Virus record (IMG/VR): IMGVR_UViG_2565956711_000001
Direction: 5' to 3' (one strand)
DNA length: 12,715 bases
Source: a virus
Lineage: Monodnaviria > Loebvirae > Hofneiviricota > Faserviricetes > Tubulavirales > Inoviridae
Shown: positions 1 to 12,715 of the stretch, piece by piece
Position numbering within the stretch: position 1 is the stretch's first letter
Layout of the letters: each line of letters starts with the position of its first letter
Position numbers and translations under genes: made by a program
Notes under the pieces: model-generated
Told to the model about the DNA's origin: nothing
What the model saw: the letters and a program-made list of their open reading frames with translations, nothing else
The model's database searches: none

Positions 1-297
1 TCACCATTCCTCACGCCTTGCCGGTGAATCAAACTCCTTTTCTACAAAATTTGCAGGGTTTGTATAAGTTGAAAGCGGTGCAGAACTGAGCGAAATCTCC
101 ACCCCTAAAATATTTAACACTTTGTATAGACGCTCAAAACTTGCTTTTGAAGGATTTGACTCAAGGCGAGCATAAGTCTGCTGGGTTATACCCAACATGG
201 CAGATAATTCTCTTTGAGTTAATCCTTTTGATTTACGAAAACCAATTAGAAGTGGACGTAACTGGCTAAGAAGTCTAACGGGAAAAATAGTATCCAT
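1..297 (-). CDS. XRE-family HTH DNA-binding protein, HipB-like antitoxin/regulator (98 aa); any cognate toxin gene would lie beyond the left window edge
   Basis: Complete ORF with ATG at 295-297 and TGA at 1-3. The translation has a Cro/CI-type helix-turn-helix (GLTQRELSAMLGITQQTYARLESNP) and ends in ...EEW, like the C-terminal Trp of E. coli HipB (recalled from memory). No clear Shine-Dalgarno sequence. Confidence 0.55.
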   Translation of the reverse strand: MDTIFPVRLLSQLRPLLIGFRKSKGLTQRELSAMLGITQQTYARLESNPSKASFERLYKVLNILGVEISLSSAPLSTYTNPANFVEKEFDSPARREEW

Positions 298-413
298 AAG
301 TAGGTGGCCATGTCGATTACTTCATAATAAATTCACTCCTCGTAAGAAACAGCCTGTAAGGTGTCTTATTACTTTACAGCTTACAAGGTGTAAGGGTGAA
401 CTCGTTGTATTAA

Positions 414-608
414 CTAATACTGCTCAAATTTTAAAGGTTGCATCTCGCGCTGGCTGGGATTATATTTATTAAGGACTAGCATATAGTGGTGTACGCTGTT
501 ATCCTCTTTGTAATGAGGCTTATCAGTGTGTGAAGGGAGAGGGCGGACTCTGCTTTGCCCTCTCTCTTTCATGGACTTATTTAACTTTAAATGTTTTTTA
601 AAAGTCAT
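414..608 (-). CDS. Small basic hypothetical protein (64 aa), possibly translationally coupled to the upstream gene
   Basis: Its ATG (606-608) overlaps the TGA (605-607) of the 186-aa ORF in an ATGA arrangement. AT-rich; no recognisable motif; could be spurious. Confidence 0.3.
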   Translation of the reverse strand: MTFKKHLKLNKSMKERGQSRVRPLPSHTDKPHYKEDNSVHHYMLVLNKYNPSQREMQPLKFEQY

Positions 609-1165
609 TGCCTTATTGCAATGGTTTTATTAAAAATCCCAATCAATGTGTTTATTTTTTCATTTATCTTAATTTGCTTTTTCTCTTGCTCGAGAGAAAG
701 TTTTCTGAATTCATTTTCCCTGCTCGGCACGGCAATTATCAACTCTTCATAAATCTCCTTTGCTCCTGATACTTTTTCCAACTCGCTGCTGTATTTTTCG
801 ATAAGAGTTCTTATTTGAATATTTACATTTCTGTATTCATGACTGGTAGCACTTAAAACAAGTTGACTGGAATTTTTTTTGGGTGCCTCAATTAACTCTA
901 CGCTTTTCTTTACGACATTGAATTCAGATGTGACTGAGTATACATATTGATACGCGCCTGATTTTCTGACTTTACTCAATAATCCTTTTCTAACTAAACA
1001 CTGAATTTGGTTATAAGCAAAAGCTTTTGCCTTAAAATAACTTTTCGGAAGTGAAAATCGCTCGATAAGAATTTGAGCCACATCGTTACTGGTGAAGTTA
1101 TCTTTAGCAATATAGATTATTGCGGAAAATATGTACGACTCAGCGTTGGATACTCGACTATTCAT
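605..1165 (-). CDS. Hypothetical protein (186 aa), possible winged-helix N-terminal region plus lysine/glutamate-rich C-terminal coiled coil
   Basis: Uninterrupted 186-codon ORF with ATG at 1163-1165, in a markedly AT-rich stretch compared with its flanks. The C-terminus (EKKQIKINEKINTLIGIF) looks coiled-coil. No clear Shine-Dalgarno sequence. Confidence 0.5.
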   Translation of the reverse strand: MNSRVSNAESYIFSAIIYIAKDNFTSNDVAQILIERFSLPKSYFKAKAFAYNQIQCLVRKGLLSKVRKSGAYQYVYSVTSEFNVVKKSVELIEAPKKNSSQLVLSATSHEYRNVNIQIRTLIEKYSSELEKVSGAKEIYEELIIAVPSRENEFRKLSLEQEKKQIKINEKINTLIGIFNKTIAIRQ

Positions 1166-1186
1166 ATGACTAAAACAAGGCAGTTA

Positions 1187-1236
1187 ACTTAGGATTGCTA
1201 AGTATACAACAATGGCAGATACTTAGACAATCTAAG
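1187..1236. promoter_or_regulatory. Divergent promoter region with two palindromic candidate operators (ACTTAG-N5-CTAAGT at 1187..1203; CTTAGA-N3-TCTAAG at 1222..1236)
   Basis: Both inverted repeats were read directly from the sequence. They lie between the divergent starts at 1165 (minus) and 1263 (plus). Confidence 0.4.
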
Positions 1237-1262
1237 CATTCGAGGCCAATGAAGATGAATCA

Positions 1263-1595
1263 GTGTCTGAAAAAAATCCGATACCAGAAAGACTTAAGGA
1301 AGCGAGAAGCAGGGCGGGTTTATCACAGCGCTCATTGGGCCTCCTTGTTGGGTTTGATCCCGCTTCGGCTAGCAGTCGTATGAATCATTATGAGAAAGGG
1401 CGCCATGTCCCCGATATTGATACGCTTCGACGGATGGCGGCAGAGTTAAACGTGCCGTTGAACTACTTTTTTTGTGATGATCAGACCACAGCTGAACTTG
1501 CATTACTCATATCCCGGATGACAGAGGAAGAGCGAAGTAATCTTATCGAAGCACTCAAAAGGCATCCAGGCGAAAAGCATGCTGACAAAAAATGA
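1263..1595 (+). CDS. XRE-family (Cro/CI-type) helix-turn-helix transcriptional regulator (110 aa)
   Basis: The translation contains LKEARSRAGLSQRSLGLLVGF...MAAELNVPLNYFF, a typical HTH_XRE fold signature. The only in-frame start is GTG at 1263, preceded by a weak purine-rich stretch; TGA at 1593-1595. GC content is higher than in the neighbouring AT-rich genes. Confidence 0.7.
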   Translation: MSEKNPIPERLKEARSRAGLSQRSLGLLVGFDPASASSRMNHYEKGRHVPDIDTLRRMAAELNVPLNYFFCDDQTTAELALLISRMTEEERSNLIEALKRHPGEKHADKK

Positions 1596-1799
1596 TATTA
1601 CATATAAAGCGACTGAACTTTTTGAAGGTAACGAAAGTGTAGCATTACACTGATGCAATGAACCAAGCAGGACATTACAGTGGGAGACGCCCTCTCAGAT
1701 AACAAACTCAAAAGAGGGAGCCATAAATATATGTTTATCAATACAACCAGCATTCTGCCGACAACCGGGAAGCTGTCGGCTAAATCTTCCATGTCAGAA

Positions 1800-2234
1800 T
1801 TATGACGACTTATGTAGTTCCCGAATCATATGGTTGGCCAACAGGCTTTCCACCGGTATAACCGAATTGATTTTTACCGCTTTGACAATTTCTATCAACG
1901 AAAGGGTATTTTGCGCTAATTGGTCTCGCAATTCACTTACTTCAGCCTGCAACTGCTGGTTTCTGGCCAGTAAAGCCTGACGGGTTTTGCGGTTGACGTA
2001 TTGCTGTTTTTCTTTTGGGCGTAGATTCAATGGGCCAAGTTGCTGGTCAACATAGGCAGCAATTAGGCGTTTACGCTCTAGGCTGCTCAGCGTACTTAAA
2101 CCACCGTTAACGATACCTTTTGCCTTGAGCCTAATATGCAGGGCCTTGGCGGAAATAGGGGACTTGTCAAAGCCTTCAACCAGCATCAGTTGTAATTCGT
2201 GCTCAATCAGTGTGTTCAGTTCCTTGCCGCGCAT
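1800..2234 (-). CDS. Small coiled-coil protein, fourth gene of the tri-recombinase operon (GinD-like or TnpC-like accessory protein)
   Basis: Its ATG at 2232-2234 overlaps the TGA (2234-2236) of the upstream 788-aa recombinase in an ATGA arrangement. The ORF track starts one codon earlier at TTG 2237. Coiled-coil segment NQQLQAEVSELRDQLAQN. No catalytic motif recognised. Confidence 0.6.
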   Translation of the reverse strand: MRGKELNTLIEHELQLMLVEGFDKSPISAKALHIRLKAKGIVNGGLSTLSSLERKRLIAAYVDQQLGPLNLRPKEKQQYVNRKTRQALLARNQQLQAEVSELRDQLAQNTLSLIEIVKAVKINSVIPVESLLANHMIRELHKSS

Positions 2235-4600
2235 CAATCATTCTCCTGCATCAATTGTTGGTATTCAAGTGCAAAAAGCTGGGCCAGTGTACGGACTTTG
2301 CCCTCGGTGATTACTCCACCAGACAACACACTCTCAGCAGCAACCAGTTGTTGAGTCTTGGCACGACGATGCCATTGTGCTTGTATTGCCTCGAGTTGCT
2401 GTAACCGTCGTTCGATGTCGGCCAGTCTGGTCTGGTAATCAGGCTGATGTTGAGTAAGTTGGGTCAACTTCGAATGTGCTTGCTGTAAAGCCTGTTTTTT
2501 GGCAATCAGATTTGGTAGCTCATCTATCCGGCCTGTCAGCGTGAAATGTTCACAAAAGGCAGCACTCTGGCATTTCAGTCGATAAGGACATCCCCAGAGG
2601 TTAACTTCCCGCATACAGGAGCCAAATTTCAGCGGATACAGCACGGCATGTCTTGCCACCATGTCAGAGGCTTGCTCTGGTCCTTCTGCGTCGCGGATTT
2701 CTTCAAAGGCGGCAGCAACATCTTCAAAGAGGCCGTTAGCAAATGACGCCTCGACAAACCTGGCTACATCATCCCGATCGTCAAAAGTATGCAGGTTGGC
2801 TTTGATGGTATTGTCCAAAGTCATGTGTTCCGTGACCGCCAGTTGGCCGGTCCGTTTGACGATATCCAGTGGCGTAGCAATGGAGGACGAAGAGGGCGAG
2901 ACAGTTAGTGCTGTCGAAATCGGCTGCAAGGGCACCAACGAGGCGGCTTTTCGCCGTTCTGCAAGCGCCAGATGTTGATAATGCTGATTCTGCGTGATGT
3001 CCACTCGACCCATCAACATTGCCTGTAAGTGGTCAGAGATATCCGCAATAGCAAGAAAGGTATTGATGTTGTGCCGGGGAATGTGGGTACGCATCCGCGT
3101 CGAGGTGCCATCCTCCTCCAGTAATTGATATTTGCTGAATACTGATCCATCAGGCTCAACGTTGCCTAAGAATTTATTCATAAGTGTGTTAGTGAAGGGT
3201 ATCGGTGTAGCCAGCAAAGCCAGTGTGCGCTTTAATGCCAGCGAACCCTTCTCGTGTAGAAATAGCAGATCCTCGTAGTTAACTTGGTAGCGTTTGCCAT
3301 TTTCCATCCAGGCGTGTGTACAGGGTTCGTTGGCATTCGCCAGACCAAATTCGGTCTTAATGTAATGATTGAGAGCAGTCTTGGAATAATAGATAGATTT
3401 GCTGTTTTTCGGGCCTGGTATTTCTTGAACGGGCAGCACACCTCTTTTGCTAAGGGCTTTGGATGTTTTGTCCCGTTGTCCTGCCCGGCCCCGAAAACTT
3501 GAGGTAGTTTGGGTGATGTACTTCACCACATCGTCCAGTTCGACTCGTTCACCGGGCATGTTGCTGATGGCCTGTGGCAGGTAATCAGCAAAAGATTTTG
3601 CCCGTAGATAGGTAAGATGGCTGCGTATTGGTGCGGTCAACATTTTAACGGTACTGAATATACTCTCGACCAGCGGTACTGCCAGCGGTTCTACCCAATG
3701 CGTTCGCTCCCCAGCACCTTTGACACCAACATAACGGATACCAAGAAAATAATCGGGTAATCCCTTGTCCTGAAATCGTTTGCAGATTGCCGGATCATCA
3801 ATCTGGCGTTTAAACAGGGCATCCTGTCTGAGATTAAACGCTTCAATGGAGCGAAAGCCGGTAATAACCAATAACAACAGGCAATTTAACGCGATTTTCT
3901 CAGCATCACTTTCCACCCGCTGGATTAATGCAACTATGTTCAGAAATCCGCGAATGGTAATCAACGCATCTTCACCATCGGTAGTGGTATCAGACAGCTT
4001 GGCCTGCTGTTTCAGCGCCATGGTTTCCCGGGCTTTGCGGGTCAAGTTGGTTTTGTTGGTATACTTCACATCAGAGTTGTATTGCAGTTTAACCAACGTA
4101 AATGTGAAGTGATTGACCAATTTTTGAAGGCTAACGCACCGCCCTTTATAGTTAGCTGTATTGGGGTCACTAGGAGATGAAACGCTACTGAGAAGATCCA
4201 TCGCTCGTTGAATGACAACTGTGCTCAGGTAAGATGGATGGGTCTGTCCTGTCTCATAAAGCATCGCATGGTACCATCGTTTCAGAATCATCAAAGTTGC
4301 CTTTGCCACCGCTGGCGACATACTCCTATTTCCCTGTCGGTAAACCACTACCAGCATAGCTTTCATGAACTGACTATATTCTTTGTCGATGGGCAGATGT
4401 TCTACAATACCTTTGAATCTGTTCATCTCATCAAAACGTAATGTATTTCTGCCGTTCCCTCGCAACCATCCACTTCCCTGGTTACCACTTACCCAGATAT
4501 GATCATTCCATGTTTGGGCAAAATCAGCAGACAGGTGCTGTTCGAACCATTTTTTTTGCTCTTCAATAAAAGCCTGAAAATGCTCAAAGTGATTTTTCAT
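2234..4600 (-). CDS. Tyrosine site-specific recombinase, large (788 aa), third of three tandem recombinases (GinC-like), with a C-terminal Cys4 and coiled-coil extension
   Basis: Box I-like arginine in VITGFRSIE. Box II-like HIPRHNINTFLA ... LMGRVDITQNQHY gives the R-H-R-Y catalytic pattern. C-terminal cluster CMREVNLWGCPYRLKCQSAAFC followed by a Q/L-rich coiled coil. ATG at 4598-4600 is preceded by AGGTGA; the start overlaps the upstream gene by 17 nt. Confidence 0.8.
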   Translation of the reverse strand: MKNHFEHFQAFIEEQKKWFEQHLSADFAQTWNDHIWVSGNQGSGWLRGNGRNTLRFDEMNRFKGIVEHLPIDKEYSQFMKAMLVVVYRQGNRSMSPAVAKATLMILKRWYHAMLYETGQTHPSYLSTVVIQRAMDLLSSVSSPSDPNTANYKGRCVSLQKLVNHFTFTLVKLQYNSDVKYTNKTNLTRKARETMALKQQAKLSDTTTDGEDALITIRGFLNIVALIQRVESDAEKIALNCLLLLVITGFRSIEAFNLRQDALFKRQIDDPAICKRFQDKGLPDYFLGIRYVGVKGAGERTHWVEPLAVPLVESIFSTVKMLTAPIRSHLTYLRAKSFADYLPQAISNMPGERVELDDVVKYITQTTSSFRGRAGQRDKTSKALSKRGVLPVQEIPGPKNSKSIYYSKTALNHYIKTEFGLANANEPCTHAWMENGKRYQVNYEDLLFLHEKGSLALKRTLALLATPIPFTNTLMNKFLGNVEPDGSVFSKYQLLEEDGTSTRMRTHIPRHNINTFLAIADISDHLQAMLMGRVDITQNQHYQHLALAERRKAASLVPLQPISTALTVSPSSSSIATPLDIVKRTGQLAVTEHMTLDNTIKANLHTFDDRDDVARFVEASFANGLFEDVAAAFEEIRDAEGPEQASDMVARHAVLYPLKFGSCMREVNLWGCPYRLKCQSAAFCEHFTLTGRIDELPNLIAKKQALQQAHSKLTQLTQHQPDYQTRLADIERRLQQLEAIQAQWHRRAKTQQLVAAESVLSGGVITEGKVRTLAQLFALEYQQLMQEND

Positions 4601-6149
4601 TGGACTTCACCTGTTCCTGATGAAAACGGCAGCGGGCGATAACAGACTCAATTTCAAACTGTGTGGTTTCATGGATTAAAATGAGCGGATTTCGGGAATT
4701 ACCTACACCGTCTGAAATAGCGATTAGTTCATCGACTTCTTTTTTGACGCATTCAAGTAGAGCCTGATGTTCACCATCCGTAAAAGGGCGATAATACAGA
4801 CAGCCGTAACAAGAACGCACTTCGCTGAAAGGGCATGTACTACTGTTCCTGGAGCAACCACCAATTTTATCATGCAACTCGTCACCAACGAGTCCCACCA
4901 CTGGATGGCCTTTCCAATGTGCTGAGTCGACCAGTTCCCCAGTGAGCATCATAGCCACCATATTTTGCCAAACGGGATTCGACCCAAGCGCTTTAGCACG
5001 GATCAAGGCCAACGCGGGAGTTGCCATAATGTAGTATTTAGCTACGGCAAGAGAGGTGTGCCCCAGTACATGTGCTATCTCTTCAGCGCTAGCACCTTGC
5101 ATCGCCAAAGAGTGCCCAACATTGTGGCGTAAATCAGTGGGTGTAATTGTGGGCAATGCAGCTTCGCCACATGCTACGGCGGCTTGATATTCAGGAGGAC
5201 AGAAATTTAGGATTGCCTGATTAATTGCCTGAGACACATAATGCGGAGCTGAAACGCTGAAATCGAATAGTTTATCTTCGGGGTTTTTCTTATATCTCAC
5301 GGTATAGTTCATAATTAACTCCCCAATTTCTGGGGGGATCGCCAGAAATAACCGCTCTGTCGTCACTCGTCTTTGTTTAGCATATGGTAAAAAAACACTG
5401 TATCGAATCAGACCAGATTCCTGATTTCGTGTATCGATACGAACATCTTTGACCGCCAGCCTAGCGAGTTGTACTGGGCGTGCACCCGTTACATAAGCCA
5501 ACCCAAGGATAGCTGCATTGCGCACTTCGCTGTGACTGAAACTTTTGCCATCGCGTAACAACGAAGCCATTTCAAACAGTCCATTGCAAATCATGTTTTT
5601 TTCAAGAGGGTCAAGAATATTATCGATTTCTTGGTAACCCCCCCAATGTTCGAGATACGGTCGAGGGACGAACTCAAGATCATCGTAATCTTCAAGATTG
5701 AAACCTGGGAATGTTTCAGCACAAAGTATTTTTAATCCGAATAACACGGAATAAAAAGTAGCATTATCAATATCCTCTTTTTCGATAAATAATCGGAGCG
5801 TACTAAGCGAAAACCCACCATGTTCTCGACAATATGAAATGATATTCCTCCAATCAAGGTGCAACGCTGGAAGTTTGGTTGGAAATCTCGTCGATGCATA
5901 TTTGAAACAGATATACTTGTTTAATTTATTTGAGATATAATCTTGATTGAAAACAAGATATCGCCGACTGCCTGAATAATCGAAAGTCCATTTATTTCCT
6001 TTGTTAACAATATATTTATCATCAAACTCCATTGCCGTTTTTAGATAAATTCGATCAGGAATATCGAGTTCAAAGATAGCCTTAGCTAAATCAGGAGGGT
6101 AAACTGAGTTCCCTTCGTCAGATTTTAATGCATTATCAAATGATGTCAT
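4584..6149 (-). CDS. Tyrosine site-specific recombinase (521 aa), second of three tandem recombinases (GinB-like)
   Basis: Box I LGLAYVTGARPVQLARL. Box II TDLRHNVGHSLAMQGASAEEIAHVLGHTSLAVAKYY matches the H-x-x-R ... LGH ... Y pattern. C-terminal Cys cluster CSRNSSTCPFSEVRSCYGC. ATG at 6147-6149 overlaps the upstream gene by 14 nt. Confidence 0.8.
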   Translation of the reverse strand: MTSFDNALKSDEGNSVYPPDLAKAIFELDIPDRIYLKTAMEFDDKYIVNKGNKWTFDYSGSRRYLVFNQDYISNKLNKYICFKYASTRFPTKLPALHLDWRNIISYCREHGGFSLSTLRLFIEKEDIDNATFYSVLFGLKILCAETFPGFNLEDYDDLEFVPRPYLEHWGGYQEIDNILDPLEKNMICNGLFEMASLLRDGKSFSHSEVRNAAILGLAYVTGARPVQLARLAVKDVRIDTRNQESGLIRYSVFLPYAKQRRVTTERLFLAIPPEIGELIMNYTVRYKKNPEDKLFDFSVSAPHYVSQAINQAILNFCPPEYQAAVACGEAALPTITPTDLRHNVGHSLAMQGASAEEIAHVLGHTSLAVAKYYIMATPALALIRAKALGSNPVWQNMVAMMLTGELVDSAHWKGHPVVGLVGDELHDKIGGCSRNSSTCPFSEVRSCYGCLYYRPFTDGEHQALLECVKKEVDELIAISDGVGNSRNPLILIHETTQFEIESVIARCRFHQEQVKSNEKSL

Positions 6150-7530
6150 CGTTATATCTATCCATTATAGTATCTAACGTATTATGTAGCGCTGCATTGT
6201 CTTGAATAATTCGTTGGACATTGGCAGCATTAGCCTGCTCAGACAGGAAACGTTTTGCATATAGATCAGGCATTTGACTTGTCGGACTCCATCCCCCCAT
6301 CAGTCGTAGTTCATCTTTAGCTTCTTCCATTATCCCTGAGAGGGAAGGGACTTCAGCAATAAAGTGTGTTTTATTTTGCTGGCTTTTCAAATATTTTAAA
6401 TGCCATATTTTTTGCAATGTCAAAAAGGCCCAAGTATGTCGGGTTGTATGCGGAGTCAATCGTTGCAACGAGTCAGAGTACAACGGTGATTTGTACTCTG
6501 GATATTGGTTAGTGAAGACCTGATCTATTTTCGAAAAAATAGAATGAACTGATGTGTAGGACAAAGGCTTCGCTGACTGTTGACTCGATGTAAAGATGAA
6601 ATCGTGTTTATCAGTTTTTGGTCGAAGCTTTGCTATATAAATGCTTAAAAAAATATAATCCTGCTTATCGAGCTCCAACACACGATTAGCCCATGCATTT
6701 TTGAGAGATGGCGCATTCTTTCTTGGTTCGTATGCCTCGTCGACAGTTGTCACAATCAAACTAAACTTATCACCTTTTAAATTAGGTTTAATTGAGCTGC
6801 ACTCTAACAACAATAGCTCACCTGTTCGTAAACCATAATTTAACAACAGACGAATAATCAAAAAATTGCGGAACTGAAGATGCCCGGAAGGGAAAGGATT
6901 TAGCGGGTTATGCTTTTGGGCAGAAGAGGGGGTTATTATTCCATACAGGCTGAGCACCATTGCCCCAGACAAACTCTGAAATCCTTGGCTGCTGTGACTA
7001 TGTTGCGAAAATTTGTTTGATGTAAGCGTTCGATAATTCTCCCGGCAAAGCTGTAAACGGGTGTGTAAACGCGAAGCCAAAAGTGATAATGCTTTGGGAG
7101 AGTCATCCCGGTATGCAGGTGATATGTAGGTGTTAATCAAAAAAGAAATGAAATGGATCACAGCACGAACTCTAACTGTATGAGTTAAGCTATTGGCTTT
7201 TGTGACTCTCGTTAAAGACAACACATTTGACTGGACGTTGTGGCCATTTTCTAGATACATCCAAAATGCGGGCATTTCACCGACAGCAATGTCTGGATTG
7301 TGGTCAGATGAATAGAAGCTGTAGCAAAACGAGACACCATACTTTTGCCTCCAGAATTCGTAAAAAAACTTCACAGATTGAAGTGAAGCTGACTGTGTGG
7401 ACAATGAGCGGAAAGCCAAATGGTCAATATGGTACCTAAGGGGATACAGCAACGGCAGAGAGGTTTCCAAGTCCATCAGGATCCATCGCCTTTTACGGCC
7501 TGAGATAACCAACTGCTTTAGTGAATACAC
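6136..7530 (-). CDS. Tyrosine site-specific recombinase (464 aa), first of three tandem recombinases (GinA-like)
   Basis: C-terminal LTPHTTRHTWAFL ... LMGGWSPTSQMPDLYAKRF matches the H-x-x-R ... Y catalytic motifs of the integrase family. GTG start at 7528-7530 is preceded by GAGGT about 7 nt upstream. First gene of the operon, reading away from dif. Confidence 0.8.
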   Translation of the reverse strand: MYSLKQLVISGRKRRWILMDLETSLPLLYPLRYHIDHLAFRSLSTQSASLQSVKFFYEFWRQKYGVSFCYSFYSSDHNPDIAVGEMPAFWMYLENGHNVQSNVLSLTRVTKANSLTHTVRVRAVIHFISFLINTYISPAYRDDSPKALSLLASRLHTRLQLCRENYRTLTSNKFSQHSHSSQGFQSLSGAMVLSLYGIITPSSAQKHNPLNPFPSGHLQFRNFLIIRLLLNYGLRTGELLLLECSSIKPNLKGDKFSLIVTTVDEAYEPRKNAPSLKNAWANRVLELDKQDYIFLSIYIAKLRPKTDKHDFIFTSSQQSAKPLSYTSVHSIFSKIDQVFTNQYPEYKSPLYSDSLQRLTPHTTRHTWAFLTLQKIWHLKYLKSQQNKTHFIAEVPSLSGIMEEAKDELRLMGGWSPTSQMPDLYAKRFLSEQANAANVQRIIQDNAALHNTLDTIMDRYNDDII

Positions 7531-7673
7531 AATATTTACCTCAAAATTATCATGGATATGAAGAGAATGTACTCTGTACCTAATGCAAGAAACGAGAGGG
7601 AGATCAGAAATCCTAACGTATTGATTTATCAGTTAGTGGGAGTGTCATATGAACTTATTTACCACAGTAGGTG

Positions 7674-7701
7674 ATTTAACATAATATACATTATGCGCAC
7701 C
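7674..7701 (-). other. dif: dif chromosome dimer resolution site (XerC/XerD target), exact 28-bp match to the E. coli dif sequence as recalled
   Basis: The plus strand reads ATTTAACATAATATACATTATGCGCACC, the reverse complement of GGTGCGCATAA-TGTATA-TTATGTTAAAT (XerC arm, central region, XerD arm). Confidence 0.85.
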
Positions 7702-7986
7702 AGTGCGCAGATACGCCAGAAATCAGCCTGTAACCATCACCACGGCATTAAACGGTCATCGCTGTTACGTTCTTTCGTCTTCGACCGTCAGCCATCCGTA
7801 TCGCTTCTGAATACGCCGGAATGAAAAACAGGCTTTGCAGTGCCGGGAATTATTATGGCTGACGCCATAATGCTGTTTATGTCCTCGCTTCGCTGCGGGG
7901 CTTCCGGCGCTAAGCGCCTCCCATGCCTGACGGCATAAAAACCGGATATGCCGCCACGTCACCGCATGATACGTCCGTCGCCACCA

Positions 7987-9249
7987 TCACCGCGCGCGCT
8001 CCTCGTGGGAACTCGGTGCGTGCGCGGCGCTGGCGCGCCTGACTTTTTTCGCCTGTAACACGACAAGAATATCCGTCTTGTTCTTCTCGTCAGATGAACT
8101 GGTGAGCCAGCCTTTTGGCAGAAAGCTGAACCCGGTATCGGCGTTTGTGACCTTCGATTCAGCCAGGCCACCCAGCAGAATAATATCCCCGTCAGCCGCT
8201 GATACCTCCGTATTCACCTCGCGCTTAATCAGCGTCGGGCTGTTATTCACGCCCGTATCCGTCTTCGCAAAGCTGGAAAGCTGCTGCTTAATCACAAGGT
8301 CAATATTGTCAGTCCGGATTTGCGGTTTCACGTCGAGGATAACGCCACTAGAGCGATATTCAATCGACTGGATCGGCCTGTTGTCGGCGTAGCTCACCTG
8401 ACCCAGCACCGGAACCTCGTTACCGACTGAAAACGTGGCAGATGCGCCATCCTTCACCCTGAGCCGCGGGGAACTGACGACATGAAAACGACTGTCCGTC
8501 CTGAAAAGCTCATACAGCGCATCAAGAGAGCCTGTATTCACCCGGATAAAGTTATCAAAACCGCCAGACGCGCCAATCTGTATATTCAGCTTGCCGGAAA
8601 GCAGCTTCGCCGCCAGTGCCAGCCCGGAACCGTTACGCTCACTGGTCTGAACCTCAAACACGTAAGCTGCGACAATCACTTCTTCAGAGGCAGTATCAAT
8701 CAGCGGTAAAAGCGTCTGCAACCGCTTAATCTCTGACTTCCGGCCATAATAAACCAGCACATCCCCGGTACGGTTCATAAAGTCCGATGCCGTACCCGCT
8801 ACGGCCGCTTCTGGCGATATCTGCCCGGACGGTAACGAGTTACGCTGACTGTTAAACTGCCCGGTAAACTGTCCGGCCAGAATGTCAGACAGATACGCCA
8901 CGGAACGGAAGCGAGGCCGATAAACAAAGGTCTCCTGCGGCGGCACATACACTTTCGGCGTGAACGGCGCCACGTAGTCAATGCCCTGTTTGTTATAAAT
9001 CGCAATGTTCATATTGCCGAGATAGCGCTTAATAAATGCCCGTTCATCGATATCCGGCGTGATACGGAACGTCACCACCTTATCGGATTTGGCAAGCTCC
9101 GGGTCAAGCATAAACGGCTTATCGAACACCTGAACGTAAATCATGTTCAGCGCCTGCGGCAGCGGAACAGCGTTGAGCTCCAGACTGACGCCCTTCGCCA
9201 TAACCAGCCCCGGAACCAGTAAAAAAAGTAAACCTGTTATCAGCTTCAT
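7987..9249 (-). CDS. Filamentous phage pIV-like outer-membrane secretin (420 aa)
   Basis: N-terminal signal peptide (MKLITGLLFLLVPGLVMA). C-terminal secretin-like segment (VVSSPRLRVKDGASATFSVGNEVPVLG ... GDIILLGGL). Its ATG overlaps the Zot/pI stop in an ATGA arrangement at 9246-9249, and it sits immediately downstream of the pI-like gene as in Ff phages. Confidence 0.8.
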   Translation of the reverse strand: MKLITGLLFLLVPGLVMAKGVSLELNAVPLPQALNMIYVQVFDKPFMLDPELAKSDKVVTFRITPDIDERAFIKRYLGNMNIAIYNKQGIDYVAPFTPKVYVPPQETFVYRPRFRSVAYLSDILAGQFTGQFNSQRNSLPSGQISPEAAVAGTASDFMNRTGDVLVYYGRKSEIKRLQTLLPLIDTASEEVIVAAYVFEVQTSERNGSGLALAAKLLSGKLNIQIGASGGFDNFIRVNTGSLDALYELFRTDSRFHVVSSPRLRVKDGASATFSVGNEVPVLGQVSYADNRPIQSIEYRSSGVILDVKPQIRTDNIDLVIKQQLSSFAKTDTGVNNSPTLIKREVNTEVSAADGDIILLGGLAESKVTNADTGFSFLPKGWLTSSSDEKNKTDILVVLQAKKVRRASAAHAPSSHEERAR

Positions 9250-10280
9250 CGTATCGCCCCTGAATAAACCGTCACCGTTTCGCCGTCGATTTCACCCGTC
9301 ATCATCATGCCGTCAAAGCTGAACTGCGAAGCCGGCTCTATACGCAATCTGCCTGACGTGTCTGCAACAACAACCCATGCCTGACCATCGCGTTTAAGCC
9401 GTCCGGCAAGTCGCCATTTGTCCGACACAACGGGCTTAGCTGGCGCGGCAGGTACAAAAGACGCTGAATTATTTGCGGCGGGTAAATCTTTAGTCTGCTG
9501 TTCAGGCTCTGAATTACCGTTTGACGTGAAAAACCAGAACAGATAAAAAATGGCAATTACCGCCAGAATCAGTAACCCGACAGCTTTAAACCACAACATT
9601 TTAGAACTGAAAATATTCTGACGTTTATCGGTGACAAGTTCCCTTCCCTGCCCGTTCTCATGGGATTTATATAGGGGGAATATCGCCTTGTCATATTTAT
9701 TCTGATAACTGTTCGTCAGATTCGACTTAAACAGTTTGATACCCGTAAATACGTCCACACGGTAGCGGTTATGCAGACCCAGCGCCACATGCTTACTCAT
9801 GCGATACGTTGTTTCCACCCGGTCTTTAATGAATCGCGGAAGGTTGGCAACAGACTGATTCATAACCACTAAATCACAGGTTACGCCCGTTTTTTCATCG
9901 GCAAAATGGCGATGTTCTGCAATGAAAGAGCGATGATTTGCAGGAATCCCTTTATCGTTCTCCCATATGCGCCATGCTTCATCAATACAGATTAAATCCC
10001 CCGGACGGCAGAACGTATCATCCGCAATGCCTGAATCCGTTTTGTAGGGAAAGAAATTATCGTTCTGAACGTCTTCATTCTGAACAAGTAAAATTTCACC
10101 AAGTGATTCCCTGTCTGCCTTTTTAATATCAACGCAGTAATCATAAATACTTTGCGTGGCAAGGCCGTAAATATTACTGACAATGCGACGCCCAGCGATA
10201 CAGGCGGGAATAATGACGCTTGCCACCACTTCGTAAGATTTACCGCTTCCGGGAATGCCCACATACGCAGAAATAGCCAT
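9246..10280 (-). CDS. Zot/pI-family filamentous phage assembly ATPase (344 aa)
   Basis: Walker A motif GIPGSGKS near the N-terminus, Walker B-like LICIDEAW, and a single predicted transmembrane helix (AVGLLILAVIAIFYLFWFF) separating the cytoplasmic and periplasmic parts. This is the architecture of Ff gene I and Zot. Confidence 0.85.
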   Translation of the reverse strand: MAISAYVGIPGSGKSYEVVASVIIPACIAGRRIVSNIYGLATQSIYDYCVDIKKADRESLGEILLVQNEDVQNDNFFPYKTDSGIADDTFCRPGDLICIDEAWRIWENDKGIPANHRSFIAEHRHFADEKTGVTCDLVVMNQSVANLPRFIKDRVETTYRMSKHVALGLHNRYRVDVFTGIKLFKSNLTNSYQNKYDKAIFPLYKSHENGQGRELVTDKRQNIFSSKMLWFKAVGLLILAVIAIFYLFWFFTSNGNSEPEQQTKDLPAANNSASFVPAAPAKPVVSDKWRLAGRLKRDGQAWVVVADTSGRLRIEPASQFSFDGMMMTGEIDGETVTVYSGAIR

Positions 10281-10283
10281 AAA

Positions 10284-10571
10284 TTAACCAATCAAAGGAA
10301 TGCGACGAATAATAAAGCGCGTTAACAATGCTGAAAACATCAGTTTAATCCCTTCCGTGACCATAAACAGATTCACGAAATACCATACGCTATCAGGTAG
10401 TGAGGAAAACAACCCGGCAATATCAACAGATTTTGGCAACAGTGACGCCAGAACCGGAACAAACGCCTGTACGACAAAGTACAGGCCAAAAAACAGAATA
10501 AATTTGACAACCACCGTTCGCAGCACAAAACCCAGCGCCACGTTAAAGGCTGAAACCAGAATACCAAACAT
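10284..10571 (-). CDS. Filamentous phage pVI-like minor coat / membrane protein (95 aa)
   Basis: Small, very hydrophobic protein placed between pIII-like and pI-like genes. Strong Shine-Dalgarno sequence GGAGG about 5 nt upstream of ATG at 10569-10571. Confidence 0.6.
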   Translation of the reverse strand: MFGILVSAFNVALGFVLRTVVVKFILFFGLYFVVQAFVPVLASLLPKSVDIAGLFSSLPDSVWYFVNLFMVTEGIKLMFSALLTRFIIRRIPLIG

Positions 10572-10581
10572 AACGCCTCCG

Positions 10582-12465
10582 TCACGCAGTCAGAATGATA
10601 CGCAGCGAAATAATGCCCCAGATAAGCAGGAATACCGCTTTCAGAAGTGGCCTGATTTTTTCCAGAAGCTCGCAGTGAGAATCAATGGAATATTTATTGT
10701 CCCAGAGTTCGAACGACCATACCGGACACTGAACATCCTTCGATGAAATACTCAGGTTTTTAATGTCCGGCATTAATTCTGTAATTGGCTTGAGAATTTC
10801 CTCACCTGTAGGCGGTTTTTCAAGTTCCGGCGATTTAATGCCGGGGTCTTCGCCTAAATCAACAGAAGTATCGGTATCTGTGCCTGTACCAGGGTGTACA
10901 CCTGTATCCGTTCCCGCACCGGGTCTGGCATTAACCCACGACTGAGGAACGACAACCGGACTATAAAGCAAGCCCTTATCAAGTTTTACGCCAACAGCAT
11001 TAGCCGCAGCCGTCAGTTCAGCCGCCGTAAAAGGTTTATCAAGCGGTATCCCCTGATATCCTTCCTGAACAACAGTCTGACCTGCAAGGCCATTAATAAG
11101 ATTAACCAGCGCAGCCGGGTTTAACTGTTCCTCCGGCTTGAAATCTATATTATCAATAACCTCGCCATTAATTACCTGAGGTAAATTTGATGTATCAAAT
11201 TCTGTATTAAAAAATATCTGGTCTTTAACATCCTGAACATCATTCGTCGTTTTATACACGGCCTTCTCAGGGTGGCAAATACTTTTCCACTGCGTTTTGG
11301 GATTATCAGCCGTACTGCCCGGCGCAGGTACTTTCTCGCTTTTACATAAATCCCATGAGTTTTCAAGCGTAACCGTTGTTGTTCCAACAGATAAAACCAC
11401 AGTTACAATCGATGAATATCCACCAAAATAAGGATTCGGCTTTTCATACTGAAAGTCTTTAACGGAAACCGAATAAACCTTAAAATTTCTTGGCATCCTG
11501 ATATGTAAGTTATTGTCGTCAGACGCCTCATGATAAGTCACATTGGAATGAGAATAACCATTAATCGACTTATAAAGCGCAATCATTACCGGATTATCAC
11601 TGACAAGTACAGCATCGCCCTTTGCATCCCTGATATCAGTCGAATAAGGATATTTAGTACCCTTAACTGACACACGATATACATCATTCGGTAATGGCTG
11701 GCTTATCGGCGGTGGTGCATCAATATTGTAATAGGTTGGCGCAATCTGAACAGGTTTAACCTGATGATTATAAGGGCTTATCGAGTCCTGAATATTCTTC
11801 GCAGAAAAGCCAGTAGCATCAGAGGGCAAATAAACAGCAACAGGGCTTTTAGGTGAAGGTGCAACAGAAGAAGTAACAGTAGCGCCATTGGACAAATTAA
11901 GTAAATAAGTTCCATCATCCTGTTTTATTCCACTTGTAATATATTCAACAGCTTTTGCGCCCTGCTTTAAAGCAAGGTCAGCAACGGAAATAACACCCGC
12001 AGCCTGCCCCAGCAATCCCCATGTTGTCTGTCCGGCAGCCATCATATTACTGCCAAAACTTGAAATACCCGTGGATATCGAATCGTCAATTGTATGCTTC
12101 GCAAGGCCATAAGCAGCCGCGAAAACTGACGTTCCGGTGCAAAGCTGAGGATTACCCACTTTCTCGCCACACATGCGGATTGAATCAAAAACGTCAGGAC
12201 GTTCGCGTATAACCTCCGCAGCGACAGCGATACCCGCGCCCATACCGAGAGAACTGGCACCCGTTGCGAATACACGCCCCGCAGATTGAGAAACAACCTG
12301 AGCTTCACGGGTTTCAACCATTTGCTGAATTACACGTCCAAATCCGTCTGCTGTTACTGCATCAGCATGTACACCGGATGAAACCAGTAAAGACAATATA
12401 GTAATACCTAACTTTCCAGACCCTGAATGACCGCCCAGGCGCATAAAAGCCCCCATAAAAAACAC
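10582..12465 (-). CDS. Filamentous phage pIII-like adsorption / minor coat protein (627 aa by ORF track; true start probably the ATG at 12442-12444)
   Basis: Signal peptide (MRLGGHSGSGKLGITILSLLVSSGVHA), a G/T/D/P-rich linker (PGAGTDTGVHPGTGTDTDTSVDLGEDPG) and a C-terminal hydrophobic anchor (LLKAVFLLIWGIISLRIILTA). Sits between pVIII and pVI. The ORF track start at 12465 is GTG; the ATG at 12442-12444 is preceded by a GGGGG purine run. Confidence 0.65.
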   Translation of the reverse strand: MFFMGAFMRLGGHSGSGKLGITILSLLVSSGVHADAVTADGFGRVIQQMVETREAQVVSQSAGRVFATGASSLGMGAGIAVAAEVIRERPDVFDSIRMCGEKVGNPQLCTGTSVFAAAYGLAKHTIDDSISTGISSFGSNMMAAGQTTWGLLGQAAGVISVADLALKQGAKAVEYITSGIKQDDGTYLLNLSNGATVTSSVAPSPKSPVAVYLPSDATGFSAKNIQDSISPYNHQVKPVQIAPTYYNIDAPPPISQPLPNDVYRVSVKGTKYPYSTDIRDAKGDAVLVSDNPVMIALYKSINGYSHSNVTYHEASDDNNLHIRMPRNFKVYSVSVKDFQYEKPNPYFGGYSSIVTVVLSVGTTTVTLENSWDLCKSEKVPAPGSTADNPKTQWKSICHPEKAVYKTTNDVQDVKDQIFFNTEFDTSNLPQVINGEVIDNIDFKPEEQLNPAALVNLINGLAGQTVVQEGYQGIPLDKPFTAAELTAAANAVGVKLDKGLLYSPVVVPQSWVNARPGAGTDTGVHPGTGTDTDTSVDLGEDPGIKSPELEKPPTGEEILKPITELMPDIKNLSISSKDVQCPVWSFELWDNKYSIDSHCELLEKIRPLLKAVFLLIWGIISLRIILTA

Positions 12466-12498
12466 ATAAAATCAAAAAGATATTGAGCCATAAATATA

Positions 12499-12518
12499 AA
12501 GGGGCTGTTACGCCCCTT
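12499..12518 (-). terminator. Rho-independent terminator hairpin downstream of the major coat gene
   Basis: Perfect 7-bp GC-rich stem (AAGGGGC / GCCCCTT) with a 6-nt loop, 12 nt after the pVIII stop, followed on the minus strand by a T-rich run (TTTATATTTAT). Ff phages have a terminator at this position after gene VIII. Confidence 0.5.
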
Positions 12519-12529
12519 ACCTTTATGAA

Positions 12530-12715
12530 TTAAGCGCCACGAACCATACGCAAAATCCAGCGGACACCCGCAGAACCTGCATACAGAACAATAAGAGAAC
12601 CCGCTACCGCCATAATTCCGGTCAGAACGGAACCGAAATTAACGCTGTTAGTCAGTGGCGTAAGGTCAATACCTTTACCACCAACAACATCACCTTCAGC
12701 AGCAAATACGGCAGG
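12530..12715 (-). CDS. Filamentous phage major coat protein pVIII (partial; N-terminus off-window)
   Basis: Hand translation of the minus strand gives ...PAVFA/AEGDVVGGKGIDLTPLTNSVNFGSVLTGIMAVAGSLIVLYAGSAGVRWILRMVRGA*. It has a signal-peptide cleavage context (FA-AEGD, like the Ff mature N-terminus), a hydrophobic core and a basic C-terminus. TAA at 12530-12532. Not in the ORF track because the start lies outside the window. Confidence 0.7.
   Translation of the reverse strand, partial: PAVFAAEGDVVGGKGIDLTPLTNSVNFGSVLTGIMAVAGSLIVLYAGSAGVRWILRMVRGA

Follow-up and report, generated by a model that had tools for sequence, protein, structure and literature searches.

The gene at the left edge of the window (throughout, the whole 12,715-nucleotide stretch of DNA analysed here) encodes a 98-residue protein that, by its sequence and modelled fold, is a member of the HipB antitoxin family. 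No toxin gene accompanies it in cis, and in this sense the gene is an orphan; it is also the last conserved gene of a GInt island before the variable defence cargo. We consider it probable that this HipB-subfamily member, parted from its HipA kinase, is maintained at the border between the conserved part of the island and its Gabija cargo as an autoregulated, labile repressor.

The HipB-like protein and its upstream region

The gene is a 98-codon open reading frame on the minus strand (positions 1-297), and its stop codon forms the first three letters of the window. Its product (MDTIFPVRLL...FDSPARREEW) consists of an XRE/HTH_3 core at residues ~10-70, a disordered linker at residues 72-89 and the tail SPARREEW, and the Pfam HTH_3/XRE domain is recognised with E=3.6e-15. 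Both the XRE assignment and the terminal EEW named in the original prediction are therefore borne out by this reading frame. The proposed likeness to HipB was checked by alignment and held as well, HipB being the best match by NCBIfam models, by PDB sequence and by structure comparison. More specifically, couple_hipB and HipB are the two top-scoring NCBIfam models, with scores that lie under the curated cut-offs in both cases (37.0 bits against 71.65 for couple_hipB, TIGR03070; 36.2 bits against 79 for HipB, NF007271), and the top PDB sequence matches are E. coli HipB entries. An AlphaFold (AF2) model, for which 16 homologues served as input, has a confident core (pLDDT 81-88 at residues 11-60) and drops below 50 at residues 73-90 and 96-98, with disorder predicted from residue 73 on. 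When this model was compared with the PDB using Foldseek, all of the top 14 matches were HipB, with a TM-score of 0.83 normalised to target 3dnv_B. Taken together, the HTH_3, PDB sequence and Foldseek matches point to an XRE-type HTH of the HipB fold.

The codons of the C-terminal tail (residues 90-98, DSPARREEW, with Trp98 last) occupy positions 4-30 on the minus strand. In the family alignment, P92, R94, R95, E96 and W98 are invariant or almost so, in orphan and partnered members alike. A disordered tail with a conserved terminal Trp is a trait of HipB antitoxins, and the 98-residue protein possesses it.

The regulatory region of the gene (298-413, minus strand) holds two candidate operators, which are 16-bp imperfect palindromes lying 27 bp apart, start to start, as read on the plus strand. 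The proximal candidate, ACAGCCTGTAAGGTGT (349-364), starts at -67 from the ATG on the gene strand and the distal candidate, ACAGCTTACAAGGTGT (376-391), at -94. Each is an exact match to the family motif ACASC-N6-GSTGT (that is, ACA[G/C]C-N6-G[G/C]TGT), which we derived by eye from the aligned upstream regions of relatives. These are the only two exact matches in the 12.7-kb window; 0.02 matches are expected by chance from shuffled sequence, and none of 200 shuffles gave two. Among the loci fetched, the motif recurs at 27-28 bp spacing 5' of nearly all relatives and ends 20-70 nt 5' of the start codon, and both the position and the spacing of the proximal candidate are conserved among the GInt-type relatives. 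Judged from these sequence patterns, the upstream palindromes are plausible operators of the 98-residue protein's gene. No convincing sigma-70-like promoter was found 5' of the ATG by consensus scan of positions 298-413, and an Rfam search of the window returned no matches.

The upstream inverted repeats had originally been put forward as possible operators, and this idea survives in a different form. Repeats are present: CTTAC-aaggt-GTAAG (CTTACaaggtGTAAG) was correctly placed at 380-394, whereas CTGTAAG lies at 354-360 rather than 353-359 and TTACAG at 374-379 rather than 375-380. Inverted repeats of 5-7 nt are not above chance in this DNA (13 inverted pairs in 341 nt), and the repeats that were named are mispaired fragments of the two 16-bp palindromes; it is the latter that are plausible operators.

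A site at 1761-1776, one mismatch away from the motif, was considered as an extra operator and rejected, as it sits in a hairpin 3' of ginD and is absent from other GInt variants. This hairpin, GCCGACAGCTTCCCGGTTGTCGGC in its minus-strand reading (1752-1783), begins just past the ginD stop and is confined to GInts having the present gin variant, and is therefore likely a terminator-like stem rather than an operator. An exact match to the motif, ACACCCGCGTTGGTGT, occurs about 150 nt into gajB, outside the window (locus L001, 11656-11671). Although kept in three Gabija-carrying variants, it is intragenic and has a GC-rich spacer, and we set it aside as probably a chance match in the sequence. 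A motif scan found no further conserved operators elsewhere in the island, so that the gene's own promoter is the sole regulatory target seen there.

The downstream neighbour and the GInt island

According to the original prediction, a HipA-like kinase gene might follow beyond position 1 and complete a HipBA-type toxin-antitoxin module next to the island. We examined the leftward extension in public assemblies that encode the exact 98-residue protein (10 places shown, 25 contigs read). In all 10 places a UvrD-helicase gene lies 88 nt downstream in convergent orientation, with gajA behind it. PADLOC models identify this pair as GajB (UvrD-type helicase, E=3e-194) and GajA (ATPase-nuclease, E=4.5e-240) of the Gabija defence system. 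A complete E. coli genome, NZ_CM169492, matches positions 1-1200 of the window at 100% and has the same convergent gajB arrangement. A hipA-family kinase gene directly downstream in the same operon is absent from all contigs read; neither HipA nor HipT nor any other kinase stands at this place, and the proposed module falls because the next gene is not a kinase-type toxin. Three-frame translation of the 88-nt spacer revealed no similarity to HipA N-termini, and the spacer between the convergent genes (88-96 nt) folds no better than shuffled sequence (z=0.52), giving no sign of an intrinsic terminator. In strain EC09, a single hipA lies within 20 kb to the left or right: the chromosomal K-12 type, some 10 kb away and accompanied by its own hipB.

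Other reading frames near the gene were weighed as partners and discarded. The 64-aa ORF at 414-608 on the minus strand has no RefSeq annotation and no family match, and it is only 52-55% conserved in a variant whose HipB-like gene is 87% conserved. It also encloses a strong GC-rich hairpin (533-568, minus strand), and for this reason it is probably not a gene. The hairpin has a 12-bp stem, a fold z-score of -4.0 and no U-tract, and lies 37 nt past the stop of the gene for a 186-aa protein (p186; 605-1165, minus strand). This protein was itself considered as a toxin partner; it is encoded 307 nt away, is missing from other orphan contexts and has no family match.

To the right of these genes lies a recombination operon, ginDCBA (1800-7530, minus strand), which encodes proteins of 145, 788, 521 and 464 aa. 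Both ginA (6136-7530, 464 aa) and ginB (4584-6149, 521 aa) carry a Phage_integrase domain, while ginC (2234-4600, 788 aa) and ginD (1800-2237, 145 aa) have no significant family match; all four are on the minus strand. The ginABCD arrangement defines GInt islands, whose description likewise gives GinC as lacking domains (PMC5385486). We based the assignment on gene layout, domain matches and comparison of flanks: three consecutive tyrosine-recombinase-like genes, the first two with Phage_integrase, are followed by a small fourth gene at one end and then by cargo. E. coli GInts with Gabija, Hachiman and other systems have been reported by homology to the reference GinA, GinB and GinC of Pseudomonas (PMC10121019). 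The flanks of the island vary among genomes and include hipA, a filamentous prophage (as in the window), a phage terminase and an ISNCY element. Sequence identity between contexts stops about 155-172 nt past ginA, depending on the genome (near window position 7702 in the comparison with locus L002), and a shared end sequence on the gin side, beginning TGGTGCGCATAATGTATATTATG, is found near this point.

Three genes form a block between ginD and the cargo: HTH110, the gene for p186 and the HipB-like gene. HTH110 (1263-1595, plus strand) encodes a 110-aa HTH protein of the C-protein type, matched by the PADLOC model 'Control_protein' (restriction-modification C-protein type) with E=1.2e-25, and is divergent from the gene for p186, its companion in the block. 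Across divergent GInts, in which GinC is 30-98% identical, HTH110 is 91-98%, p186 74-87% and the HipB-like gene 80-96% identical. The sequence 3' of the HipB-like gene differs from one GInt to another, being Gabija in some, a truncated gajB with Hachiman-type genes or other sequences elsewhere. Because the block is kept while the downstream sequence varies, the HipB-like gene belongs inside the island, where the conserved part borders on the cargo; it had been placed next to the island, and it is in fact within it, on the cargo side of the gin recombinase operon. The three integrase-like genes with a small fourth, the variable cargo and the varied insertion contexts are shared with the GInt islands described in the consulted portions of PMC5385486 and PMC10121019, in which we found no mention of a block of HTH110, the 186-aa gene and the HipB-like gene between ginD and the cargo.

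Several further features of these loci were observed. In strain EC09 (locus L011), the cargo to the left of the window comprises Gabija, a 932-aa SEC-C/AAA_22 protein, an AlbA/Schlafen-like protein (PADLOC PDC-S50) and a 1366-aa NACHT protein, and an ISNCY element and a Shedu nuclease gene lie between the island and the chromosomal hipBA. Next to the island copies of loci L001 and L010, the chromosomal hipA is reduced to its last 128 residues. A deletion fuses ginB with ginC in L009, and in L010 ginA is joined to the 186-aa gene with loss of ginBCD; the E. coli island copies of L001, L009 and L010 are probably immobile. On its other side the island adjoins a filamentous-phage (inovirus-like) block (7987-12465) that encodes a secretin (420 aa), a Zot-type assembly ATPase (344 aa), a 95-aa DUF2523-type protein and a 627-aa protein with no family match. 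The same junction of island and inovirus-like block is present in a public assembly (L005).

Partnered and orphan relatives

A database search placed the 98-residue protein in a compact Enterobacterales family of proteins of 94-103 residues, 50-63% identical to it, which share an invariant recognition helix QQTYAR and a C-terminal PARRE-x-W, with a variable linker between them. The protein has all the traits of this PARRE-x-W subfamily, namely full-length similarity, QQTYAR, the tail and the ACASC-N6-GSTGT operator motifs, and it is 53-63% identical over 98 aa to the partnered members. We fetched 80 species-level loci and scanned them with HipA proteins. In 47 of the 80, a full-length hipA of ~440 aa starts 4 nt past the stop, and the family is for this reason a real HipB subfamily. 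The partnered kinases carry the couple_hipA (HipA N-terminal) and HipA_C domains and are 59-92% identical to the Serratia copy and 39% to K-12 HipA. The 47 partnered loci have on average 3.5 copies of the operator motif, most having 3 or 4, and the 36 orphan loci average 2.1, with 2 as the usual number.

A complete hipBA module of the same subfamily is located on IncHI2A conjugative megaplasmids. Of 5426 complete E. coli genomes, 285 contain a module of this type at >=80% query coverage, with >=95% identity in nearly every case, and relatives occur on 1535 PLSDB plasmids. Several genomes carry both an orphan and a partnered copy; strain TC24, with the orphan and the IncHI2-plasmid module together, is the single such case among the matches listed.

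In a neighbour-joining tree the GInt copies form one clade, and other orphans fall into separate clades found after TnsD/TniQ genes (Tn7-like), beside a KAP NTPase gene and in a Salmonella island. Orphans that turn up sporadically between partnered copies represent recent remnants, recognised by hipA stubs (48 aa, kept in L049 and L068) or by in-frame stops (L066 and L098). These scattered remnants, together with the separate orphan clades, lead us to infer that hipA was lost on many occasions and that, on mobile elements, no fewer than three orphan lineages have persisted for long with the tail intact.

Members of the Tn7-like lineage (L070, L075, L079, L080, L082-L084, L086 and L097) are 99 aa long, end in LPARREKW and have two operators; they lie directly 3' of TnsD/TniQ genes and ~500 nt 5' of a gene for a 628-aa OLD-family ATPase-TOPRIM nuclease (e.g. 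L084, 3145-8689). In the Salmonella loci L023-L027, an orphan-type 98-aa HipB gene stands 440 nt 5' of a different XRE (112 aa) and HipA-like kinase (425 aa) pair, which is unrelated to the orphan HipB upstream of it. On the other side, reverse-transcriptase and AAA_15 ATPase genes are present in four of these five loci.

Within the GInt clade, whose proteins are 71-100% identical, the reading frame is intact in every member. For the HTH core dN/dS is estimated at 0.12-0.46 and for the linker at about 0.3-1.1, and the tail shows few or no replacements. The gene occurs in 276 of the 5426 complete E. coli genomes and has been retained even where GinC of the GInt is only 30% identical. As judged from these comparisons of coding sequence, the GInt orphan clade is under purifying selection.

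Possible roles of the orphan gene and comparison with known systems

As the probable explanation, we propose that a dimer of the 98-residue protein binds the operators at -94 and -67 and would thereby repress its own promoter. If E. coli HipB is a guide, the disordered tail would make the protein Lon-labile, and such lability would allow its level to respond to stress. The final 16 residues of E. coli HipB form a Lon degron, and its W88 is conserved and occupies a pocket of HipA (PMC3376134, PMC10627512). Since operators and tail are the same as those of the IncHI2 HipBA in the same hosts, the 98-residue protein is likely able to bind the plasmid operators, and one may speculate that it also binds the IncHI2 HipA in trans.

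A second reading is that the protein acts in trans as an antitoxin, in an anti-addiction or anti-defence role, so that the host survives the HipA kinases of other elements, for example post-segregational killing by IncHI2 plasmids. We regard it as possible, if on the whole doubtful. Long-lived orphan lineages on different mobile elements, at least three in number, have preserved both the recognition helix and the PARRE-x-W tail; IncHI2A plasmids in these hosts often carry HipBA of the same subfamily, and orphan and partnered copies meet in several genomes. Moreover, the distal operator ACAGCTTACAAGGTGT has 15 of the 16 bases of ACAGCGTACAAGGTGT, the promoter-proximal operator of the IncHI2-plasmid hipBA (L087). 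Antitoxin-toxin pairs are usually specific, however, and the orphan and the plasmid HipB share only 55-56% identity. Nor is the conserved tail proof of a kinase partner, because the tail and W88 of E. coli HipB are dispensable for HipA affinity (PMC3376134). A role in trans has already been proposed for an orphan hipB carried by a plasmid (PMC11541004). It is a rather doubtful extension of the same idea that unrelated mobile elements (GInt, Tn7-like and KAP-NTPase island) each keep an orphan HipB, its operators and kinase-facing tail intact, as a trans-acting immunity factor, which would silence the promoter and neutralise the kinase of HipBA on IncHI2 megaplasmids or other invaders. If this were true, the host would be shielded from plasmid addiction or from HipA-based abortive defence.

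We think it unlikely that the gene is an island regulator recruited from a HipB ancestor to control gin-mediated excision, the 186-aa gene or the defence cargo. XRE regulators beside defence genes are common, the gene holds a fixed position at the junction of conserved block and cargo in GInts, and orphans occupy an analogous place right after the transposition genes of Tn7-like elements. Operators are nevertheless seen only 5' of the gene itself, the sites near ginD and in gajB being in a hairpin and within a coding sequence, respectively, and relatives have the same gene with different cargo downstream.

Still less probable is a decaying, functionless remnant left when hipA was deleted during cargo exchange. 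Recent remnants clearly do exist among the sporadic relatives with hipA stubs or in-frame stops, and the GInt orphans have only two operators where hipBA loci mostly have three or four. Decay is at odds, however, with the intact reading frames and constrained HTH core of the GInt clade, with a tail that is kept while the linker drifts, and with the persistence of the gene in GInts despite recombinase divergence to 30-65% identity and in the E. coli genomes counted above. A complete HipBA module with its kinase gene just beyond position 1, as the terminal Trp of a HipB-like protein and the hipA gene 4 nt downstream of most of its 50-60%-identical relatives might suggest, can for practical purposes be dismissed given the convergent gajB in every contig read, including NZ_CM169492, a spacer free of any hipA remnant, and a hipA within 20 kb that is solely of the K-12 type and paired with its own hipB.

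An autoregulated repressor without a kinase in cis thus remains our preferred reading. For annotation, the case corrects a tempting call: a HipB-like gene at the edge of a contig is no evidence of a HipBA toxin-antitoxin module. It also defines a HipB subfamily by an operator motif and a tail motif that others can use. At least three kinds of mobile element carry orphans of this subfamily as long-lived passengers, beside defence genes, and the complete module resides on IncHI2 resistance plasmids in the same hosts. If the orphans act in trans, the stability of IncHI2 plasmids would be affected; if they only repress themselves, the finding is an ordinary one.

Compared with E. coli K-12 HipB (PDB 3DNV, 2WIU, 4YG1), the 98-residue protein has the same predicted arrangement of an N-terminal strand, four helices including the HTH, and a C-terminal strand, the same disordered C-terminal tail with a terminal Trp, and likewise several palindromic sequences, here candidate operators, upstream of its gene. 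It differs in sharing only 26% identity with K-12 HipB and in scoring under the NCBIfam HipB cut-offs. The operators also differ, TATCC-N8-GGATA for K-12 HipB against ACASC-N6-GSTGT here. K-12 hipBA has four operators (PMC3376134) and the window two candidates, and hipA follows hipB there and is missing here.

Much closer is the HipB of IncHI2A plasmids (97 aa; EC1107-IncHI2-226K; WP_024136327.1, with HipA WP_000088046.1), a member of the same subfamily at 55-56% identity. It agrees with the 98-residue protein in length, in the QQTYAR recognition helix, in the PAR-x-E-x-W tail and in operator motif and spacing. At the plasmid locus there are four operators, and hipA starts 4 nt downstream, whereas the window gene has two candidate operators and no kinase.

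With the plasmid orphan hipB of PMC11541004, the window gene has in common that it is a hipB-type gene without hipA, carried on a mobile element among defence or anti-defence genes. The carrier differs, being the leading region of a plasmid there and a GInt island here, and the two are likened by their genetic context. Orphan antitoxins on mobile elements are a known kind, of which the HipB-family putative repressor carried on the GInt island is a new instance.

Follow-up and report, generated by a model that had tools for sequence, protein, structure and literature searches.

Two overlapping open reading frames of 186 and 64 aa, lying in an AT-rich patch and divergent from an XRE-type regulator, raise the question of what such a unit does on a mobile island. 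An initial annotation had described them as a two-gene cassette that would fit either a regulatory switch or uncharacterized accessory, perhaps defense, cargo. We analyzed the whole 12,715-nt stretch of DNA that contains them (the window) together with related loci. We put the probability at roughly 0.6 that the 186-aa protein (p186), a dimeric winged-helix regulator of the VspR family, and its divergent partner XRE110 form a self-contained regulatory switch in the backbone of a GInt, between ginABCD and the cargo.

The 186-aa gene and its 3′ region

Both frames are present on the minus strand as first described, and four features of this side of the locus are considered here:

605–1165, minus strand: p186, the 186-aa gene, a divergent member of the VspR regulator family
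414–608, minus strand: 64-aa open reading frame, read here as a chance frame and not a gene
437–604, minus strand: non-coding but conserved 3′ part of the p186 transcript, delimited by DNA alignment and blastn
533–568, minus strand: conserved stem-loop, an inverted repeat with 12-nt arms (11/12 paired) and a 12-nt loop

p186 is a genuine gene under purifying selection. We base this on a reading frame that almost every related locus keeps open (an internal stop interrupts it in L009, a contig from a metagenome bin) and on a dN/dS of ~0.2 overall, with values of 0.06–0.12 in the C-terminal helices and ~0.5 in the linker. A search of a phage collection returned no DNA similar to the query. The patch that spans the two frames and the intergenic region (414–1262) is indeed AT-rich, with 35.2% GC (33.7% for p186) against 44.9% for the whole window, which places it in the lowest 1.4% of the window's 849-nt windows. 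The earlier picture of a sharp boundary with GC-richer flanks was overstated: GC content to the left of the patch is only 38–40%, and it falls to 36.4% at the ginB/ginA junction.

Conservation as an intact gene extends to p186 but not to the 64-aa frame. The latter stays open in the window and in just two other loci, L003 and L001 (identical to the window), and is broken in 8/10 comparable copies. On a Klebsiella plasmid whose copy is 96.8% identical it breaks after 6 codons, and in six further loci stops fall at about codon 9 or 33. DNA alignment reveals indels of 1, 4, and 11 nt in the region, yet it is conserved as DNA around the stem-loop. RefSeq does not annotate the frame, and its product has no family match in Pfam, PHROG, PADLOC, or NCBIfam. 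The two frames do overlap by ATGA, which had been taken for coupling; the ATG in question arises from the last Gln codon of p186 and the stop that follows it (CA-ATG-A). Judged by this pattern of conservation, the 64-aa frame opens by chance across a 3′ untranslated region that is itself conserved; because the frame is spurious, the supposed two-gene cassette becomes a one-gene unit. We also considered the region as a relic of the helicase that follows marine VspR-like genes, and found no similarity to it.

The stem-loop begins ~40 nt past the p186 stop codon. It has a fold z-score of −3.33 and is kept in eight loci with two compensatory pair changes, and is probably a 3′ end-forming or stabilizing hairpin. 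It has no U-tract and is therefore no canonical intrinsic terminator; a terminator scan found none, the stem-loop included, and an Rfam search of 250–1850 found no family above chance. Homology to GInts with other cargo stops at ~437 (blastn limits 437–1720). The 64-aa frame overlies the stem-loop of the p186 3′ untranslated region and would play no part in the switch proposed below.

Fold and family of p186

Structural modeling agrees with the earlier suggestion of a winged helix joined to a charged coiled coil. The protein is modeled as a PadR-like winged helix (residues 7–86), a variable disordered linker (87–108), and a coiled-coil-like two-helix hairpin (99–183). A first AlphaFold model built from close homologues only was poor in its C-terminal half (pLDDT 69.6) and gave Foldseek E-values that were all >0.01, while a model from a broader alignment was confident and comprised the PadR-like winged helix and the helical hairpin. 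PadR-type repressors give the best structural matches, both at full length and when the winged helix is compared by itself; AspA and TubR, two centromere-binding winged helices, and MukF rank lower. Like the PadR family (B. subtilis PadR, VanR, AphA), p186 has an N-terminal winged helix followed by a C-terminal helical dimerization region, but its C terminus is a long two-helix hairpin set off by a disordered linker, and a comparison with Pfam PadR gave nothing at E ≤ 0.1. As modeled, the likeness to PadR is one of fold and architecture, not of family membership.

By profile–profile comparison p186 instead belongs, over its full length, to the VspR family (PF27213/PF27192) as a divergent member, and so no longer counts as a protein that matches no family; it lies outside any housekeeping family. 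An alignment of the p186 clade matched proteins annotated with PF27213 (VspR_N) and PF27192 (VspR_C) at 99.0% probability (hhalign, E = 3e-18, 176/186 columns), and an hmmsearch with the p186 profile reached proteins annotated with both domains at E 1e-7 to 1e-4. PF27213 is recorded on a protein 99% identical to p186, and relatives carry the source name "Transcriptional regulator VspR". The label rests on Pfam, on such source names, and on profile–profile similarity to annotated relatives, to which p186 is ~25% identical; most enterobacterial members of its clade have no precomputed VspR Pfam match.

Other searches were negative. PHROGs, PADLOC, NCBIfam, and a Pfam model set without PF27213/PF27192 returned only subthreshold noise for p186, and we treat as such the matches to IFT57, IMS, and CopY/TcrY (E = 0.013) in profile scans of p186 and the 64-aa product. 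Neither protein matched a PADLOC-DB v2 defense model at E ≤ 0.1, and solved structures searched with the VspR-family profile gave nothing significant. V. cholerae VspR itself was absent among the matches listed in two large searches (in one of them the best 120 of 199) and in cluster look-ups. The "VSPR" of enterobacterial genome papers is PADLOC's very-short-patch-repair system, not VspR.

To our knowledge VspR has so far been studied in Vibrio cholerae only, where the protein of the VSP-1 island is, we presume, VC0177. p186 and VspR share a length class (170–195 aa) and the same two-domain architecture, and both are found on a horizontally acquired island near anti-phage systems; a p186 homologue on a Klebsiella plasmid even lies, like VspR, beside CBASS (type II in Klebsiella). 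They differ in that VspR belongs to VSP-1 and p186 to a GInt, where the cargo is variable and p186 has no fixed neighboring target operon. ChIP and transcript levels in mutants identify VspR as a negative regulator of the CBASS operon, although in one study it had no effect on CBASS-dependent phenotypes and regulation "may be more complex" (PMC10653837, PMC9674212).

XRE110 and the shared control region

p186 faces its partner across a short intergenic region, with a second XRE gene on its other side:

1263–1595, plus strand: XRE110, the partner regulator, a controller-type HTH protein of the C.Csp231I class
1166–1262, no strand: divergent control region of p186 and XRE110 (97 bp)
1188–1202, no strand: operator box CTTAG-GATTG-CTAAG, a C.Csp231I-type C-box, p186-proximal and XRE110-distal
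1222–1236, no strand: operator box CTTAG-ACAAT-CTAAG, proximal to XRE110
1201–1230, minus strand: predicted sigma-70 promoter of p186 (−35 TTGTCT at 1230–1225, 18-nt spacer, −10 TATACT at 1206–1201)
1195–1223, plus strand: possible weak promoter of XRE110 (−35 TTGCTA at 1195–1200, within the distal box, 17-nt spacer, −10 GATACT at 1218–1223)
1–297, minus strand: XRE98, a HipB-like HTH gene standing alone downstream of p186 (Pfam HTH_3, E = 3.6e-15)

XRE110, correctly recognized at the outset as a divergent Cro/CI-type neighbor, matches the Csp231I C protein (PDB 3lfp, E = 3.2e-22, residues 9–94) and the PADLOC Control_protein profile (E = 1.2e-25, profile positions 2–93 of 101), and has a dN/dS of ~0.1. 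No restriction endonuclease or methyltransferase that it could control adjoins it; we therefore regard it as a co-opted controller-type regulator, as in type I-F3b CRISPR-associated transposons (CASTs), rather than a restriction-modification controller. On its strand no open reading frame follows, and the gene converges on ginD. XRE98 is found in most related loci and is missing from L004–L006.

The control region has a mean identity of 96% across nine loci, in which the flanking genes have a dS of ~0.3–0.46. The motif CTTAG-N5-CTAAG occurs twice in the window against 0.27 expected occurrences, and both boxes are letter-identical and in the same register in the window and in 18/22 other loci, among them Tn7-like and CAST loci in which identity of the VspR-like protein falls to ~25%. 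XRE110 resembles the C.Csp231I/C.EcoO109I class ("motif 8" C-boxes) in clear homology, in two 5-5-5 palindromic operators upstream, and in their long spacing: the boxes here lie 34 bp apart with 19 bp between them, against 18 bp for C.Csp231I. C.Csp231I binds CTAAG-N5-CTTAG (PMC4321490), whereas the half-sites here read CTTAG/CTAAG, each one base away from the published, crystallized operator; for that reason we infer the binding of XRE110 to the boxes.

The predicted promoters are interleaved with these operators. The −35 hexamer of the p186 promoter lies in the spacer of the XRE110-proximal box, and the p186-proximal box overlaps its −10/+1 region. A promoter scan scored it at 9/12 matches, in a scan whose total was no better than chance (4 against 4.1 in shuffled sequence); the assignment is a prediction from its position and its conservation, both hexamers being invariant in enterobacterial and marine loci. 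The XRE110 promoter, read directly from the sequence with 8/12 matches and below the scan threshold, is a possible weak promoter by analogy with activator-dependent promoters of C proteins (PMC4321490; bioRxiv 10.1101/2020.07.02.184150). No further C-box was found upstream of ginA or elsewhere in the examined GInt loci, so p186 appears to be the sole output of XRE110 within the element. In CAST loci a third box does occur where expected, 28 bp upstream of tniQ. For p186 itself we found no binding motif; CATTACASTG (1643–1652 and 1673–1682) was considered as its operator and rejected, as it occurs at chance frequency.

The closest experimental parallel is the Xre of I-F3b CASTs. Upstream of its own gene the purified protein recognizes two such motifs, of which the distal one activates and the proximal one represses; it also represses the neighboring operon (bioRxiv 10.1101/2020.07.02.184150). 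Both regulators sit at the edge of a mobility operon, but XRE110 faces p186 and not tniQ-cas; it likewise differs from restriction-modification controllers in facing a second regulator rather than a restriction-modification gene. In the CAST loci that we analyzed, an Xre of this class and the same operators are paired with a divergently transcribed VspR-like gene, a neighbor that the published CAST work does not mention (bioRxiv 10.1101/2020.07.02.184150).

The GInt island and the proposed switch

Beyond XRE110 the window continues into the mobility genes of the island:

1800–2237, minus strand: ginD-like small gene (145 aa), matching ginD in position and size
2234–4600, minus strand: ginC-like recombinase (788 aa), with a weak integrase-domain match only
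4584–6149, minus strand: ginB-like tyrosine recombinase (521 aa; Pfam Phage_integrase, E = 1.1e-10)
6136–7530, minus strand: ginA-like tyrosine recombinase (464 aa; Pfam Phage_integrase, E = 4.1e-7)
7674–7701, minus strand: exact 28-bp E. coli dif site, the gin-proximal outer edge of the island

By its four-gene operon and variable cargo the island is a GInt (Tn6571 family), and it lies beside the chromosomal dif site; this bears out the earlier view that the region is horizontally mobile. The four open reading frames (464, 521, 788, and 145 aa) lie on the same strand with overlapping or abutting ends, as in ginABCD; the ginD-like gene always co-occurs with the recombinase trio, and the weak integrase match of the ginC-like gene fits the published absence of the first catalytic Arg from GinC. 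Homology to other GInt loci stops at dif, the one edge mapped here, the island's other end falling beyond the window. A conserved sequence upstream of ginA that we had considered as an operator is this dif site instead. Published GInts likewise have three consecutive tyrosine-recombinase genes, a small fourth gene, and cargo right after ginD that differs between copies, and at hotspots in E. coli they have been reported with Gabija, CBASS, AVAST, and further systems (PMC10121019); that study recognized GInts by homology of at least one recombinase to the Pseudomonas Gin proteins. GInts are also described as bounded by imperfect direct repeats (attL/attR), with an AT-rich 3′ end, and as excising in circular form. 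The published descriptions call everything after ginD cargo and mention neither a regulator pair nor dif, whereas here the edge coincides with dif and the XRE/VspR-like module behaves as backbone. We know of no published work on GInt regulation.

In four or more gin lineages that module comes directly after ginD. p186, XRE110, and their control region are 80–95% identical where the gin recombinases are only ~30% identical, and the unit also occurs in Tn7-like elements, where it follows the transposition genes. The suggested separate origin of p186 thus does not hold with respect to the XRE gene, as both travel with the control region as one unit. The module region has matches in ~6% of complete E. 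coli genomes and also on Klebsiella, Salmonella, and other plasmids. The cargo behind the same backbone varies (Gabija/Avs2, CBASS, PDC systems, type IV restriction, arsenic resistance), differs between copies with nearly identical p186, and has its module-nearest genes transcribed toward the module. It includes Gabija and Avs2 where the locus is identical to the window and a complete type II CBASS ~1 kb from the module on the Klebsiella plasmid, and is arsenic resistance in one lineage.

Of the readings considered, that of p186 and its divergent regulator as a switch accounts best for the evidence. Two opposed, overlapping promoters would be interleaved with both C-boxes, that of p186, whose −35 falls within one box and whose −10 adjoins the other, being the stronger and that of XRE110 a weaker mirror image. 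In a cell without XRE110, for example one in which the island has just arrived, RNA polymerase would use the p186 promoter and the VspR-like protein would be made; XRE110, as it accumulates, would bind the boxes, shut off p186, and autoregulate. Experiments have established repression and autoregulation for C.Csp231I and for its relative, the Xre of type I-F3b CASTs (PMC4321490; bioRxiv 10.1101/2020.07.02.184150), and it is by analogy with these two proteins that the switch may time events to island arrival. By homology with VspR, p186 would bind DNA and repress transcription of its targets. Since the module stays behind the mobility genes with every kind of cargo, it is more probable that p186 acts on the establishment or mobility of the element, or keeps newly arrived genes in check generally, than that it serves one particular defense system.

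An explanation closer to the role of VspR is that p186 is a dedicated repressor of the adjacent defense cargo, such as Gabija or CBASS, keeping toxic abortive-infection systems silent until needed. The kinship with VspR, the usual presence of defense genes beside the module, the Klebsiella plasmid on which type II CBASS mirrors VSP-1, and the known role of GInts as defense carriers (PMC10121019) all speak for it. We consider it unlikely, however: near-identical modules adjoin unrelated cargo including arsenic resistance, no motif is common to module and cargo, and in Tn7-like relatives the module follows transposition genes. Cargo that faces the module and varies beside a near-identical p186 is also hard to reconcile with cargo-specific repression as on VSP-1.

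XRE110 and p186 could also be an addiction (toxin-antitoxin-like) pair that stabilizes the island: p186 would be a DNA-binding toxin, and the XRE protein its antitoxin. Mobile elements often encode antitoxins of the XRE type, XRE110 appears to hold p186 under tight repression, and two reports state that imported C.Csp231I can kill E. coli through off-target regulation (PMC11014345, PMC9638921). But the genes are divergent and not cotranscribed, no toxin family matches p186, which as modeled folds like any ordinary dimeric repressor, and V. cholerae is viable both as a VspR mutant and as wild type (PMC10653837); this makes an addiction pair quite improbable. We give very little credence to p186 as a structural DNA-binding protein of the excised island (centromere-like, partition, or nucleoid-associated) instead of a transcription factor. 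The lower-ranked fold matches to AspA, TubR, and MukF, the AT-richness of p186 and its surroundings, and a ParA/CbiA-like ATPase that follows one relative would suit such a role, but PadR-type repressors are the better, full-length structural matches, neither the window nor most loci contain a partition ATPase, and the sole characterized family member is a transcriptional repressor (PMC10653837).

The reading of both frames as an uncharacterized two-gene accessory or defense cassette, to which the setting in a defense-carrying island and the marine VspR-like genes genuinely coupled to a downstream SF2/ResIII helicase (so that a multigene functional unit exists elsewhere in the family) lend some color, can be set aside as scarcely credible, given a 64-aa frame that is not conserved, two proteins that match nothing in PADLOC, Pfam, PHROG, or NCBIfam, a DNA-binding fold in p186 with no enzymatic, toxic, or membrane domain, a window with no helicase remnant, and a module that also stands beside non-defense cargo such as arsenic resistance.

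The regulatory switch proposed for p186 and XRE110 bears first on the GInts, a poorly understood route by which E. coli and its relatives exchange anti-phage defenses, whose "cargo" begins with a conserved regulatory module. A "hypothetical protein" gains a family and a testable role, and VspR a much wider context than V. cholerae. The practical value is modest and lies in improved annotation. The Xre class of XRE110 controls RNA-guided transposition in CASTs, as established experimentally (bioRxiv 10.1101/2020.07.02.184150), and the VspR-like gene that we find paired with it in both CASTs and GInts suggests an overlooked second component of the circuit. Much more tentatively, and against the odds as we see them, the pair may be a portable "arrival switch" of unrelated elements: several GInt lineages, Tn7-like elements including I-F3b CASTs, and possibly VSP-1. 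If so, a timed burst of a VspR-like protein in a naive cell would license integration, or silence newly arrived, potentially self-toxic cargo until the element is established, and the controller logic of restriction-modification systems would extend to whole defense islands.

Island layout and the dif edge

Over its first 7,700 bases the window has 100% identity with the chromosome of E. coli EC09 (locus L001 among the related loci L001–L024 fetched for comparison). Bases 1–2300 are matched in 327 of 5,426 complete E. coli genomes (about 6%), and further copies lie on plasmids of Klebsiella, Salmonella, Raoultella, and others.

Genes and sites of the window
1–297 (−), 98-aa HTH gene, HipB-like, solitary, downstream of p186
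414–608 (−), 64-aa ORF
605–1165 (−), 186-aa ORF (p186)
1263–1595 (+), 110-aa XRE gene (XRE110), divergent from p186
1800–7530 (−), four overlapping genes of 145, 788, 521, and 464 aa, in that order
7674–7701 (−), exact copy of the 28-bp E. coli dif site (GGTGCGCATAATGTATATTATGTTAAAT)
7987–12465 (−), filamentous-phage (inovirus-like) gene set, beyond dif, after the four gin-type genes
7987–9249 (−), filamentous-phage secretin
9246–10280 (−), filamentous-phage Zot-like ATPase
within 7987–12465 (−), minor coat protein, 95 aa, phrog_974
within 7987–12465 (−), large adsorption-type protein, 627 aa, phrog_3942

The 98-aa HTH gene is 85–96% identical in most related loci and absent from L004–L006; it has no adjacent HipA-like partner, and the next gene in EC09 is a convergent gajB. 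Downstream of XRE110 lie a direct repeat (CATTACACTG / CATTACAGTG, 1643–1682) that occurs at chance frequency (2 found vs. 1.5 expected) and a small, partly conserved CCCTCT...AGAGGG hairpin (1689–1718).

GInts (“genomic islands with three integrases”) carry a ginABCD operon, encoding three tyrosine recombinases and a small fourth protein, and then variable cargo (PMC5385486), and Gabija, CBASS, AVAST, and other defense systems are reported from Tn6571-family GInts at E. coli hotspots (PMC10121019). The four genes at 1800–7530 fit the published GInt description, and cargo varies from locus to locus: Gabija and Avs2 in EC09 (GajA, E = 4.5e-240; GajB, E = 3e-194), a complete type II CBASS on a Klebsiella plasmid (L002), Gabija with PDC-S50 (L010), PDC-M01B (L004), a type IV restriction enzyme (L011), and arsenic resistance (L023/L024). 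By this gene content, p186 and the 64-aa ORF lie at the junction of integration genes and cargo in a known kind of island.

The dif copy forms the outer island edge, and homology between GInt loci stops exactly there. It lies about 150–250 bp upstream of ginA (L001, 27674–27698), as it does in four other loci of different gin lineages (L004, 3481–3505; L006, 3053–3077; L007, 3468–3492; L023, 2653–2677), and the Klebsiella plasmid copy has a dif variant (GTACGCATAATGTACGTTATGTTAAAT). Since dif thus borders GInts whose gin genes share only about 30% identity, it is the site that this GInt group occupies or targets. The filamentous prophage lies on the opposite side of dif from the GInt. Filamentous phages characteristically integrate at dif, and since the same GInt edge in EC09 adjoins an ISNCY transposase and not a prophage, the prophage is an independent dif-associated insertion. 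Neither the GInt paper (PMC5385486) nor, as far as its text could be checked, the defense-island paper (PMC10121019) mentions dif. An Enterobacter GInt lineage (L011–L014, about 2485–4772) adjoins vsr and a truncated 114-aa DNA-cytosine methylase, which suggests insertion in dcm rather than beside dif; its p186 homolog is 54–56% identical.

Two reading frames and the identity of p186

The initial annotation described 414–1262 as an AT-rich two-gene cassette between GC-richer flanks. Both ORFs lie where it placed them, and no part of the window is more AT-rich than this patch (35.2% GC, and 33.7% in the p186 gene, vs. 44.9% overall), but the contrast with its flanks is limited, the left flank having 38–40% GC and the ginB/ginA junction being nearly as AT-rich. 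p186 is a real gene: about 90 homologs occur in Enterobacteriaceae at identities down to 53%, their N- and C-terminal parts are conserved around a variable linker, and dN/dS is about 0.2 overall, with 0.06–0.12 for the C-terminal helices against about 0.5 for the linker. The homolog in L009 contains an internal stop.

The cassette loses its second member, since the 64-aa ORF, judged by comparison of loci, is not a gene. Its frame is kept only by the window, the identical L001, and L003; a 1-nt deletion in the Klebsiella plasmid copy (96.8% identical) ends it after six codons, and stops interrupt it at about codon 9 or 33 in six further loci. Its overlapping ATG is a by-product of the final Gln codon and stop of p186 (CA-ATG-A), and RefSeq does not annotate it. 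The DNA beneath is conserved despite indels of 1, 4, and 11 nt, with a stable stem-loop (z = −3.3) as the focus of conservation. Eight loci keep this hairpin, and in the most divergent of the copies two base pairs have changed in a compensatory way.

The initial annotation could name no family for p186, and scans with Pfam, PHROGs, PADLOC, and NCBIfam profiles did not place it; the models PF27213 (VspR_N) and PF27192 (VspR_C) are newer than the Pfam copy scanned. When 1.84 billion representatives were searched exhaustively with a profile, only 49 clusters matched, including a tail of same-length proteins matching over the full length. One tail protein, P0113, carries both VspR domains (precomputed Pfam hits), and PF27213 is present on a 99%-identical copy of p186. 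The missing family came from comparing the profile of the p186 clade with that of VspR-annotated proteins (99.0% probability, E = 3e-18, 176/186 columns, about 25% identity). Searching with the VspR-annotated clade returned 53 hits, all with at least one VspR domain and 52 with both; among the matches listed, some source names read “Transcriptional regulator VspR.” VspR is a regulator encoded on the V. cholerae island VSP-1 (PMC10653837). Because the Pfam models miss most enterobacterial members (among the matches listed, the best 120 of 199) and the label comes through annotated relatives, not from the V. cholerae protein itself, p186 is best termed a divergent branch of the VspR family, an assignment that is very probably correct. 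A confident AlphaFold model from a broader alignment (pLDDT 85) contains both the winged helix (residues 7–86) and the helical C-terminal part (two long antiparallel helices, 99–183) noted initially, with a disordered linker (87–108), and the predicted fold is of DNA-binding type.

XRE110 and a control region shared with Tn7-like elements

XRE110 is by homology a clear C.Csp231I-class protein (E = 3.2e-22 against crystal structure 3lfp; E = 1.2e-25 against the PADLOC control protein). C.Csp231I, a restriction-modification controller, binds ahead of its own gene at two CTAAG-N5-CTTAG operators with 18 bp between them (PMC4321490), whereas the 97-bp XRE110–p186 intergenic region holds two palindromes with the half-sites reversed (CTTAG-N5-CTAAG, the C-box) 19 bp apart, the only two in the window (0.27 expected). 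The −35 element (TTGTCT) of the predicted p186 promoter falls inside one box, in its spacer, and the −10 element (TATACT) lies against the other, and a weaker mirror-image XRE110 promoter may be read on the opposite strand. Operators and predicted promoter elements are interleaved and invariant. The control region is 96% identical over nine loci in which synonymous divergence of the flanking genes is 0.3–0.46. In the window and 18 of 22 other loci each of the two boxes is unchanged over all 15 positions, spacer as well as half-sites, and holds its register relative to the start of the VspR-like gene (about −71 and −37 from the start codon). GInts of four lineages are represented among these loci, along with a Vibrio Tn7-like element (TnsABC) and a type I-F CRISPR-associated transposon (CAST). 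In the last two, the transposon loci, the XRE has 55–62% identity to XRE110, while the VspR-like protein has only about 25% to p186. A further GInt lineage (L023, 2823–9522; L024, 361–5676; 466, 516, 787, and 144 aa) pairs an XRE109/VspR-like (173 aa) module and the identical operators with nondefense cargo (ArsD, ArsA, ArsC, ArsB, ArsR, and a ParA/CbiA-like ATPase).

In GenBank the L002 homolog of XRE110 (MH733011.1, 16253–16593) is annotated as a pair of small hypothetical ORFs, although the 110-aa frame is intact there, starts with GTG, and is 99% identical. Short contigs from a Sutterella MAG (L008) and a Bacillota MAG (L009) have the same XRE and operators, with p186 homologs about 80% identical; mis-binning of enterobacterial or mobile-element sequence is the most likely explanation for both.

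In the work of Petassi et al., the Xre of I-F3b CASTs bound a pair of C.Csp231I-like motifs ahead of its own gene, with activation through the distal motif and repression through the proximal one, and repressed the tniQ-cas operon via a third; the authors put forward “zygotic induction” when the element enters a new host (bioRxiv 10.1101/2020.07.02.184150). In agreement with that regulon, a sequence close to the operator (CTAAGTATTCCTAAG) recurs a third time in CAST loci L015 (3676–3690) and L016 (4271–4285), 28 bp ahead of tniQ. In both, Xre diverges from a VspR-like gene, a neighbor on which the CAST paper is silent (bioRxiv 10.1101/2020.07.02.184150). In marine gammaproteobacteria a conserved SF2/ResIII helicase gene overlaps the stop codon of the VspR-like gene (L015, 9948–11387; L019, 8579–9961; L020, 8555–9931; L021, 8534–9934). 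These helicases are 47–58% identical between loci and weakly match PADLOC PbeA, and the XRE/VspR-like/helicase unit has genes for Tn7-like transposition and type I R-M systems beside it. In enterobacterial GInts the module has no helicase gene, and no helicase remnant was found in the window.

Role of the module

Contrary to the separate origin from the XRE first proposed for p186, the p186/XRE110 unit (437–1720) is 80–95% identical where gin proteins fall to about 30–40%. Its place is always immediately after ginD or, in transposons, after tnsC or cas6, with the XRE gene converging on the mobility operon and the VspR-like gene codirectional with that operon, and the unit accompanies both defense and arsenic-resistance cargo. 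No further C-box (≤1 mismatch) was found in any GInt locus examined, upstream of ginA included, so p186 appears to be the only output of XRE110 within GInts.

We propose that XRE110 would bind the boxes, repress p186, and autoregulate. Under such repression, p186 would be produced chiefly in cells with little or no XRE110, such as those that the element has just entered, and would then repress its putative targets. This model stands at roughly even odds, and together with the identity of p186 the overall explanation has a probability of about 0.6. Of the two roles first offered, the regulatory switch is upheld by the C.Csp231I-class partner and the invariant, interleaved operators and predicted promoters. 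GInt islands, C-protein-type Xre regulators on mobile elements, and the VspR family are already known; the literature searched contained neither the VspR-family assignment of this widespread enterobacterial “hypothetical protein” nor a controller-type XRE/VspR-like pair with invariant operators as a backbone module of GInts and Tn7-like elements.

A cargo-specific repressor, as on VSP-1, is unlikely, the cargo being variable and convergently oriented. An addiction (toxin-antitoxin-like) pair is highly improbable given the divergent arrangement and the repressor-type fold of p186, and a partition or nucleoid-associated protein marginally more so, since the best structural matches are repressors and there is no partner ATPase. 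Least probable is the two-gene defense cassette, which would need the unconserved 64-aa ORF, has no defense or enzymatic signature, and fits poorly with arsenic-resistance cargo. Because the module tracks mobility genes and not cargo, we favor for p186, over cargo-specific repression, a role in establishment or mobility of the element, or a general early hold on it.

Follow-up and report, generated by a model that had tools for sequence, protein, structure and literature searches.

A conserved palindrome pair as a probable controller-type operator of a C.Csp231I-like regulator encoded divergently from a VspR-family gene

The two palindromes that separate a divergent gene pair in the window (the whole stretch of DNA analysed, 12,715 nucleotides, which is Escherichia coli DNA) probably form a controller-type operator pair (a "C-box") of the 110-aa XRE-type regulator encoded next to them, through which this regulator would repress the divergent VspR-like gene and control its own expression. 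The operator reading is well supported by homology and comparison. Sequence analysis establishes that the sites are present and conserved, to which family the regulator belongs, and that half-site and contact residue co-vary, and we infer that it is the regulator itself that binds; among the candidate binders considered, support was found for this one. The elements concerned are the following (positions are those of the window):

605 to 1165, minus strand: 186-aa VspR-family gene, predicted winged helix in the N-terminal and helical C-terminal part, divergent from the regulator gene
1188 to 1202: site 1, CTTAG-GATTG-CTAAG, adjoining the VspR-like gene and distal from the regulator gene
1203 to 1221: inter-site stretch of 19 bp
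1222 to 1236: site 2, CTTAG-ACAAT-CTAAG, regulator-gene-proximal
1263 to 1595, plus strand: 110-aa XRE-type regulator gene, GTG start, C.Csp231I/controller-protein class, proposed binder of both sites

The initial annotation had described the palindromes as two inverted repeats with a common half-site (ACTTAG-GATTG-CTAAGT at 1187–1203 and CTTAGA-CAA-TCTAAG at 1222–1236), centred about 34 bp apart and located between the divergent starts. Re-reading of the sequence (1184–1237, ...TTA-ACTTAG-GATTG-CTAAGT-ATACAACAATGGCAGAT-ACTTAG-ACAAT-CTAAGC...) bears this out: both copies fit CTTAG-N5-CTAAG, the first being centred on 1195 and the second, 34 bp further on, on 1229. Both fall within the 97 bp that separate the two divergent start codons, an ATG at 1165 (minus strand) for the 186-aa protein and a GTG at 1263 (plus strand) for the regulator, and the site pair ends 26 bp upstream of this GTG. 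Site 1 together with the flanking A1187 and T1203 makes a 17-bp palindrome. The 6+5+6 and 6+3+6 units proposed in that annotation, on the other hand, had to be revised, since relatives conserve 5+5+5 instead and A1187 is a G in some strains. [quoted passage not shown]

Such a pair is not expected by chance. The exact pattern CTTAG-N5-CTAAG occurs exactly twice in the 12.7-kb window (1188–1202 and 1222–1236) against an expectation of 0.018, and none of 2000 shuffled sequences contained two copies. No third copy with up to one mismatch was found in the window (0.27 matches expected). The pentamer CTTAG alone is not enriched across the window (12 observed versus 19 expected), so that the special feature is the palindromic arrangement. 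A search for the half-site arrangement elsewhere in the island, which the initial annotation had suggested, likewise returned no further site with up to one mismatch, neither in the window nor in 29 kb of an identical island, as would be expected of the operator pair of a local regulator. A candidate third site at 380–394, with two mismatches, was rejected, because three sites with up to two mismatches are within chance (6 expected).

The 110-aa product matches the Pfam models HTH_19/HTH_3 and aligns with C.Csp231I (phmmer versus PDB, entry 3LFP, E=3.2e-22, residues 9–94 on 4–89), the two proteins being ∼50% identical over 86 residues, recognition helix and C-terminal helices included. The C.Csp231I structures are PDB entries 3LFP, 4JCX and 4JCY. 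The PADLOC model Control_protein PDLC03667 is matched end to end (E=1.2e-25, positions 2–93 of 101). Membership in a type II toxin–antitoxin module as an Xre antitoxin of the MbcA/ParS class was considered and rejected: antitoxins of that class are co-transcribed with a RES-domain toxin gene, whereas here there is no toxin-like gene and the partner is divergent and of winged-helix type. The binding of C.Csp231I to its operator is experimentally established, with crystal structures as well as gel-shift, footprint and reporter data (PMC3115060, PMC4321490, PMC4824078, PMC9638921). The operator is composed of two CTAAG-N5-CTTAG palindromes 18 bp apart, whose bases are touched by Ser32, Gln37 and His43 (PMC3115060, PMC4321490, PMC4824078), and the length of the inter-site spacer, but not its sequence, is critical (PMC4321490).

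The arrangement in the window is closely comparable. As in C.Csp231I and C.EcoO109I (the "motif 8" C-boxes of Sorokin), two 15-bp 5+5+5 palindromes lie upstream of the regulator's own gene and are separated by a long gap (18 bp for C.Csp231I, 25 bp for C.EcoO109I and 19 bp in the window); for C.Csp231I, too, an additional outer A/T is reported at three half-sites. The equivalents of the base-contacting Ser32/Gln37/His43 are Ser37/His42/His48, the Ser and His contacts thus being common to both proteins. In contrast, Gln37 is replaced by His, and the half-site is CTTAG rather than CTAAG, i.e. with the middle base pair reversed. The palindrome spacers are also different (GATTG/ACAAT in the window, A-tracts in C.Csp231I). 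Controller genes of this class are located immediately upstream of the restriction endonuclease gene that they control, whereas the partner of the window regulator is a divergent VspR-family gene on a GInt-like island; a domain search of the genes around it in the window detected neither an endonuclease nor a methylase domain, and the downstream gene (1800–2237, minus strand) is convergent. The second-best structural relative by sequence, BswR of Pseudomonas aeruginosa (PA2780, PDB 4O8B, E=4e-21), shares the fold class of C.Csp231I (PMC3985676) and, like the window regulator, lies outside any restriction-modification system. Unlike the window regulator, BswR has a Gln at the contact position and a footprint at rsmZ on an unrelated GC-rich palindrome (PMC3985676), and its neighbours differ (PA2779 divergent, PA2781 in operon).

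The difference in the half-site is accompanied, across relatives, by the difference at the contact position. A metagenome scan with the pattern CTWAG-N5-CTWAGTATACA, which permits all four T/A combinations, was pooled with the earlier loci to give 77 loci with a downstream regulator gene, representing 52 distinct 74-nt regions. His occupies the recognition-helix position of C.Csp231I Gln37 in 49 of these 52 regions, all of them with CTTAG..CTAAG, and Gln in the other three (L033, L120 and L136), where all four half-sites are of the CTAAG..CTTAG type and the 34-bp spacing is kept; not a single discordant pairing of residue and half-site was found in the 52 distinct regions. For example, at the Vibrio plasmid locus L033, where the partner gene is annotated as vspR, the regulator carries Gln; one site reads CTAAG-GATTG-CTTAG and the other, again at the 34-bp distance, CTAAG-AAAAT-CTTAG, and the intergenic region is otherwise nearly identical to that of a His-type Vibrio locus. 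A Gln-type homologue from Xanthomonas (L037) follows the same rule with CTAAG-AATAT-CTTAG. Two distant plasmid homologues with His (L034 and L035) have sites of the TTTAG/TTAAG..CTAAA type, which fit the His trend as weaker evidence. The three VspR-linked Gln-type regulators form one clade (84–85% identical among themselves), so the co-variation rests on few independent events. One further locus (L100), with two Csp231I-type sites 33 bp apart, was left out as the regulator gene is missing downstream. Taken with the C.Csp231I homology and the same operator layout, the co-variation makes it very probable that the palindromes are, as originally suggested, operators of the dimeric XRE regulator.

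The conservation of the sites was assessed in 20 orthologous loci, 19 of which had the intergenic region on the contig. When six more loci of E. coli and nine of other genera are compared, two blocks (1188–1212 and 1218–1238) are invariant, while 1213–1217 and the outer flanks vary, and the invariance persists where the 186-aa protein is only 53–58% identical (Enterobacter ludwigii, Scandinavium and metagenomes). Site 1 is unchanged in all orthologous loci of E. coli, Enterobacter, Citrobacter, Klebsiella and Scandinavium, with at most one change in distant pairs, and the spacing of the sites is constant in relatives (34 bp centre to centre). Absence of the palindromes from orthologous loci keeping both genes had been named in advance as an argument against the operator reading; they are kept in every orthologous locus examined. 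Regulators only 60–66% identical (from E. coli, Serratia, V. parahaemolyticus and Enterobacter), which were found via the protein alone, without the site pattern, also have both CTTAG..CTAAG sites at the same spacing together with His. The scan of the genome collection itself returned close relatives only (74–87% identical), the distant loci being taken individually. The regulator is far better conserved than its 186-aa partner, and its segment GFDPASASSRMNHYEKGRHVPDIDTL is invariant.

Site 2, which was absent from the search pattern, provided a separate view of the pair. A perfect core of the same type is present at exactly +34 in 27 of the 37 distinct metagenome regions; of the remaining regions, two have one mismatch, and in eight the site has at least two mismatches or is absent. 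Site 2 has been lost in some marine/environmental lineages (L050, L057, L093, L115, L147, L157, L059 and L113), where it is degenerate (ACTAG-ACAAT-CATTT) or replaced, with site 1 and the regulator gene retained; no VspR-like gene was found upstream of the regulator in L059 and L113. The site pair is therefore not obligatory. A metagenome contig (L138, reverse strand, ∼7700–9330) carries two operator-plus-regulator modules ∼1.5 kb apart.

The invariant blocks also contain promoter-like sequences, and the following two candidates were considered:

1201 to 1230, minus strand: promoter-like sequence of the VspR-like gene, -35 TTGTCT (1230–1225), 18-nt spacer, -10 TATACT (1206–1201)
1203 to 1231, plus strand: candidate promoter of the regulator gene, -35 TATACA (1203–1208), 17-nt spacer, -10 GACAAT (1226–1231)

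The first matches the consensus at 9 of 12 positions, in a consensus scan that gave two hits versus 3.1 expected, i.e. no better than chance; both of its hexamers are conserved in distant loci. It places the predicted transcription start of the VspR-like gene at ∼1194, with site 2 covering the -35 and site 1 the start region. The second was read by eye (8 of 12 matches, under the scan threshold) and would put site 1 near -43 and site 2 near -9, over the -10. A GAnnnT hexamer 17 nt after TATACA is retained in the loci without site 2 (the L050 type, L059 and L113). In C.Csp231I the -35 lies in the proximal operator (PMC4824078); a regulator promoter drawn by this analogy was dropped in favour of TATACA-17-GACAAT, as no conserved -10 accompanies it here. 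Both the promoter positions and the direction of regulation are putative.

Could the conservation reflect nothing but two overlapping divergent promoters, the palindromy being incidental and no repressor involved? The invariant GTATAC (1202–1207, reaching into the inter-site stretch) and AGACAAT do coincide with predicted -10/-35 hexamers of both strands, and the palindrome spacers are conserved as well, which a dimer reading the half-sites alone would not need. However, none of the predicted hexamers includes the outer half-sites (1188–1192 and 1232–1236), which are nevertheless invariant, and the hexamers stay unchanged where the Gln-type clade has exchanged T and A in concert at all four half-sites. 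Nor would chance be expected to produce two exact 15-bp palindromes that share a pattern. We regard an explanation by promoters alone as very improbable.

In the operator reading that we favour, each 15-bp site would take one regulator dimer, so that, as with C.Csp231I, the full region would hold two of them, centred 34 bp from each other, and each recognition helix would read a CTTAG half-site, the replacement of Gln by His pairing with the reversed middle base pair. As the sites overlap the conserved promoter-like sequence of the VspR-like gene, the two dimers would be expected to repress it: with site 2 (the -35) and site 1 (the start region) occupied, the VspR-like gene would be switched off. 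Location of site 2 over the candidate -10 of the regulator promoter would provide negative autoregulation. In C.Csp231I, binding to the distal site leads to activation and binding to the proximal site to repression (PMC3115060, PMC4321490, PMC4824078), and an SQE patch of C proteins contacts region 4 of sigma-70, activating from the distal site (PMC4824078). The corresponding residues of the window regulator are Ser21-Gln22-Arg23, and its VspR-linked relatives have SQK, TQK or SQR. Since the acidic residue of SQE is Arg here and Arg or Lys in all VspR-linked regulators, a plain repressor would be expected rather than an activator/repressor switch.

The translation start of the regulator gene is unusual in its own right. 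The in-frame start is GTG in the window; related loci nearly always use GTG or TTG as well, only two having ATG, and a +1-frame ATG lies 8–14 nt upstream of it (1249 and 1255 in the window); C.Csp231I differs in having a mapped leaderless ATG. A ribosome-binding sequence of the AGG type (GAGG, 1242–1245) is spaced for the out-of-frame ATG and not for the GTG, and the out-of-frame reading frame extends 21–44 codons into the regulator gene. Such an arrangement suggests that competition between start codons, or an overlapping frame that begins upstream, keeps regulator levels low. A programmed frameshift at the A7 run (1270–1276) was rejected, as the run is not conserved in relatives. In E. coli PSS-08-2 (L003, 3700–3790) the run is A6, which shifts the frame so that the annotated regulator starts later; IS1 copies border the module in this strain, where the recombinase genes are missing.

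The divergent 186-aa gene product is, judging by profile comparison and a structure model, a winged-helix DNA-binding protein of the VspR family. Direct searches of the 186-aa protein against local Pfam (without the VspR models), NCBIfam, PHROGs and PADLOC returned nothing useful, and those against PDB sequences only noise. A 99%-identical protein (P0001), on the other hand, carries the precomputed Pfam domain VspR_N (PF27213), and the partners of related regulators carry VspR_N and VspR_C (PF27213/PF27192); a profile-profile alignment (hhalign) of the window family with these Pfam-positive proteins extended over 167 columns (95.1% probability, E=3.3e-8). The AlphaFold model predicts helices 8–19, 26–35 and 43–59 and strands 63–68 and 71–76 (pLDDT ∼80–89, about 85 over residues 8–88), followed by a helical, poorly defined C-terminal half, and the top Foldseek matches, all weak (E 5e-3 or worse), are winged-helix proteins of the PadR, MecI/BlaI, MarR and F-93 types. 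The partnership is a constant one, the divergent upstream frames being homologous to the 186-aa protein in 50 of 51 non-redundant cases.

As the 186-aa protein itself belongs to a DNA-binding class, a point that, like the controller-protein family of the regulator, was missed in the initial annotation, it is a rival candidate for the sites: the palindromes could be operators of a VspR-family dimer, instead of or alongside the XRE regulator, in the latter case as shared sites of a true CI/Cro-like switch. In a bistable switch of the CI/Cro type, two mutually repressing regulators use the same operators with opposite preference; the initial annotation had envisaged a bistable switch, for which, at this locus, support was found for one of the two binders that it would need. 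The window resembles phage lambda in having palindromic operators for dimeric HTH proteins between divergent promoters and, if the predicted promoter is right, in the distal site near -43 and the proximal site over the core promoter; it differs in having two sites 34 bp apart and no lysis/lysogeny context, whereas lambda has three adjacent operators. The predicted recognition region (wing and helix) is invariant in the 186-aa family, both sites overlap the promoter-like sequence of the VspR-like gene itself, as autoregulation would predict, and the V. cholerae VspR is described (PMC10653837, citing Davies 2012) as a repressor associating with DNA of its own island. On the other hand, it is the XRE regulator that is a homologue of a protein whose solved operator nearly matches the sites in sequence and layout (PMC4321490), and the half-site variant follows a residue of the XRE-type protein. 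Moreover, sites of the same type occur with C.Csp231I and Xanthomonas L037, where no VspR gene is nearby (PMC4824078), and no VspR-like gene was found upstream of the retained site 1 and regulator gene in L059 and L113. Binding by the VspR-like protein is possible, less likely than binding by the XRE regulator, and an account that gives the VspR-like dimer a part in reading the palindromes seems to us improbable.

The pair is also found in Vibrio, where the VspR family has been studied. VspR represses the CBASS genes of the V. cholerae island VSP-I (PMC10653837, PMC9674212), and an HTH regulator adjoining VspR (VC0177), VC0176, is required for full colonisation (PMC4829181, PMC12409362). Two Vibrio loci (L029 and L033) have the same divergent VspR/XRE-type pair and the two sites as in the window, and, by analogy, VC0176 may be linked to the window regulator and its sites; a homologue search with a VspR-family profile did not list the V. 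cholerae protein. The settings differ: VspR of V. cholerae lies beside the CBASS operon, whereas the VspR-like gene of the window precedes another small HTH gene, with a different cargo (Gabija in strain EC09). At three loci with more distant pairs (L025 1950–3901, L027 1950–3901 and L033 480–2383) the VspR-like gene overlaps a downstream gene for a 462-aa ResIII/DEAD-box helicase, weakly similar to PbeA and to helicase domains of restriction enzymes, and the pair seems to head a defence-like operon there.

A 1.15-kb module from this locus was found in 267 of the 5426 complete genomes searched (80–100% identity). Four minus-strand genes (145, 788, 521 and 464 aa) are located to the right of the regulator gene; the 521-aa and 464-aa products match Phage_integrase (tyrosine recombinase), and the 788-aa and 145-aa products have no such hit. 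GInt islands are defined by a ginABCD operon encoding two catalytic tyrosine recombinases, a large recombinase-like protein in which no catalytic domain is recognisable, and a small protein, with cargo beginning immediately after the fourth gene (PMC5385486, PMC10214605). Gene order and sizes in the window fit ginABCD, and the XRE/VspR pair begins 205 bp after the fourth gene; by these two features the recombinase operon is GInt-like. Directly past it (7987–12465) are filamentous-phage genes (a secretin, a Zot-like assembly ATPase and a 627-aa protein); at that position the otherwise identical island of E. coli EC09 has hipBA, a Shedu gene and a transposase gene of the ISNCY type, and among its left cargo are a NACHT gene and genes for a Gabija-like nuclease and helicase. 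In other strains the module stands beside recombinase genes with different cargo.

Several further features of the neighbourhood were observed. A 98-aa HipB-like HTH gene occupies 1–297 on the minus strand, and upstream of it (341–394) is a perfect palindrome, CTTAC-AAGGT-GTAAG at 380–394, with a near-repeat of GTAAGGTGT ∼25 bp away; this palindrome is also present in L001 and may be the operator of the HipB-like protein as a third regulator. The small fourth gene of the recombinase operon is faced by the regulator gene in the window, L019 and L021, and by the VspR-like side of the block in L017 and L023. The island of L017 may be a minimal one, with the block of 98-aa HTH, VspR-like and regulator genes as its sole cargo, since its regulator gene directly adjoins ordinary genes of sugar metabolism. 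The end of the regulator gene in the window is overlapped by a remnant (1579–1773) of a 64-aa gene of the Xre_MbcA_ParS_C (DUF2384-like) type, which is intact in L005, L021 and L023; in the window a TGG has become TGA (1651–1653) and the 3′ end is replaced. No RES-type toxin gene was found near this remnant.

The proximity of recombinase genes brings in another reading of the palindromes, as RNA or DNA hairpins (leader stem-loops, cruciforms or recombination sites of the island recombinases). Both strands fold somewhat better than shuffled sequences (z = -2.0 and -3.2), the four-gene recombinase operon adjoins the locus, and the half-site swap is compensatory for pairing; since it also preserves the hairpin, the swap alone cannot separate a protein site from a nucleic-acid structure. 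However, the stems amount to merely 5–6 A/T-rich pairs, no transcript holds a whole palindrome with the predicted starts, and no Rfam family is matched. The same sites are present in L025, L029 and L033, where no recombinase operon is nearby, and the block is found in either orientation relative to the recombinase genes. A role as hairpins or recombination sites appears highly unlikely to us.

Returning to the operator pair of the controller-like regulator, a broader and rather doubtful extension is that this regulator and the VspR-family protein make up a portable two-repressor "establishment" module, travelling with defence or island cargo, with the sites as the target of VC0176. The VspR-like promoter would fire first in a naive cell after transfer, and the controller-like protein would accumulate later and shut this promoter via both sites, which could result in a timed release or silencing of the cargo. 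Such a scheme would amount to the logic of restriction-modification controllers reused outside restriction-modification, its carriers being GInt islands in enterobacteria, helicase operons and, in Vibrio cholerae, VSP-I with CBASS.

The kind of mechanism is already known; what is new is a C-box with an altered half-site, without restriction-modification genes and with a VspR-family partner. If correct, the operator reading would specify an operator, and the protein that binds it, for a regulator pair with a wide distribution among the defence and mobile islands of gammaproteobacteria (52 distinct versions found), a pair that includes the family of VspR, the cholera CBASS repressor, whose neighbour VC0176 has a colonisation phenotype. 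It would also offer a natural change of recognition by one residue and one base pair (Gln/CTAAG versus His/CTTAG) on a scaffold with crystal structures, and it would extend controller-type regulation beyond restriction-modification to a GInt-like island.

Follow-up and report, generated by a model that had tools for sequence, protein, structure and literature searches.

A conserved stem-loop past the ginD stop codon of an enterobacterial GInt island as a possible 3'-UTR element of the ginABCD mRNA

Stem-loops at the 3' ends of bacterial mRNAs stabilize the transcript or mark processed ends, as in the REP stabilizers and the trimmed ends of Rho-terminated transcripts. Among mobile islands, the closest described systems to the present locus are the GInts, in which a ginABCD operon sits at one island end and the cargo starts directly after ginD (PMC5385486). 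Blocks of ginC-ginD have been reported from 7.5% of the replicons of Escherichia and from 39.5% of those of Pectobacterium, and Aeromonas and Klebsiella are further genera that carry them (Idola et al. 2023, PMC10214605). Neither PMC5385486 nor PMC10214605 mentions a hairpin, terminator, or palindrome after ginD. Here, we describe such a hairpin in a stretch of 12,715 nucleotides, referred to below as the window.

The four recombinase-operon genes of the window lie on the - strand, are co-oriented, and overlap head to tail. By gene order and description they are the ginABCD operon of an enterobacterial GInt island, the comparison being with the Pseudomonas prototype. The ginA-like (6136-7530, 464 aa; RefSeq start 7476) and ginB-like (4584-6149, 521 aa) tyrosine recombinases match Pfam Phage_integrase with E = 4.1e-7 and E = 1.1e-10, respectively, the latter also NCBIfam integrase_1, and they are the only operon proteins with the Pfam domain. 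The ginC-like gene (2234-4600, 788 aa) encodes no recognisable integrase domain, and a PDB sequence search with GinC gave no meaningful match. The small fourth gene, ginD (1800-2237, 144-145 aa; RefSeq start 2234), has no recognised domain. Homologues of GinD were found in Pectobacterium, Dickeya, Serratia, Klebsiella, Aeromonas, and Escherichia, which overlap the genera of published ginC-ginD blocks, and Acinetobacter and Psychrobacter loci were examined as well.

Convergent with ginD is an XRE-family HTH gene (1263-1595, + strand; Pfam HTH_19 and HTH_3). The initial annotation took this gene for a separate neighbor outside the recombinase unit; it is instead part of the cargo-proximal module of the island, which adjoins ginD in lineages down to ~69% DNA identity. 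The hairpin does lie, as first described, between the end of the XRE ORF (1595) and the last operon gene (stop codon 1800-1802, - strand), but this gap is not purely intergenic. Most of 1595-1800 is taken up by a pseudogene of the DUF2384/MbcA-ParS-Xre antitoxin family (1579-1745, + strand), which was recognized by alignment to the intact 64-aa gene of a Raoultella/Klebsiella plasmid (L002). The pseudogene, which overlaps the stop codon of the XRE gene, is interrupted by a premature TGA (1651-1653) and has lost ~140 nt relative to L002; the deletion also took a perfect 12-bp hairpin, AATTTCTCCAAC-TAAC-GGTTGGAGAAATT (L002 about 7360-7390). The corresponding gap of L002, with its intact convergent antitoxin-like gene, contains a pair of hairpins, one for each gene and ~19 nt from that gene's stop codon; the GC-rich one of the two is on the ginD side.

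On the + strand, GCCGACA (1757-1763), ACCGGGAAGC (1764-1773), and TGTCGGC (1774-1780) make a perfect 7-bp stem with a 10-nt loop, and re-reading the window confirmed both the sequence and the position 1757-1780 given for it. On the - strand, which is the sense strand of the operon, G-U pairs lengthen the stem from 7 to 10 bp and shorten the loop to 4 nt. The core hairpin in the sense RNA is GCCGACAGCU-UCCC-GGUUGUCGGC (1757-1780), with 10 bp including two G-U pairs and a tetraloop. Beyond one mismatch, the core stem continues into a lower helix rich in A/U (AUUU / RAAU), giving an extended stem-loop at 1752-1785 on the same strand; in L002 and L011 the lower helix consists of five perfect pairs. 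For the 34-nt RNA of the - strand, the fold energy is -17.0 kcal/mol (z = -5.3), which none of 200 shuffles equaled, whereas the + strand fold, with its 7-bp stem and 10-nt loop, reaches -11.4 kcal/mol (z = -2.3).

We read this structure, tentatively and with a probability of about 0.45, as a stem-loop in the 3'-UTR of the ginABCD mRNA, where it would be an element of 3'-end formation or of transcript stability, or else a weak terminator. The competing view that the palindrome has no function starts from the numbers for the bare stem. Perfect stems of 7 bp or more with loops of 3-12 nt number 10 in the window and 6.7 +/- 2.7 in 200 dinucleotide shuffles; for those with at least 5 G/C in the arm, the numbers are two and 0.62 +/- 0.79. 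Judged by these counts, the 7-bp perfect stem alone is within chance for the window, as the view of a functionless palindrome would have it, while the local fold is significant. Elsewhere in the window, GCCGACA occurs only at 2416 and 8382, both within coding sequence.

The immediate surroundings of the hairpin contain several further features. Five nucleotides past the ginD stop codon is the motif CTGACAT (1791-1797, - strand; ATGTCAG on the + strand). In an alignment of 10 variants C.G.CAT is invariant, and the motif is similar to the hairpin arm CCGACAG. One relative (L059) has a further copy, CAGACAT, ~20 nt past the hairpin, and that copy is deleted in the window. CTGACAT/CAGACAT may be a repeated motif, or its recurrence may be due to chance. 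Past the hairpin, a conserved tail, AGAAUGCUGGUUGUA in the sense orientation (1742-1756, - strand), is the final piece of the conserved gin module. A small ORF that runs across the hairpin (1598-1792, - strand, 64 aa) was considered and set aside. Its start and frame are unconserved in relatives: the ATG is ATA in L011 and L002, and in Enterobacter chinensis (L010) an in-frame stop follows after three codons. The ORF has no Pfam match and no RefSeq annotation. A search of Rfam 15 with the hairpin returned only chance-level matches to eukaryotic snoRNAs and lncRNAs (E >= 0.6).

The comparison with homologous islands, which had been proposed with the initial annotation, bore out the hairpin as a conserved feature. 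It is kept in ~12 sequence variants from five enterobacterial genera, at 19-25 nt past the ginD stop codon (19 nt in the window). Its carriers are E. coli chromosomes and plasmids, Enterobacter chinensis, E. asburiae (L012), Escherichia whittamii (L011), Raoultella/Klebsiella plasmids (L002, L006, and L007), Serratia fonticola (L061), and a few metagenome contigs. In comparisons between lineages, identity is 75-95% over the 20 positions of the stem, against 57-85% at the third-codon positions of ginD; for the window and L012 the values are 18/20 and 67%. The 4-nt loop, in turn, has 0% identity to that of the window in L012 and L061. This combination of a conserved stem and a freely varying loop looks like that of a selected hairpin. 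A pattern scan of metagenomes gave 120 matches, nine of which are true ginD contexts, and these added two or three new single-base variants. One further candidate variant (L131) was dropped, as it is a decayed ginA'-'ginD remnant.

The two strands do not fold equally well. Nine variants were compared in this respect (L006 and L057 were left out), and in 9/9 the sense fold is the better one, at -12 to -20 kcal/mol against -6 to -17 kcal/mol for the antisense. Several imperfect pairs become G-U on the sense strand. In S. fonticola the two substitutions (C->U and A->G) keep pairing, as G-U, on the sense strand only. The RNAalifold consensus contains 14 pairs, namely the 10-bp stem and the A/U-rich lower helix, with 92% of the cells paired, and sliding the 3' partners by 1-3 columns lowers the paired cells to 24-56%. 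Covariation is weak: two pairs have changed on both sides, the covariation term of RNAalifold is ~0, and the covariation score was reached by 19 of 500 shuffles. Single pair-breaking substitutions were found in the recent lineages L060, L173, and L006.

These data bear in both directions on the idea of a functionless palindrome, which would have persisted through recent divergence and through arm-to-arm template switching or gene conversion, without selection. The loop centers, read on the sense strand, are TTCCCG in the window (within the loop at 1764-1773), GGGGAT in L012 (2959-2982), and AAGGAA in L061 (1956-1980), which suggests that the spacer has flipped between the inverted arms in L012 and L061. 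An inverted loop of this kind (the reverse complement of GGGGAT, ATCCCC, matches TTCCCG at 4/6 positions) would be a footprint of template switching. The tolerated pair-breaking substitutions fit as well, and so does an Enterobacter wuhouensis locus (L019) that lacks this hairpin although its GinD is 99% identical, so the hairpin appears dispensable for the module. The neutral account is difficult to reconcile with a stem that, in several lineages, is 15-25 points more conserved than the third-codon positions of ginD, with a strand asymmetry present in every variant folded, with the conservation of the flanking spacer and tail, and with the unrelated hairpins found at the same position in other lineages. 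We regard it as unlikely, though it deserves to be taken seriously.

The hairpin is linked to the gin module and not to the cargo. It is kept beside the gin module where the cargo is unrelated, consisting of exonuclease and hypothetical genes in L006 and L057, of MFS and DUF1349 genes in L007, and of retron Ec78 with IS remnants in L056. An operator of the XRE module was rejected for this reason, since the hairpin stays with the gin module under unrelated cargo and persists where the XRE module is absent. Similarity among elements with different cargo stops 13-20 nt past the hairpin (~1742-1749 in the window); therefore, the conserved part of the gin module ends with the hairpin and a short tail. 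In E. asburiae, a dif site with the GInt terminal motif is located only 1.5 kb upstream of ginD (L012 ~925-980), which implies that L012 is a deletion derivative that lost most of ginA-C and kept ginD and the hairpin.

The hairpin is present in a single copy. Every locus searched has one copy per element. Of 5426 E. coli genomes, 163 matched a 66-nt query, typically once (median of one place), and the five places inspected in E. coli are all directly downstream of ginD or its IS-disrupted remnant. A dispersed palindromic repeat (REP/BIME-like, or a MITE) was rejected on these grounds, that is, one place per genome and ginD at all places inspected.

The gin module does not always carry this hairpin. 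Divergence of L019 begins 9 nt past the ginD stop codon, and at the place of the hairpin there is another hairpin of 9-10 bp, GAAGGUCCG-N14-CGGACCUUC in RNA (GAAGGTCCG-N14-CGGACCTTC in DNA). In L008 and L009, the same place is occupied by yet another one, CACGUGG-N6-CCACGUG (CACGTGG-N6-CCACGTG in DNA). Lineages at 69-74% identity have all four gin genes and lack this hairpin, and no comparable structure was found after ginD in the 69% identity lineage or in the Pectobacterium, Acinetobacter, and Psychrobacter loci. A general enrichment of hairpins downstream of ginD was not found over 35 loci (mean fold z = -0.9), so the hairpin is lineage-specific.

The same distribution weighs on the possibility that a dimeric protein binds the double-stranded palindrome and thereby controls gin expression or recombination. 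Candidates are GinD, which is a predicted helix-loop-helix protein, a Gin recombinase for which the palindrome would be an accessory site, and a regulator of the host. The 7-bp arms, and above all CGAC/GTCG, are nearly invariant in sequence rather than covarying, and their spacing is constant at 10-11 bp while the spacer sequence varies. The palindrome can also be read as 9-6-9, like the core site of a tyrosine recombinase, and a third copy of C.GACA is 18 nt away, at 1791-1797. On the other hand, there is a single copy per element and none at either island end, the arms are unlike the terminal repeat TATGAACT and the dif-like junction, and the palindrome is missing from L019, where GinD is 99% identical, and from the 69-74% lineages with their four gin genes. 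The XRE module is excluded as a partner, for the palindrome persists without it, and G-U pairs on the sense strand are meaningless for duplex DNA. We consider protein binding doubtful. A more specific proposal makes the palindrome a cis-acting GInt DNA site with a 9-6-9 layout (GCCGACAGC-TTCCCG-GTTGTCGGC) for the exchange or capture of cargo, or for recombination control by the Gin proteins or GinD. If true, it would be an internal recombination or regulatory site undescribed for GInts, placed exactly at the junction of module and cargo, but we hold it to be very improbable.

The ends of the island are located elsewhere. In megablast searches, positions 1-7700 of the window are 99.9-100% identical to sequences in many E. 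coli chromosomes and plasmids, and similarity stops at ~7700. Carriers of the element include E. coli EC09 (NZ_CM169492.1) and plasmid pCP131-IncHI1 (NZ_CP053721.1). The ginA-side end (7645-7701) consists of a terminal repeat motif, cATATGAACTTATTTA, followed by dif, ATTTAACATAA-TATACA-TTATGCGCACC, at 7674-7701. In E. coli EC09, the island extends ~38 kb leftwards from dif, so that its far end is ~32 kb left of the window start, and the far junction (L055 11777) reads cactcagacatg-ATTTAAC followed across the breakpoint by TTAT..., so that of dif it retains only ATTTAAC(T)TA(T). The empty site of K-12 is an uninterrupted dif, cactcagacatg-ATTTAACATAA-TATACA-TTATGCGCACC. Because the EC09 far junction and the ginA-side dif can be set against this empty site, the comparison places the insertion of the island in the XerD arm of dif, with an intact dif regenerated at the ginA side. 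An imperfect 11-nt direct repeat, ATTTAAC(A/T)TA(A/T), flanks the island and is within the 10-17 nt by which GInts are recognized. At 13-20 nt inside each island end is a terminal inverted repeat, TATGAACT(a/t)A(a/t)T, which is likewise imperfect. Copies on plasmids, in lineages of 69-100% identity, abut dif-like sites with the same XerD arm and another 6-bp center and XerC arm (junctions compared: window 7645-7701, L055 11777, L193 808-847, L002 13377, L003 12169, L071 1730, and L072 312). No paper linking GInts to dif was found in the library searched.

The hairpin is therefore internal to the island, 5.9 kb from the dif-side end and with at least 1.7 kb of cargo on its other side (~32 kb in EC09). 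The "recombinase-binding or island-boundary feature" offered in the initial annotation is not supported, as the ends are at the dif 5.9 kb away and beyond the left edge of the window; the single copy, arms unlike TATGAACT and the dif-like junctions, and the lack of the hairpin in L019 count against the same option. An island boundary or att site of the tri-recombinase island would agree with the place where similarity between elements with different cargo stops, 13-15 nt past the hairpin (~1742-1749), at the end of the conserved module. However, the island ends map to dif (7674-7701) and the EC09 far junction, the K-12 empty site is an intact dif, and the breakpoints vary, falling before the hairpin in L019 and 13-20 nt after it in others. 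The hairpin does not lie at a boundary between element and host, and it has neither a partner copy nor any likeness to the terminal repeat. We give this option next to no credence. A perfect 14-nt direct repeat, GAGCCATAAATATA (1718-1731 and 12485-12498, 10.8 kb apart), was rejected as a pair of island ends, the true ends being mapped elsewhere. Its second copy is inside a filamentous prophage, in the tail of the terminator after the major-coat-protein gene, and the repeat is most likely due to chance, with a rough expectation of ~0.3 such repeats per 12.7 kb.

The same dif is occupied by other elements. The filamentous (inovirus-like) prophage, at 7702-12715, is joined directly to the XerC arm of dif, and GInt and prophage are thus two mobile elements at one dif. 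The prophage encodes a pIV secretin (7987-9249), Zot/pI (9246-10280), a small minor-coat-like protein (10284-10571), a pIII-like protein of 627 aa (10582-12465), and a major-coat-like ORF cut off by the window edge (12530-12715), with a canonical terminator after the coat gene (12499-12518, - strand) followed by UAUAUUUAU. In related genomes and plasmids, the same dif or dif-like site has an ISNCY/IS1202-family element (ISKpn21-like) within a few bp of its XerC arm, at L001 19702-21216, L002 about 13405, and L003 12195-14500. The L003 copy lies between two dif-like sites in inverted orientation. That IS elements of the IS1202 family target dif has already been published (PMC10132070).

The cargo of these islands varies in size and content. 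In EC09, the cargo of the same GInt (L001 1-12000 and L055 11777-33901) is ~32 kb long, defence-rich, and IS-rich. Its products are NACHT, AlbA-domain, and SEC-C proteins, among others, together with a nuclease (ATP-dependent) and a UvrD helicase whose annotation makes the pair Gabija-like. An encapsulin/Dyp peroxidase pair is encoded as well, and there is an additional rpoH. In L019 (2936-4840), the gin module is accompanied by only ~1.9 kb of cargo, and a second copy of the XerD arm, TTATGTTAAAT, at ~4828 probably marks the far end of a very small GInt.

A bidirectional intrinsic terminator, or a + strand terminator for the XRE-DUF2384 transcripts that would shield the gin operon from antisense transcription, is suggested by the location between convergent transcription units, by the + strand stem followed by UAAAUCUU with 4 U in 8 nt, and by A/U-rich flanks on both sides that resemble the A-tract/U-tract symmetry of bidirectional terminators. 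The sense strand has the GC-rich stem and the short loop of an intrinsic terminator, but there is no U-tract in the tail of either strand (AGAAUGCU on the sense strand and UAAAUCUU on the + strand). When both strands were scanned against the terminator consensus, nothing terminator-like turned up at this position, in keeping with the missing U-tract noted at the outset. The + strand, on which XRE-DUF2384 transcripts would be terminated, has the weaker fold with the 10-nt loop, the hairpin is kept where the cargo is not a convergent XRE-DUF2384 module, and the cargo operon of L002 has its own hairpin by its stop codon. Termination of this kind is improbable in our judgment.

These observations return us to a 3'-UTR stem-loop of the gin mRNA. 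An RNA-level, sense-strand, structural role is favored by where the hairpin lies, by its staying with the module, by a stem that is conserved around a freely varying loop, and by the better fold of the sense strand. The assignment to the sense strand follows from the consistently stronger sense fold and from the hairpin traveling with the gin module. Since other hairpins occur at the same place in L019 and L008/L009, the role may be structural rather than sequence-specific. We infer that the RNA is the active form and that its effect is on 3'-end formation or stability. The earlier suggestion of an RNA-stability element or weak terminator thus stands as the best reading, except for its bidirectional part, as the sense strand of the recombinase operon is favored.

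According to this model, transcription of the operon on the - strand would pass the ginD stop codon, and 19 nt later the RNA would fold into the 10-bp stem with the UCCC loop (-17 kcal/mol). Because the U-tract is missing, the hairpin is not expected to be an efficient intrinsic terminator. Instead, the stem would most likely define or protect the 3' end of the transcript by blocking 3'->5' exonucleases once read-through transcripts have been terminated at a more distal point, where, for instance, Rho could act on the untranslated RNA antisense to the cargo genes. In addition, or alternatively, the stem may pause RNA polymerase or terminate it weakly. Either way, the recombinase operon would be set apart from the convergent cargo module. 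The C>G bias downstream is modest, with a C/G of 1.25-1.5 at 1583-1700, and these values neither support nor exclude a Rho site. Several points speak against a 3'-UTR element. Without a U-tract, no known termination mechanism is directly predicted, and RT-PCR on the Pseudomonas prototype GInt suggested that transcription continues into the cargo (PMC5385486). The weak covariation, the pair-breaking substitutions, and the absence of the hairpin from the loci of other ginD homologues weigh on the same side.

As a lineage-specific 3' stem-loop, the hairpin helps to mark where the gin module ends and the variable cargo starts, and it is usable for island annotation and for the design of mini-GInt constructs. 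It is undescribed in the narrow sense, yet an ordinary kind of feature. Like 3'-terminal stabilizing stem-loops, it is GC-rich, is located directly past the last stop codon, has no U-tract, combines a conserved stem with a variable loop, and folds on the sense strand. Unlike REP sequences, it is single-copy and element-specific rather than dispersed, and the 3' end proposed here is deduced from sequence. With intrinsic terminators, including bidirectional ones, it shares a GC-rich stem, a short loop on the sense strand, and a location between convergent genes; it differs from them in having no U-tract on either strand, the prophage terminator at 12499-12518 being the canonical example in the window.

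At the level of the island, a multi-recombinase operon at one end of a cargo island is also found in the SE elements and the GMT islands (GmtY/Z/X). Neither fits the present locus. The gene order of SE (intA-tfp-intB-srap) is unfit, as in the present operon the integrase domain is found in the second protein and not in the third. SE elements, moreover, terminate in inverted repeats of 13-19 bp (PMC10214605), whereas the hairpin described here is internal. For GMT, there is only a weak NCBIfam match of ginB to GmtY, and the operon has four genes, not the GMT trio. The GInts described by Bardaji et al. 2017 (PMC5385486), on the other hand, share with our locus the order of an integrase, a second integrase, a degenerate recombinase-like protein, and a small protein, as well as the operon at the island end, imperfect repeats of ~11 nt, and site-specific insertion. 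Unlike the GInts reported in PMC5385486 and PMC10214605, for which such a target is not mentioned, this island targets the XerD arm of dif. The context is more notable than the hairpin, namely a GInt family targeting the XerD-binding arm of dif and of dif-like sites on plasmids.

Follow-up and report, generated by a model that had tools for sequence, protein, structure and literature searches.

Among the closest described systems are the IMEX elements and the GInts. The dif site is among the most conserved non-coding sites of bacterial chromosomes and, to our knowledge, its exploitation by mobile DNA has been thought to run mainly via the host XerCD machinery. IMEX examples are CTX-phi, VGJ-phi, TLC-phi, CUS-1/Ypf-phi and the gonococcal genetic island. 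Such elements have no recombinase of their own: XerCD crossover takes place in the dif central region, at the borders of these 6 bp, and leaves an Xer site at both ends. A subclass of the IS1202 family also targets XerCD sites (bioRxiv 10.1101/2022.12.17.520857). GInts have been described by Bardaji et al. (2017; PMC5385486), Idola et al. (2023; PMC10214605) and Hochhauser et al. (2023; PMC10121019). Excision and integration of Pseudomonas GInts were experimentally shown to need their own four genes (PMC5385486), and GinC is said to lack either the first Arg (Bardaji et al., 2017) or the catalytic motif (Idola et al., 2023). In E. coli, the islands of hotspot #20 (hipA-ydeT) in strains H3 and S43 have been labelled GInt by BLAST (E < 1e-5; Hochhauser et al., 2023). 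Both GInts and their occupancy of this hotspot are already published.

The window analyzed here (the whole stretch of DNA, 12,715 bp) encodes a similar module. Its ORF list contains four translationally coupled genes on the minus strand, with products of 446/464, 521, 788 and 144/145 aa (Table 1). The order, coupling and similar sizes of these genes are shared with published GInts, as are their position at one island end, their common orientation with overlapping junctions, and the succession of their products (two proteins with integrase domains, then a larger one with a recombinase fold, then a small helical one). Also shared are variable cargo from ginD onward, a short AT-rich far end, the absence of conjugation genes, site-specific insertion with short direct repeats and, in E. 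coli, defence-system cargo and occupation of the hipA-ydeT hotspot. Strain S43 itself carries an end of the present element (H158). The ginABCD architecture proposed in the initial annotation thus agrees with the layout of Bardaji et al. (2017), and membership of the GInts rests on this architecture together with the BLAST-based label given to the same hotspot by Hochhauser et al. (2023). On these sequence criteria, positions 1-7671 constitute that end of a GInt-type integrative island which carries ginABCD. An identical copy in strain EC09 measures 37,673 bp (37.7 kb), carries defence systems and has a far end with 72% A+T in the last 90 nt (hand count); cargo differs among the islands of G5, LD93-1 and E. 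whittamii.

Table 1. Features of the window (positions count from its first letter).
Feature	Position	Strand	Details
HipB-like helix-turn-helix (HTH) protein	1-297	-	98 aa; island DNA, start of variable cargo
186-aa protein, function unassigned	605-1165	-	adjoins HTH gene
Xre/RstR-like HTH regulator	1263-1595	+	110 aa; divergent from ginD
ginD-like small helical protein	1800-2237	-	144/145 aa (145 aa from TTG)
ginC-like large recombinase-fold protein	2234-4600	-	788 aa
ginB-like tyrosine recombinase	4584-6149	-	521 aa; PF00589, 42 bits
ginA-like tyrosine recombinase	6136-7530	-	464 aa from GTG; PF00589, 30.4 bits
ginA-proximal terminal non-coding region	7531-7671	-	element side of putative attL; no K-12 homology left of 7672
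Predicted IHF site	7614-7626	-	AATCAATACGTTA; matches consensus WATCAANNNNTTR; 48 nt after XerD arm
Subterminal motif	7649-7657	-	TAAGTTCAT; TTCAT begins 20 nt after XerD arm
9-bp direct repeat	7672-7680	.	TGATTTAAC; K-12 homology on the island's two sides overlaps by 9 bp
dif	7674-7701	-	GGTGCGCATAATGTATATTATGTTAAAT; 28/28 identical to E. coli dif, 0 mismatches
XerD arm of dif	7674-7684
Central region of dif	7685-7690
XerC arm of dif	7691-7701
Filamentous (inovirus-type) prophage	7702-12715	-	XerC side of dif; outside island
Prophage secretin	7987-9249
Prophage Zot	9246-10280
Prophage DUF2523	10284-10571
Prophage adsorption-like protein	10582-12465		627 aa

The catalytic signature noticed earlier in the three large ORFs is confirmed by alignment, with Arg...(H)xxR...Tyr invariant in each of them. 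In the family alignment the ginA-like protein has invariant R235, R364, W414 and Y424, and the ginB-like protein R224, K258, R341 and Y373, followed by a C-terminal Cys4 cluster (C432, C439, C447, C450). The profile search that had been suggested detects only these two via PF00589, whereas the 788-aa protein has no match in Pfam or NCBIfam and a weak one to PDB profiles (E = 2.4). According to its structure model this ginC-like protein has a tyrosine-recombinase fold, with low model confidence near the tyrosine helix (residues 517-573). Its invariant residues are R250 (TGFRSxE), H506-x-x-R509 (HIPRHNINTF), R532 and Y541; the first Arg, the HxxR pair and the Tyr are invariant across 18 homologues, and a Cys4 cluster is located at C662, C671, C677 and C683. 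In contrast to GinC of published GInts the protein is thus not degenerate, which we treat as a lineage difference and not as an exclusion. The ginD-like protein, initially annotated as a coiled coil, is indeed predicted to be all-helical with a 47-residue helix (residues 74-120; single-sequence model, pLDDT 70), and ginD directly follows ginC in 50/50 related loci searched.

The overlaps of 14 nt (ginA/ginB) and 17 nt (ginB/ginC) are as first described, but the last junction is TTGATG and not literally ATGA. Here, either a TTG start overlaps the TGA stop by 4 nt or an ATG at 2234 overlaps by 1 nt; the latter, with AGGAG 7 nt upstream, is the more likely start on sequence grounds. For ginA, the probable start is the ATG at 7476 (446 aa), according to RefSeq and the family alignment. 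The perfect dif of the initial annotation stands; its distance is 144 bp from the GTG, in line with the spacing of about 145 bp first given, and 198 bp from the likely start, 54 nt farther away.

A perfect dif is not a chance occurrence (0.00 expected, 200 shuffles), and the same site is present in K-12 (L003, 10751-10778). The junctions were resolved by aligning three sequences, including the empty site of K-12 and the EC09 island. K-12 matches the window only at 7672-7702, and homology between K-12 and the left flank in EC09 extends 7 bp into dif. An insertion-free relative, a comparison proposed at the outset, is thereby at hand in K-12, and the genes do not behave as conserved core chromosome. 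The repeat TGATTTAAC comprises 2 bp of flank and the outermost 7 bp of the XerD arm, and recurs at the far end in EC09. Because the island sits between these two copies, the crossover is placed inside the outer half of the XerD arm (core GTTAAAT); the junction comparison maps the exchange within GTTAAATCA, with a single Xer site left. Since dif is intact after insertion (K-12 vs EC09), it reads as the regenerated attachment site on the attL side. Of this repeat, the core GTTAAAT is the portion common to the whole family, at distal ends as well as tandem junctions. The flanking repeat is perfect over 9 bp in E. coli and reduces to the 7-bp GTTAAAT family-wide, slightly shorter than the imperfect 10-17 nt of published GInts. 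The dif-proximal targeting suggested earlier is supported and gains in precision, as the attachment site overlaps the XerD arm itself. We consider it highly probable, judging from these sequences, that a GInt-type island recombines inside the XerD arm of dif by means of its own recombinases.

The location exactly at dif, as for CTX, TLC and CUS-type phages and the gonococcal genetic island, would also suit an IMEX, in which the island carries a dif-like site, host XerCD integrates and excises it and the three recombinases have some other function. On the other side of the same dif lies a true IMEX, the filamentous prophage, and the far end contains a XerD-arm look-alike (ATAAGTTAAAT, 9/11). 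However, on the ginA side the chromosome keeps the four inner nucleotides of the XerD arm (TTAT), and on the far side the element keeps ATAA; this partition, seen in tandem junctions too, places the exchange outside the point of XerD cleavage. At the far junction a Xer site is absent (XerC arm 1/11 by eye), and the crossover is therefore not of the Xer type. The targets used moreover have unrelated XerC arms and central regions, and GInts require their own four genes (PMC5385486), making a XerCD-driven insertion very improbable. What the element shares with IMEX is dif as integration locus, dimer resolution that stays possible and stacking at the same site; it differs by its three recombinases, a crossover in the outer XerD arm and one bounding Xer site instead of two.

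Targeting of the XerD arm is further supported by 47 related loci gathered with a GinC profile, which show the same gene order. Most of them have a Xer site in one orientation approximately 3.0-3.3 kb upstream of ginC. Where enough upstream sequence is available, 33-35/38 loci carry this site just upstream of ginA in the same orientation, as a composite of XerD arm, 20 nt and TTCAT, the hosts being Enterobacterales, Acinetobacter, Psychrobacter, Moraxella, Aeromonas, Vibrio, Photobacterium, Providencia and Shewanella; a recognisable upstream site is absent in three to four loci (L026, L035, L039, L051). Plasmid copies abut Xer-like sites that have only the XerD arm in common. Non-dif Xer sites are occupied in Klebsiella p4710, E. 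coli pT28R-1, the integrated-plasmid region of E47, A. baumannii pABA-2f10, Citrobacter pBM527-1, V. harveyi and P. aeruginosa pSRMPA3860. In the latter, GinC is only 24% identical but keeps R/H/R/Y, and the trio, a putative GInt, is homologous (E = 7e-24). Conjugative plasmids account for 84/113 of those carrying the family.

If adjacency did not reflect targeting, the terminus would merely tolerate or accumulate islands and the operon would be a decaying remnant. Several unrelated mobile elements near dif are in line with this, as is a decayed island end alone beside dif in ~950 E. coli genomes. Yet ~35 species-level loci, and plasmid copies as well, share a junction that is identical to the base pair and has the same orientation, the ORFs are intact with invariant catalytic residues, and one and the same element (GinC 100% identical) resides both at a chromosomal dif and at differing Xer sites of plasmids. 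Plasmid copies and phylogenetic spread also argue against vertical descent from a single ancient insertion. Such a scenario already conflicts with the comparisons made here, and we give it almost no credence.

Both ends of the element contain conserved motifs. The ginA-proximal end is identical where joined to different plasmid Xer sites, and the subterminal motif (family consensus TAASTTCAT) keeps its spacing in essentially all members. An inverted copy, ATGAACT, lies 19 nt inside the far end; the inverted heptamers ATGAACT...AGTTCAT are conserved, with spacings of 19 and 18 nt to the GTTAAAT core, and ATGAACT-N19-GTTAAAT recurs at distal ends or tandem junctions in EC09, E. whittamii, Acinetobacter, Photobacterium and E. 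coli LD93-1. Within tandem arrays, GTTAAAT marks the junctions, which equal the attP deduced from element ends and tandem junctions. A relaxed IHF motif at +47/48 in 15/37 distinct ends, vs 2.5% of random 110-nt windows, suggests IHF binding at the ginA-proximal end. Unlike published GInts, the present lineage features these heptamers and the IHF-like site. The fixed 20-nt spacing to the XerD arm, and this arm being the sole feature common to all target sites, could point to arm-bound host XerD as required partner or landmark for the Gin recombinases. A precedent is the XerC-like protein of Tn6022, which works only with A. baumannii XerD (PMC11014353). This reading is nevertheless unlikely: bound XerD is expected to occlude a crossover within its footprint, and with three catalytically intact recombinases of its own the element needs no fourth catalytic partner. 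XerD bound to the recombined arm, FtsK or IHF may still have a role.

As the junction sequences show, the element brings a half-arm look-alike (ACATAA-GTTAAAT) that stays at the far junction; a complete, functional-looking dif is therefore rebuilt beside ginA, with no second Xer site. In the mechanism we propose, by analogy with Pseudomonas GInts, the three recombinases and GinD would perform integration and excision, and not XerCD. The XerD half-site would serve as a near-universal, selectively frozen attachment site, hence presumably the very broad host range. Conjugative plasmids would carry the element between cells once it has inserted into their Xer sites, and repeated insertion into the regenerated dif could give rise to tandem arrays and to defence islands in the terminus region. 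For the full picture, i.e., a widespread GInt lineage with three intact recombinases exploiting dif in a hitherto unrecognised way, independently of Xer through a half-site that is near-universal on chromosomes and plasmids across Gammaproteobacteria, regenerating dif each time, stacking, shuttling on conjugative plasmids and perhaps competing or cooperating with XerD, we see an even chance.

Published GInt targets are protein-coding genes (ABC transporter, ssb, RNR alpha, HU and others), whereas here the XerD half of dif or plasmid Xer sites is used. A dif/XerD-arm target of GInts was not found in the literature searched; the type of element is known, and its target specificity is new. If true, it would represent a second, mechanistically distinct route of dif exploitation, with own recombinases, a cut in the XerD arm and a rebuilt dif. 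It would explain the E. coli hipA-ydeT defence-island hotspot and the same islands on large resistance and virulence plasmids. It would also provide a concrete pair of attB and attP sites for the three-recombinase (GInt/SE/Tn554-like) machinery, which is poorly understood and in which several recombinases may be needed because the four half-sites clearly differ, and a candidate tool for DNA insertion at a site present in nearly all Proteobacteria. The question is raised whether such elements interfere with chromosome dimer resolution.

The likeness to Tn554 and RIT put forward initially holds as analogy only, and the same applies to SE (strand-biased circularizing integrative elements). SE and Tn554 share multi-recombinase modules, a small coiled-coil helper, translational coupling, target specificity and a possible copy-out mode, which would leave dif untouched. 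However, SE have the order intA-tfp-intB-srap with the large non-catalytic Tfp second, against integrase, integrase, large, small here, and no BLAST-level similarity between SE and GInt proteins has been reported (PMC10214605); Tn554, which occurs in Firmicutes, encodes just two recombinases. RIT (recombinase in trio) and the gamma-mobile-trio GmtXYZ likewise combine three recombinase-related genes in fixed order on a mobile element. RIT proteins are of ordinary size without a fourth gene, in contrast to 446/521/788 aa plus a universally conserved ginD; GmtY (NCBIfam) scores 17.5 bits against a cut-off of 340, and the other window proteins have no Gmt matches. The IS1202 subclass is Xer-independent as well and abuts Xer sites on chromosomes and plasmids, with copies that adjoin, on the XerC side, sites also used by the island family, but it uses an ISNCY-family transposase, makes target-site duplications and takes the opposite arm; it is not a tyrosine-recombinase island.

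The dif neighbourhood holds several unrelated mobile elements. At the other edge of the window, the HipB-like HTH gene belongs to the island cargo and is not the chromosomal hipB. The Xre/RstR-like HTH gene is a frequent, not universal accessory (15 loci), and the 186-aa protein is conserved beside it in enterobacterial members only (9 loci).

The stretch is E. coli DNA: the 29 best matches listed among complete E. coli genomes share positions 1-7700 at 99.8-100% identity, with homology ending at 7700-7705 in every one. [quoted passage not shown] A sigma-70 promoter scan of the minus strand between dif and ginA gave nothing convincing.

The empty site is found in K-12 MG1655, where the order is yneL - dif - hipA and only 7672-7702 is in common with the window. 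Strain EC09 has the island in an identical copy, and there homology to K-12 returns 37.7 kb leftward and extends 7 bp into dif. The comparison with K-12 and EC09 defines the island ends and the target site, and the three junction sequences (see table) thus reveal a 9-bp direct repeat around the island, composed of 2 bp of flank and the outer 7 bp of the XerD arm. At the ginA end dif is reconstituted intact; at the far end only ATAAGTTAAAT is left, i.e., 9 of the 11 XerD-arm positions, and the XerC arm is absent. The initial annotation had raised the possibility that the island targets or exploits the dif-proximal region, which is borne out and sharpened by a repeat that includes part of dif itself. 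At the junctions, TTAT is kept by the chromosome and ATAA by the element, placing the exchange outside the XerD cleavage point. Judged from these junctions, the crossover is of a non-Xer type. Xer-mediated (IMEX) integration of the island is ruled out by the crossover position and the lack of a second Xer site. KOPS polarity is uninformative, as the 37.7-kb island contains a single motif.

Features and junctions at dif and Xer sites (L numbers denote comparison loci)
Feature	Location	Strand or side	Sequence or remark
dif	7674-7701	minus	28 bp, perfect E. coli match; none predicted by shuffles
XerD arm of dif	7674-7684	minus	side toward gin operon
Filamentous-phage genes	7702-12715	right of dif	secretin, Zot, DUF2523, large adsorption-like protein
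attB (empty target)	K-12		CTCAGACA-TGATTTAAC-ATAATATACATTATGCGCACC
Far junction			CTCAGACA-TGATTTAAC-TTATGTTGTGTGAG... (island)
ginA junction			(island) ...CCACAGTAGG-TGATTTAAC-ATAATATACATTATGCGCACC
Plasmid target	Klebsiella p4710		GTGCGCACAA-TCTATC-TTATGTTAAAT
Plasmid target	E. coli pT28R-1		GGTACATATAA-CGAGGA-TTATGTTAAAT; remnant end only, without gin genes
Plasmid-like region	E. coli E47 chromosome		GTACATATAA-CAAAGA-TTATGTTAAAT
ISNCY-family copy	L001 27702-30464 (EC09)		
ISNCY-family copy	L002 about 38141-40205 (G5)		
ISNCY-family copy	L059 1345-4124 (LD93-1)		
ISNCY-family copy	L055 71-1468		
ISNCY-family copy	L053 6400-8904		
ISNCY-family copy	L060 471-1796		

The operon had been read as encoding three recombinases with the R..HxxR..Y signature and one small, helical (coiled-coil) protein. 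Pfam Phage_integrase matches the 464-aa GinA (30.4 bits) and the 521-aa GinB (42 bits). The 788-aa GinC and 145-aa GinD have no Pfam match, in agreement with NCBIfam, and a search of both proteins and of the 186-aa protein against Pfam, NCBIfam and PADLOC likewise returned none. GinC has numerous homologues, every one annotated as hypothetical. Across 18 of them, with identity down to 39%, the alignment contains an invariant box I TGFR250SxE, followed by equally invariant H506-P-R509-H-N-I-N-T-F, LMGR532 and NxHY541xH. The sole match of the GinC profile among PDB sequences is XerD (E = 2.4, non-significant alone), in which H506/R509/R532/Y541 fall on XerD H244/R247/H270/Y279. A phmmer search of GinA and GinB against the PDB yielded nothing useful, and family alignments were built from related loci. 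R235, R364, W414 and Y424 are invariant in GinA (15 sequences, identity down to 29%), as are R224, K258, R341 and Y373 in GinB (19 sequences, down to 34%). GinD follows ginC directly in all 50 related loci searched, and a single-sequence model (pLDDT 70) predicts it to be entirely helical, including a helix of 47 residues. The invariant residues in the three alignments and this helical model uphold the initial reading. C-terminal to the catalytic domain, GinB (residues 432-450) and GinC (662-683) each carry an invariant Cys4 cluster, covered by no family model, which is possibly a zinc-binding module.

The association with Xer sites extends across the family. Scanning one genome per species with the GinC profile yielded 47 loci in Escherichia, Pectobacterium, Enterobacter, Klebsiella, Citrobacter, Providencia, Aeromonas, Shewanella, Vibrio, Photobacterium, Psychrobacter, Acinetobacter and Moraxella. 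Among the 38 loci for which at least 3.4 kb upstream is available, 33-35 have a Xer site immediately ahead of ginA. It is built of a XerC arm typical of the species, a central 6 nt and TTATGTTAAAT, the XerD arm facing ginA in every case. Since a genome normally has one dif, chance adjacency is negligible. At a constant distance of about 20 nt beyond the Xer site, toward ginA, these loci carry a TTCAT motif. Captured far ends have the form ATGAACT-N19-GTTAAAT and are continued by host DNA (EC09, E. whittamii) or, in tandem arrays, by the ginA end of another element (Acinetobacter, Photobacterium, E. coli LD93-1). The attP, the junction of the element ends, can thus be deduced as ATGAACT-N19-GTTAAAT-N18-AGTTCAT with its dyad centre within GTTAAAT; the circle junction would read ...CACACAACATAA-GTTAAATCA-CCTACTGTGG... 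and the empty site reads CTCAGACATGATTTAACATAATATAC. No match in E. coli genomes spans at least 80% of the deduced full-length attP junction; the junction-spanning matches are confined to tandem arrays that share the final ~31 bp of its distal end. In 15 of 37 distinct ends, against a background of 2.5%, an IHF-consensus match, WATCAANNNNTTR, occurs at 47-48 nt from the XerD arm, suggesting that IHF would bind near the ginA end.

Tandem GInts occur at L059 4260-20131 (LD93-1), L038 12358-12415, L039 21123-21179 and L021/L042 (Acinetobacter sp. NIPH 2699). The element at dif is the newer one; after it comes the distal-end-GTTAAAT-proximal-end junction of an older one, which is often IS-truncated.

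Members of the family are also present on 113 plasmids, 84 of them conjugative. One element end (100% identical GinC) adjoins Xer-like sites with unrelated XerC arms and central regions. Relatives are likewise inserted at Xer-like sites in A. baumannii pABA-2f10, Citrobacter pBM527-1 and a V. harveyi plasmid, as well as in a megaplasmid of P. aeruginosa, with a GinC of only 24% identity. The sole feature common to the plasmid targets is the XerD arm.

As read from these junctions, recombination is base-precise and orientation-specific within GTTAAAT(CA) and regenerates dif, the subterminal inverted heptamers are conserved, the regenerated site is reused, and elements have moved between chromosomal and plasmid Xer sites. 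Catalysis would be carried out by GinA, GinB and GinC together with GinD, to judge from Pseudomonas GInts, whose excision and integration need all four genes and involve cuts staggered by 6 nt (PMC5385486). The four half-sites, i.e., the inner side of dif, the variable host flank, the AACATAA side of the element and an element-specific side, would all be different, and may be why several distinct recombinases are required. Host XerD is possibly needed as well, as with the XerC-like protein of Tn6022, which is active only with A. baumannii XerD (PMC11014353), but this is less likely here because the crossover sits under the XerD footprint.

The definition of GInts dates from 2017 (PMC5385486), and their published targets lie within protein-coding genes (ABC transporter, ssb, RNR, HU). 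Idola et al. report them in 7.5% of Escherichia replicons, with dif and Xer unmentioned in the text (PMC10214605); the searched text of their supplements does not contain the protein accessions of this element. In the survey of Hochhauser et al., hipA-ydeT is hotspot #20, with 62 of 783 genomes occupied there; the islands that strains H3 and S43 have in it are classed as CBASS-carrying GInts, dif again being unmentioned (PMC10121019). The Tn6571 papers give no information on the target. Our literature searches found no paper tying GInts or gin genes to dif or Xer, although one may exist in journals beyond those searched. We thus class the element as a known kind, a GInt, with a new target specificity and a catalytically intact GinC. 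Genes similar to ginC are present in 252 of 5,426 complete E. coli genomes, and the cargo of the EC09 island includes Avs2, PDC-S50 and Gabija.

The island contains two genes of the Xre-type HTH class. The first (1-297) is HipB-like without a hipA partner and neighbours Gabija gajB in EC09; it is not the chromosomal hipB, as the real hipBA lies on the opposite side of dif. The second (1263-1595) is RstR-like and, being divergent from ginD and recurrent in 15 related loci, is a candidate regulator of the gin operon.

As many as three different kinds of mobile element border the dif site in the window. On its XerC side, the filamentous prophage (7702-12715) shares 98.7% identity with a tandem pair in strain G5 (L002 22701-38000). 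The match to the second G5 copy begins at 7688, within the dif central region, as expected for Xer-mediated integration. A 148-aa ORF antisense to the phage genes (10300-10746, plus strand) has a low-complexity translation, is unannotated in the G5 record and is probably no gene.

Opposite the GInt, directly on the XerC-arm side of the same dif/Xer sites, an ISNCY-family (ISKpn21-like) transposase gene is found. Across this element, the EC09 matches to K-12 overlap by 8 bp (K-12 10776-10783), an apparent target duplication. These copies fit the IS1202 subclass published as targeting XerCD sites (bioRxiv 10.1101/2022.12.17.520857). The chromosomal copies and that of pT28R-1 come with one to three passenger genes (Shedu SduA, DUF6904, DUF3800 or small ORFs), and the defence-gene passengers may be new.

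A ~76%-identical copy of the first ~85 bp of the ginA-proximal end comes after dif in E. coli UM146 (L052 9001-9113) and ~950 further E. coli genomes; in it, TTCAT has decayed to TTCAC and the IHF-like box is retained. No gin genes accompany it, and all that separates it from the yde fimbrial operon is a hypothetical gene plus one for an SDR oxidoreductase; in those strains it is apparently the fixed remnant of an ancient insertion. In E. coli CX08, the GInt-adjacent site (L057 3147-3174) combines a non-XerC left arm, GCCTTTTGCAA, with a normal centre and XerD arm and has phage-like genes beyond, and looks like a hybrid left behind by another Xer-integrated element.

Follow-up and report, generated by a model that had tools for sequence, protein, structure and literature searches.

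The window, by which we mean the whole stretch of 12,715 nucleotides that was analysed (IMG/VR virus record IMGVR_UViG_2565956711_000001, filed under Inoviridae), bears four collinear ORFs of 464, 521, 788 and 145 aa on its minus strand, and successive genes overlap by 14, 17 and 4 nt. A mobile genomic island of the GInt type has its recombination end at positions 1-7680, where the gin operon is followed by cargo. A megablast search of the whole window against a phage collection returned no match. The genes and features are as follows.

7674..7701, no strand assigned: E. coli dif site, found once in the window and never in shuffled sequences
6136..7530, minus strand: ginA-like tyrosine recombinase, 464 aa from the GTG at 7530 (RefSeq: 446 aa from 7476)
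4584..6149, minus strand: ginB-like tyrosine recombinase, 521 aa, with R224, K258, R341, H364 and Y373
4800..4856, minus strand: GinB Cys4 cluster, C432-x6-C439-x7-C447-x2-C450 (aa 432-450), followed by a conserved Y-x-P-F motif
4590..4769, minus strand: GinB C-terminal helical hairpin, helices at aa 461-482 and 488-520 (AlphaFold2)
2234..4600, minus strand: ginC-like divergent protein of the tyrosine-recombinase fold, 788 aa, with invariant R250, K294, H506, R509, R532 and Y541
2552..2617, minus strand: GinC Cys4 cluster, C662-x8-C671-x5-C677-x5-C683 (aa 662-683)
2360..2521, minus strand: GinC Q/L-rich helical hairpin of 54 residues, helices at aa 694-716 and 720-747
2264..2290, minus strand: GinC C-terminal motif TLAQLFALE (aa 771-779), with T771, L772, L775, F776, A777 and E779 conserved in at least 90% of sequences
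1800..2237, minus strand: small ginD-like protein of 145 aa that lacks cysteine and resembles a leucine zipper in its C-terminal part

The first-pass annotation placed the 521-aa ORF (6149..4584, minus strand) and the 788-aa ORF (4600..2234, minus strand) correctly, and the three ORFs of its recombinase trio are all present, but it overlooked the fourth gene, ginD, and the known GInt family. Three successive genes of the tyrosine-recombinase type and a small fourth gene lie in the same orientation at one end of the island, the operon ending ~150-200 bp from the island end; catalytic residues are found in GinA and GinB, and GinC is a divergent recombinase-fold protein. GinA matches PF00589 (E = 4e-7). 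GinB and GinC both have the tyrosine-recombinase fold; when compared with PDB by sequence, GinB gives only weak Cre box-I matches (E about 0.1), and GinC gives nothing as a single sequence and only XerD (E = 8.9) as a profile.

The four products are homologous, by profile scores and in the same order, to the published GinA, GinB, GinC and GinD, and in distant operons each profile of the window subfamily matches the protein of its own letter, from A to D. The scores are 117, 169, 210 and 36 bits for A to D against the GInt of Chryseobacterium artocarpi, which adjoins ssb and is cited in PMC5385486, and 100, 25 and 47 bits for A, B and C, with no match for D, against the GInt of E. coli Sakai, an entry in Additional file 10 of PMC10214605. 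BLASTP agrees with the latter pairing (A-SakA 1.6e-14, B-SakB 7e-8, C-SakC 2.5e-8), and a GinA profile built from 36 orthologues matches GinA of distant operons at 74-175 bits. The weakest link in the GInt membership is the homology of GinD, which has weak HALZ and FtsB coiled-coil matches and whose orthologue profile scores 36 bits with the C. artocarpi GInt and 25 bits with a Pseudomonas operon. The A-B-C-D layout recurs in nearly all complete loci among 61 genome loci, and also in five distant contigs. Downstream (3') of ginD the cargo consists of HTH genes and then defence genes, and the island is inserted site-specifically between short direct repeats. This E. coli defence island moved by integrase-like proteins is a GInt, an element of an already-known kind (Bardaji 2017). 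[quoted passage not shown]

The outer 7 bp of the dif XerD arm are where the island is inserted. A comparison of the empty site in K-12 with both island junctions in EC09 reveals an insertion of ~37.7 kb flanked by ATTTAAC; in the window this heptamer (7674-7680), the outer 7 bp of dif, is the crossover or direct repeat at the ginA-proximal island end, and homology to other chromosomes and plasmids stops at 7680-7704. Such elements sit on E. coli chromosomes and, in Klebsiella, Salmonella and E. coli, on large conjugative plasmids. An identical 7.7-kb island end recurs at different positions in numerous chromosomes and conjugative plasmids, which lends indirect support to the predicted excision of the element as a circle and its integration by means of all four gin genes. 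No second dif-like site or copy of the XerD arm was found at the far island end within three mismatches in locus L073, nor at one mismatch or fewer in 80 kb. Integration of the IMEX type was rejected: there is no second dif-like copy within these limits, the island has three recombinase-type proteins of its own, and the duplicated sequence is ATTTAAC rather than the central TATACA.

Both GinB and GinC bear a cysteine cluster and a helical tail behind the catalytic domain. In the 521-aa protein the peptide CSRNSSTCPFSEVRSCYGC is present with the spacing x6/x7/x2 as first described, but the protein does not end with it, for 71 residues follow. These include the hairpin, a block with pLDDT of 64-85 in the AlphaFold2 secondary structure, and the conserved tail residues H461, E471, P488, V503 and R506. 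In the 788-aa protein the peptide CMREVNLWGCPYRLKCQSAAFC is likewise present, but its spacing is x8/x5/x5, not x7/x5/x4. In place of the coiled coil of about 90 residues that had been proposed for the GinC tail, the AlphaFold2 model has a hairpin whose helices are broken at P720, a non-helical stretch and a conserved terminal helix at 772-786. The tail is rich in Q and L (17% Q and 14% L vs 6% Q and 11% L in the whole protein). By a crude measure, heptad periodicity is strong for 697-740 only, and the region of the terminal motif is modelled with low confidence.

The invariant R250 bears out the claim of roughly 240 residues in front of box I in the 788-aa protein, and GinB also has an N-terminal stretch of ~223 residues before box I. 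Similarly, the catalytic tyrosine assigned to the 788-aa protein belongs to an invariant R-K-H-R-R-Y set. GinC has been described in two papers as lacking catalytic residues, and the first Arg is reported missing from GinC in PMC5385486, whereas R250 is invariant here.

Conservation of the cysteines among homologues had been named beforehand as one of two points on which the Cys4 reading would stand or fall, and on this point the outcome is decisively in its favour. We examined ~150 database homologues, 42 GinB and 47 GinC proteins from genome loci of many Gammaproteobacteria (among them Enterobacterales, Acinetobacter, Psychrobacter, Aeromonas, Vibrio, Photobacterium and Providencia), and five distant operons. 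The GinB cysteines are invariant in 68 of 69 sequences and those of GinC in 87 of 87 (the query counted in both), and they are invariant in 42/42 GinB and 47/47 GinC proteins from the genome loci, sets in which pairwise identity falls to 24-27% and 5-7% of the columns are invariant. Among representatives of clusters at 50% identity, C-x8-C-x5-C-x(2,3,5)-C occurs in 66 of the 67 full-length GinC-like proteins, in many of which the profile match stopped short of the Cys region. All five distant operons show C-x(2-9)-C-x7-C-x(2-3)-C and then F-x-P-[FW] in GinB, and distant GinC proteins end in C-x5-C-x2-C. The full Cys4 is not universal among GInts, as the Sakai type, which may or may not be an active element, has only two cysteines per protein, CxxC in GinB and C-x8-C in GinC. 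Outside the two clusters no cysteine is conserved in either protein; in the genome-locus alignments GinA and GinD show no conserved cysteine, and GinA has no C-terminal extension.

When the same number of cysteines was placed at random, an equally tight cluster appeared in 4.8% of trials for the 521-aa protein and in 0.4% for the 788-aa protein. Clustering in a single sequence is no more than suggestive, and the clusters are significant because they are conserved across homologues. The two modules are not significantly alike in profile comparison (hhalign E = 0.069 between modules and 0.52 between the full GinB and GinC profiles), so that we make no claim of homology between them. A large protein search with the GinB-module profile returned short fragments of GinB-like proteins only, with no new domain context. 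The view that such extensions are atypical of tyrosine recombinases applies to the superfamily at large; within GInts, however, the module is the rule in GinB and GinC. The conserved Cys4 and helical-hairpin module is a family-wide feature of GinB and GinC, of which we found no mention in the GInt and SE literature searched; the main text of PMC5385486 contains neither cysteine nor zinc.

Because the identity and spacing of these cysteines are invariant and no other cysteine is conserved, the Cys4 clusters are very probably metal sites, if of a non-classical kind: in each, four ligand residues are invariant at fixed spacing across divergent homologues. Structural Zn2+ is the favoured candidate for the predicted ligand metal. 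Disulfides were set aside, as GinB and GinC would be cytoplasmic DNA enzymes.

The analysis shows the family membership, the layout of the operon, the invariance and constant spacing of the cysteines and the helical character of the tails; that the clusters bind metal, which metal it is, and that the module acts in assembly or gating we infer. In the model that we propose, the C-terminal extension of GinB and GinC after the catalytic domain would consist of a Cys4 knot of ~20 residues and an antiparallel helical hairpin. The knot would chelate a structural metal ion and so hold the hairpin in a rigid position, and the GinB and GinC hairpins, perhaps joined by the C-terminal coiled coil of GinD, would make subunit-subunit contacts that assemble and gate a hetero-oligomeric synaptic complex. 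Behind the Tyr helix, helix N of Cre and the tail of lambda Int make contacts in trans, and the hairpin contacts may extend such C-terminal trans-contacts of Cre, Xer and lambda Int, which exert half-of-the-sites control. Coiled coils are predicted for GinD as well as for Srap (PMC10214605), and recombination needs all four gin genes (PMC5385486). This need, the overlaps between the genes and the position of the extension behind the helix of the catalytic Tyr make hetero-oligomerisation of the trio, as first suggested, plausible. As a whole, the model of a metal knot with hairpins that assemble or gate the recombinase seems to us as likely to be right as wrong.

It is possible, if rather unlikely, that the Cys4 module serves mainly in DNA binding, reading accessory or flanking att sequence, here around the XerD arm of dif, or bridging two DNA segments, with assembly independent of it. 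Small Cys4 modules often bind nucleic acids, and basic residues lie in or near both clusters (R445 is invariant in GinB; R664, R674, K676 and R691 are conserved in GinC), which suits DNA binding just as well as the assembly model. GInt targets are also highly sequence-specific (PMC5385486), as is the 7-bp core within dif here. However, the module is kept across GInts with unrelated targets, namely dif, ssb in C. artocarpi and an ABC-transporter gene in P. syringae, so that the module alone cannot encode target specificity. Moreover, the module lies on the C-terminal side of the catalytic Tyr, in a part of the protein that would face a neighbouring protomer rather than DNA. In the solved structures of Cre, XerH and lambda Int, the region after the Tyr faces the neighbouring protomer. 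The two roles, DNA binding and assembly, are compatible with each other.

A second alternative concerns the metal. The clusters might hold [4Fe-4S] or [2Fe-2S] instead of zinc and give the recombinase a structural element or a sensor of DNA, perhaps a redox-sensitive one, for which EndoIII/MutY, AddB, Cas4, Dna2 and primase offer parallels among Fe-S enzymes. The term zinc-ribbon-like, which the first-pass annotation had used, is not established: GinB has one CxxC knuckle and GinC none, so that the paired CxxC of a classical zinc ribbon is missing in both, and no Pfam zinc or Fe-S family is matched. The spacings look nearer to Fe-S loops than to zinc ribbons, with no CxxC in the x5 subfamily of GinC, and the C-x5-C-x2-C of distant GinC proteins mirrors the C-x2-C-x5-C of EndoIII/RecB-type Fe-S clusters; many GinB and GinC proteins also have a Cys-Pro pair behind their second cysteine. 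Furthermore, AlphaFold2 often models zinc knuckles confidently but does not do so here, where pLDDT at the clusters is 57-77 in GinB and below 50 in GinC, yet the shallow alignments (46-65 sequences) are enough to explain these low values. The AlphaFold2 model also places the CxxC of GinB at a short helical turn, a typical feature of zinc knuckles. A Pfam scan of the isolated modules revealed no Fe-S family similarity, its yield being zf-CCCH_2 in 2 of 17 GinB modules (E = 1.2) and nothing for the GinC module; matches of CHASE3 and ARM on the GinC tail were rejected as coiled-coil noise. Our literature search turned up no Fe-S tyrosine recombinase, and to our knowledge an Fe-S cluster in such an enzyme has no precedent. 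Sequence alone does not tell Zn from Fe-S, but we consider Fe-S ligation unlikely. That the clusters are a functionless, lineage-specific decoration or a product of chance is scarcely credible: clustering in the single sequences is only mildly unlikely and half of the cysteines are gone from both proteins of the Sakai-type GInt, but chance is effectively refuted by identity and spacing that are invariant at 24-40% identity over several classes and phyla while all other cysteines vary.

GInts and related elements occur widely, both within Proteobacteria and outside them, and carry defence and other cargo. The presence of the module in exactly two of four subunits offers a precise experimental handle on the need for three recombinase-like proteins and a fourth factor, and both the complete catalytic signature of GinC and the insertion into the outer XerD arm of dif change what needs explaining. 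A dif XerD-arm site is available in nearly every chromosome and many plasmids, which would explain the broad range of hosts and replicons. On the broadest reading, no tyrosine recombinase before GinB and GinC would have had a metal cofactor module of its own, be it a zinc knot or an Fe-S cluster; module, hairpins and GinD would together switch the assembly of a synaptic complex of three recombinases and its directionality, the system of this subfamily would have the dif XerD arm as its target, and GinC would be catalytically active as a third subunit, not a dead scaffold. We hold this combination to be improbable.

In comparison with known systems, the locus shares with the GInts of PMC5385486 a four-gene operon at the island end that encodes two catalytic recombinases, a large divergent fold protein and a small coiled-coil protein, as well as cargo directly after ginD and site-specific insertion with short direct repeats. 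GinC of GInts is often annotated as hypothetical (PMC5385486). The window subfamily is divergent, however: its GinC has 788 aa vs about 540-745, and it inserts into the outer XerD arm of dif, or into dif-like sites of plasmids, rather than into an ABC-transporter, ssb or RNR gene. SEs likewise have two catalytic tyrosine recombinases, together with Tfp, a large protein of the recombinase fold, and Srap, a small coiled-coil protein, and all four proteins are needed for attL x attR recombination, which follows a 6-bp spacer logic (PMC9345347, PMC10214605). Yet the Tfp-like gene is second in SEs (intA-tfp-intB-srap) and third in the window operon, and Tfp and GinC fall in separate BLAST clusters (PMC10214605). 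IMEXs (CTXphi, VGJphi, TLCphi and the gonococcal island) also sit at dif or dif-like sites and leave a functional dif, but they use host XerCD with strand exchange at the 6-bp central region and have no integrase of their own. The Tn554 family (TnpA, TnpB, TnpC) resembles the locus in having two tyrosine recombinases and a small accessory protein, TnpC, to which GinD is reported to be weakly similar (PMC5385486), and in its site- and orientation-specific integration; it differs in the absence of a GinC/Tfp counterpart and in its Gram-positive hosts.

Among the known families close to the locus is the curated GinB-type NCBIfam NF041502 'integrase_1', named only as a site-specific integrase, which covers distant-operon GinB proteins at full length (464.5 bits in L068 and 334 bits in L066) and whose last ~90 positions are the Cys4 and helix region. 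Its match with the 521-aa protein, 86.7 bits over aa 334-478 vs profile positions 318-460, spans box II and the Cys4, and at a cut-off of 350 bits the protein represents a subfamily related to NF041502 but outside it. Iyer and Aravind are said to have described in 2012 a zinc-ribbon insert in the N-terminal domain of tyrosine recombinases of the ALOG/DIRS1 type. This would be an earlier case of a domain derived from tyrosine recombinases with an insert that binds zinc, but the insert lies in an N-terminal DNA-binding domain, found in eukaryotic elements and in plant transcription factors, and is related to the Cys4 modules neither by position nor by sequence. The large serine recombinases (A118/LI/phiC31-type) have a zinc-ribbon domain with an embedded coiled coil, to which the GinB/GinC module would be architecturally analogous; if the module does act as a metal switch, it would be a convergent counterpart to the zinc-ribbon/coiled-coil switch of the large serine integrases.

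GInts are bounded at one end by a ginABCD operon, all four genes of which are essential for recombination (PMC5385486; PMC10214605). The window has the following genes at its left side.

The gin operon and adjoining genes in the window
7530..6136, minus strand: ginA-like ORF, 464 aa (Pfam Phage_integrase, E 4e-7)
6149..4584, minus strand: ginB-like ORF, 521 aa (Pfam Phage_integrase, E 1e-10)
4600..2234, minus strand: ginC-like ORF, 788 aa (sub-threshold Phage_integrase match at aa 492-545, E 0.021)
2237..1800, minus strand: ginD-like ORF, 145 aa (weak coiled-coil-/leucine-zipper-type matches)
1263-1595, plus strand: HTH (XRE-type) gene
605-1165, minus strand: unannotated 186-aa ORF
1-297, minus strand: HTH (XRE-type) gene

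The four gin ORFs are all on the minus strand, and their overlaps of 14, 17 and 4 nt point to translational coupling. Window positions 1 to about 7702 recur in many E. coli chromosomes at 99.9-100% identity, and the recombinase block is also found on conjugative plasmids of E. coli, Klebsiella, Salmonella and Raoultella; these near-identical copies indicate that this part of the window is one end of a mobile element. In BLASTP comparisons with the GInt of E. coli Sakai (ECs_3512-3509, given in Additional file 10 of PMC10214605), the first three proteins match GinA (1.6e-14), GinB (7e-8) and GinC (2.5e-8), respectively. A scan based on a GinC alignment, with one genome per species, gave 61 loci from Enterobacterales, Acinetobacter, Psychrobacter, Moraxella, Aeromonas, Vibrio, Photobacterium, Providencia and Kangiella, and nearly all complete loci among them show the A-B-C-D layout. 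Exhaustively searched with an HMM, 1.84 billion cluster representatives yielded 532 GinC-like proteins (E <= 1e-3); the same gene order is seen in the contigs of five distant representatives (Pseudomonas, Chryseobacterium artocarpi, an alphaproteobacterial MAG and two others, one of the two with a GinC that clusters with a Massilia protein). The C. artocarpi operon adjoins the start of ssb, in exact agreement with the GInt described at ssb in this species (PMC5385486). Profiles of the window's subfamily match only their positional counterparts in the distant and Sakai operons, with 74-175 bits for GinA, 25-194 bits for GinB, 47-240 bits for GinC and, in two operons only, 25-36 bits for GinD. 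Judging from sequence, we conclude that the four window genes encode GinA, GinB, GinC and GinD and belong to a divergent GInt subfamily. RefSeq has ginA begin at the codon at 7476 (446 aa); the longest ORF begins further upstream, with GTG at 7530 (464 aa). The two XRE-type HTH genes and the 186-aa ORF directly follow ginD and go with the operon, at ~100% identity, in its closest chromosomal copies, and instead of cargo they may be regulators of the island.

The first-pass annotation had described, rightly though imprecisely, four-cysteine clusters on the 521-aa and 788-aa recombinases, and both peptides that it quoted are present in these proteins.

Cys4 clusters of GinB and GinC
4856-4800, minus strand: GinB cluster, C432-x6-C439-x7-C447-x2-C450
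2617-2552, minus strand: GinC cluster, C662-x8-C671-x5-C677-x5-C683

The x6/x7/x2 spacing in GinB is as first described, and that in GinC, previously read as x7/x5/x4, is actually x8/x5/x5. Contrary to the first description, GinB does not end with its cluster, 71 more residues being C-terminal of it. Random placement within the single sequence would give an equally tight cluster with a chance of 4.8% for the 521-aa and 0.4% for the 788-aa protein, so that on this test the clustering is only mildly improbable. In AlphaFold2 models built from the family alignments (mean pLDDT 80 for GinB and 74 for GinC; 57-77 and <50, respectively, at the clusters), the GinB cysteines lie amid short strands and turns and are followed by predicted helices at 461-482 and 488-520, and the GinC tail is a hairpin of predicted helices 694-716 and 720-747, then a terminal helix at 772-786. 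GinB and GinC are thus each modeled with a Cys4 knot and a helical tail. The coiled coil of about 90 residues reported for the 788-aa protein is correct in that the tail is helical and rich in Q (17%) and L (14%), but not in its length, since the hairpin has 54 residues and heptad periodicity is clear at 697-740 only.

The cysteines are also unusually well conserved. All four are present in 68 of 69 full-length database homologues of GinB (query included) and in 87 of 87 of GinC, and every other cysteine of the two proteins is variable among the same homologues. Across the genome loci none of the four varies, and their spacing is identical, in 42/42 GinB and 47/47 GinC, at pairwise identities down to 24-27% and with only 38 of 511 (GinB) and 41 of 767 (GinC) columns invariant; no conserved cysteine was found in GinA or GinD in the genome-locus alignments. 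Among the top 150 representatives, 67 are full-length GinC-like proteins (>=600 aa), and 66 of these have C-x8-C-x5-C-x(2, 3 or 5)-C at the same C-terminal position; in many of the 66 the profile match stopped near residue 550, so that in these the cluster was recognised without help from the alignment. The consensus is L-H-P-L-x-F-G-x-C-x-R-x6-C-P-x-R-x-K-C-Q-S-x3-C-x-x-F-x-L-T-G-R for GinC and G-G-C-x-[RY]-x4-6-C-P-F-x-x-V-R-x-C-Y-G-C-L-Y-F-x-P-F for GinB, and the five distant GinB proteins all show C-x(2-9)-C-x7-C-x(2-3)-C, then F-x-P-[FW]-x-x-G-x-H. Moreover, the curated model NF041502 ('integrase_1') gives full-length matches to distant GinB proteins (464.5 bits in contig L068 and 334 bits in L066), and matches the GinB of the window only over the stretch between box II and the Cys4 region, both included (86.7 bits; cut-off 350). 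By these matches NF041502, named only 'site-specific integrase', in fact represents the GinB-type subunit of gin operons. Its last ~90 positions span the Cys4-plus-helix module.

The Sakai-type GInt is the one clear exception to the full Cys4. Its GinB (L002, E. coli O157 Sakai, 6025-7338, minus strand) has only the last pair, C425-x2-C428, within C-x2-C-K-K-F-x-P-W, and is truncated just after F-x-P-W, aligning to NF041502 only as far as profile position 392 of 484; its GinC (L002 4397-6028, minus strand) has only the first pair, C483-x8-C492. The complementary halves could be those of a decayed element, or of a 2+2 site shared between GinB and GinC.

The Cys4 module is very likely a metal site, given four invariant cysteines at fixed spacing in cytoplasmic DNA enzymes. 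The earlier interpretation, zinc-ribbon-like and coiled-coil extensions serving hetero-oligomerisation or DNA bridging, is supported in part: the module is conserved, probably binds metal and is joined to helical tails. In Cre, Xer and lambda Int, the residues past the Tyr helix enter the neighbouring protomer and set the active subunits; the extension starts past the catalytic-Tyr helix in GinB (Y373) and GinC (Y541). Four proteins, here from overlapping genes, are needed for GInt recombination (PMC5385486), and coiled coils are predicted for GinD and for its SE counterpart (PMC10214605). An oligomerisation role of the module with its helical tail is plausible. DNA binding by the module must be taken seriously as an alternative, since conserved Arg/Lys flank and occupy both clusters; however, the module is common to GInts with unrelated targets and so cannot encode target choice. 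As to the metal, zinc is moderately favored, and the single CxxC of GinB, at a short helical turn in the AlphaFold2 model, is zinc-knuckle-like as predicted. An Fe-S loop instead of zinc seems rather unlikely, its compatibility with the GinC spacing and frequent Cys-Pro pairs notwithstanding (GinC has no CxxC in the window's subfamily), and any other option would be more unlikely still. The isolated GinB and GinC modules matched no Pfam family, profile comparison of one with the other gave no significant similarity, and the GinB module, when used by itself to search the database, brought up nothing but GinB fragments. The words cysteine and zinc are absent from the main texts of PMC5385486, the 2024 bioRxiv GInt preprint and PMC10214605 on SEs, and a full-text literature search found no report of zinc or Fe-S in tyrosine recombinases. 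Because this search on GInts, SEs and tyrosine recombinases gave no mention of it, the Cys4 feature appears to be undescribed though present in published elements.

On the ginA side the island ends at a 28-bp site with the canonical sequence of E. coli dif.

The dif site and the neighbouring prophage
Window 7674-7701: E. coli dif, 28 bp (the same 28 bp in K-12 at 1,590,750, left of hipA; dif-site coordinates also L074 4751-4778)
Window 7674-7680 and L073 26777-26783: core ATTTAAC, by junction comparison
Window 7705-12715 and E. coli G5 (L069) 19700-35100: filamentous (inovirus-type) prophage
Window 7987-9249: secretin
Window 9246-10280: Zot-like protein
Window 10284-10571: DUF2523-like protein
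Window 10582-12465: pIII-like protein

The empty site in K-12 reads cagacatg-ATTTAAC-ataatatacattatgcgcacc, the far junction of the EC09 island cagacatg-ATTTAAC-ttatgttgtgtgag, and the ginA-side junction ggtg-ATTTAAC-ATAATATACATTATGCGCAC. Together the three sequences show that the outer 7 bp of the XerD arm of dif are the insertion point of the ~37.7 kb island, which has a copy of ATTTAAC at either end and leaves dif intact on the ginA side. The plasmid copies end in dif-like sites with the same XerD arm and different central regions, and one plasmid copy has ATTTAAC alone in common with dif. In 24 of 40 related loci, which represent many genera, a complete host-type dif, its XerD arm without mismatch, lies upstream of ginA at a distance of ~80-370 bp, in most cases 100-150 bp (one further locus of the survey ends at a contig edge), and the distant Pseudomonas operon likewise has dif upstream of ginA, with one XerD-arm mismatch. 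In the window, dif is ~145 bp from ginA with the start at 7530, or ~200 bp with that at 7476. No second dif-like site flanking the island was found; an XerCD-dependent IMEX was rejected because the crossover is outside the central region and the dif-like site is single. In the papers searched we came upon no report of gin-island insertion into the XerD arm of dif.

The prophage is a separate element at the same dif, immediately outside the island, and is present in two tandem copies in E. coli G5; it could be a member of the UPphi group of enterobacterial filamentous phages. An ISNCY-family transposase gene is found next to dif or a dif-like site, on its XerC-arm side, in one chromosome (L001, with the EC09 island, 22819-24216) and two plasmids (L070 2021-3401 and L071 1983-3386). 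Its directly abutting the site in three replicons suggests that the ISNCY IS also targets Xer sites, and that dif is a three-way hotspot for island, phage and IS. Beyond ginD, in DNA outside the left edge of the window, the EC09 cargo (L001 2935-14912) includes NACHT, AlbA, SEC-C, an ATP-dependent nuclease and a UvrD helicase, and the G5 cargo (L069 5379-11712) a restriction endonuclease, an HNH endonuclease, a nucleotidyltransferase, ThiF-like and MPN/JAB proteins and a 3'-5' exonuclease. By annotation names, the two island variants differ in defence-type cargo, the EC09 nuclease and UvrD helicase being Gabija-like and the G5 nucleotidyltransferase, ThiF-like and MPN/JAB proteins CBASS-like.

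According to PMC5385486 GinC lacks the first arginine, and according to PMC10214605 the entire RHRY motif is missing from it. When 66 diverse GinC-like proteins are aligned, Sakai GinC included, R250, K294, H506-x-x-R509, R532 and Y541 at the catalytic positions are invariant or nearly so, R250 lying within the classic box I T-G-x-R-S-x-E and R532 replacing the usual His or Trp; the AlphaFold2 model of GinC is of low confidence at 509-573. This R-K-H-R-R-Y signature conflicts with both published descriptions, and Y541 fits the catalytic tyrosine that the first-pass annotation had assigned to the 788-aa protein. Because GinC keeps the signature, motif and profile alignment make a third catalytically competent recombinase a live possibility. 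The operon architecture in the window is the same as that of the 'genomic island with three integrases', and because the system is a GInt, the locus is of a known kind and not categorically new. As far as checked, what is new compared with described GInts is the Cys4-plus-hairpin extension that marks GinB and GinC family-wide, the full catalytic signature in GinC and the targeting of the XerD arm of dif by this subfamily; the Cys4 module offers precise starting points for experiments on an unexplained multi-recombinase machine.

Follow-up and report, generated by a model that had tools for sequence, protein, structure and literature searches.

At the chromosomal terminus of an E. coli, a single dif site is bordered on both sides by mobile DNA, and our reading, to which we give a probability of about 0.8, is that the two elements are unrelated and reach dif through different chemistry: on one side a filamentous phage that would be of the CTXphi type, on the other a GInt-family island. 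The stretch of DNA analyzed here (the window) comprises 12,715 nucleotides from a virus (IMGVR_UViG_2565956711_000001), with the island to the left of dif and the phage to the right. The dif site, at which XerCD/FtsK resolves chromosome dimers, is among the most conserved non-coding sites of bacteria and is already known to be exploited by Xer-dependent phages such as CTXphi (cholera toxin) and by IS1202-family insertion sequences. Both the dif site and the phage are of known kinds, whereas the targeting of dif by a GInt island appears to be undescribed. An oddity remarked upon in the initial annotation of this DNA, namely that an element with its own recombinases sits beside the very dif used by the phage, is not accidental, as its crossover lies in the outer XerD arm and the arrangement recurs widely.

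The window contains one exact copy of the canonical E. coli dif sequence, GGTGCGCATAATGTATATTATGTTAAAT, at 7674–7701 on the minus strand with 0 mismatches, and 0 of 200 dinucleotide-preserving shuffles produced a match with up to 3 mismatches allowed. Read along the plus strand, the XerD arm spans 7674–7684, the central region 7685–7690 and the XerC arm 7691–7701. This 28-bp layout of arm, 6-bp center and arm fits the species consensus, and the identical 28-mer lies between the yneL pseudogene and hipA in K-12 MG1655; the outer flanks of dif in E. coli EC09 and FELIX_MS533 are also those of K-12, with ydeQRST/yneL on one side and hipAB on the other. The orientation of KOPS (GGGNAGGG) switches exactly at dif, from the plus strand on the left to the minus strand on the right in K-12, and the KOPS of the window are likewise directed towards dif, one from the left (6342–6349, plus strand) and two from the right (9641–9653, minus strand, starting at 9641 and 9646). 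Because of this polarity switch and the yneL/dif/hipA synteny with K-12, the 28-mer is confirmed as the genuine chromosomal terminus dif of an E. coli. The initial annotation had called the 28-mer an exact reverse-complement dif and had placed the window at the replication terminus, and both statements hold. The two findings that it named as fatal to its reading were not made: synteny and KOPS place the terminus dif here and not elsewhere, and the 28-mer is not within any longer repeat. Its proposal to look for a switch in GC skew fared less well; the skew does flip sign at dif, but the flip carries no weight because both flanks are mobile DNA, and KOPS and synteny were used instead. A relaxed two-arm scan of the whole window returned no second dif-like site, in agreement with the earlier report of none in direct orientation.

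Where, then, is the degenerate partner site that the initial annotation sought? The whole window is the exact reverse complement of a piece (6535–19249) of a metagenome scaffold, scaffold_103 of ENA ERZ28649523, on which an autotransporter gene, hipB and hipA are followed by 55 bp left over from an IS end and by a first copy of the prophage. The hybrid site GGTGCGCATAA TGTGTG ACTCGTTATGT separates this copy from a second one, the one in the window, and next come the perfect dif and the genes for proteins of 464, 521, 788 and 144 aa. The partner site is real: it is the hybrid site between the tandem copies, at approximately 15343–15370 in window coordinates, some 2.6 kb beyond the end of the window.

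The two prophage copies lie head to tail and are 99.87% identical, and the unit measures 7,669 bp. Of the dif-proximal copy, recognized from Pfam matches and from the tandem arrangement, 5.0 of 7.67 kb fall within the window (7702–12715, minus strand). Its genes, all on the minus strand, encode the pIV secretin (7987–9249; Pfam Secretin), pI/Zot (9246–10280; Pfam Zot), a pVI-like DUF2523 protein (10284–10571; Pfam DUF2523), a pIII-like protein (10582–12465) and pVIII, which is cut by the window end (12530–12715). The complete unit also encodes small structural proteins and a G2P-type replication protein (Pfam G2P_X_C); a Pfam search and the gene content of the unit revealed no integrase gene. 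The same phage is found in tandem at dif in E. coli G5, where it is 99% identical across the full unit, and in three other assemblies, in which the dif-proximal 5 kb are identical to the window, such that all five genomes or scaffolds with the phage have tandem arrays. In GCA_053003625.1, IS66-family transposases are inserted in two copies of the array. A megablast comparison of the prophage with a phage collection gave no nucleotide match, and the nearest named relatives in a protein search are gut and saliva inoviruses with a Zot identity of at most 52%. We suggest that the phage, a known kind of element, is a new lineage within the CTX class.

All phage junctions lie at the boundary between the XerC arm and the central region, and the bases TGT are common to the phage site and dif. 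The hybrid site between the copies is the same in the source scaffold, in G5 and in the other tandem assemblies, and in one assembly the XerC arm of the outermost phage site is that of the host, AGTGCGCATAA. From the fourth central base onward, the inter-copy junction is perfectly identical to the dif junction, and the predicted XerC-type strand exchange must fall within the stretch shared by dif and attP site 1, which consists of the XerC arm and the three adjacent central bases TGT (7688–7701, minus strand). Every junction of the phage with a XerC arm also contains a perfect 7-bp palindrome, TGCGCAC-CA-GTGCGCA, which extends from the arm into the first phage bases (7694–7709 in the window). 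Viewed as a duplex, phage site 1 has no usable XerD arm, with 5 of 11 matches at 6-bp spacing; a good XerD-like arm is found only 11 nt away, and it pairs with site 2 in the fold. Site 2 is a second dif-like sequence, inverted and about 45 nt beyond site 1 (CTTTAGCATAA CGTCA TTATGCGCATT). Together, the two sites fold as a forked hairpin (−31 kcal/mol; z −7.3): the XerC arms form a perfect duplex, a bulge on one side follows, and beyond it come a duplex resembling the XerD arm (TTATGTTGAAA / TTTAGCATAA) and a distal stem-loop. This design, with its two inverted sites, its bulge and its distal stem, recurs at the same position in the genomes of two free inoviruses whose Zot identity is at most 52%; there the stem sequences differ and the XerC arm is of another type (ATTTCGCATAA; z −10.3 and −6.5). 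Both strands of the att region fold about equally well, and the assignment to the (+) strand rests on gene orientation.

These features are consistent with integration in the manner of CTXphi. In the packaged (+) single strand, the two inverted dif-like sites would fold into the forked hairpin, host XerC would exchange one strand pair between this hairpin and dif, with the TGT beside the XerC arm common to both, and replication would complete the integration. dif would thereby stay intact on the XerD side, the hybrid site formed on the opposite side would be dead, and new phage DNA would presumably come from rolling-circle replication across the tandem copies. The published description of the CTXphi class, to which Ypfphi and CUS-1phi belong, is similar: (+)ssDNA with an attP(+) of about 150 nt is the substrate, XerC acts first, replication completes the irreversible integration, and phage are made from tandem copies (PMC4246890). 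As in CTXphi, RS1, Ypfphi and CUS-1phi, we have here an integrase-less inovirus at dif with a XerC-arm junction, a regenerated intact dif, tandem arrays and an attP(+) of roughly 100–150 nt that is folded from a pair of inverted dif-like sites. Unlike them, the phage is of another lineage, encodes its own pIV secretin, has a Zot at most 52% identical to that of any deposited phage, resides in E. coli and relatives, and has no toxin cargo that we could see. The proposal in the initial annotation of a XerCD-dependent filamentous prophage like CTXphi, CUS-1 or Ypf is supported by the junctions, by the lack of an integrase and by the attP design, from which we infer Xer dependence and the use of single-stranded DNA. 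Additionally, the question that it left open, which of the two elements used XerCD, has an answer: only the phage shows the Xer signature, i.e. junctions at the boundary of XerC arm and central region.

Our first working idea for the phage was integration of the VGJphi type, and it was dropped on account of the second inverted site; the 5/11 XerD arm at 6-bp spacing likewise does not fit a single duplex attP with both arms at dif-like spacing. The TLCphi type, defined by a central region identical to that of dif, a degenerate XerD arm and a XerD-first exchange that XafT activates, does not agree with the phage center, TGTGTG as against TGTATA in dif. How much can still be said for a VGJphi-type phage, which would integrate as dsDNA by reversible XerC exchange at a single attP, with the second site and hairpin serving only as a terminator or replication signal? 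Junction sequences alone do not separate the CTX type from the VGJ type: site 1 has a perfect XerC arm with TGT homology on the XerC side, identical junctions are expected, and the distal hairpin sits after gene IV, where a terminator would be expected. Against this stand the lack of a usable XerD arm in duplex site 1, whose XerD-like arm is displaced by 11 nt and pairs with site 2, the retention of the two-inverted-site design with host-specific arms in distant relatives, and the tandem state of every occurrence, as expected if excision is impossible. We consider the VGJphi type doubtful. Taken as CTX-type, the phage would add an enterobacterial, secretin-encoding example of ssDNA attachment, with comparative support for the hairpin.

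Insertion sequences are a further component of this locus. In EC09, in G5 and on plasmids, an ISKpn21-like IS is inserted at a distance of 5 bp from the XerC arm, on its outer side, and has duplicated 5 bp of its target; insertion at dif or dif-like sites is a documented habit of the ISAba32 subgroup of the IS1202 family (PMC10132070; bioRxiv 10.1101/2022.12.17.520857). The EC09 element is a 2,761-bp ISKpn21-like transporter IS just to the right of dif (15707–18467 of the piece examined), with the target duplication AATAT and a Shedu passenger gene; beside its right inverted repeat it has a hairpin that resembles the phage attP, with compensatory changes relative to the phage, and it also has an inverted dif-like site, GTGCGCATAA TGACG TTATGCTAAAG. 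Canonical ISKpn21 (11908–14185 of its retrieved piece) is without the attP-like hairpin and dif-like segment. The source scaffold retains only the distal IS end (55 bp, IS1202-type) and an IS-type hairpin, fused to the phage at the second dif-like site (approximately 3850–3960 of the hipA-proximal piece), and because of this fusion of the IS end to phage site 2, the outermost hybrid att site is missing there. The arrangement implies a deletion between phage site 2 and its IS-borne look-alike, which would have removed attL, the transposase gene and Shedu.

The element on the left of dif is, by gene order and protein homology, a GInt-family island with its own tyrosine recombinases. Its gin genes (464, 521, 788 and 145 aa) overlap and lie on the same strand, about 150 bp from the island end. 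The ginA-like gene (6136–7530, minus strand; 464 aa from a GTG start, 446 aa with a start at 7476 in RefSeq) encodes a tyrosine recombinase that matches Pfam Phage_integrase above the gathering score (E 4e-7), with the motif residues R235, H361xxR364, W414 and Y424, and the ginB-like gene (4584–6149, minus strand; 521 aa) encodes another (Phage_integrase E 1e-10; R224, R341-H342, H363 and Y372/373). A phmmer search of PDB sequences with GinA and GinB gave no matches. The 788-aa product of the ginC-like gene (2234–4600, minus strand) has no Pfam or NCBIfam match and was assigned a putative recombinase fold with a C-terminal Cys cluster from hhalign, motifs and an AF2 model. An alignment of 19 GinC sequences shows invariant R250, H506xxR509-H510 and Y541, which align with the HxxRH..Y of XerD in a sub-threshold PDB-sequence alignment; the model has a pLDDT of 73.5 and a pTM of 0.45, and Foldseek ranks 1–45 in the PDB are all tyrosine recombinases (Cre, XerH, Flp), with weak scores (best E 2.7e-3). 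With its conserved R250, HxxRH and Y541, the GinC-like protein may be catalytically complete. The initial annotation had spoken of a tri-recombinase operon, a fair label given that two of the proteins pass Pfam Phage_integrase and the third, without a Pfam match, has the putative recombinase fold and R..HxxRH..Y. Four cysteines near the C terminus of the GinC-like protein are also invariant (C662, C671, C677 and C683), and GinB has a similar Cys-rich C-terminal stretch; these stretches could be zinc-binding modules, and the passages of the GInt text consulted contain no mention of such a module. The ginD position is occupied by a gene for a small protein of 144–145 aa (1800–2237, minus strand), placed by its position and size, which are those of ginD/srap, and without a Pfam or NCBIfam match. 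Next to the operon and still inside the island (1–1799) is a module of two HTH genes (1–297, minus strand; 1263–1595, plus strand; Pfam HTH_3/HTH_19) and a 186-aa ORF (605–1165, minus strand) that accompanies the gin genes in chromosomes and plasmids. Variable defense cargo follows farther to the left, beyond the window. NCBIfam offered no informative family for GinC, GinD or the 186-aa ORF.

Membership in the GInt family was tested against the GInt of E. coli O157 Sakai (ECs_3509–3512), whose ginC and ginD orthologs are given in the published Additional file 10. Position by position, the GinA-like protein is 29% identical to ECs_3512 (E 4e-15), the GinB-like protein is 24% identical to ECs_3511 (E 2e-8), and the GinC-like profile matches ECs_3510 in hhalign with a probability of 96.6% (E 6e-10); similarity of the ginD-position protein to ECs_3509 was not detectable (E 2.1). 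We assign the element to the GInts because of this homology of A, B and C together with the gene order, which in GInts is two recombinases, a large atypical one and a small protein (Bardaji 2017, PMC5385486). The likeness extends to an ordered four-gene operon at one end, in which two genes for RHRY-type recombinases precede one for a large protein with a putative recombinase fold and one for a small protein, to variable cargo, and to short direct repeats at the ends that are consistent with a 6–7 nt staggered crossover. The island differs from published GInts in its target, namely the outer XerD arm in dif or in the dif-like sites of plasmids, in a GinC-like protein that appears to keep the first arginine reported missing in GInts, in a ginD without detectable similarity, and in cargo that consists mainly of anti-phage defense genes. 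The SE family (strand-biased circularizing integrative elements; intA-tfp-intB-srap), which was considered first, also has three recombinase-fold genes and a small auxiliary gene at one end, as well as short core repeats, but its large non-canonical protein is the second (PMC10214605), whereas the large non-Pfam protein here is the third, as in GInts, and the SE assignment was rejected. A fourth gene and 20–40 kb of cargo argue against a RIT (recombinase-in-trio) element, a cargo-free set of three neighboring RitA/RitB/RitC-type recombinases bounded by inverted repeats.

Two independent comparisons of occupied with empty sites locate the crossover of the island. Unoccupied dif had been recommended for such an alignment in the initial annotation, and K-12 provides a precise empty site for the islands of both EC09 and FELIX_MS533. 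In EC09, which has a 38-kb island, attL reads ..CAGACATG (catg) ATTTAAC/TTATGTTGTGTGAG.. and attR reads ..GTAGGTG ATTTAAC/ATAATATACATTATGCGCAC (in short form ..ggtgATTTAAC/ATAATATACA..), the slash following the repeat. FELIX_MS533 carries a different GInt variant, about 84% identical and with other cargo, for which attL reads ..catgATTTAAC/TTATGTTGAGTGC.. and attR reads ..GGACTAA ATTTAAC/ATAA.., i.e. ..actaaATTTAAC/ATAA..; it was taken for the second attL because the left flank of G5 is rearranged (lsrK-side genes). On the plasmid pNDM-IMP, the far end of the island is obscured by inserted resistance regions. Both variants have ATTTAAC as a direct repeat at the two island ends, 7 nt long (9 nt in EC09), and in the window this core, at attR, is 7674–7680 (plus strand), the outer 7 nt of the XerD arm. 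XerC and XerD cut in the central region, which does not include the repeat; the length of the repeat fits the staggered cuts of 6–7 nt proposed for GInts (PMC5385486). Duplication of the heptamer restores a complete dif at the gin end.

Additionally, both island ends have an inverted subterminal motif, ATGAACTnA / TnGTTCAT, 16–18 nt from the core. In the window the motif is ATGAACTTA (7649–7657, plus strand), and an inverted copy (TAGTTCAT / TGGTTCAT) is present about 18 nt inside the attL end in EC09 and MS533; across 23 loci from at least 10 genera, TAA(C/G)TTCAT is conserved 15–20 nt from the XerD arm. This motif is a probable binding site of the Gin recombinases. A short ORF, ATG AAC TTA TTT ACC ACA GTA GGT GAT TTA ACA TAA (7649–7684, plus strand), exits the island end and stops in the XerD arm; because the G5-type variant has a broken version of it, it is probably a conserved DNA motif and not a gene. 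We propose that the island, which has the gin operon at its dif-proximal end and the defense-gene cargo beyond it, integrates by means of its own tyrosine recombinases with a crossover in ATTTAAC. The joint of a circular island is predicted to read ..ATGAACTTA-N16-ATTTAAC-TTATGTTG...

How widespread is this arrangement? Positions 1–7702 of the window match more than 100 E. coli chromosomes at an identity of at least 99%, and the best 24 of the listed E. coli matches (99.9–100% identity) end at 7700–7705, the end of dif. The gin region alone matches 277 of 5,426 complete E. coli genomes, and the gin module or island sequence is present in approximately 5–8% of them (277–411 of 5,426). The gin region also has matches in 176 plasmid records, and in 24 of these the match covers at least 80% of it. 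On the three plasmids inspected (IncHI1-type and IncU; two at 98.5–99.8% identity and one an 81% variant), the ginA end abuts a dif-like site that has only its XerD arm in common with dif, the center and XerC arm being the plasmid's own. A scan of species-representative genomes with the GinC alignment yielded 47 loci, 36 of which had enough upstream sequence to be assessed. At 23 of these 36, in Enterobacterales, Acinetobacter, Psychrobacter, Moraxella, Aeromonas and Vibrio, the ginA end has a full dif-like 28-mer with a perfect XerD arm, TTATGTTAAAT; in 20 of the 23 the arm is 2.9–3.4 kb upstream of ginC in the same orientation, an interval in which a perfect 11-mer is expected by chance at about 6e-4 per locus. 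The XerC arm at most of the 23 loci is of the host group's own dif type, for example ATTTCGCATAA in Acinetobacter, AGTTCGCATAA in Pectobacterium, ACCGCGCATAA in Aeromonas and GGTGCGCATTA in Vibrio. The remaining 13 of the 36 are not at a recognizable dif, and some are beside core-like heptamers, which suggests secondary or alternative targets. Four non-dif loci (Psychrobacter, Photobacterium and Vibrio) retain the TAACTTCAT end motif, and two adjoin TTTAAAT and ATTAAAT. From the junctions, homologies and distribution we conclude that the GinC clade targets dif by site-specific recombination of its own, with the Gin proteins as the predicted recombinases.

Could the association with dif have arisen otherwise? 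An island that is a XerCD-dependent IMEX, or that brings its own dif copy such that the adjacent dif is element-borne and not a target, would account for the perfect XerD arm that the island always abuts, plasmids included. The end repeat, however, is in the outer XerD arm and not in the Xer-cut central region, the far island end keeps only the ATTTAAC heptamer, the central region and XerC arm are in each case those of the respective host or plasmid, and a GInt-type operon gives the island two or three recombinases of its own; this explanation seems to us very improbable. The sharing of a left flank that ends at dif among more than 100 E. coli chromosomes could also reflect vertical inheritance, or homologous recombination of a terminus segment, and no targeting at all. 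Yet the same arrangement is found across genera (with a GinC identity of 30–70% and host-specific dif) and on plasmids, cargo differs between variants, and empty sites are precise, and we find an origin by inheritance scarcely credible. Another possibility is that the Gin recombinases act on their own core but use dif-bound host XerD (or XerC) as a partner in targeting or synapsis. dif itself is the only sequence conserved at all targets, with an outer flank that varies; the weak best family matches of GinB include XerD and XerC; and there is a precedent in the XerC-like protein of Tn6022, an element-encoded tyrosine recombinase that cooperates with XerD at a site with a perfect XerD half-site (PMC11014353). 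The Tn6022 system differs from the island in that its one XerC-like protein needs host XerD and cuts the normal central region of an element-borne site. With the crossover of the island inside the XerD footprint, bound XerD would be more likely to block than to assist; moreover, GInts with other targets work in Pseudomonas without any dif (PMC5385486), and some members of the clade are at non-dif sites with only a core-like heptamer. A Xer partner is in our judgment unlikely, and we favor recombination by the Gin proteins themselves.

The comparison with insertion sequences is instructive as well. Members of the ISAba32 subgroup (ISKpn21, ISAjo2) resemble the island in targeting dif and dif-like sites of chromosomes and IncHI plasmids, and they lie beside the same dif in related genomes; unlike the island, they are driven by a transposase and insert 5 bp outside the XerC arm with a 5-bp duplication, and not by a crossover inside the XerD arm. 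The targeting of dif or XerD by GInts, or integrases on the XerD side, are absent from the main texts on GInts (PMC5385486), on the host range of SEs and GInts (PMC10214605), of a 2024 GInt preprint and on the IS1202 family (PMC10132070; bioRxiv 10.1101/2022.12.17.520857), and a dif target is likewise absent from the accessible part of the GInt paper's supplement text. In the open-access literature we found no report of GInts that target dif, and broader searches returned only unrelated systems.

The cargo of the dif-targeting islands, compared in EC09, G5, FELIX_MS533, pNDM-IMP and pSGB23, consists mostly of annotated or likely anti-phage defense genes and differs between variants: an ATP-dependent nuclease and UvrD-helicase pair, NACHT, SEC-C and AlbA in EC09; HNH, nucleotidyltransferase, ThiF and MPN in G5; a DEAD helicase with a sigma-like protein in FELIX_MS533; and a TIR protein in pNDM-IMP. 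The cargo also includes IS elements and a group II intron.

What might this mean beyond one E. coli terminus? We lean, by somewhat better than even odds, towards the view that dif itself is what the recombinases of a broad GInt-like clade have evolved to recognize, and that their crossover inside the outer XerD arm needs no Xer catalysis; the clade is represented in Enterobacterales, Moraxellaceae, Aeromonas and Vibrio as well as on large conjugative plasmids. Such a use of dif would be a third one, so far undescribed, besides those of the IMEX and of the IS1202 family; Gin recombinases may compete or cooperate with XerD, and terminus and plasmid Xer sites would be a shuttle point for defense islands. 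If true, such targeting would explain the build-up of defense islands at the E. coli terminus, and islands could then move readily between chromosomes and the dif-like sites of IncHI-type resistance plasmids. Moreover, it would represent a compact, portable system for site-specific insertion beside a site that is present in nearly every proteobacterial replicon.

Follow-up and report, generated by a model that had tools for sequence, protein, structure and literature searches.

The 12,715 nucleotides analysed here (the window) end in a set of filamentous phage genes, and the locus raises the question of what kind of element these genes belong to, where it begins and how it became part of an E. 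coli chromosome. The original prediction placed a filamentous prophage with the Ff order pVIII-pIII-pVI-pI-pIV at positions 7987-12715, and profile matches as well as intact open reading frames bear out its identity and gene order. The final 12,715 nt of KI530595.1 (GCA_000488015.1) have exactly the sequence of the window, the right edge of which is the end of that source contig; the attP1 spacer and XerD arm, attP2, the replication genes and a second phage copy were read from identical or near-identical copies outside the window. [quoted passage not shown]

The downstream prophage/host junction

The dif site serves the cell in untangling its chromosomes. A perfect 28-bp E. coli dif (GGTGCGCATAA-TGTATA-TTATGTTAAAT) is located on the minus strand at 7674-7701 and constitutes the downstream junction between prophage and host, matching without a single mismatch, while none of 200 shuffled sequences gave any match. 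Its XerC arm is oriented toward the phage and its XerD arm toward the host island. E. coli EC09, which is free of the phage, shows 100% identity as far as dif, where position 1 is T and not G, and homology with phage-free genomes ends at 7702-7705. Phage DNA begins at 7702, directly abutting dif, and not at 7987 as originally proposed; the site had been overlooked because it lies just outside 7987-12715. With regard to other elements at this locus, an IS inserts 5 bp from the XerC arm of dif, and an island with three recombinases ends about 145 bp from the XerD arm.

The prophage itself is a Xer-exploiting element (IMEX), as evident from the dif junction in the window together with the upstream hybrid site and the inter-copy attP1 present in E. 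coli G5 and some 20 other loci. The phage does have a secretin of its own, but the contrast with CTX-phi-type IMEX phages drawn in the original prediction is misleading, since the prophage sits at dif.

Coat, assembly and export genes

The part of the prophage that lies in the window is its morphogenesis and export half, encoded on the minus strand and consisting of the 3' part of gene VIII, a terminator and genes III, VI, I and IV in tight coupling. Gene VIII is truncated solely by the window/contig end, the other four genes are full length, and frameshifts are absent. The last 61 of the 82 codons of gene VIII (major coat protein; 12530-12715, minus strand), assigned by translation and by the full-length copy in an identical metagenome scaffold, specify a hydrophobic core followed by the basic C-terminus RWILRMVRGA. 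The full 82-aa protein from that scaffold matches phrog_2186 (E=6e-26) and carries the annotation "major capsid protein" in E. coli G5. A hairpin resembling an intrinsic terminator separates genes VIII and III (12499-12518, minus strand) and features a 7-bp stem with five GC pairs and a T-rich tail.

Gene III (10582-12444, minus strand) encodes an adsorption protein of 620 aa (phrog_3942, E=5e-194) that has a signal peptide of cleavable appearance, a linker rich in Thr, Gly and Asp, and a membrane anchor at its C-terminus (residues 599-620). The C-terminal 60-115 residues match four further phage families. No recognisable relatives of the N-terminal receptor-binding part were found, a PDB sequence search with pIII gave no match, and the AlphaFold model of the protein is unusable (mean pLDDT 44). 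A GTG at 12465 constitutes an alternative upstream start for this gene. Gene VI (10284-10571, minus strand) specifies a small hydrophobic minor coat protein of 95 aa (DUF2523, PF10734, E=1e-12; phrog_974, E=6e-28).

The product of gene I (9246-10280, minus strand; 344 aa) is a Zot-family assembly ATPase (PF05707, E=3e-24; phrog_197, E=8e-88). In agreement with the P-loop and single membrane span originally proposed, it exhibits Walker A and B motifs, with GIPGSGKS at residues 8-15 and the hhhhDE sequence LICIDEAW, and a single hydrophobic stretch that covers residues 223-255; Met228 is a possible internal pXI-like start. A Zot enterotoxin in the strict sense of the Vibrio cholerae protein was rejected, as the active C-terminal peptide FCIGRL is absent and only LAGRL (291-295) and SGRL (308-311) occur.

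Gene IV (7987-9249, minus strand) encodes a phage-type outer-membrane secretin of 420 aa with a signal peptide (PF00263, E=2e-24). Residues 4-405 align with positions 5-402 of 403 of phrog_1012, "protein IV of M13" (E=1e-135), f1 pIV (7OFH) is matched with E=1e-12, and the protein combines a secretin domain, a hydrophobic N-terminus and a short N-terminal region with a length in the range expected for pIV-type secretins (about 400-430 aa in total). The pIV secretin that had been claimed for this phage is thereby substantiated by the secretin domain and a full-length family match. The RefSeq name of the gene product, type II secretion GspD, does not apply: with TIGR02517, the GspD equivalog model, the protein reaches 116.9 bits where 351.35 are required, in an alignment confined to the C-terminal secretin domain. 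The Ff-like coupling of the original prediction is reflected in a GGAGG located 5 nt ahead of the gene VI start, in the 3 nt that separate the gene VI stop from the gene I start, and in the ATGA in which the gene IV start overlaps the gene I stop.

The complete prophage unit

The remaining prophage is contained in a metagenome scaffold that agrees with the window at every one of its 12,715 bases and shows a tandem dimer of a 7,669-bp unit in the order hipB-hipA, two phage copies, dif and recombinase island. E. coli G5 also carries a tandem dimer, with a unit of exactly 7,669 bp and 98.7% identity. As anticipated originally, the replication half lies beyond the window edge: upstream in the identical scaffold, a pII-type initiator (PF05144 and PF05155; phrog_702, E=1.5e-104) is encoded together with a pV-like protein (phrog_8473, "single strand DNA binding protein", E=5e-42). 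A lack of such genes, as in a degraded remnant, or frameshifts in the structural genes had been named as findings that would speak against the original prediction; both genes are there and the reading frames are uninterrupted. The Zot-family ATPase, the coat and minor proteins in conserved order, the pII-type initiator and the single-stranded DNA-binding protein identify the element as an inovirus of the Tubulavirales.

The unit comprises ten called genes; two small open reading frames are in reverse orientation. Open reading frames for pVII and pIX were not called in the identical scaffold, where an 89-aa frame takes their place. Some records contain an eleventh, 43-aa frame; the 43-aa frame annotated by RefSeq in the window (7693-7824, plus strand) starts inside dif and is probably spurious. 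Profile searches detected no recombinase or integrase domain in any gene of the unit, and the accessory proteins have no match in Pfam or NCBIfam.

Attachment region and route of integration

The attachment region, read in copies that are 98.7-100% identical and lie outside the window, contains two inverted sites. In attP1 (11+11+11 nt), a perfect XerC arm is followed by an 11-nt spacer, the first three bases of which (TGT) are those of dif, and by the XerD arm TTATGTTGAAA, which matches at 9 of 11 positions and has an inverted partner. That partner belongs to attP2 (11+5+11 nt), which is inverted, has a 5-nt spacer and is located 34 nt from attP1, with a GC hairpin in between. In the predicted minimum free energy structure (-36.6 kcal/mol), the XerC arms of the two sites pair with each other, as do the XerD arms, and the spacer forms a bulge between them. 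The same succession of attP1, hairpin and attP2 occurs in the E. coli D8 prophage, where it is 95.6% identical over 90 bp despite unrelated flanking genes, and, with compensatory changes in the hairpin, in an Arsenophonus prophage the pI of which is 59% identical.

CTX-type elements, with RS1, YpfPhi and CUS-1 as listed members, are characterized by an attP1 with a 12-bp spacer, an inverted attP2 with a 5-7-bp spacer, an exchange catalysed by XerC only and a specificity that is set by the bases adjoining the XerC arm (PMC4246890). The region described here conforms to this type with its two inverted sites, the over-long spacer of attP1, the short spacer of attP2 and their predicted pairing.

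At about 20 loci in other genomes, the upstream junction consists of the host XerC arm, the attP1 spacer and the phage XerD arm, the site between copies is attP1 and the downstream site is a perfect dif. A host-specific A at position 1 is retained in the upstream site only; the dif of Klebsiella starts with A (PMC10132070, Table 8). The sequences of these junctions are in keeping with a XerC-side exchange by which dif is regenerated.

According to the mechanism that we propose, the inverted attP1 and attP2 of the packaged (+) strand would fold around the GC hairpin into a forked, dif-like hairpin, XerC would swap one strand pair with dif, and replication would then finish integration, so that the upstream site would be a hybrid and the downstream one a perfect, regenerated dif (7674-7701). 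Because dif is regenerated, chromosome dimer resolution would be retained and further copies could integrate as tandem arrays. Since the single-stranded (CTX-type) and the double-stranded (VGJ-type) route give the same product, it is only from the architecture of the sites that we infer the former; the predominance of tandem arrays is consistent with irreversible CTX-type integration of single-stranded DNA but is not specific to it.

In VGJ-type integration (PMC4246890), attP1 alone would be used in the double-stranded replicative form, with XerC exchange, resolution by replication, reversibility through XerC and an idle attP2. The perfect XerC arm and the TGT of the attP1 spacer agree with such an exchange between attP1 and dif, which would yield exactly the junctions observed. 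On the other hand, the arms of attP1 are 11 bp apart, and when the site is parsed with a 6-bp spacer, eight mismatches to dif result, of which only two lie outside the XerD arm; such an extended spacer is stated to render the attP1 of CTXphi an unsuitable duplex substrate (PMC4246890). In addition, the attP of VGJ-type phages is a single 29-bp site (PMC5357621, PMC4246890), whereas here an inverted partner is conserved at pairing distance in three phage lineages. We therefore regard a VGJ-type route as very unlikely.

The 6-bp parse, i.e., a XerC arm, the spacer TGTGTG and a degenerate XerD arm as in TLCphi (PMC4246890, PMC5357621), would also be compatible with TLC-type integration, which is XerD-first and involves a phage-encoded Xer activator. 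We attach next to no probability to this reading: the spacer differs from that of dif at two of six positions on the XerD side, while TLC spacers are nearly identical to dif (PMC4246890), searches of the accessory proteins against Pfam and NCBIfam detected no XafT-type domain, and a good XerD arm (9 of 11) with an inverted partner sits 5 bp further along.

The later steps can be outlined as follows. Progeny single-stranded DNA would probably be produced by the pII-type initiator on tandem copies or the replicative form, and the complementary strand would probably be primed within the structured intergenic region. Virions would be assembled by pI at the inner membrane as a tube built of pVIII, with an end capped by pIII and pVI, and would exit via the phage's own pIV secretin without recourse to secretins of the host.

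The intergenic region downstream of gene IV

The phage intergenic region (7702-7986, minus strand) is strongly structured when folded as single-stranded DNA (z=-3.45). By analogy, it probably holds a complementary-strand origin or an ssi-like element with a core at 7761-7942, and perhaps also the packaging signal. The core is about 80% identical to a non-coding segment beside the relaxase operon (ddp1/taxC) of many E. coli plasmids of 30-50 kb. The hairpins are conserved, with two compensatory pairs.

Relationship to known phages

The prophage is a previously undescribed relative of known dif-type phages such as YpfPhi of Yersinia pestis, which is not surprising. CTXphi of Vibrio cholerae is known to lack a secretin gene and to borrow the secretin of its host. 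An own secretin is no distinguishing novelty, however, as the CTX-type phage YpfPhi already has one (PMC10354491, PMC4246890). YpfPhi encodes a Zot-family protein and a 414-aa secretin (PMC10354491); YpfPhi and CUS-1, the latter from E. coli O18:K1, resemble the phage in being dif-integrated without an integrase and CTX-type (PMC4246890), and in combining a Zot-family protein with an own secretin of about 414 aa (PMC10354491). The genomes designated CUS and Ypf are 99% identical to each other at the nucleotide level (PMC7307601).

The E. coli D8 prophage is probably of the CUS-1/YpfPhi type, as judged from its 414-aa secretin and its location next to hipA and dif. Its gene order is that of the window phage, with identities of 62% for pVIII, 57% for pVI, 56% for pIV, 48% for pI and 33% (over 254 aa) for pIII, and 32% for a small open reading frame upstream of gene VIII. 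In contrast, the initiator, the single-stranded DNA-binding protein and the regulatory and accessory genes lack detectable similarity, the N-terminal part of pIII is unrelated and the assembly genes share only about 64% nucleotide identity. Assignment to the same species as YpfPhi/CUS-1 was rejected, given that identities to the D8 prophage range from 32 to 62% for six morphogenesis and coat proteins and that the replication module has no match there.

CTXphi shares the inverted dif-like sites (long-spacer attP1, short-spacer attP2), the dif homology on the XerC side, the regeneration of dif, tandem prophages and a Zot-family pI (PMC4246890). It differs in that its sites are 90 bp apart instead of 34 and that it carries toxin genes; similarity at the protein level is low, and the pI studied here matches the "CTXphi Zot-like" family phrog_1041 with E=3.5e-8, compared with 8e-88 for phrog_197. 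UPPhi901/UPPhi, Lineavirus-like phages of Enterobacterales, likewise form tandem repeats at dif in E. coli, Salmonella, Klebsiella and Citrobacter and have the full Ff-type set of core genes in the same order with reverse accessory frames near dif (PMC7307601). UPPhi proteins are about 70% identical to their IKe and I2-2 counterparts (PMC7307601); among the window phage proteins, pIV alone matches IKe (29% identity), and membership in the UPPhi/IKe type was rejected. The Ff phages (M13/f1/fd) and IKe share the order VIII-III-VI-I-IV, a terminator following gene VIII (in IKe, a stem-loop is annotated at the corresponding VIII/III position), translational coupling, an own secretin of similar size and a structured intergenic region after gene IV, but they are non-integrating, have no dif-like site (PMC7307601) and show minimal sequence similarity.

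None of the phage records in the collection searched is at least 60% identical in pI. The closest deposited phage genomes are those of Dulem virus 52 and Inovirus D_HF5_61, both about 8 kb in size and derived from uncultured inoviruses of gut and saliva. Dulem virus 52 has the same gene order and is 52% identical in pI, 52% in pIV and 50% in pVI, whereas its replication protein lacks detectable similarity; no clustered XerC and XerD arms turned up when its genome was scanned for them. For Inovirus D_HF5_61, identity in pI amounts to 48%.

Distribution and activity

Proteins identical to those of the window are found on 11-102 contigs each, and the corresponding 90% clusters have 225-353 members with names from at least six genera, represented by Klebsiella, Enterobacter, Salmonella, Citrobacter, Serratia and E. 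coli. Copies with very different flanking genes are 99-100% identical to the phage part of the window. Among complete E. coli genomes the phage is rare (3-5 of 5,426). The identity of proteins across genera can be taken as a sign of recent spread.

The prophage could instead be a defective, vertically inherited remnant that does not produce phage, with frames intact merely because it was acquired recently. Its rarity would be in line with this, decay does occur (IS66 insertions are present within copies in another genome), and recombination has removed attP1 from the upstream copy of the identical scaffold and fused this copy to an IS end, i.e., that array has been rearranged. However, apart from gene VIII, which is cut by the edge, the genes of the window are full length, their products recur unchanged on the many other contigs, both copies in the identical scaffold are complete and include a replication module, and the near-identity of copies amid differing flanking genes argues for ongoing horizontal transfer. 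Moreover, following the CTXphi paradigm (PMC4246890), loss of the upstream Xer site should still allow rolling-circle production from the tandem pair. A remnant is thus highly improbable, and the copy in the window may be active.

A segment shared with IS elements

The attachment and cargo end of the phage has the order XerD arm of attP1, GC hairpin, inverted attP2, one cargo gene and an element of about 40 bp, CGCGAAGCG...GTTCGGGG...CCCGAAC. ISKpn21-like IS elements on chromosomes as well as plasmids feature both flanking segments, 92-97% identical, with Shedu, SIR2 or STM4504-family genes between them, and DNA matching the attP region of the phage is present in 963 of 5,426 complete E. coli genomes. 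Recombination between the phage and an IS of this kind via the shared hairpin has already taken place in the metagenome scaffold that matches the window throughout. It is conceivable, albeit rather unlikely, that this end is an exchangeable module common to the phage and to dif-targeting IS elements that carry defence genes. The shared segments might bind Xer and thereby tether the IS to dif, or they might serve as sites at which cargo is exchanged by recombination. If they were functional, dif would be a cassette-exchange hub joining inoviruses, IS elements and defence genes.

Implications

The importance of the finding is modest: an unnamed yet widespread inovirus lineage joins the short list of enterobacterial phages that hijack XerCD. 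Recombination has brought together in this lineage an attachment hairpin of the CTX type, a self-sufficient channel for export and a replication module that is unrelated. As the phage has its own secretin and needs only the dif/Xer system, which is universally conserved, it makes few demands on its host, which may explain the occurrence of identical proteins and of 99-100% identical DNA copies in different genera. The RefSeq names "type II secretion system protein GspD" and "zonular occludens toxin" may lead to its genes being misread as host secretion or toxin genes. At this locus dif serves two kinds of mobile elements, a Xer-dependent phage and an IS, which provides context for studies of the plasticity of the terminus region.

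Phage Structural and Assembly Genes

The genes of the prophage lie on the minus strand of the window. Gene VIII, encoding the major coat protein, is represented by its last 61 codons (12530-12715), and is followed by a stem-loop with a T-rich tail (12499-12518, minus strand). From the promoter and terminator scan this terminator alone was used, the nine promoter sites found being no excess over shuffled sequences (8.3). Downstream lie a gene III-like ORF for 620 residues (10582-12444; phrog_3942, E = 5e-194), a pVI-type gene for a DUF2523 protein of 95 residues (10284-10571), the gene for the Zot-family protein pI (344 residues, 9246-10280; PF05707) and that for a pIV secretin of 420 residues (7987-9249), which belongs to PF00263 and matches phrog_1012 ("protein IV of M13", E = 1e-135) over its full length. 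A GGAGG sequence precedes gene VI, genes VI and I are 3 nt apart, and genes I and IV overlap by ATGA. These profile matches and junctions bear out the original prediction of a pVIII-pIII-pVI-pI-pIV module with Ff-like coupling, including its own pIV secretin. An Rfam scan of the window returned nothing at gathering scores.

The gene III-like product has a signal peptide and a C-terminal anchor as well as a linker rich in Thr, Gly and Asp. Searches with it against Pfam, NCBIfam and PDB sequences gave no match, and its N-terminal two thirds had no recognizable relatives in them. An AlphaFold2 model derived from an alignment of 12 sequences scored low (mean pLDDT 44, pTM 0.28). In agreement with the topology proposed for the Zot-family protein, a P-loop plus one transmembrane span, pI contains a Walker A motif (GIPGSGKS), an hhhhDE motif and a single membrane span at residues 223-255. 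The C-terminal periplasmic part carries LAGRL (291-295) and SGRL (308-311), which have only the GRL core in common with FCIGRL of Vibrio cholerae Zot; as sequence motifs, they provide no evidence of a toxin function.

The secretin can be aligned with f1 pIV (7OFH), has the size of pIV and scores 117 bits against the GspD equivalog model with its cut-off of 351 bits; by profile score it is a secretin of the phage type, far under that cut-off. Following the Ff paradigm, secretin and Zot-family ATPase should constitute a self-contained export machine.

The Complete Phage Unit

The window is identical to the final 12,715 nt of contig KI530595.1 (assembly GCA_000488015.1), and the sequence stops within gene VIII because this contig ends there. 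The whole window recurs with 100% identity in a metagenome scaffold (L018/L019), which extends beyond it in the order autotransporter, hipB, hipA, phage copy 1, phage copy 2, dif (the chromosomal XerC/XerD site) and recombinase island. In Escherichia coli G5, a 98.7% identical tandem dimer consists of two mutually identical units of exactly 7,669 bp. Each unit comprises two small reverse ORFs (88 and 62 residues), a pII-type initiator (PF05144 and PF05155; phrog_702, E = 1.5e-104), a 96-residue single-stranded DNA-binding protein (phrog_8473), an 89-residue ORF and the genes for pVIII, pIII, pVI, pI and pIV. The replication functions that the original prediction had placed beyond the window edge, a pII-type initiator and a pV-like protein, are thus both present in the scaffold identical to the window. 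With these genes in place and no frameshift among the phage genes of the window, neither of the observations that would have refuted the original prediction was made. Letter-for-letter copies of the pIII, pI and pIV sequences occur on 11-102 other contigs. Neither the 88- nor the 62-residue ORF had a Pfam or NCBIfam match that would have allowed a repressor to be assigned; both searches came back empty.

Prophage Junction at dif

Phage DNA extends beyond the secretin gene, as the 285 nt from its stop codon to position 7702, overlooked in the original prediction, also belong to the phage. Directly beyond follows a perfect 28-bp E. coli dif (7674-7701), for which 200 shuffles gave no comparable match. 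Window positions 1-7702/7705 are 99.9-100% identical to phage-free E. coli chromosomes, which diverge afterwards; this locates the prophage at dif, within the terminus region and adjoining hipBA. In phage-free E. coli EC09, the dif differs solely in the outermost base of the XerC arm, T instead of G.

The intergenic region 7702-7986 is predicted to fold strongly as single-stranded DNA (z = -3.45). Many E. coli plasmids of 30-50 kb hold a non-coding segment about 80% identical to the core of this region (7761-7942); close inspection of one plasmid placed the segment between the ddp1/taxC relaxase operon and hicB, and a shorter stretch is matched in some larger plasmids. Three hairpins are conserved between phage and plasmid segments, with compensatory changes in two base pairs; a GCGAAGC mini-hairpin is part of the segment. 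By analogy, the core can be read as a single-strand initiation or complementary-strand origin element common to the phage and conjugative plasmids. A 43-residue "hypothetical protein" annotated on the plus strand at 7693-7824 (RefSeq WP_262162528.1 in E. coli G5) begins at an ATG within the XerC arm of dif and crosses this structured region; it is probably an annotation artefact.

Attachment Region and Integration Route

On the coding (+) strand, the first dif-like site of the phage, attP1, reads GGTGCGCATAA-TGTGTGACTCG-TTATGTTGAAA, with arms spaced by 11 bp, and is followed by a 34-nt GC hairpin. On the 3' side of the hairpin, CTTTAGCATAA-CGTCA-TTATGCGCATT represents the second site, attP2, in inverted orientation; its sequence on the opposite strand is AATGCGCATAA-TGACG-TTATGCTAAAG. 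Definitions of the classes of integrative mobile elements exploiting Xer (IMEX) were drawn from PMC4246890 and PMC5357621. In CTX-type elements, attP1 with a spacer of about 12 bp and attP2 with one of 5-7 bp are mutually inverted and pair in the single-stranded genome (PMC4246890). In sequence, the attachment region of the phage matches this published definition, and its predicted single-stranded fold (-36.6 kcal/mol) pairs the two XerC arms with each other, and likewise the two XerD arms, while the spacer bulges out. The first three bases of the attP1 spacer, TGT, are those of dif; such likeness of spacer bases to dif is said to decide CTXphi specificity (PMC4246890).

The same junction pattern was found in about 20 loci of other genomes: the upstream site consists of the host XerC arm, the attP1 spacer and the phage XerD arm, sites between copies correspond to attP1, and the downstream site is a perfect dif. 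In hosts whose dif starts with A, as documented for Klebsiella (PMC10132070, Table 8), the A is kept in the upstream site only and the downstream dif bears the G of the phage. This distribution places the crossover at the border between XerC arm and spacer and shows that the phage contributed the XerC arm of the dif at 7674-7701.

Identical junction products would result from a VGJ-type exchange of double-stranded DNA through attP1 alone. This route is rated lower given the 11-bp distance between the attP1 arms and the conservation of the inverted partner site: together with the hairpin it is kept in a second E. coli prophage, that of strain D8 (95.6% identity over 90 bp with unrelated neighbours), and it also occurs in an Arsenophonus prophage with compensatory changes in the hairpin. 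Integration of the TLC type is unlikely, as the spacer does not resemble dif on the XerD side and none of the accessory proteins has a match in Pfam or NCBIfam. The best-supported model is a Xer-dependent inovirus of the CTX type that brings its own secretin.

Relatives and Distribution

When the phage part was compared by megablast with 50,697 phage records, no match and hence no close deposited phage genome was found; the best match of pI among phage records, to the uncultured "Dulem virus 52", is 52% identical. Affiliation with the UPPhi viruses, which are approximately 70% identical to IKe (PMC7307601), was rejected upon direct comparison with IKe, in which only the phage pIV matches, at 29%. 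The nearest described kind is YpfPhi/CUS-1, which integrates at dif, is listed as CTX-type (PMC4246890) and encodes Zot and a 414-residue secretin (PMC10354491). The D8 prophage, probably of this kind, agrees with the phage studied here in gene order and attP, with identities of 62% for pVIII, 57% for pVI, 56% for pIV, 48% for pI, 33% over part of the length for pIII and 32% for the small ORF before gene VIII, whereas its replication and regulatory genes are unrelated. The phage is thus a mosaic within an already known class. The original prediction had set it apart from IMEX phages that borrow a host secretin. Possession of a secretin stands; as a distinguishing feature it does not, as it is already documented for YpfPhi/CUS-1 and the prophage itself resides at dif. 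While right on gene identities, the prediction was incomplete and partly misleading on what is special about this phage.

Among complete E. coli genomes the phage is rare (3-5 of 5,426). Host range was taken from exact-protein look-ups, as a scan of species-representative genomes with pI was of little use and retrieved only two distant loci, in Arsenophonus and Providencia. Outside this set the phage is widespread: proteins identical to those of the window and clusters at ≥90% identity have named sources in Klebsiella, Enterobacter, Salmonella, Citrobacter, Serratia and E. coli. Arrays are often dimers or trimers. In GCA_053003625.1, IS66-family insertions lie inside array copies, one of them splitting the region between genes VIII and III, and a neighbouring copy has a 406-residue secretin and additional accessory ORFs, which shows decay and heterogeneity within arrays.

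The dif-integrated inovirus of strain D8 (L028, 6100-15500) is far commoner. It encodes a 414-residue secretin, a 341-residue Zot, a 350-residue Rep of the II/X family as well as HTH and DUF6953 accessory genes, and is probably of the CUS-1/YpfPhi type. Each of its proteins occurs on at least 983 contigs, with E. coli, Salmonella, Klebsiella, Citrobacter and Yersinia enterocolitica as named sources.

The Recombinase Island

To the left of dif, three tyrosine-recombinase-like genes (464, 521 and 788 residues) and an overlapping fourth gene of 145 residues occupy positions 1800-7530 on the minus strand. The first two encode PF00589 domains and the third has a weak integrase match only. The layout is that of the ginABCD operon delimiting GInt islands (PMC5385486), and there is also a resemblance to SE elements (PMC10214605). 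About 145 bp separate the end of the operon from the XerD arm of dif; the idea that the island directly abuts this arm was dropped, as an island-free genome shows weak conservation over some 85 bp adjoining dif. In EC09, the operon heads an island of about 38 kb with defence-like cargo (NACHT, AlbA, SEC-C and nuclease-plus-UvrD genes). In the window, the cargo of the recombinase island starts in a stretch of low GC content (positions 1-1595, 34-39%) with small HTH regulators of 98 residues (1-297, minus strand) and 110 residues (1263-1595, plus strand; PF12844) and a 186-residue ORF without family. Parts of the window, mostly of the recombinase island, are matched in 411 of the 5,426 complete E. 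coli genomes.

ISKpn21-Like Elements at dif

In phage-free relatives, the opposite flank of dif is occupied by an ISKpn21-like insertion sequence of 2.76 kb. It carries a defence gene as passenger, lies 5 bp away from the XerC arm and has duplicated its ATATT target. Targeting of dif by such elements is already known (PMC10132070; bioRxiv 10.1101/2022.12.17.520857), and a word search of both papers found no mention of phage. ISKpn21-like (IS1202-family) elements and segments shared with the phage were located in EC09 (L002, 15702-18462), in loci L026 (~6000-8650) and L025 (~3950-6640) and in the metagenome scaffold (L019, 3903-3971 and 4366-4407). The elements reside at this position next to dif or on plasmids, with Shedu, SIR2 or STM4504/CBY_0614 as passengers. 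At the passenger end, 38-67 bp are 92-97% identical to the XerD arm of phage attP1, the hairpin and the inverted attP2. A second shared element of 35-42 bp (CGCGAAGCGGTTCGGGGTTCTGTGACACCCGAAC), likewise 92-97% identical, is located in the phage between the 88- and 62-residue ORFs. Mostly via these short segments, a query spanning attP to gene VIII found matches in 963 of the 5,426 genomes, 519 places being on plasmids.

In the metagenome scaffold, in the part past the right edge of the window, the upstream phage copy is without attP1 (L018, 3880-3975). After the hipA flank and ATATT come about 55 bp of an IS terminal repeat, a variant hairpin and attP2, such that this copy is joined to the IS end through the hairpin common to both. 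This arrangement fits recombination through the common hairpin between an incoming phage and an already resident ISKpn21-like element such as that of EC09. If so, the transposase gene of the IS would have been lost in the event, along with its Shedu passenger and the upstream Xer site.
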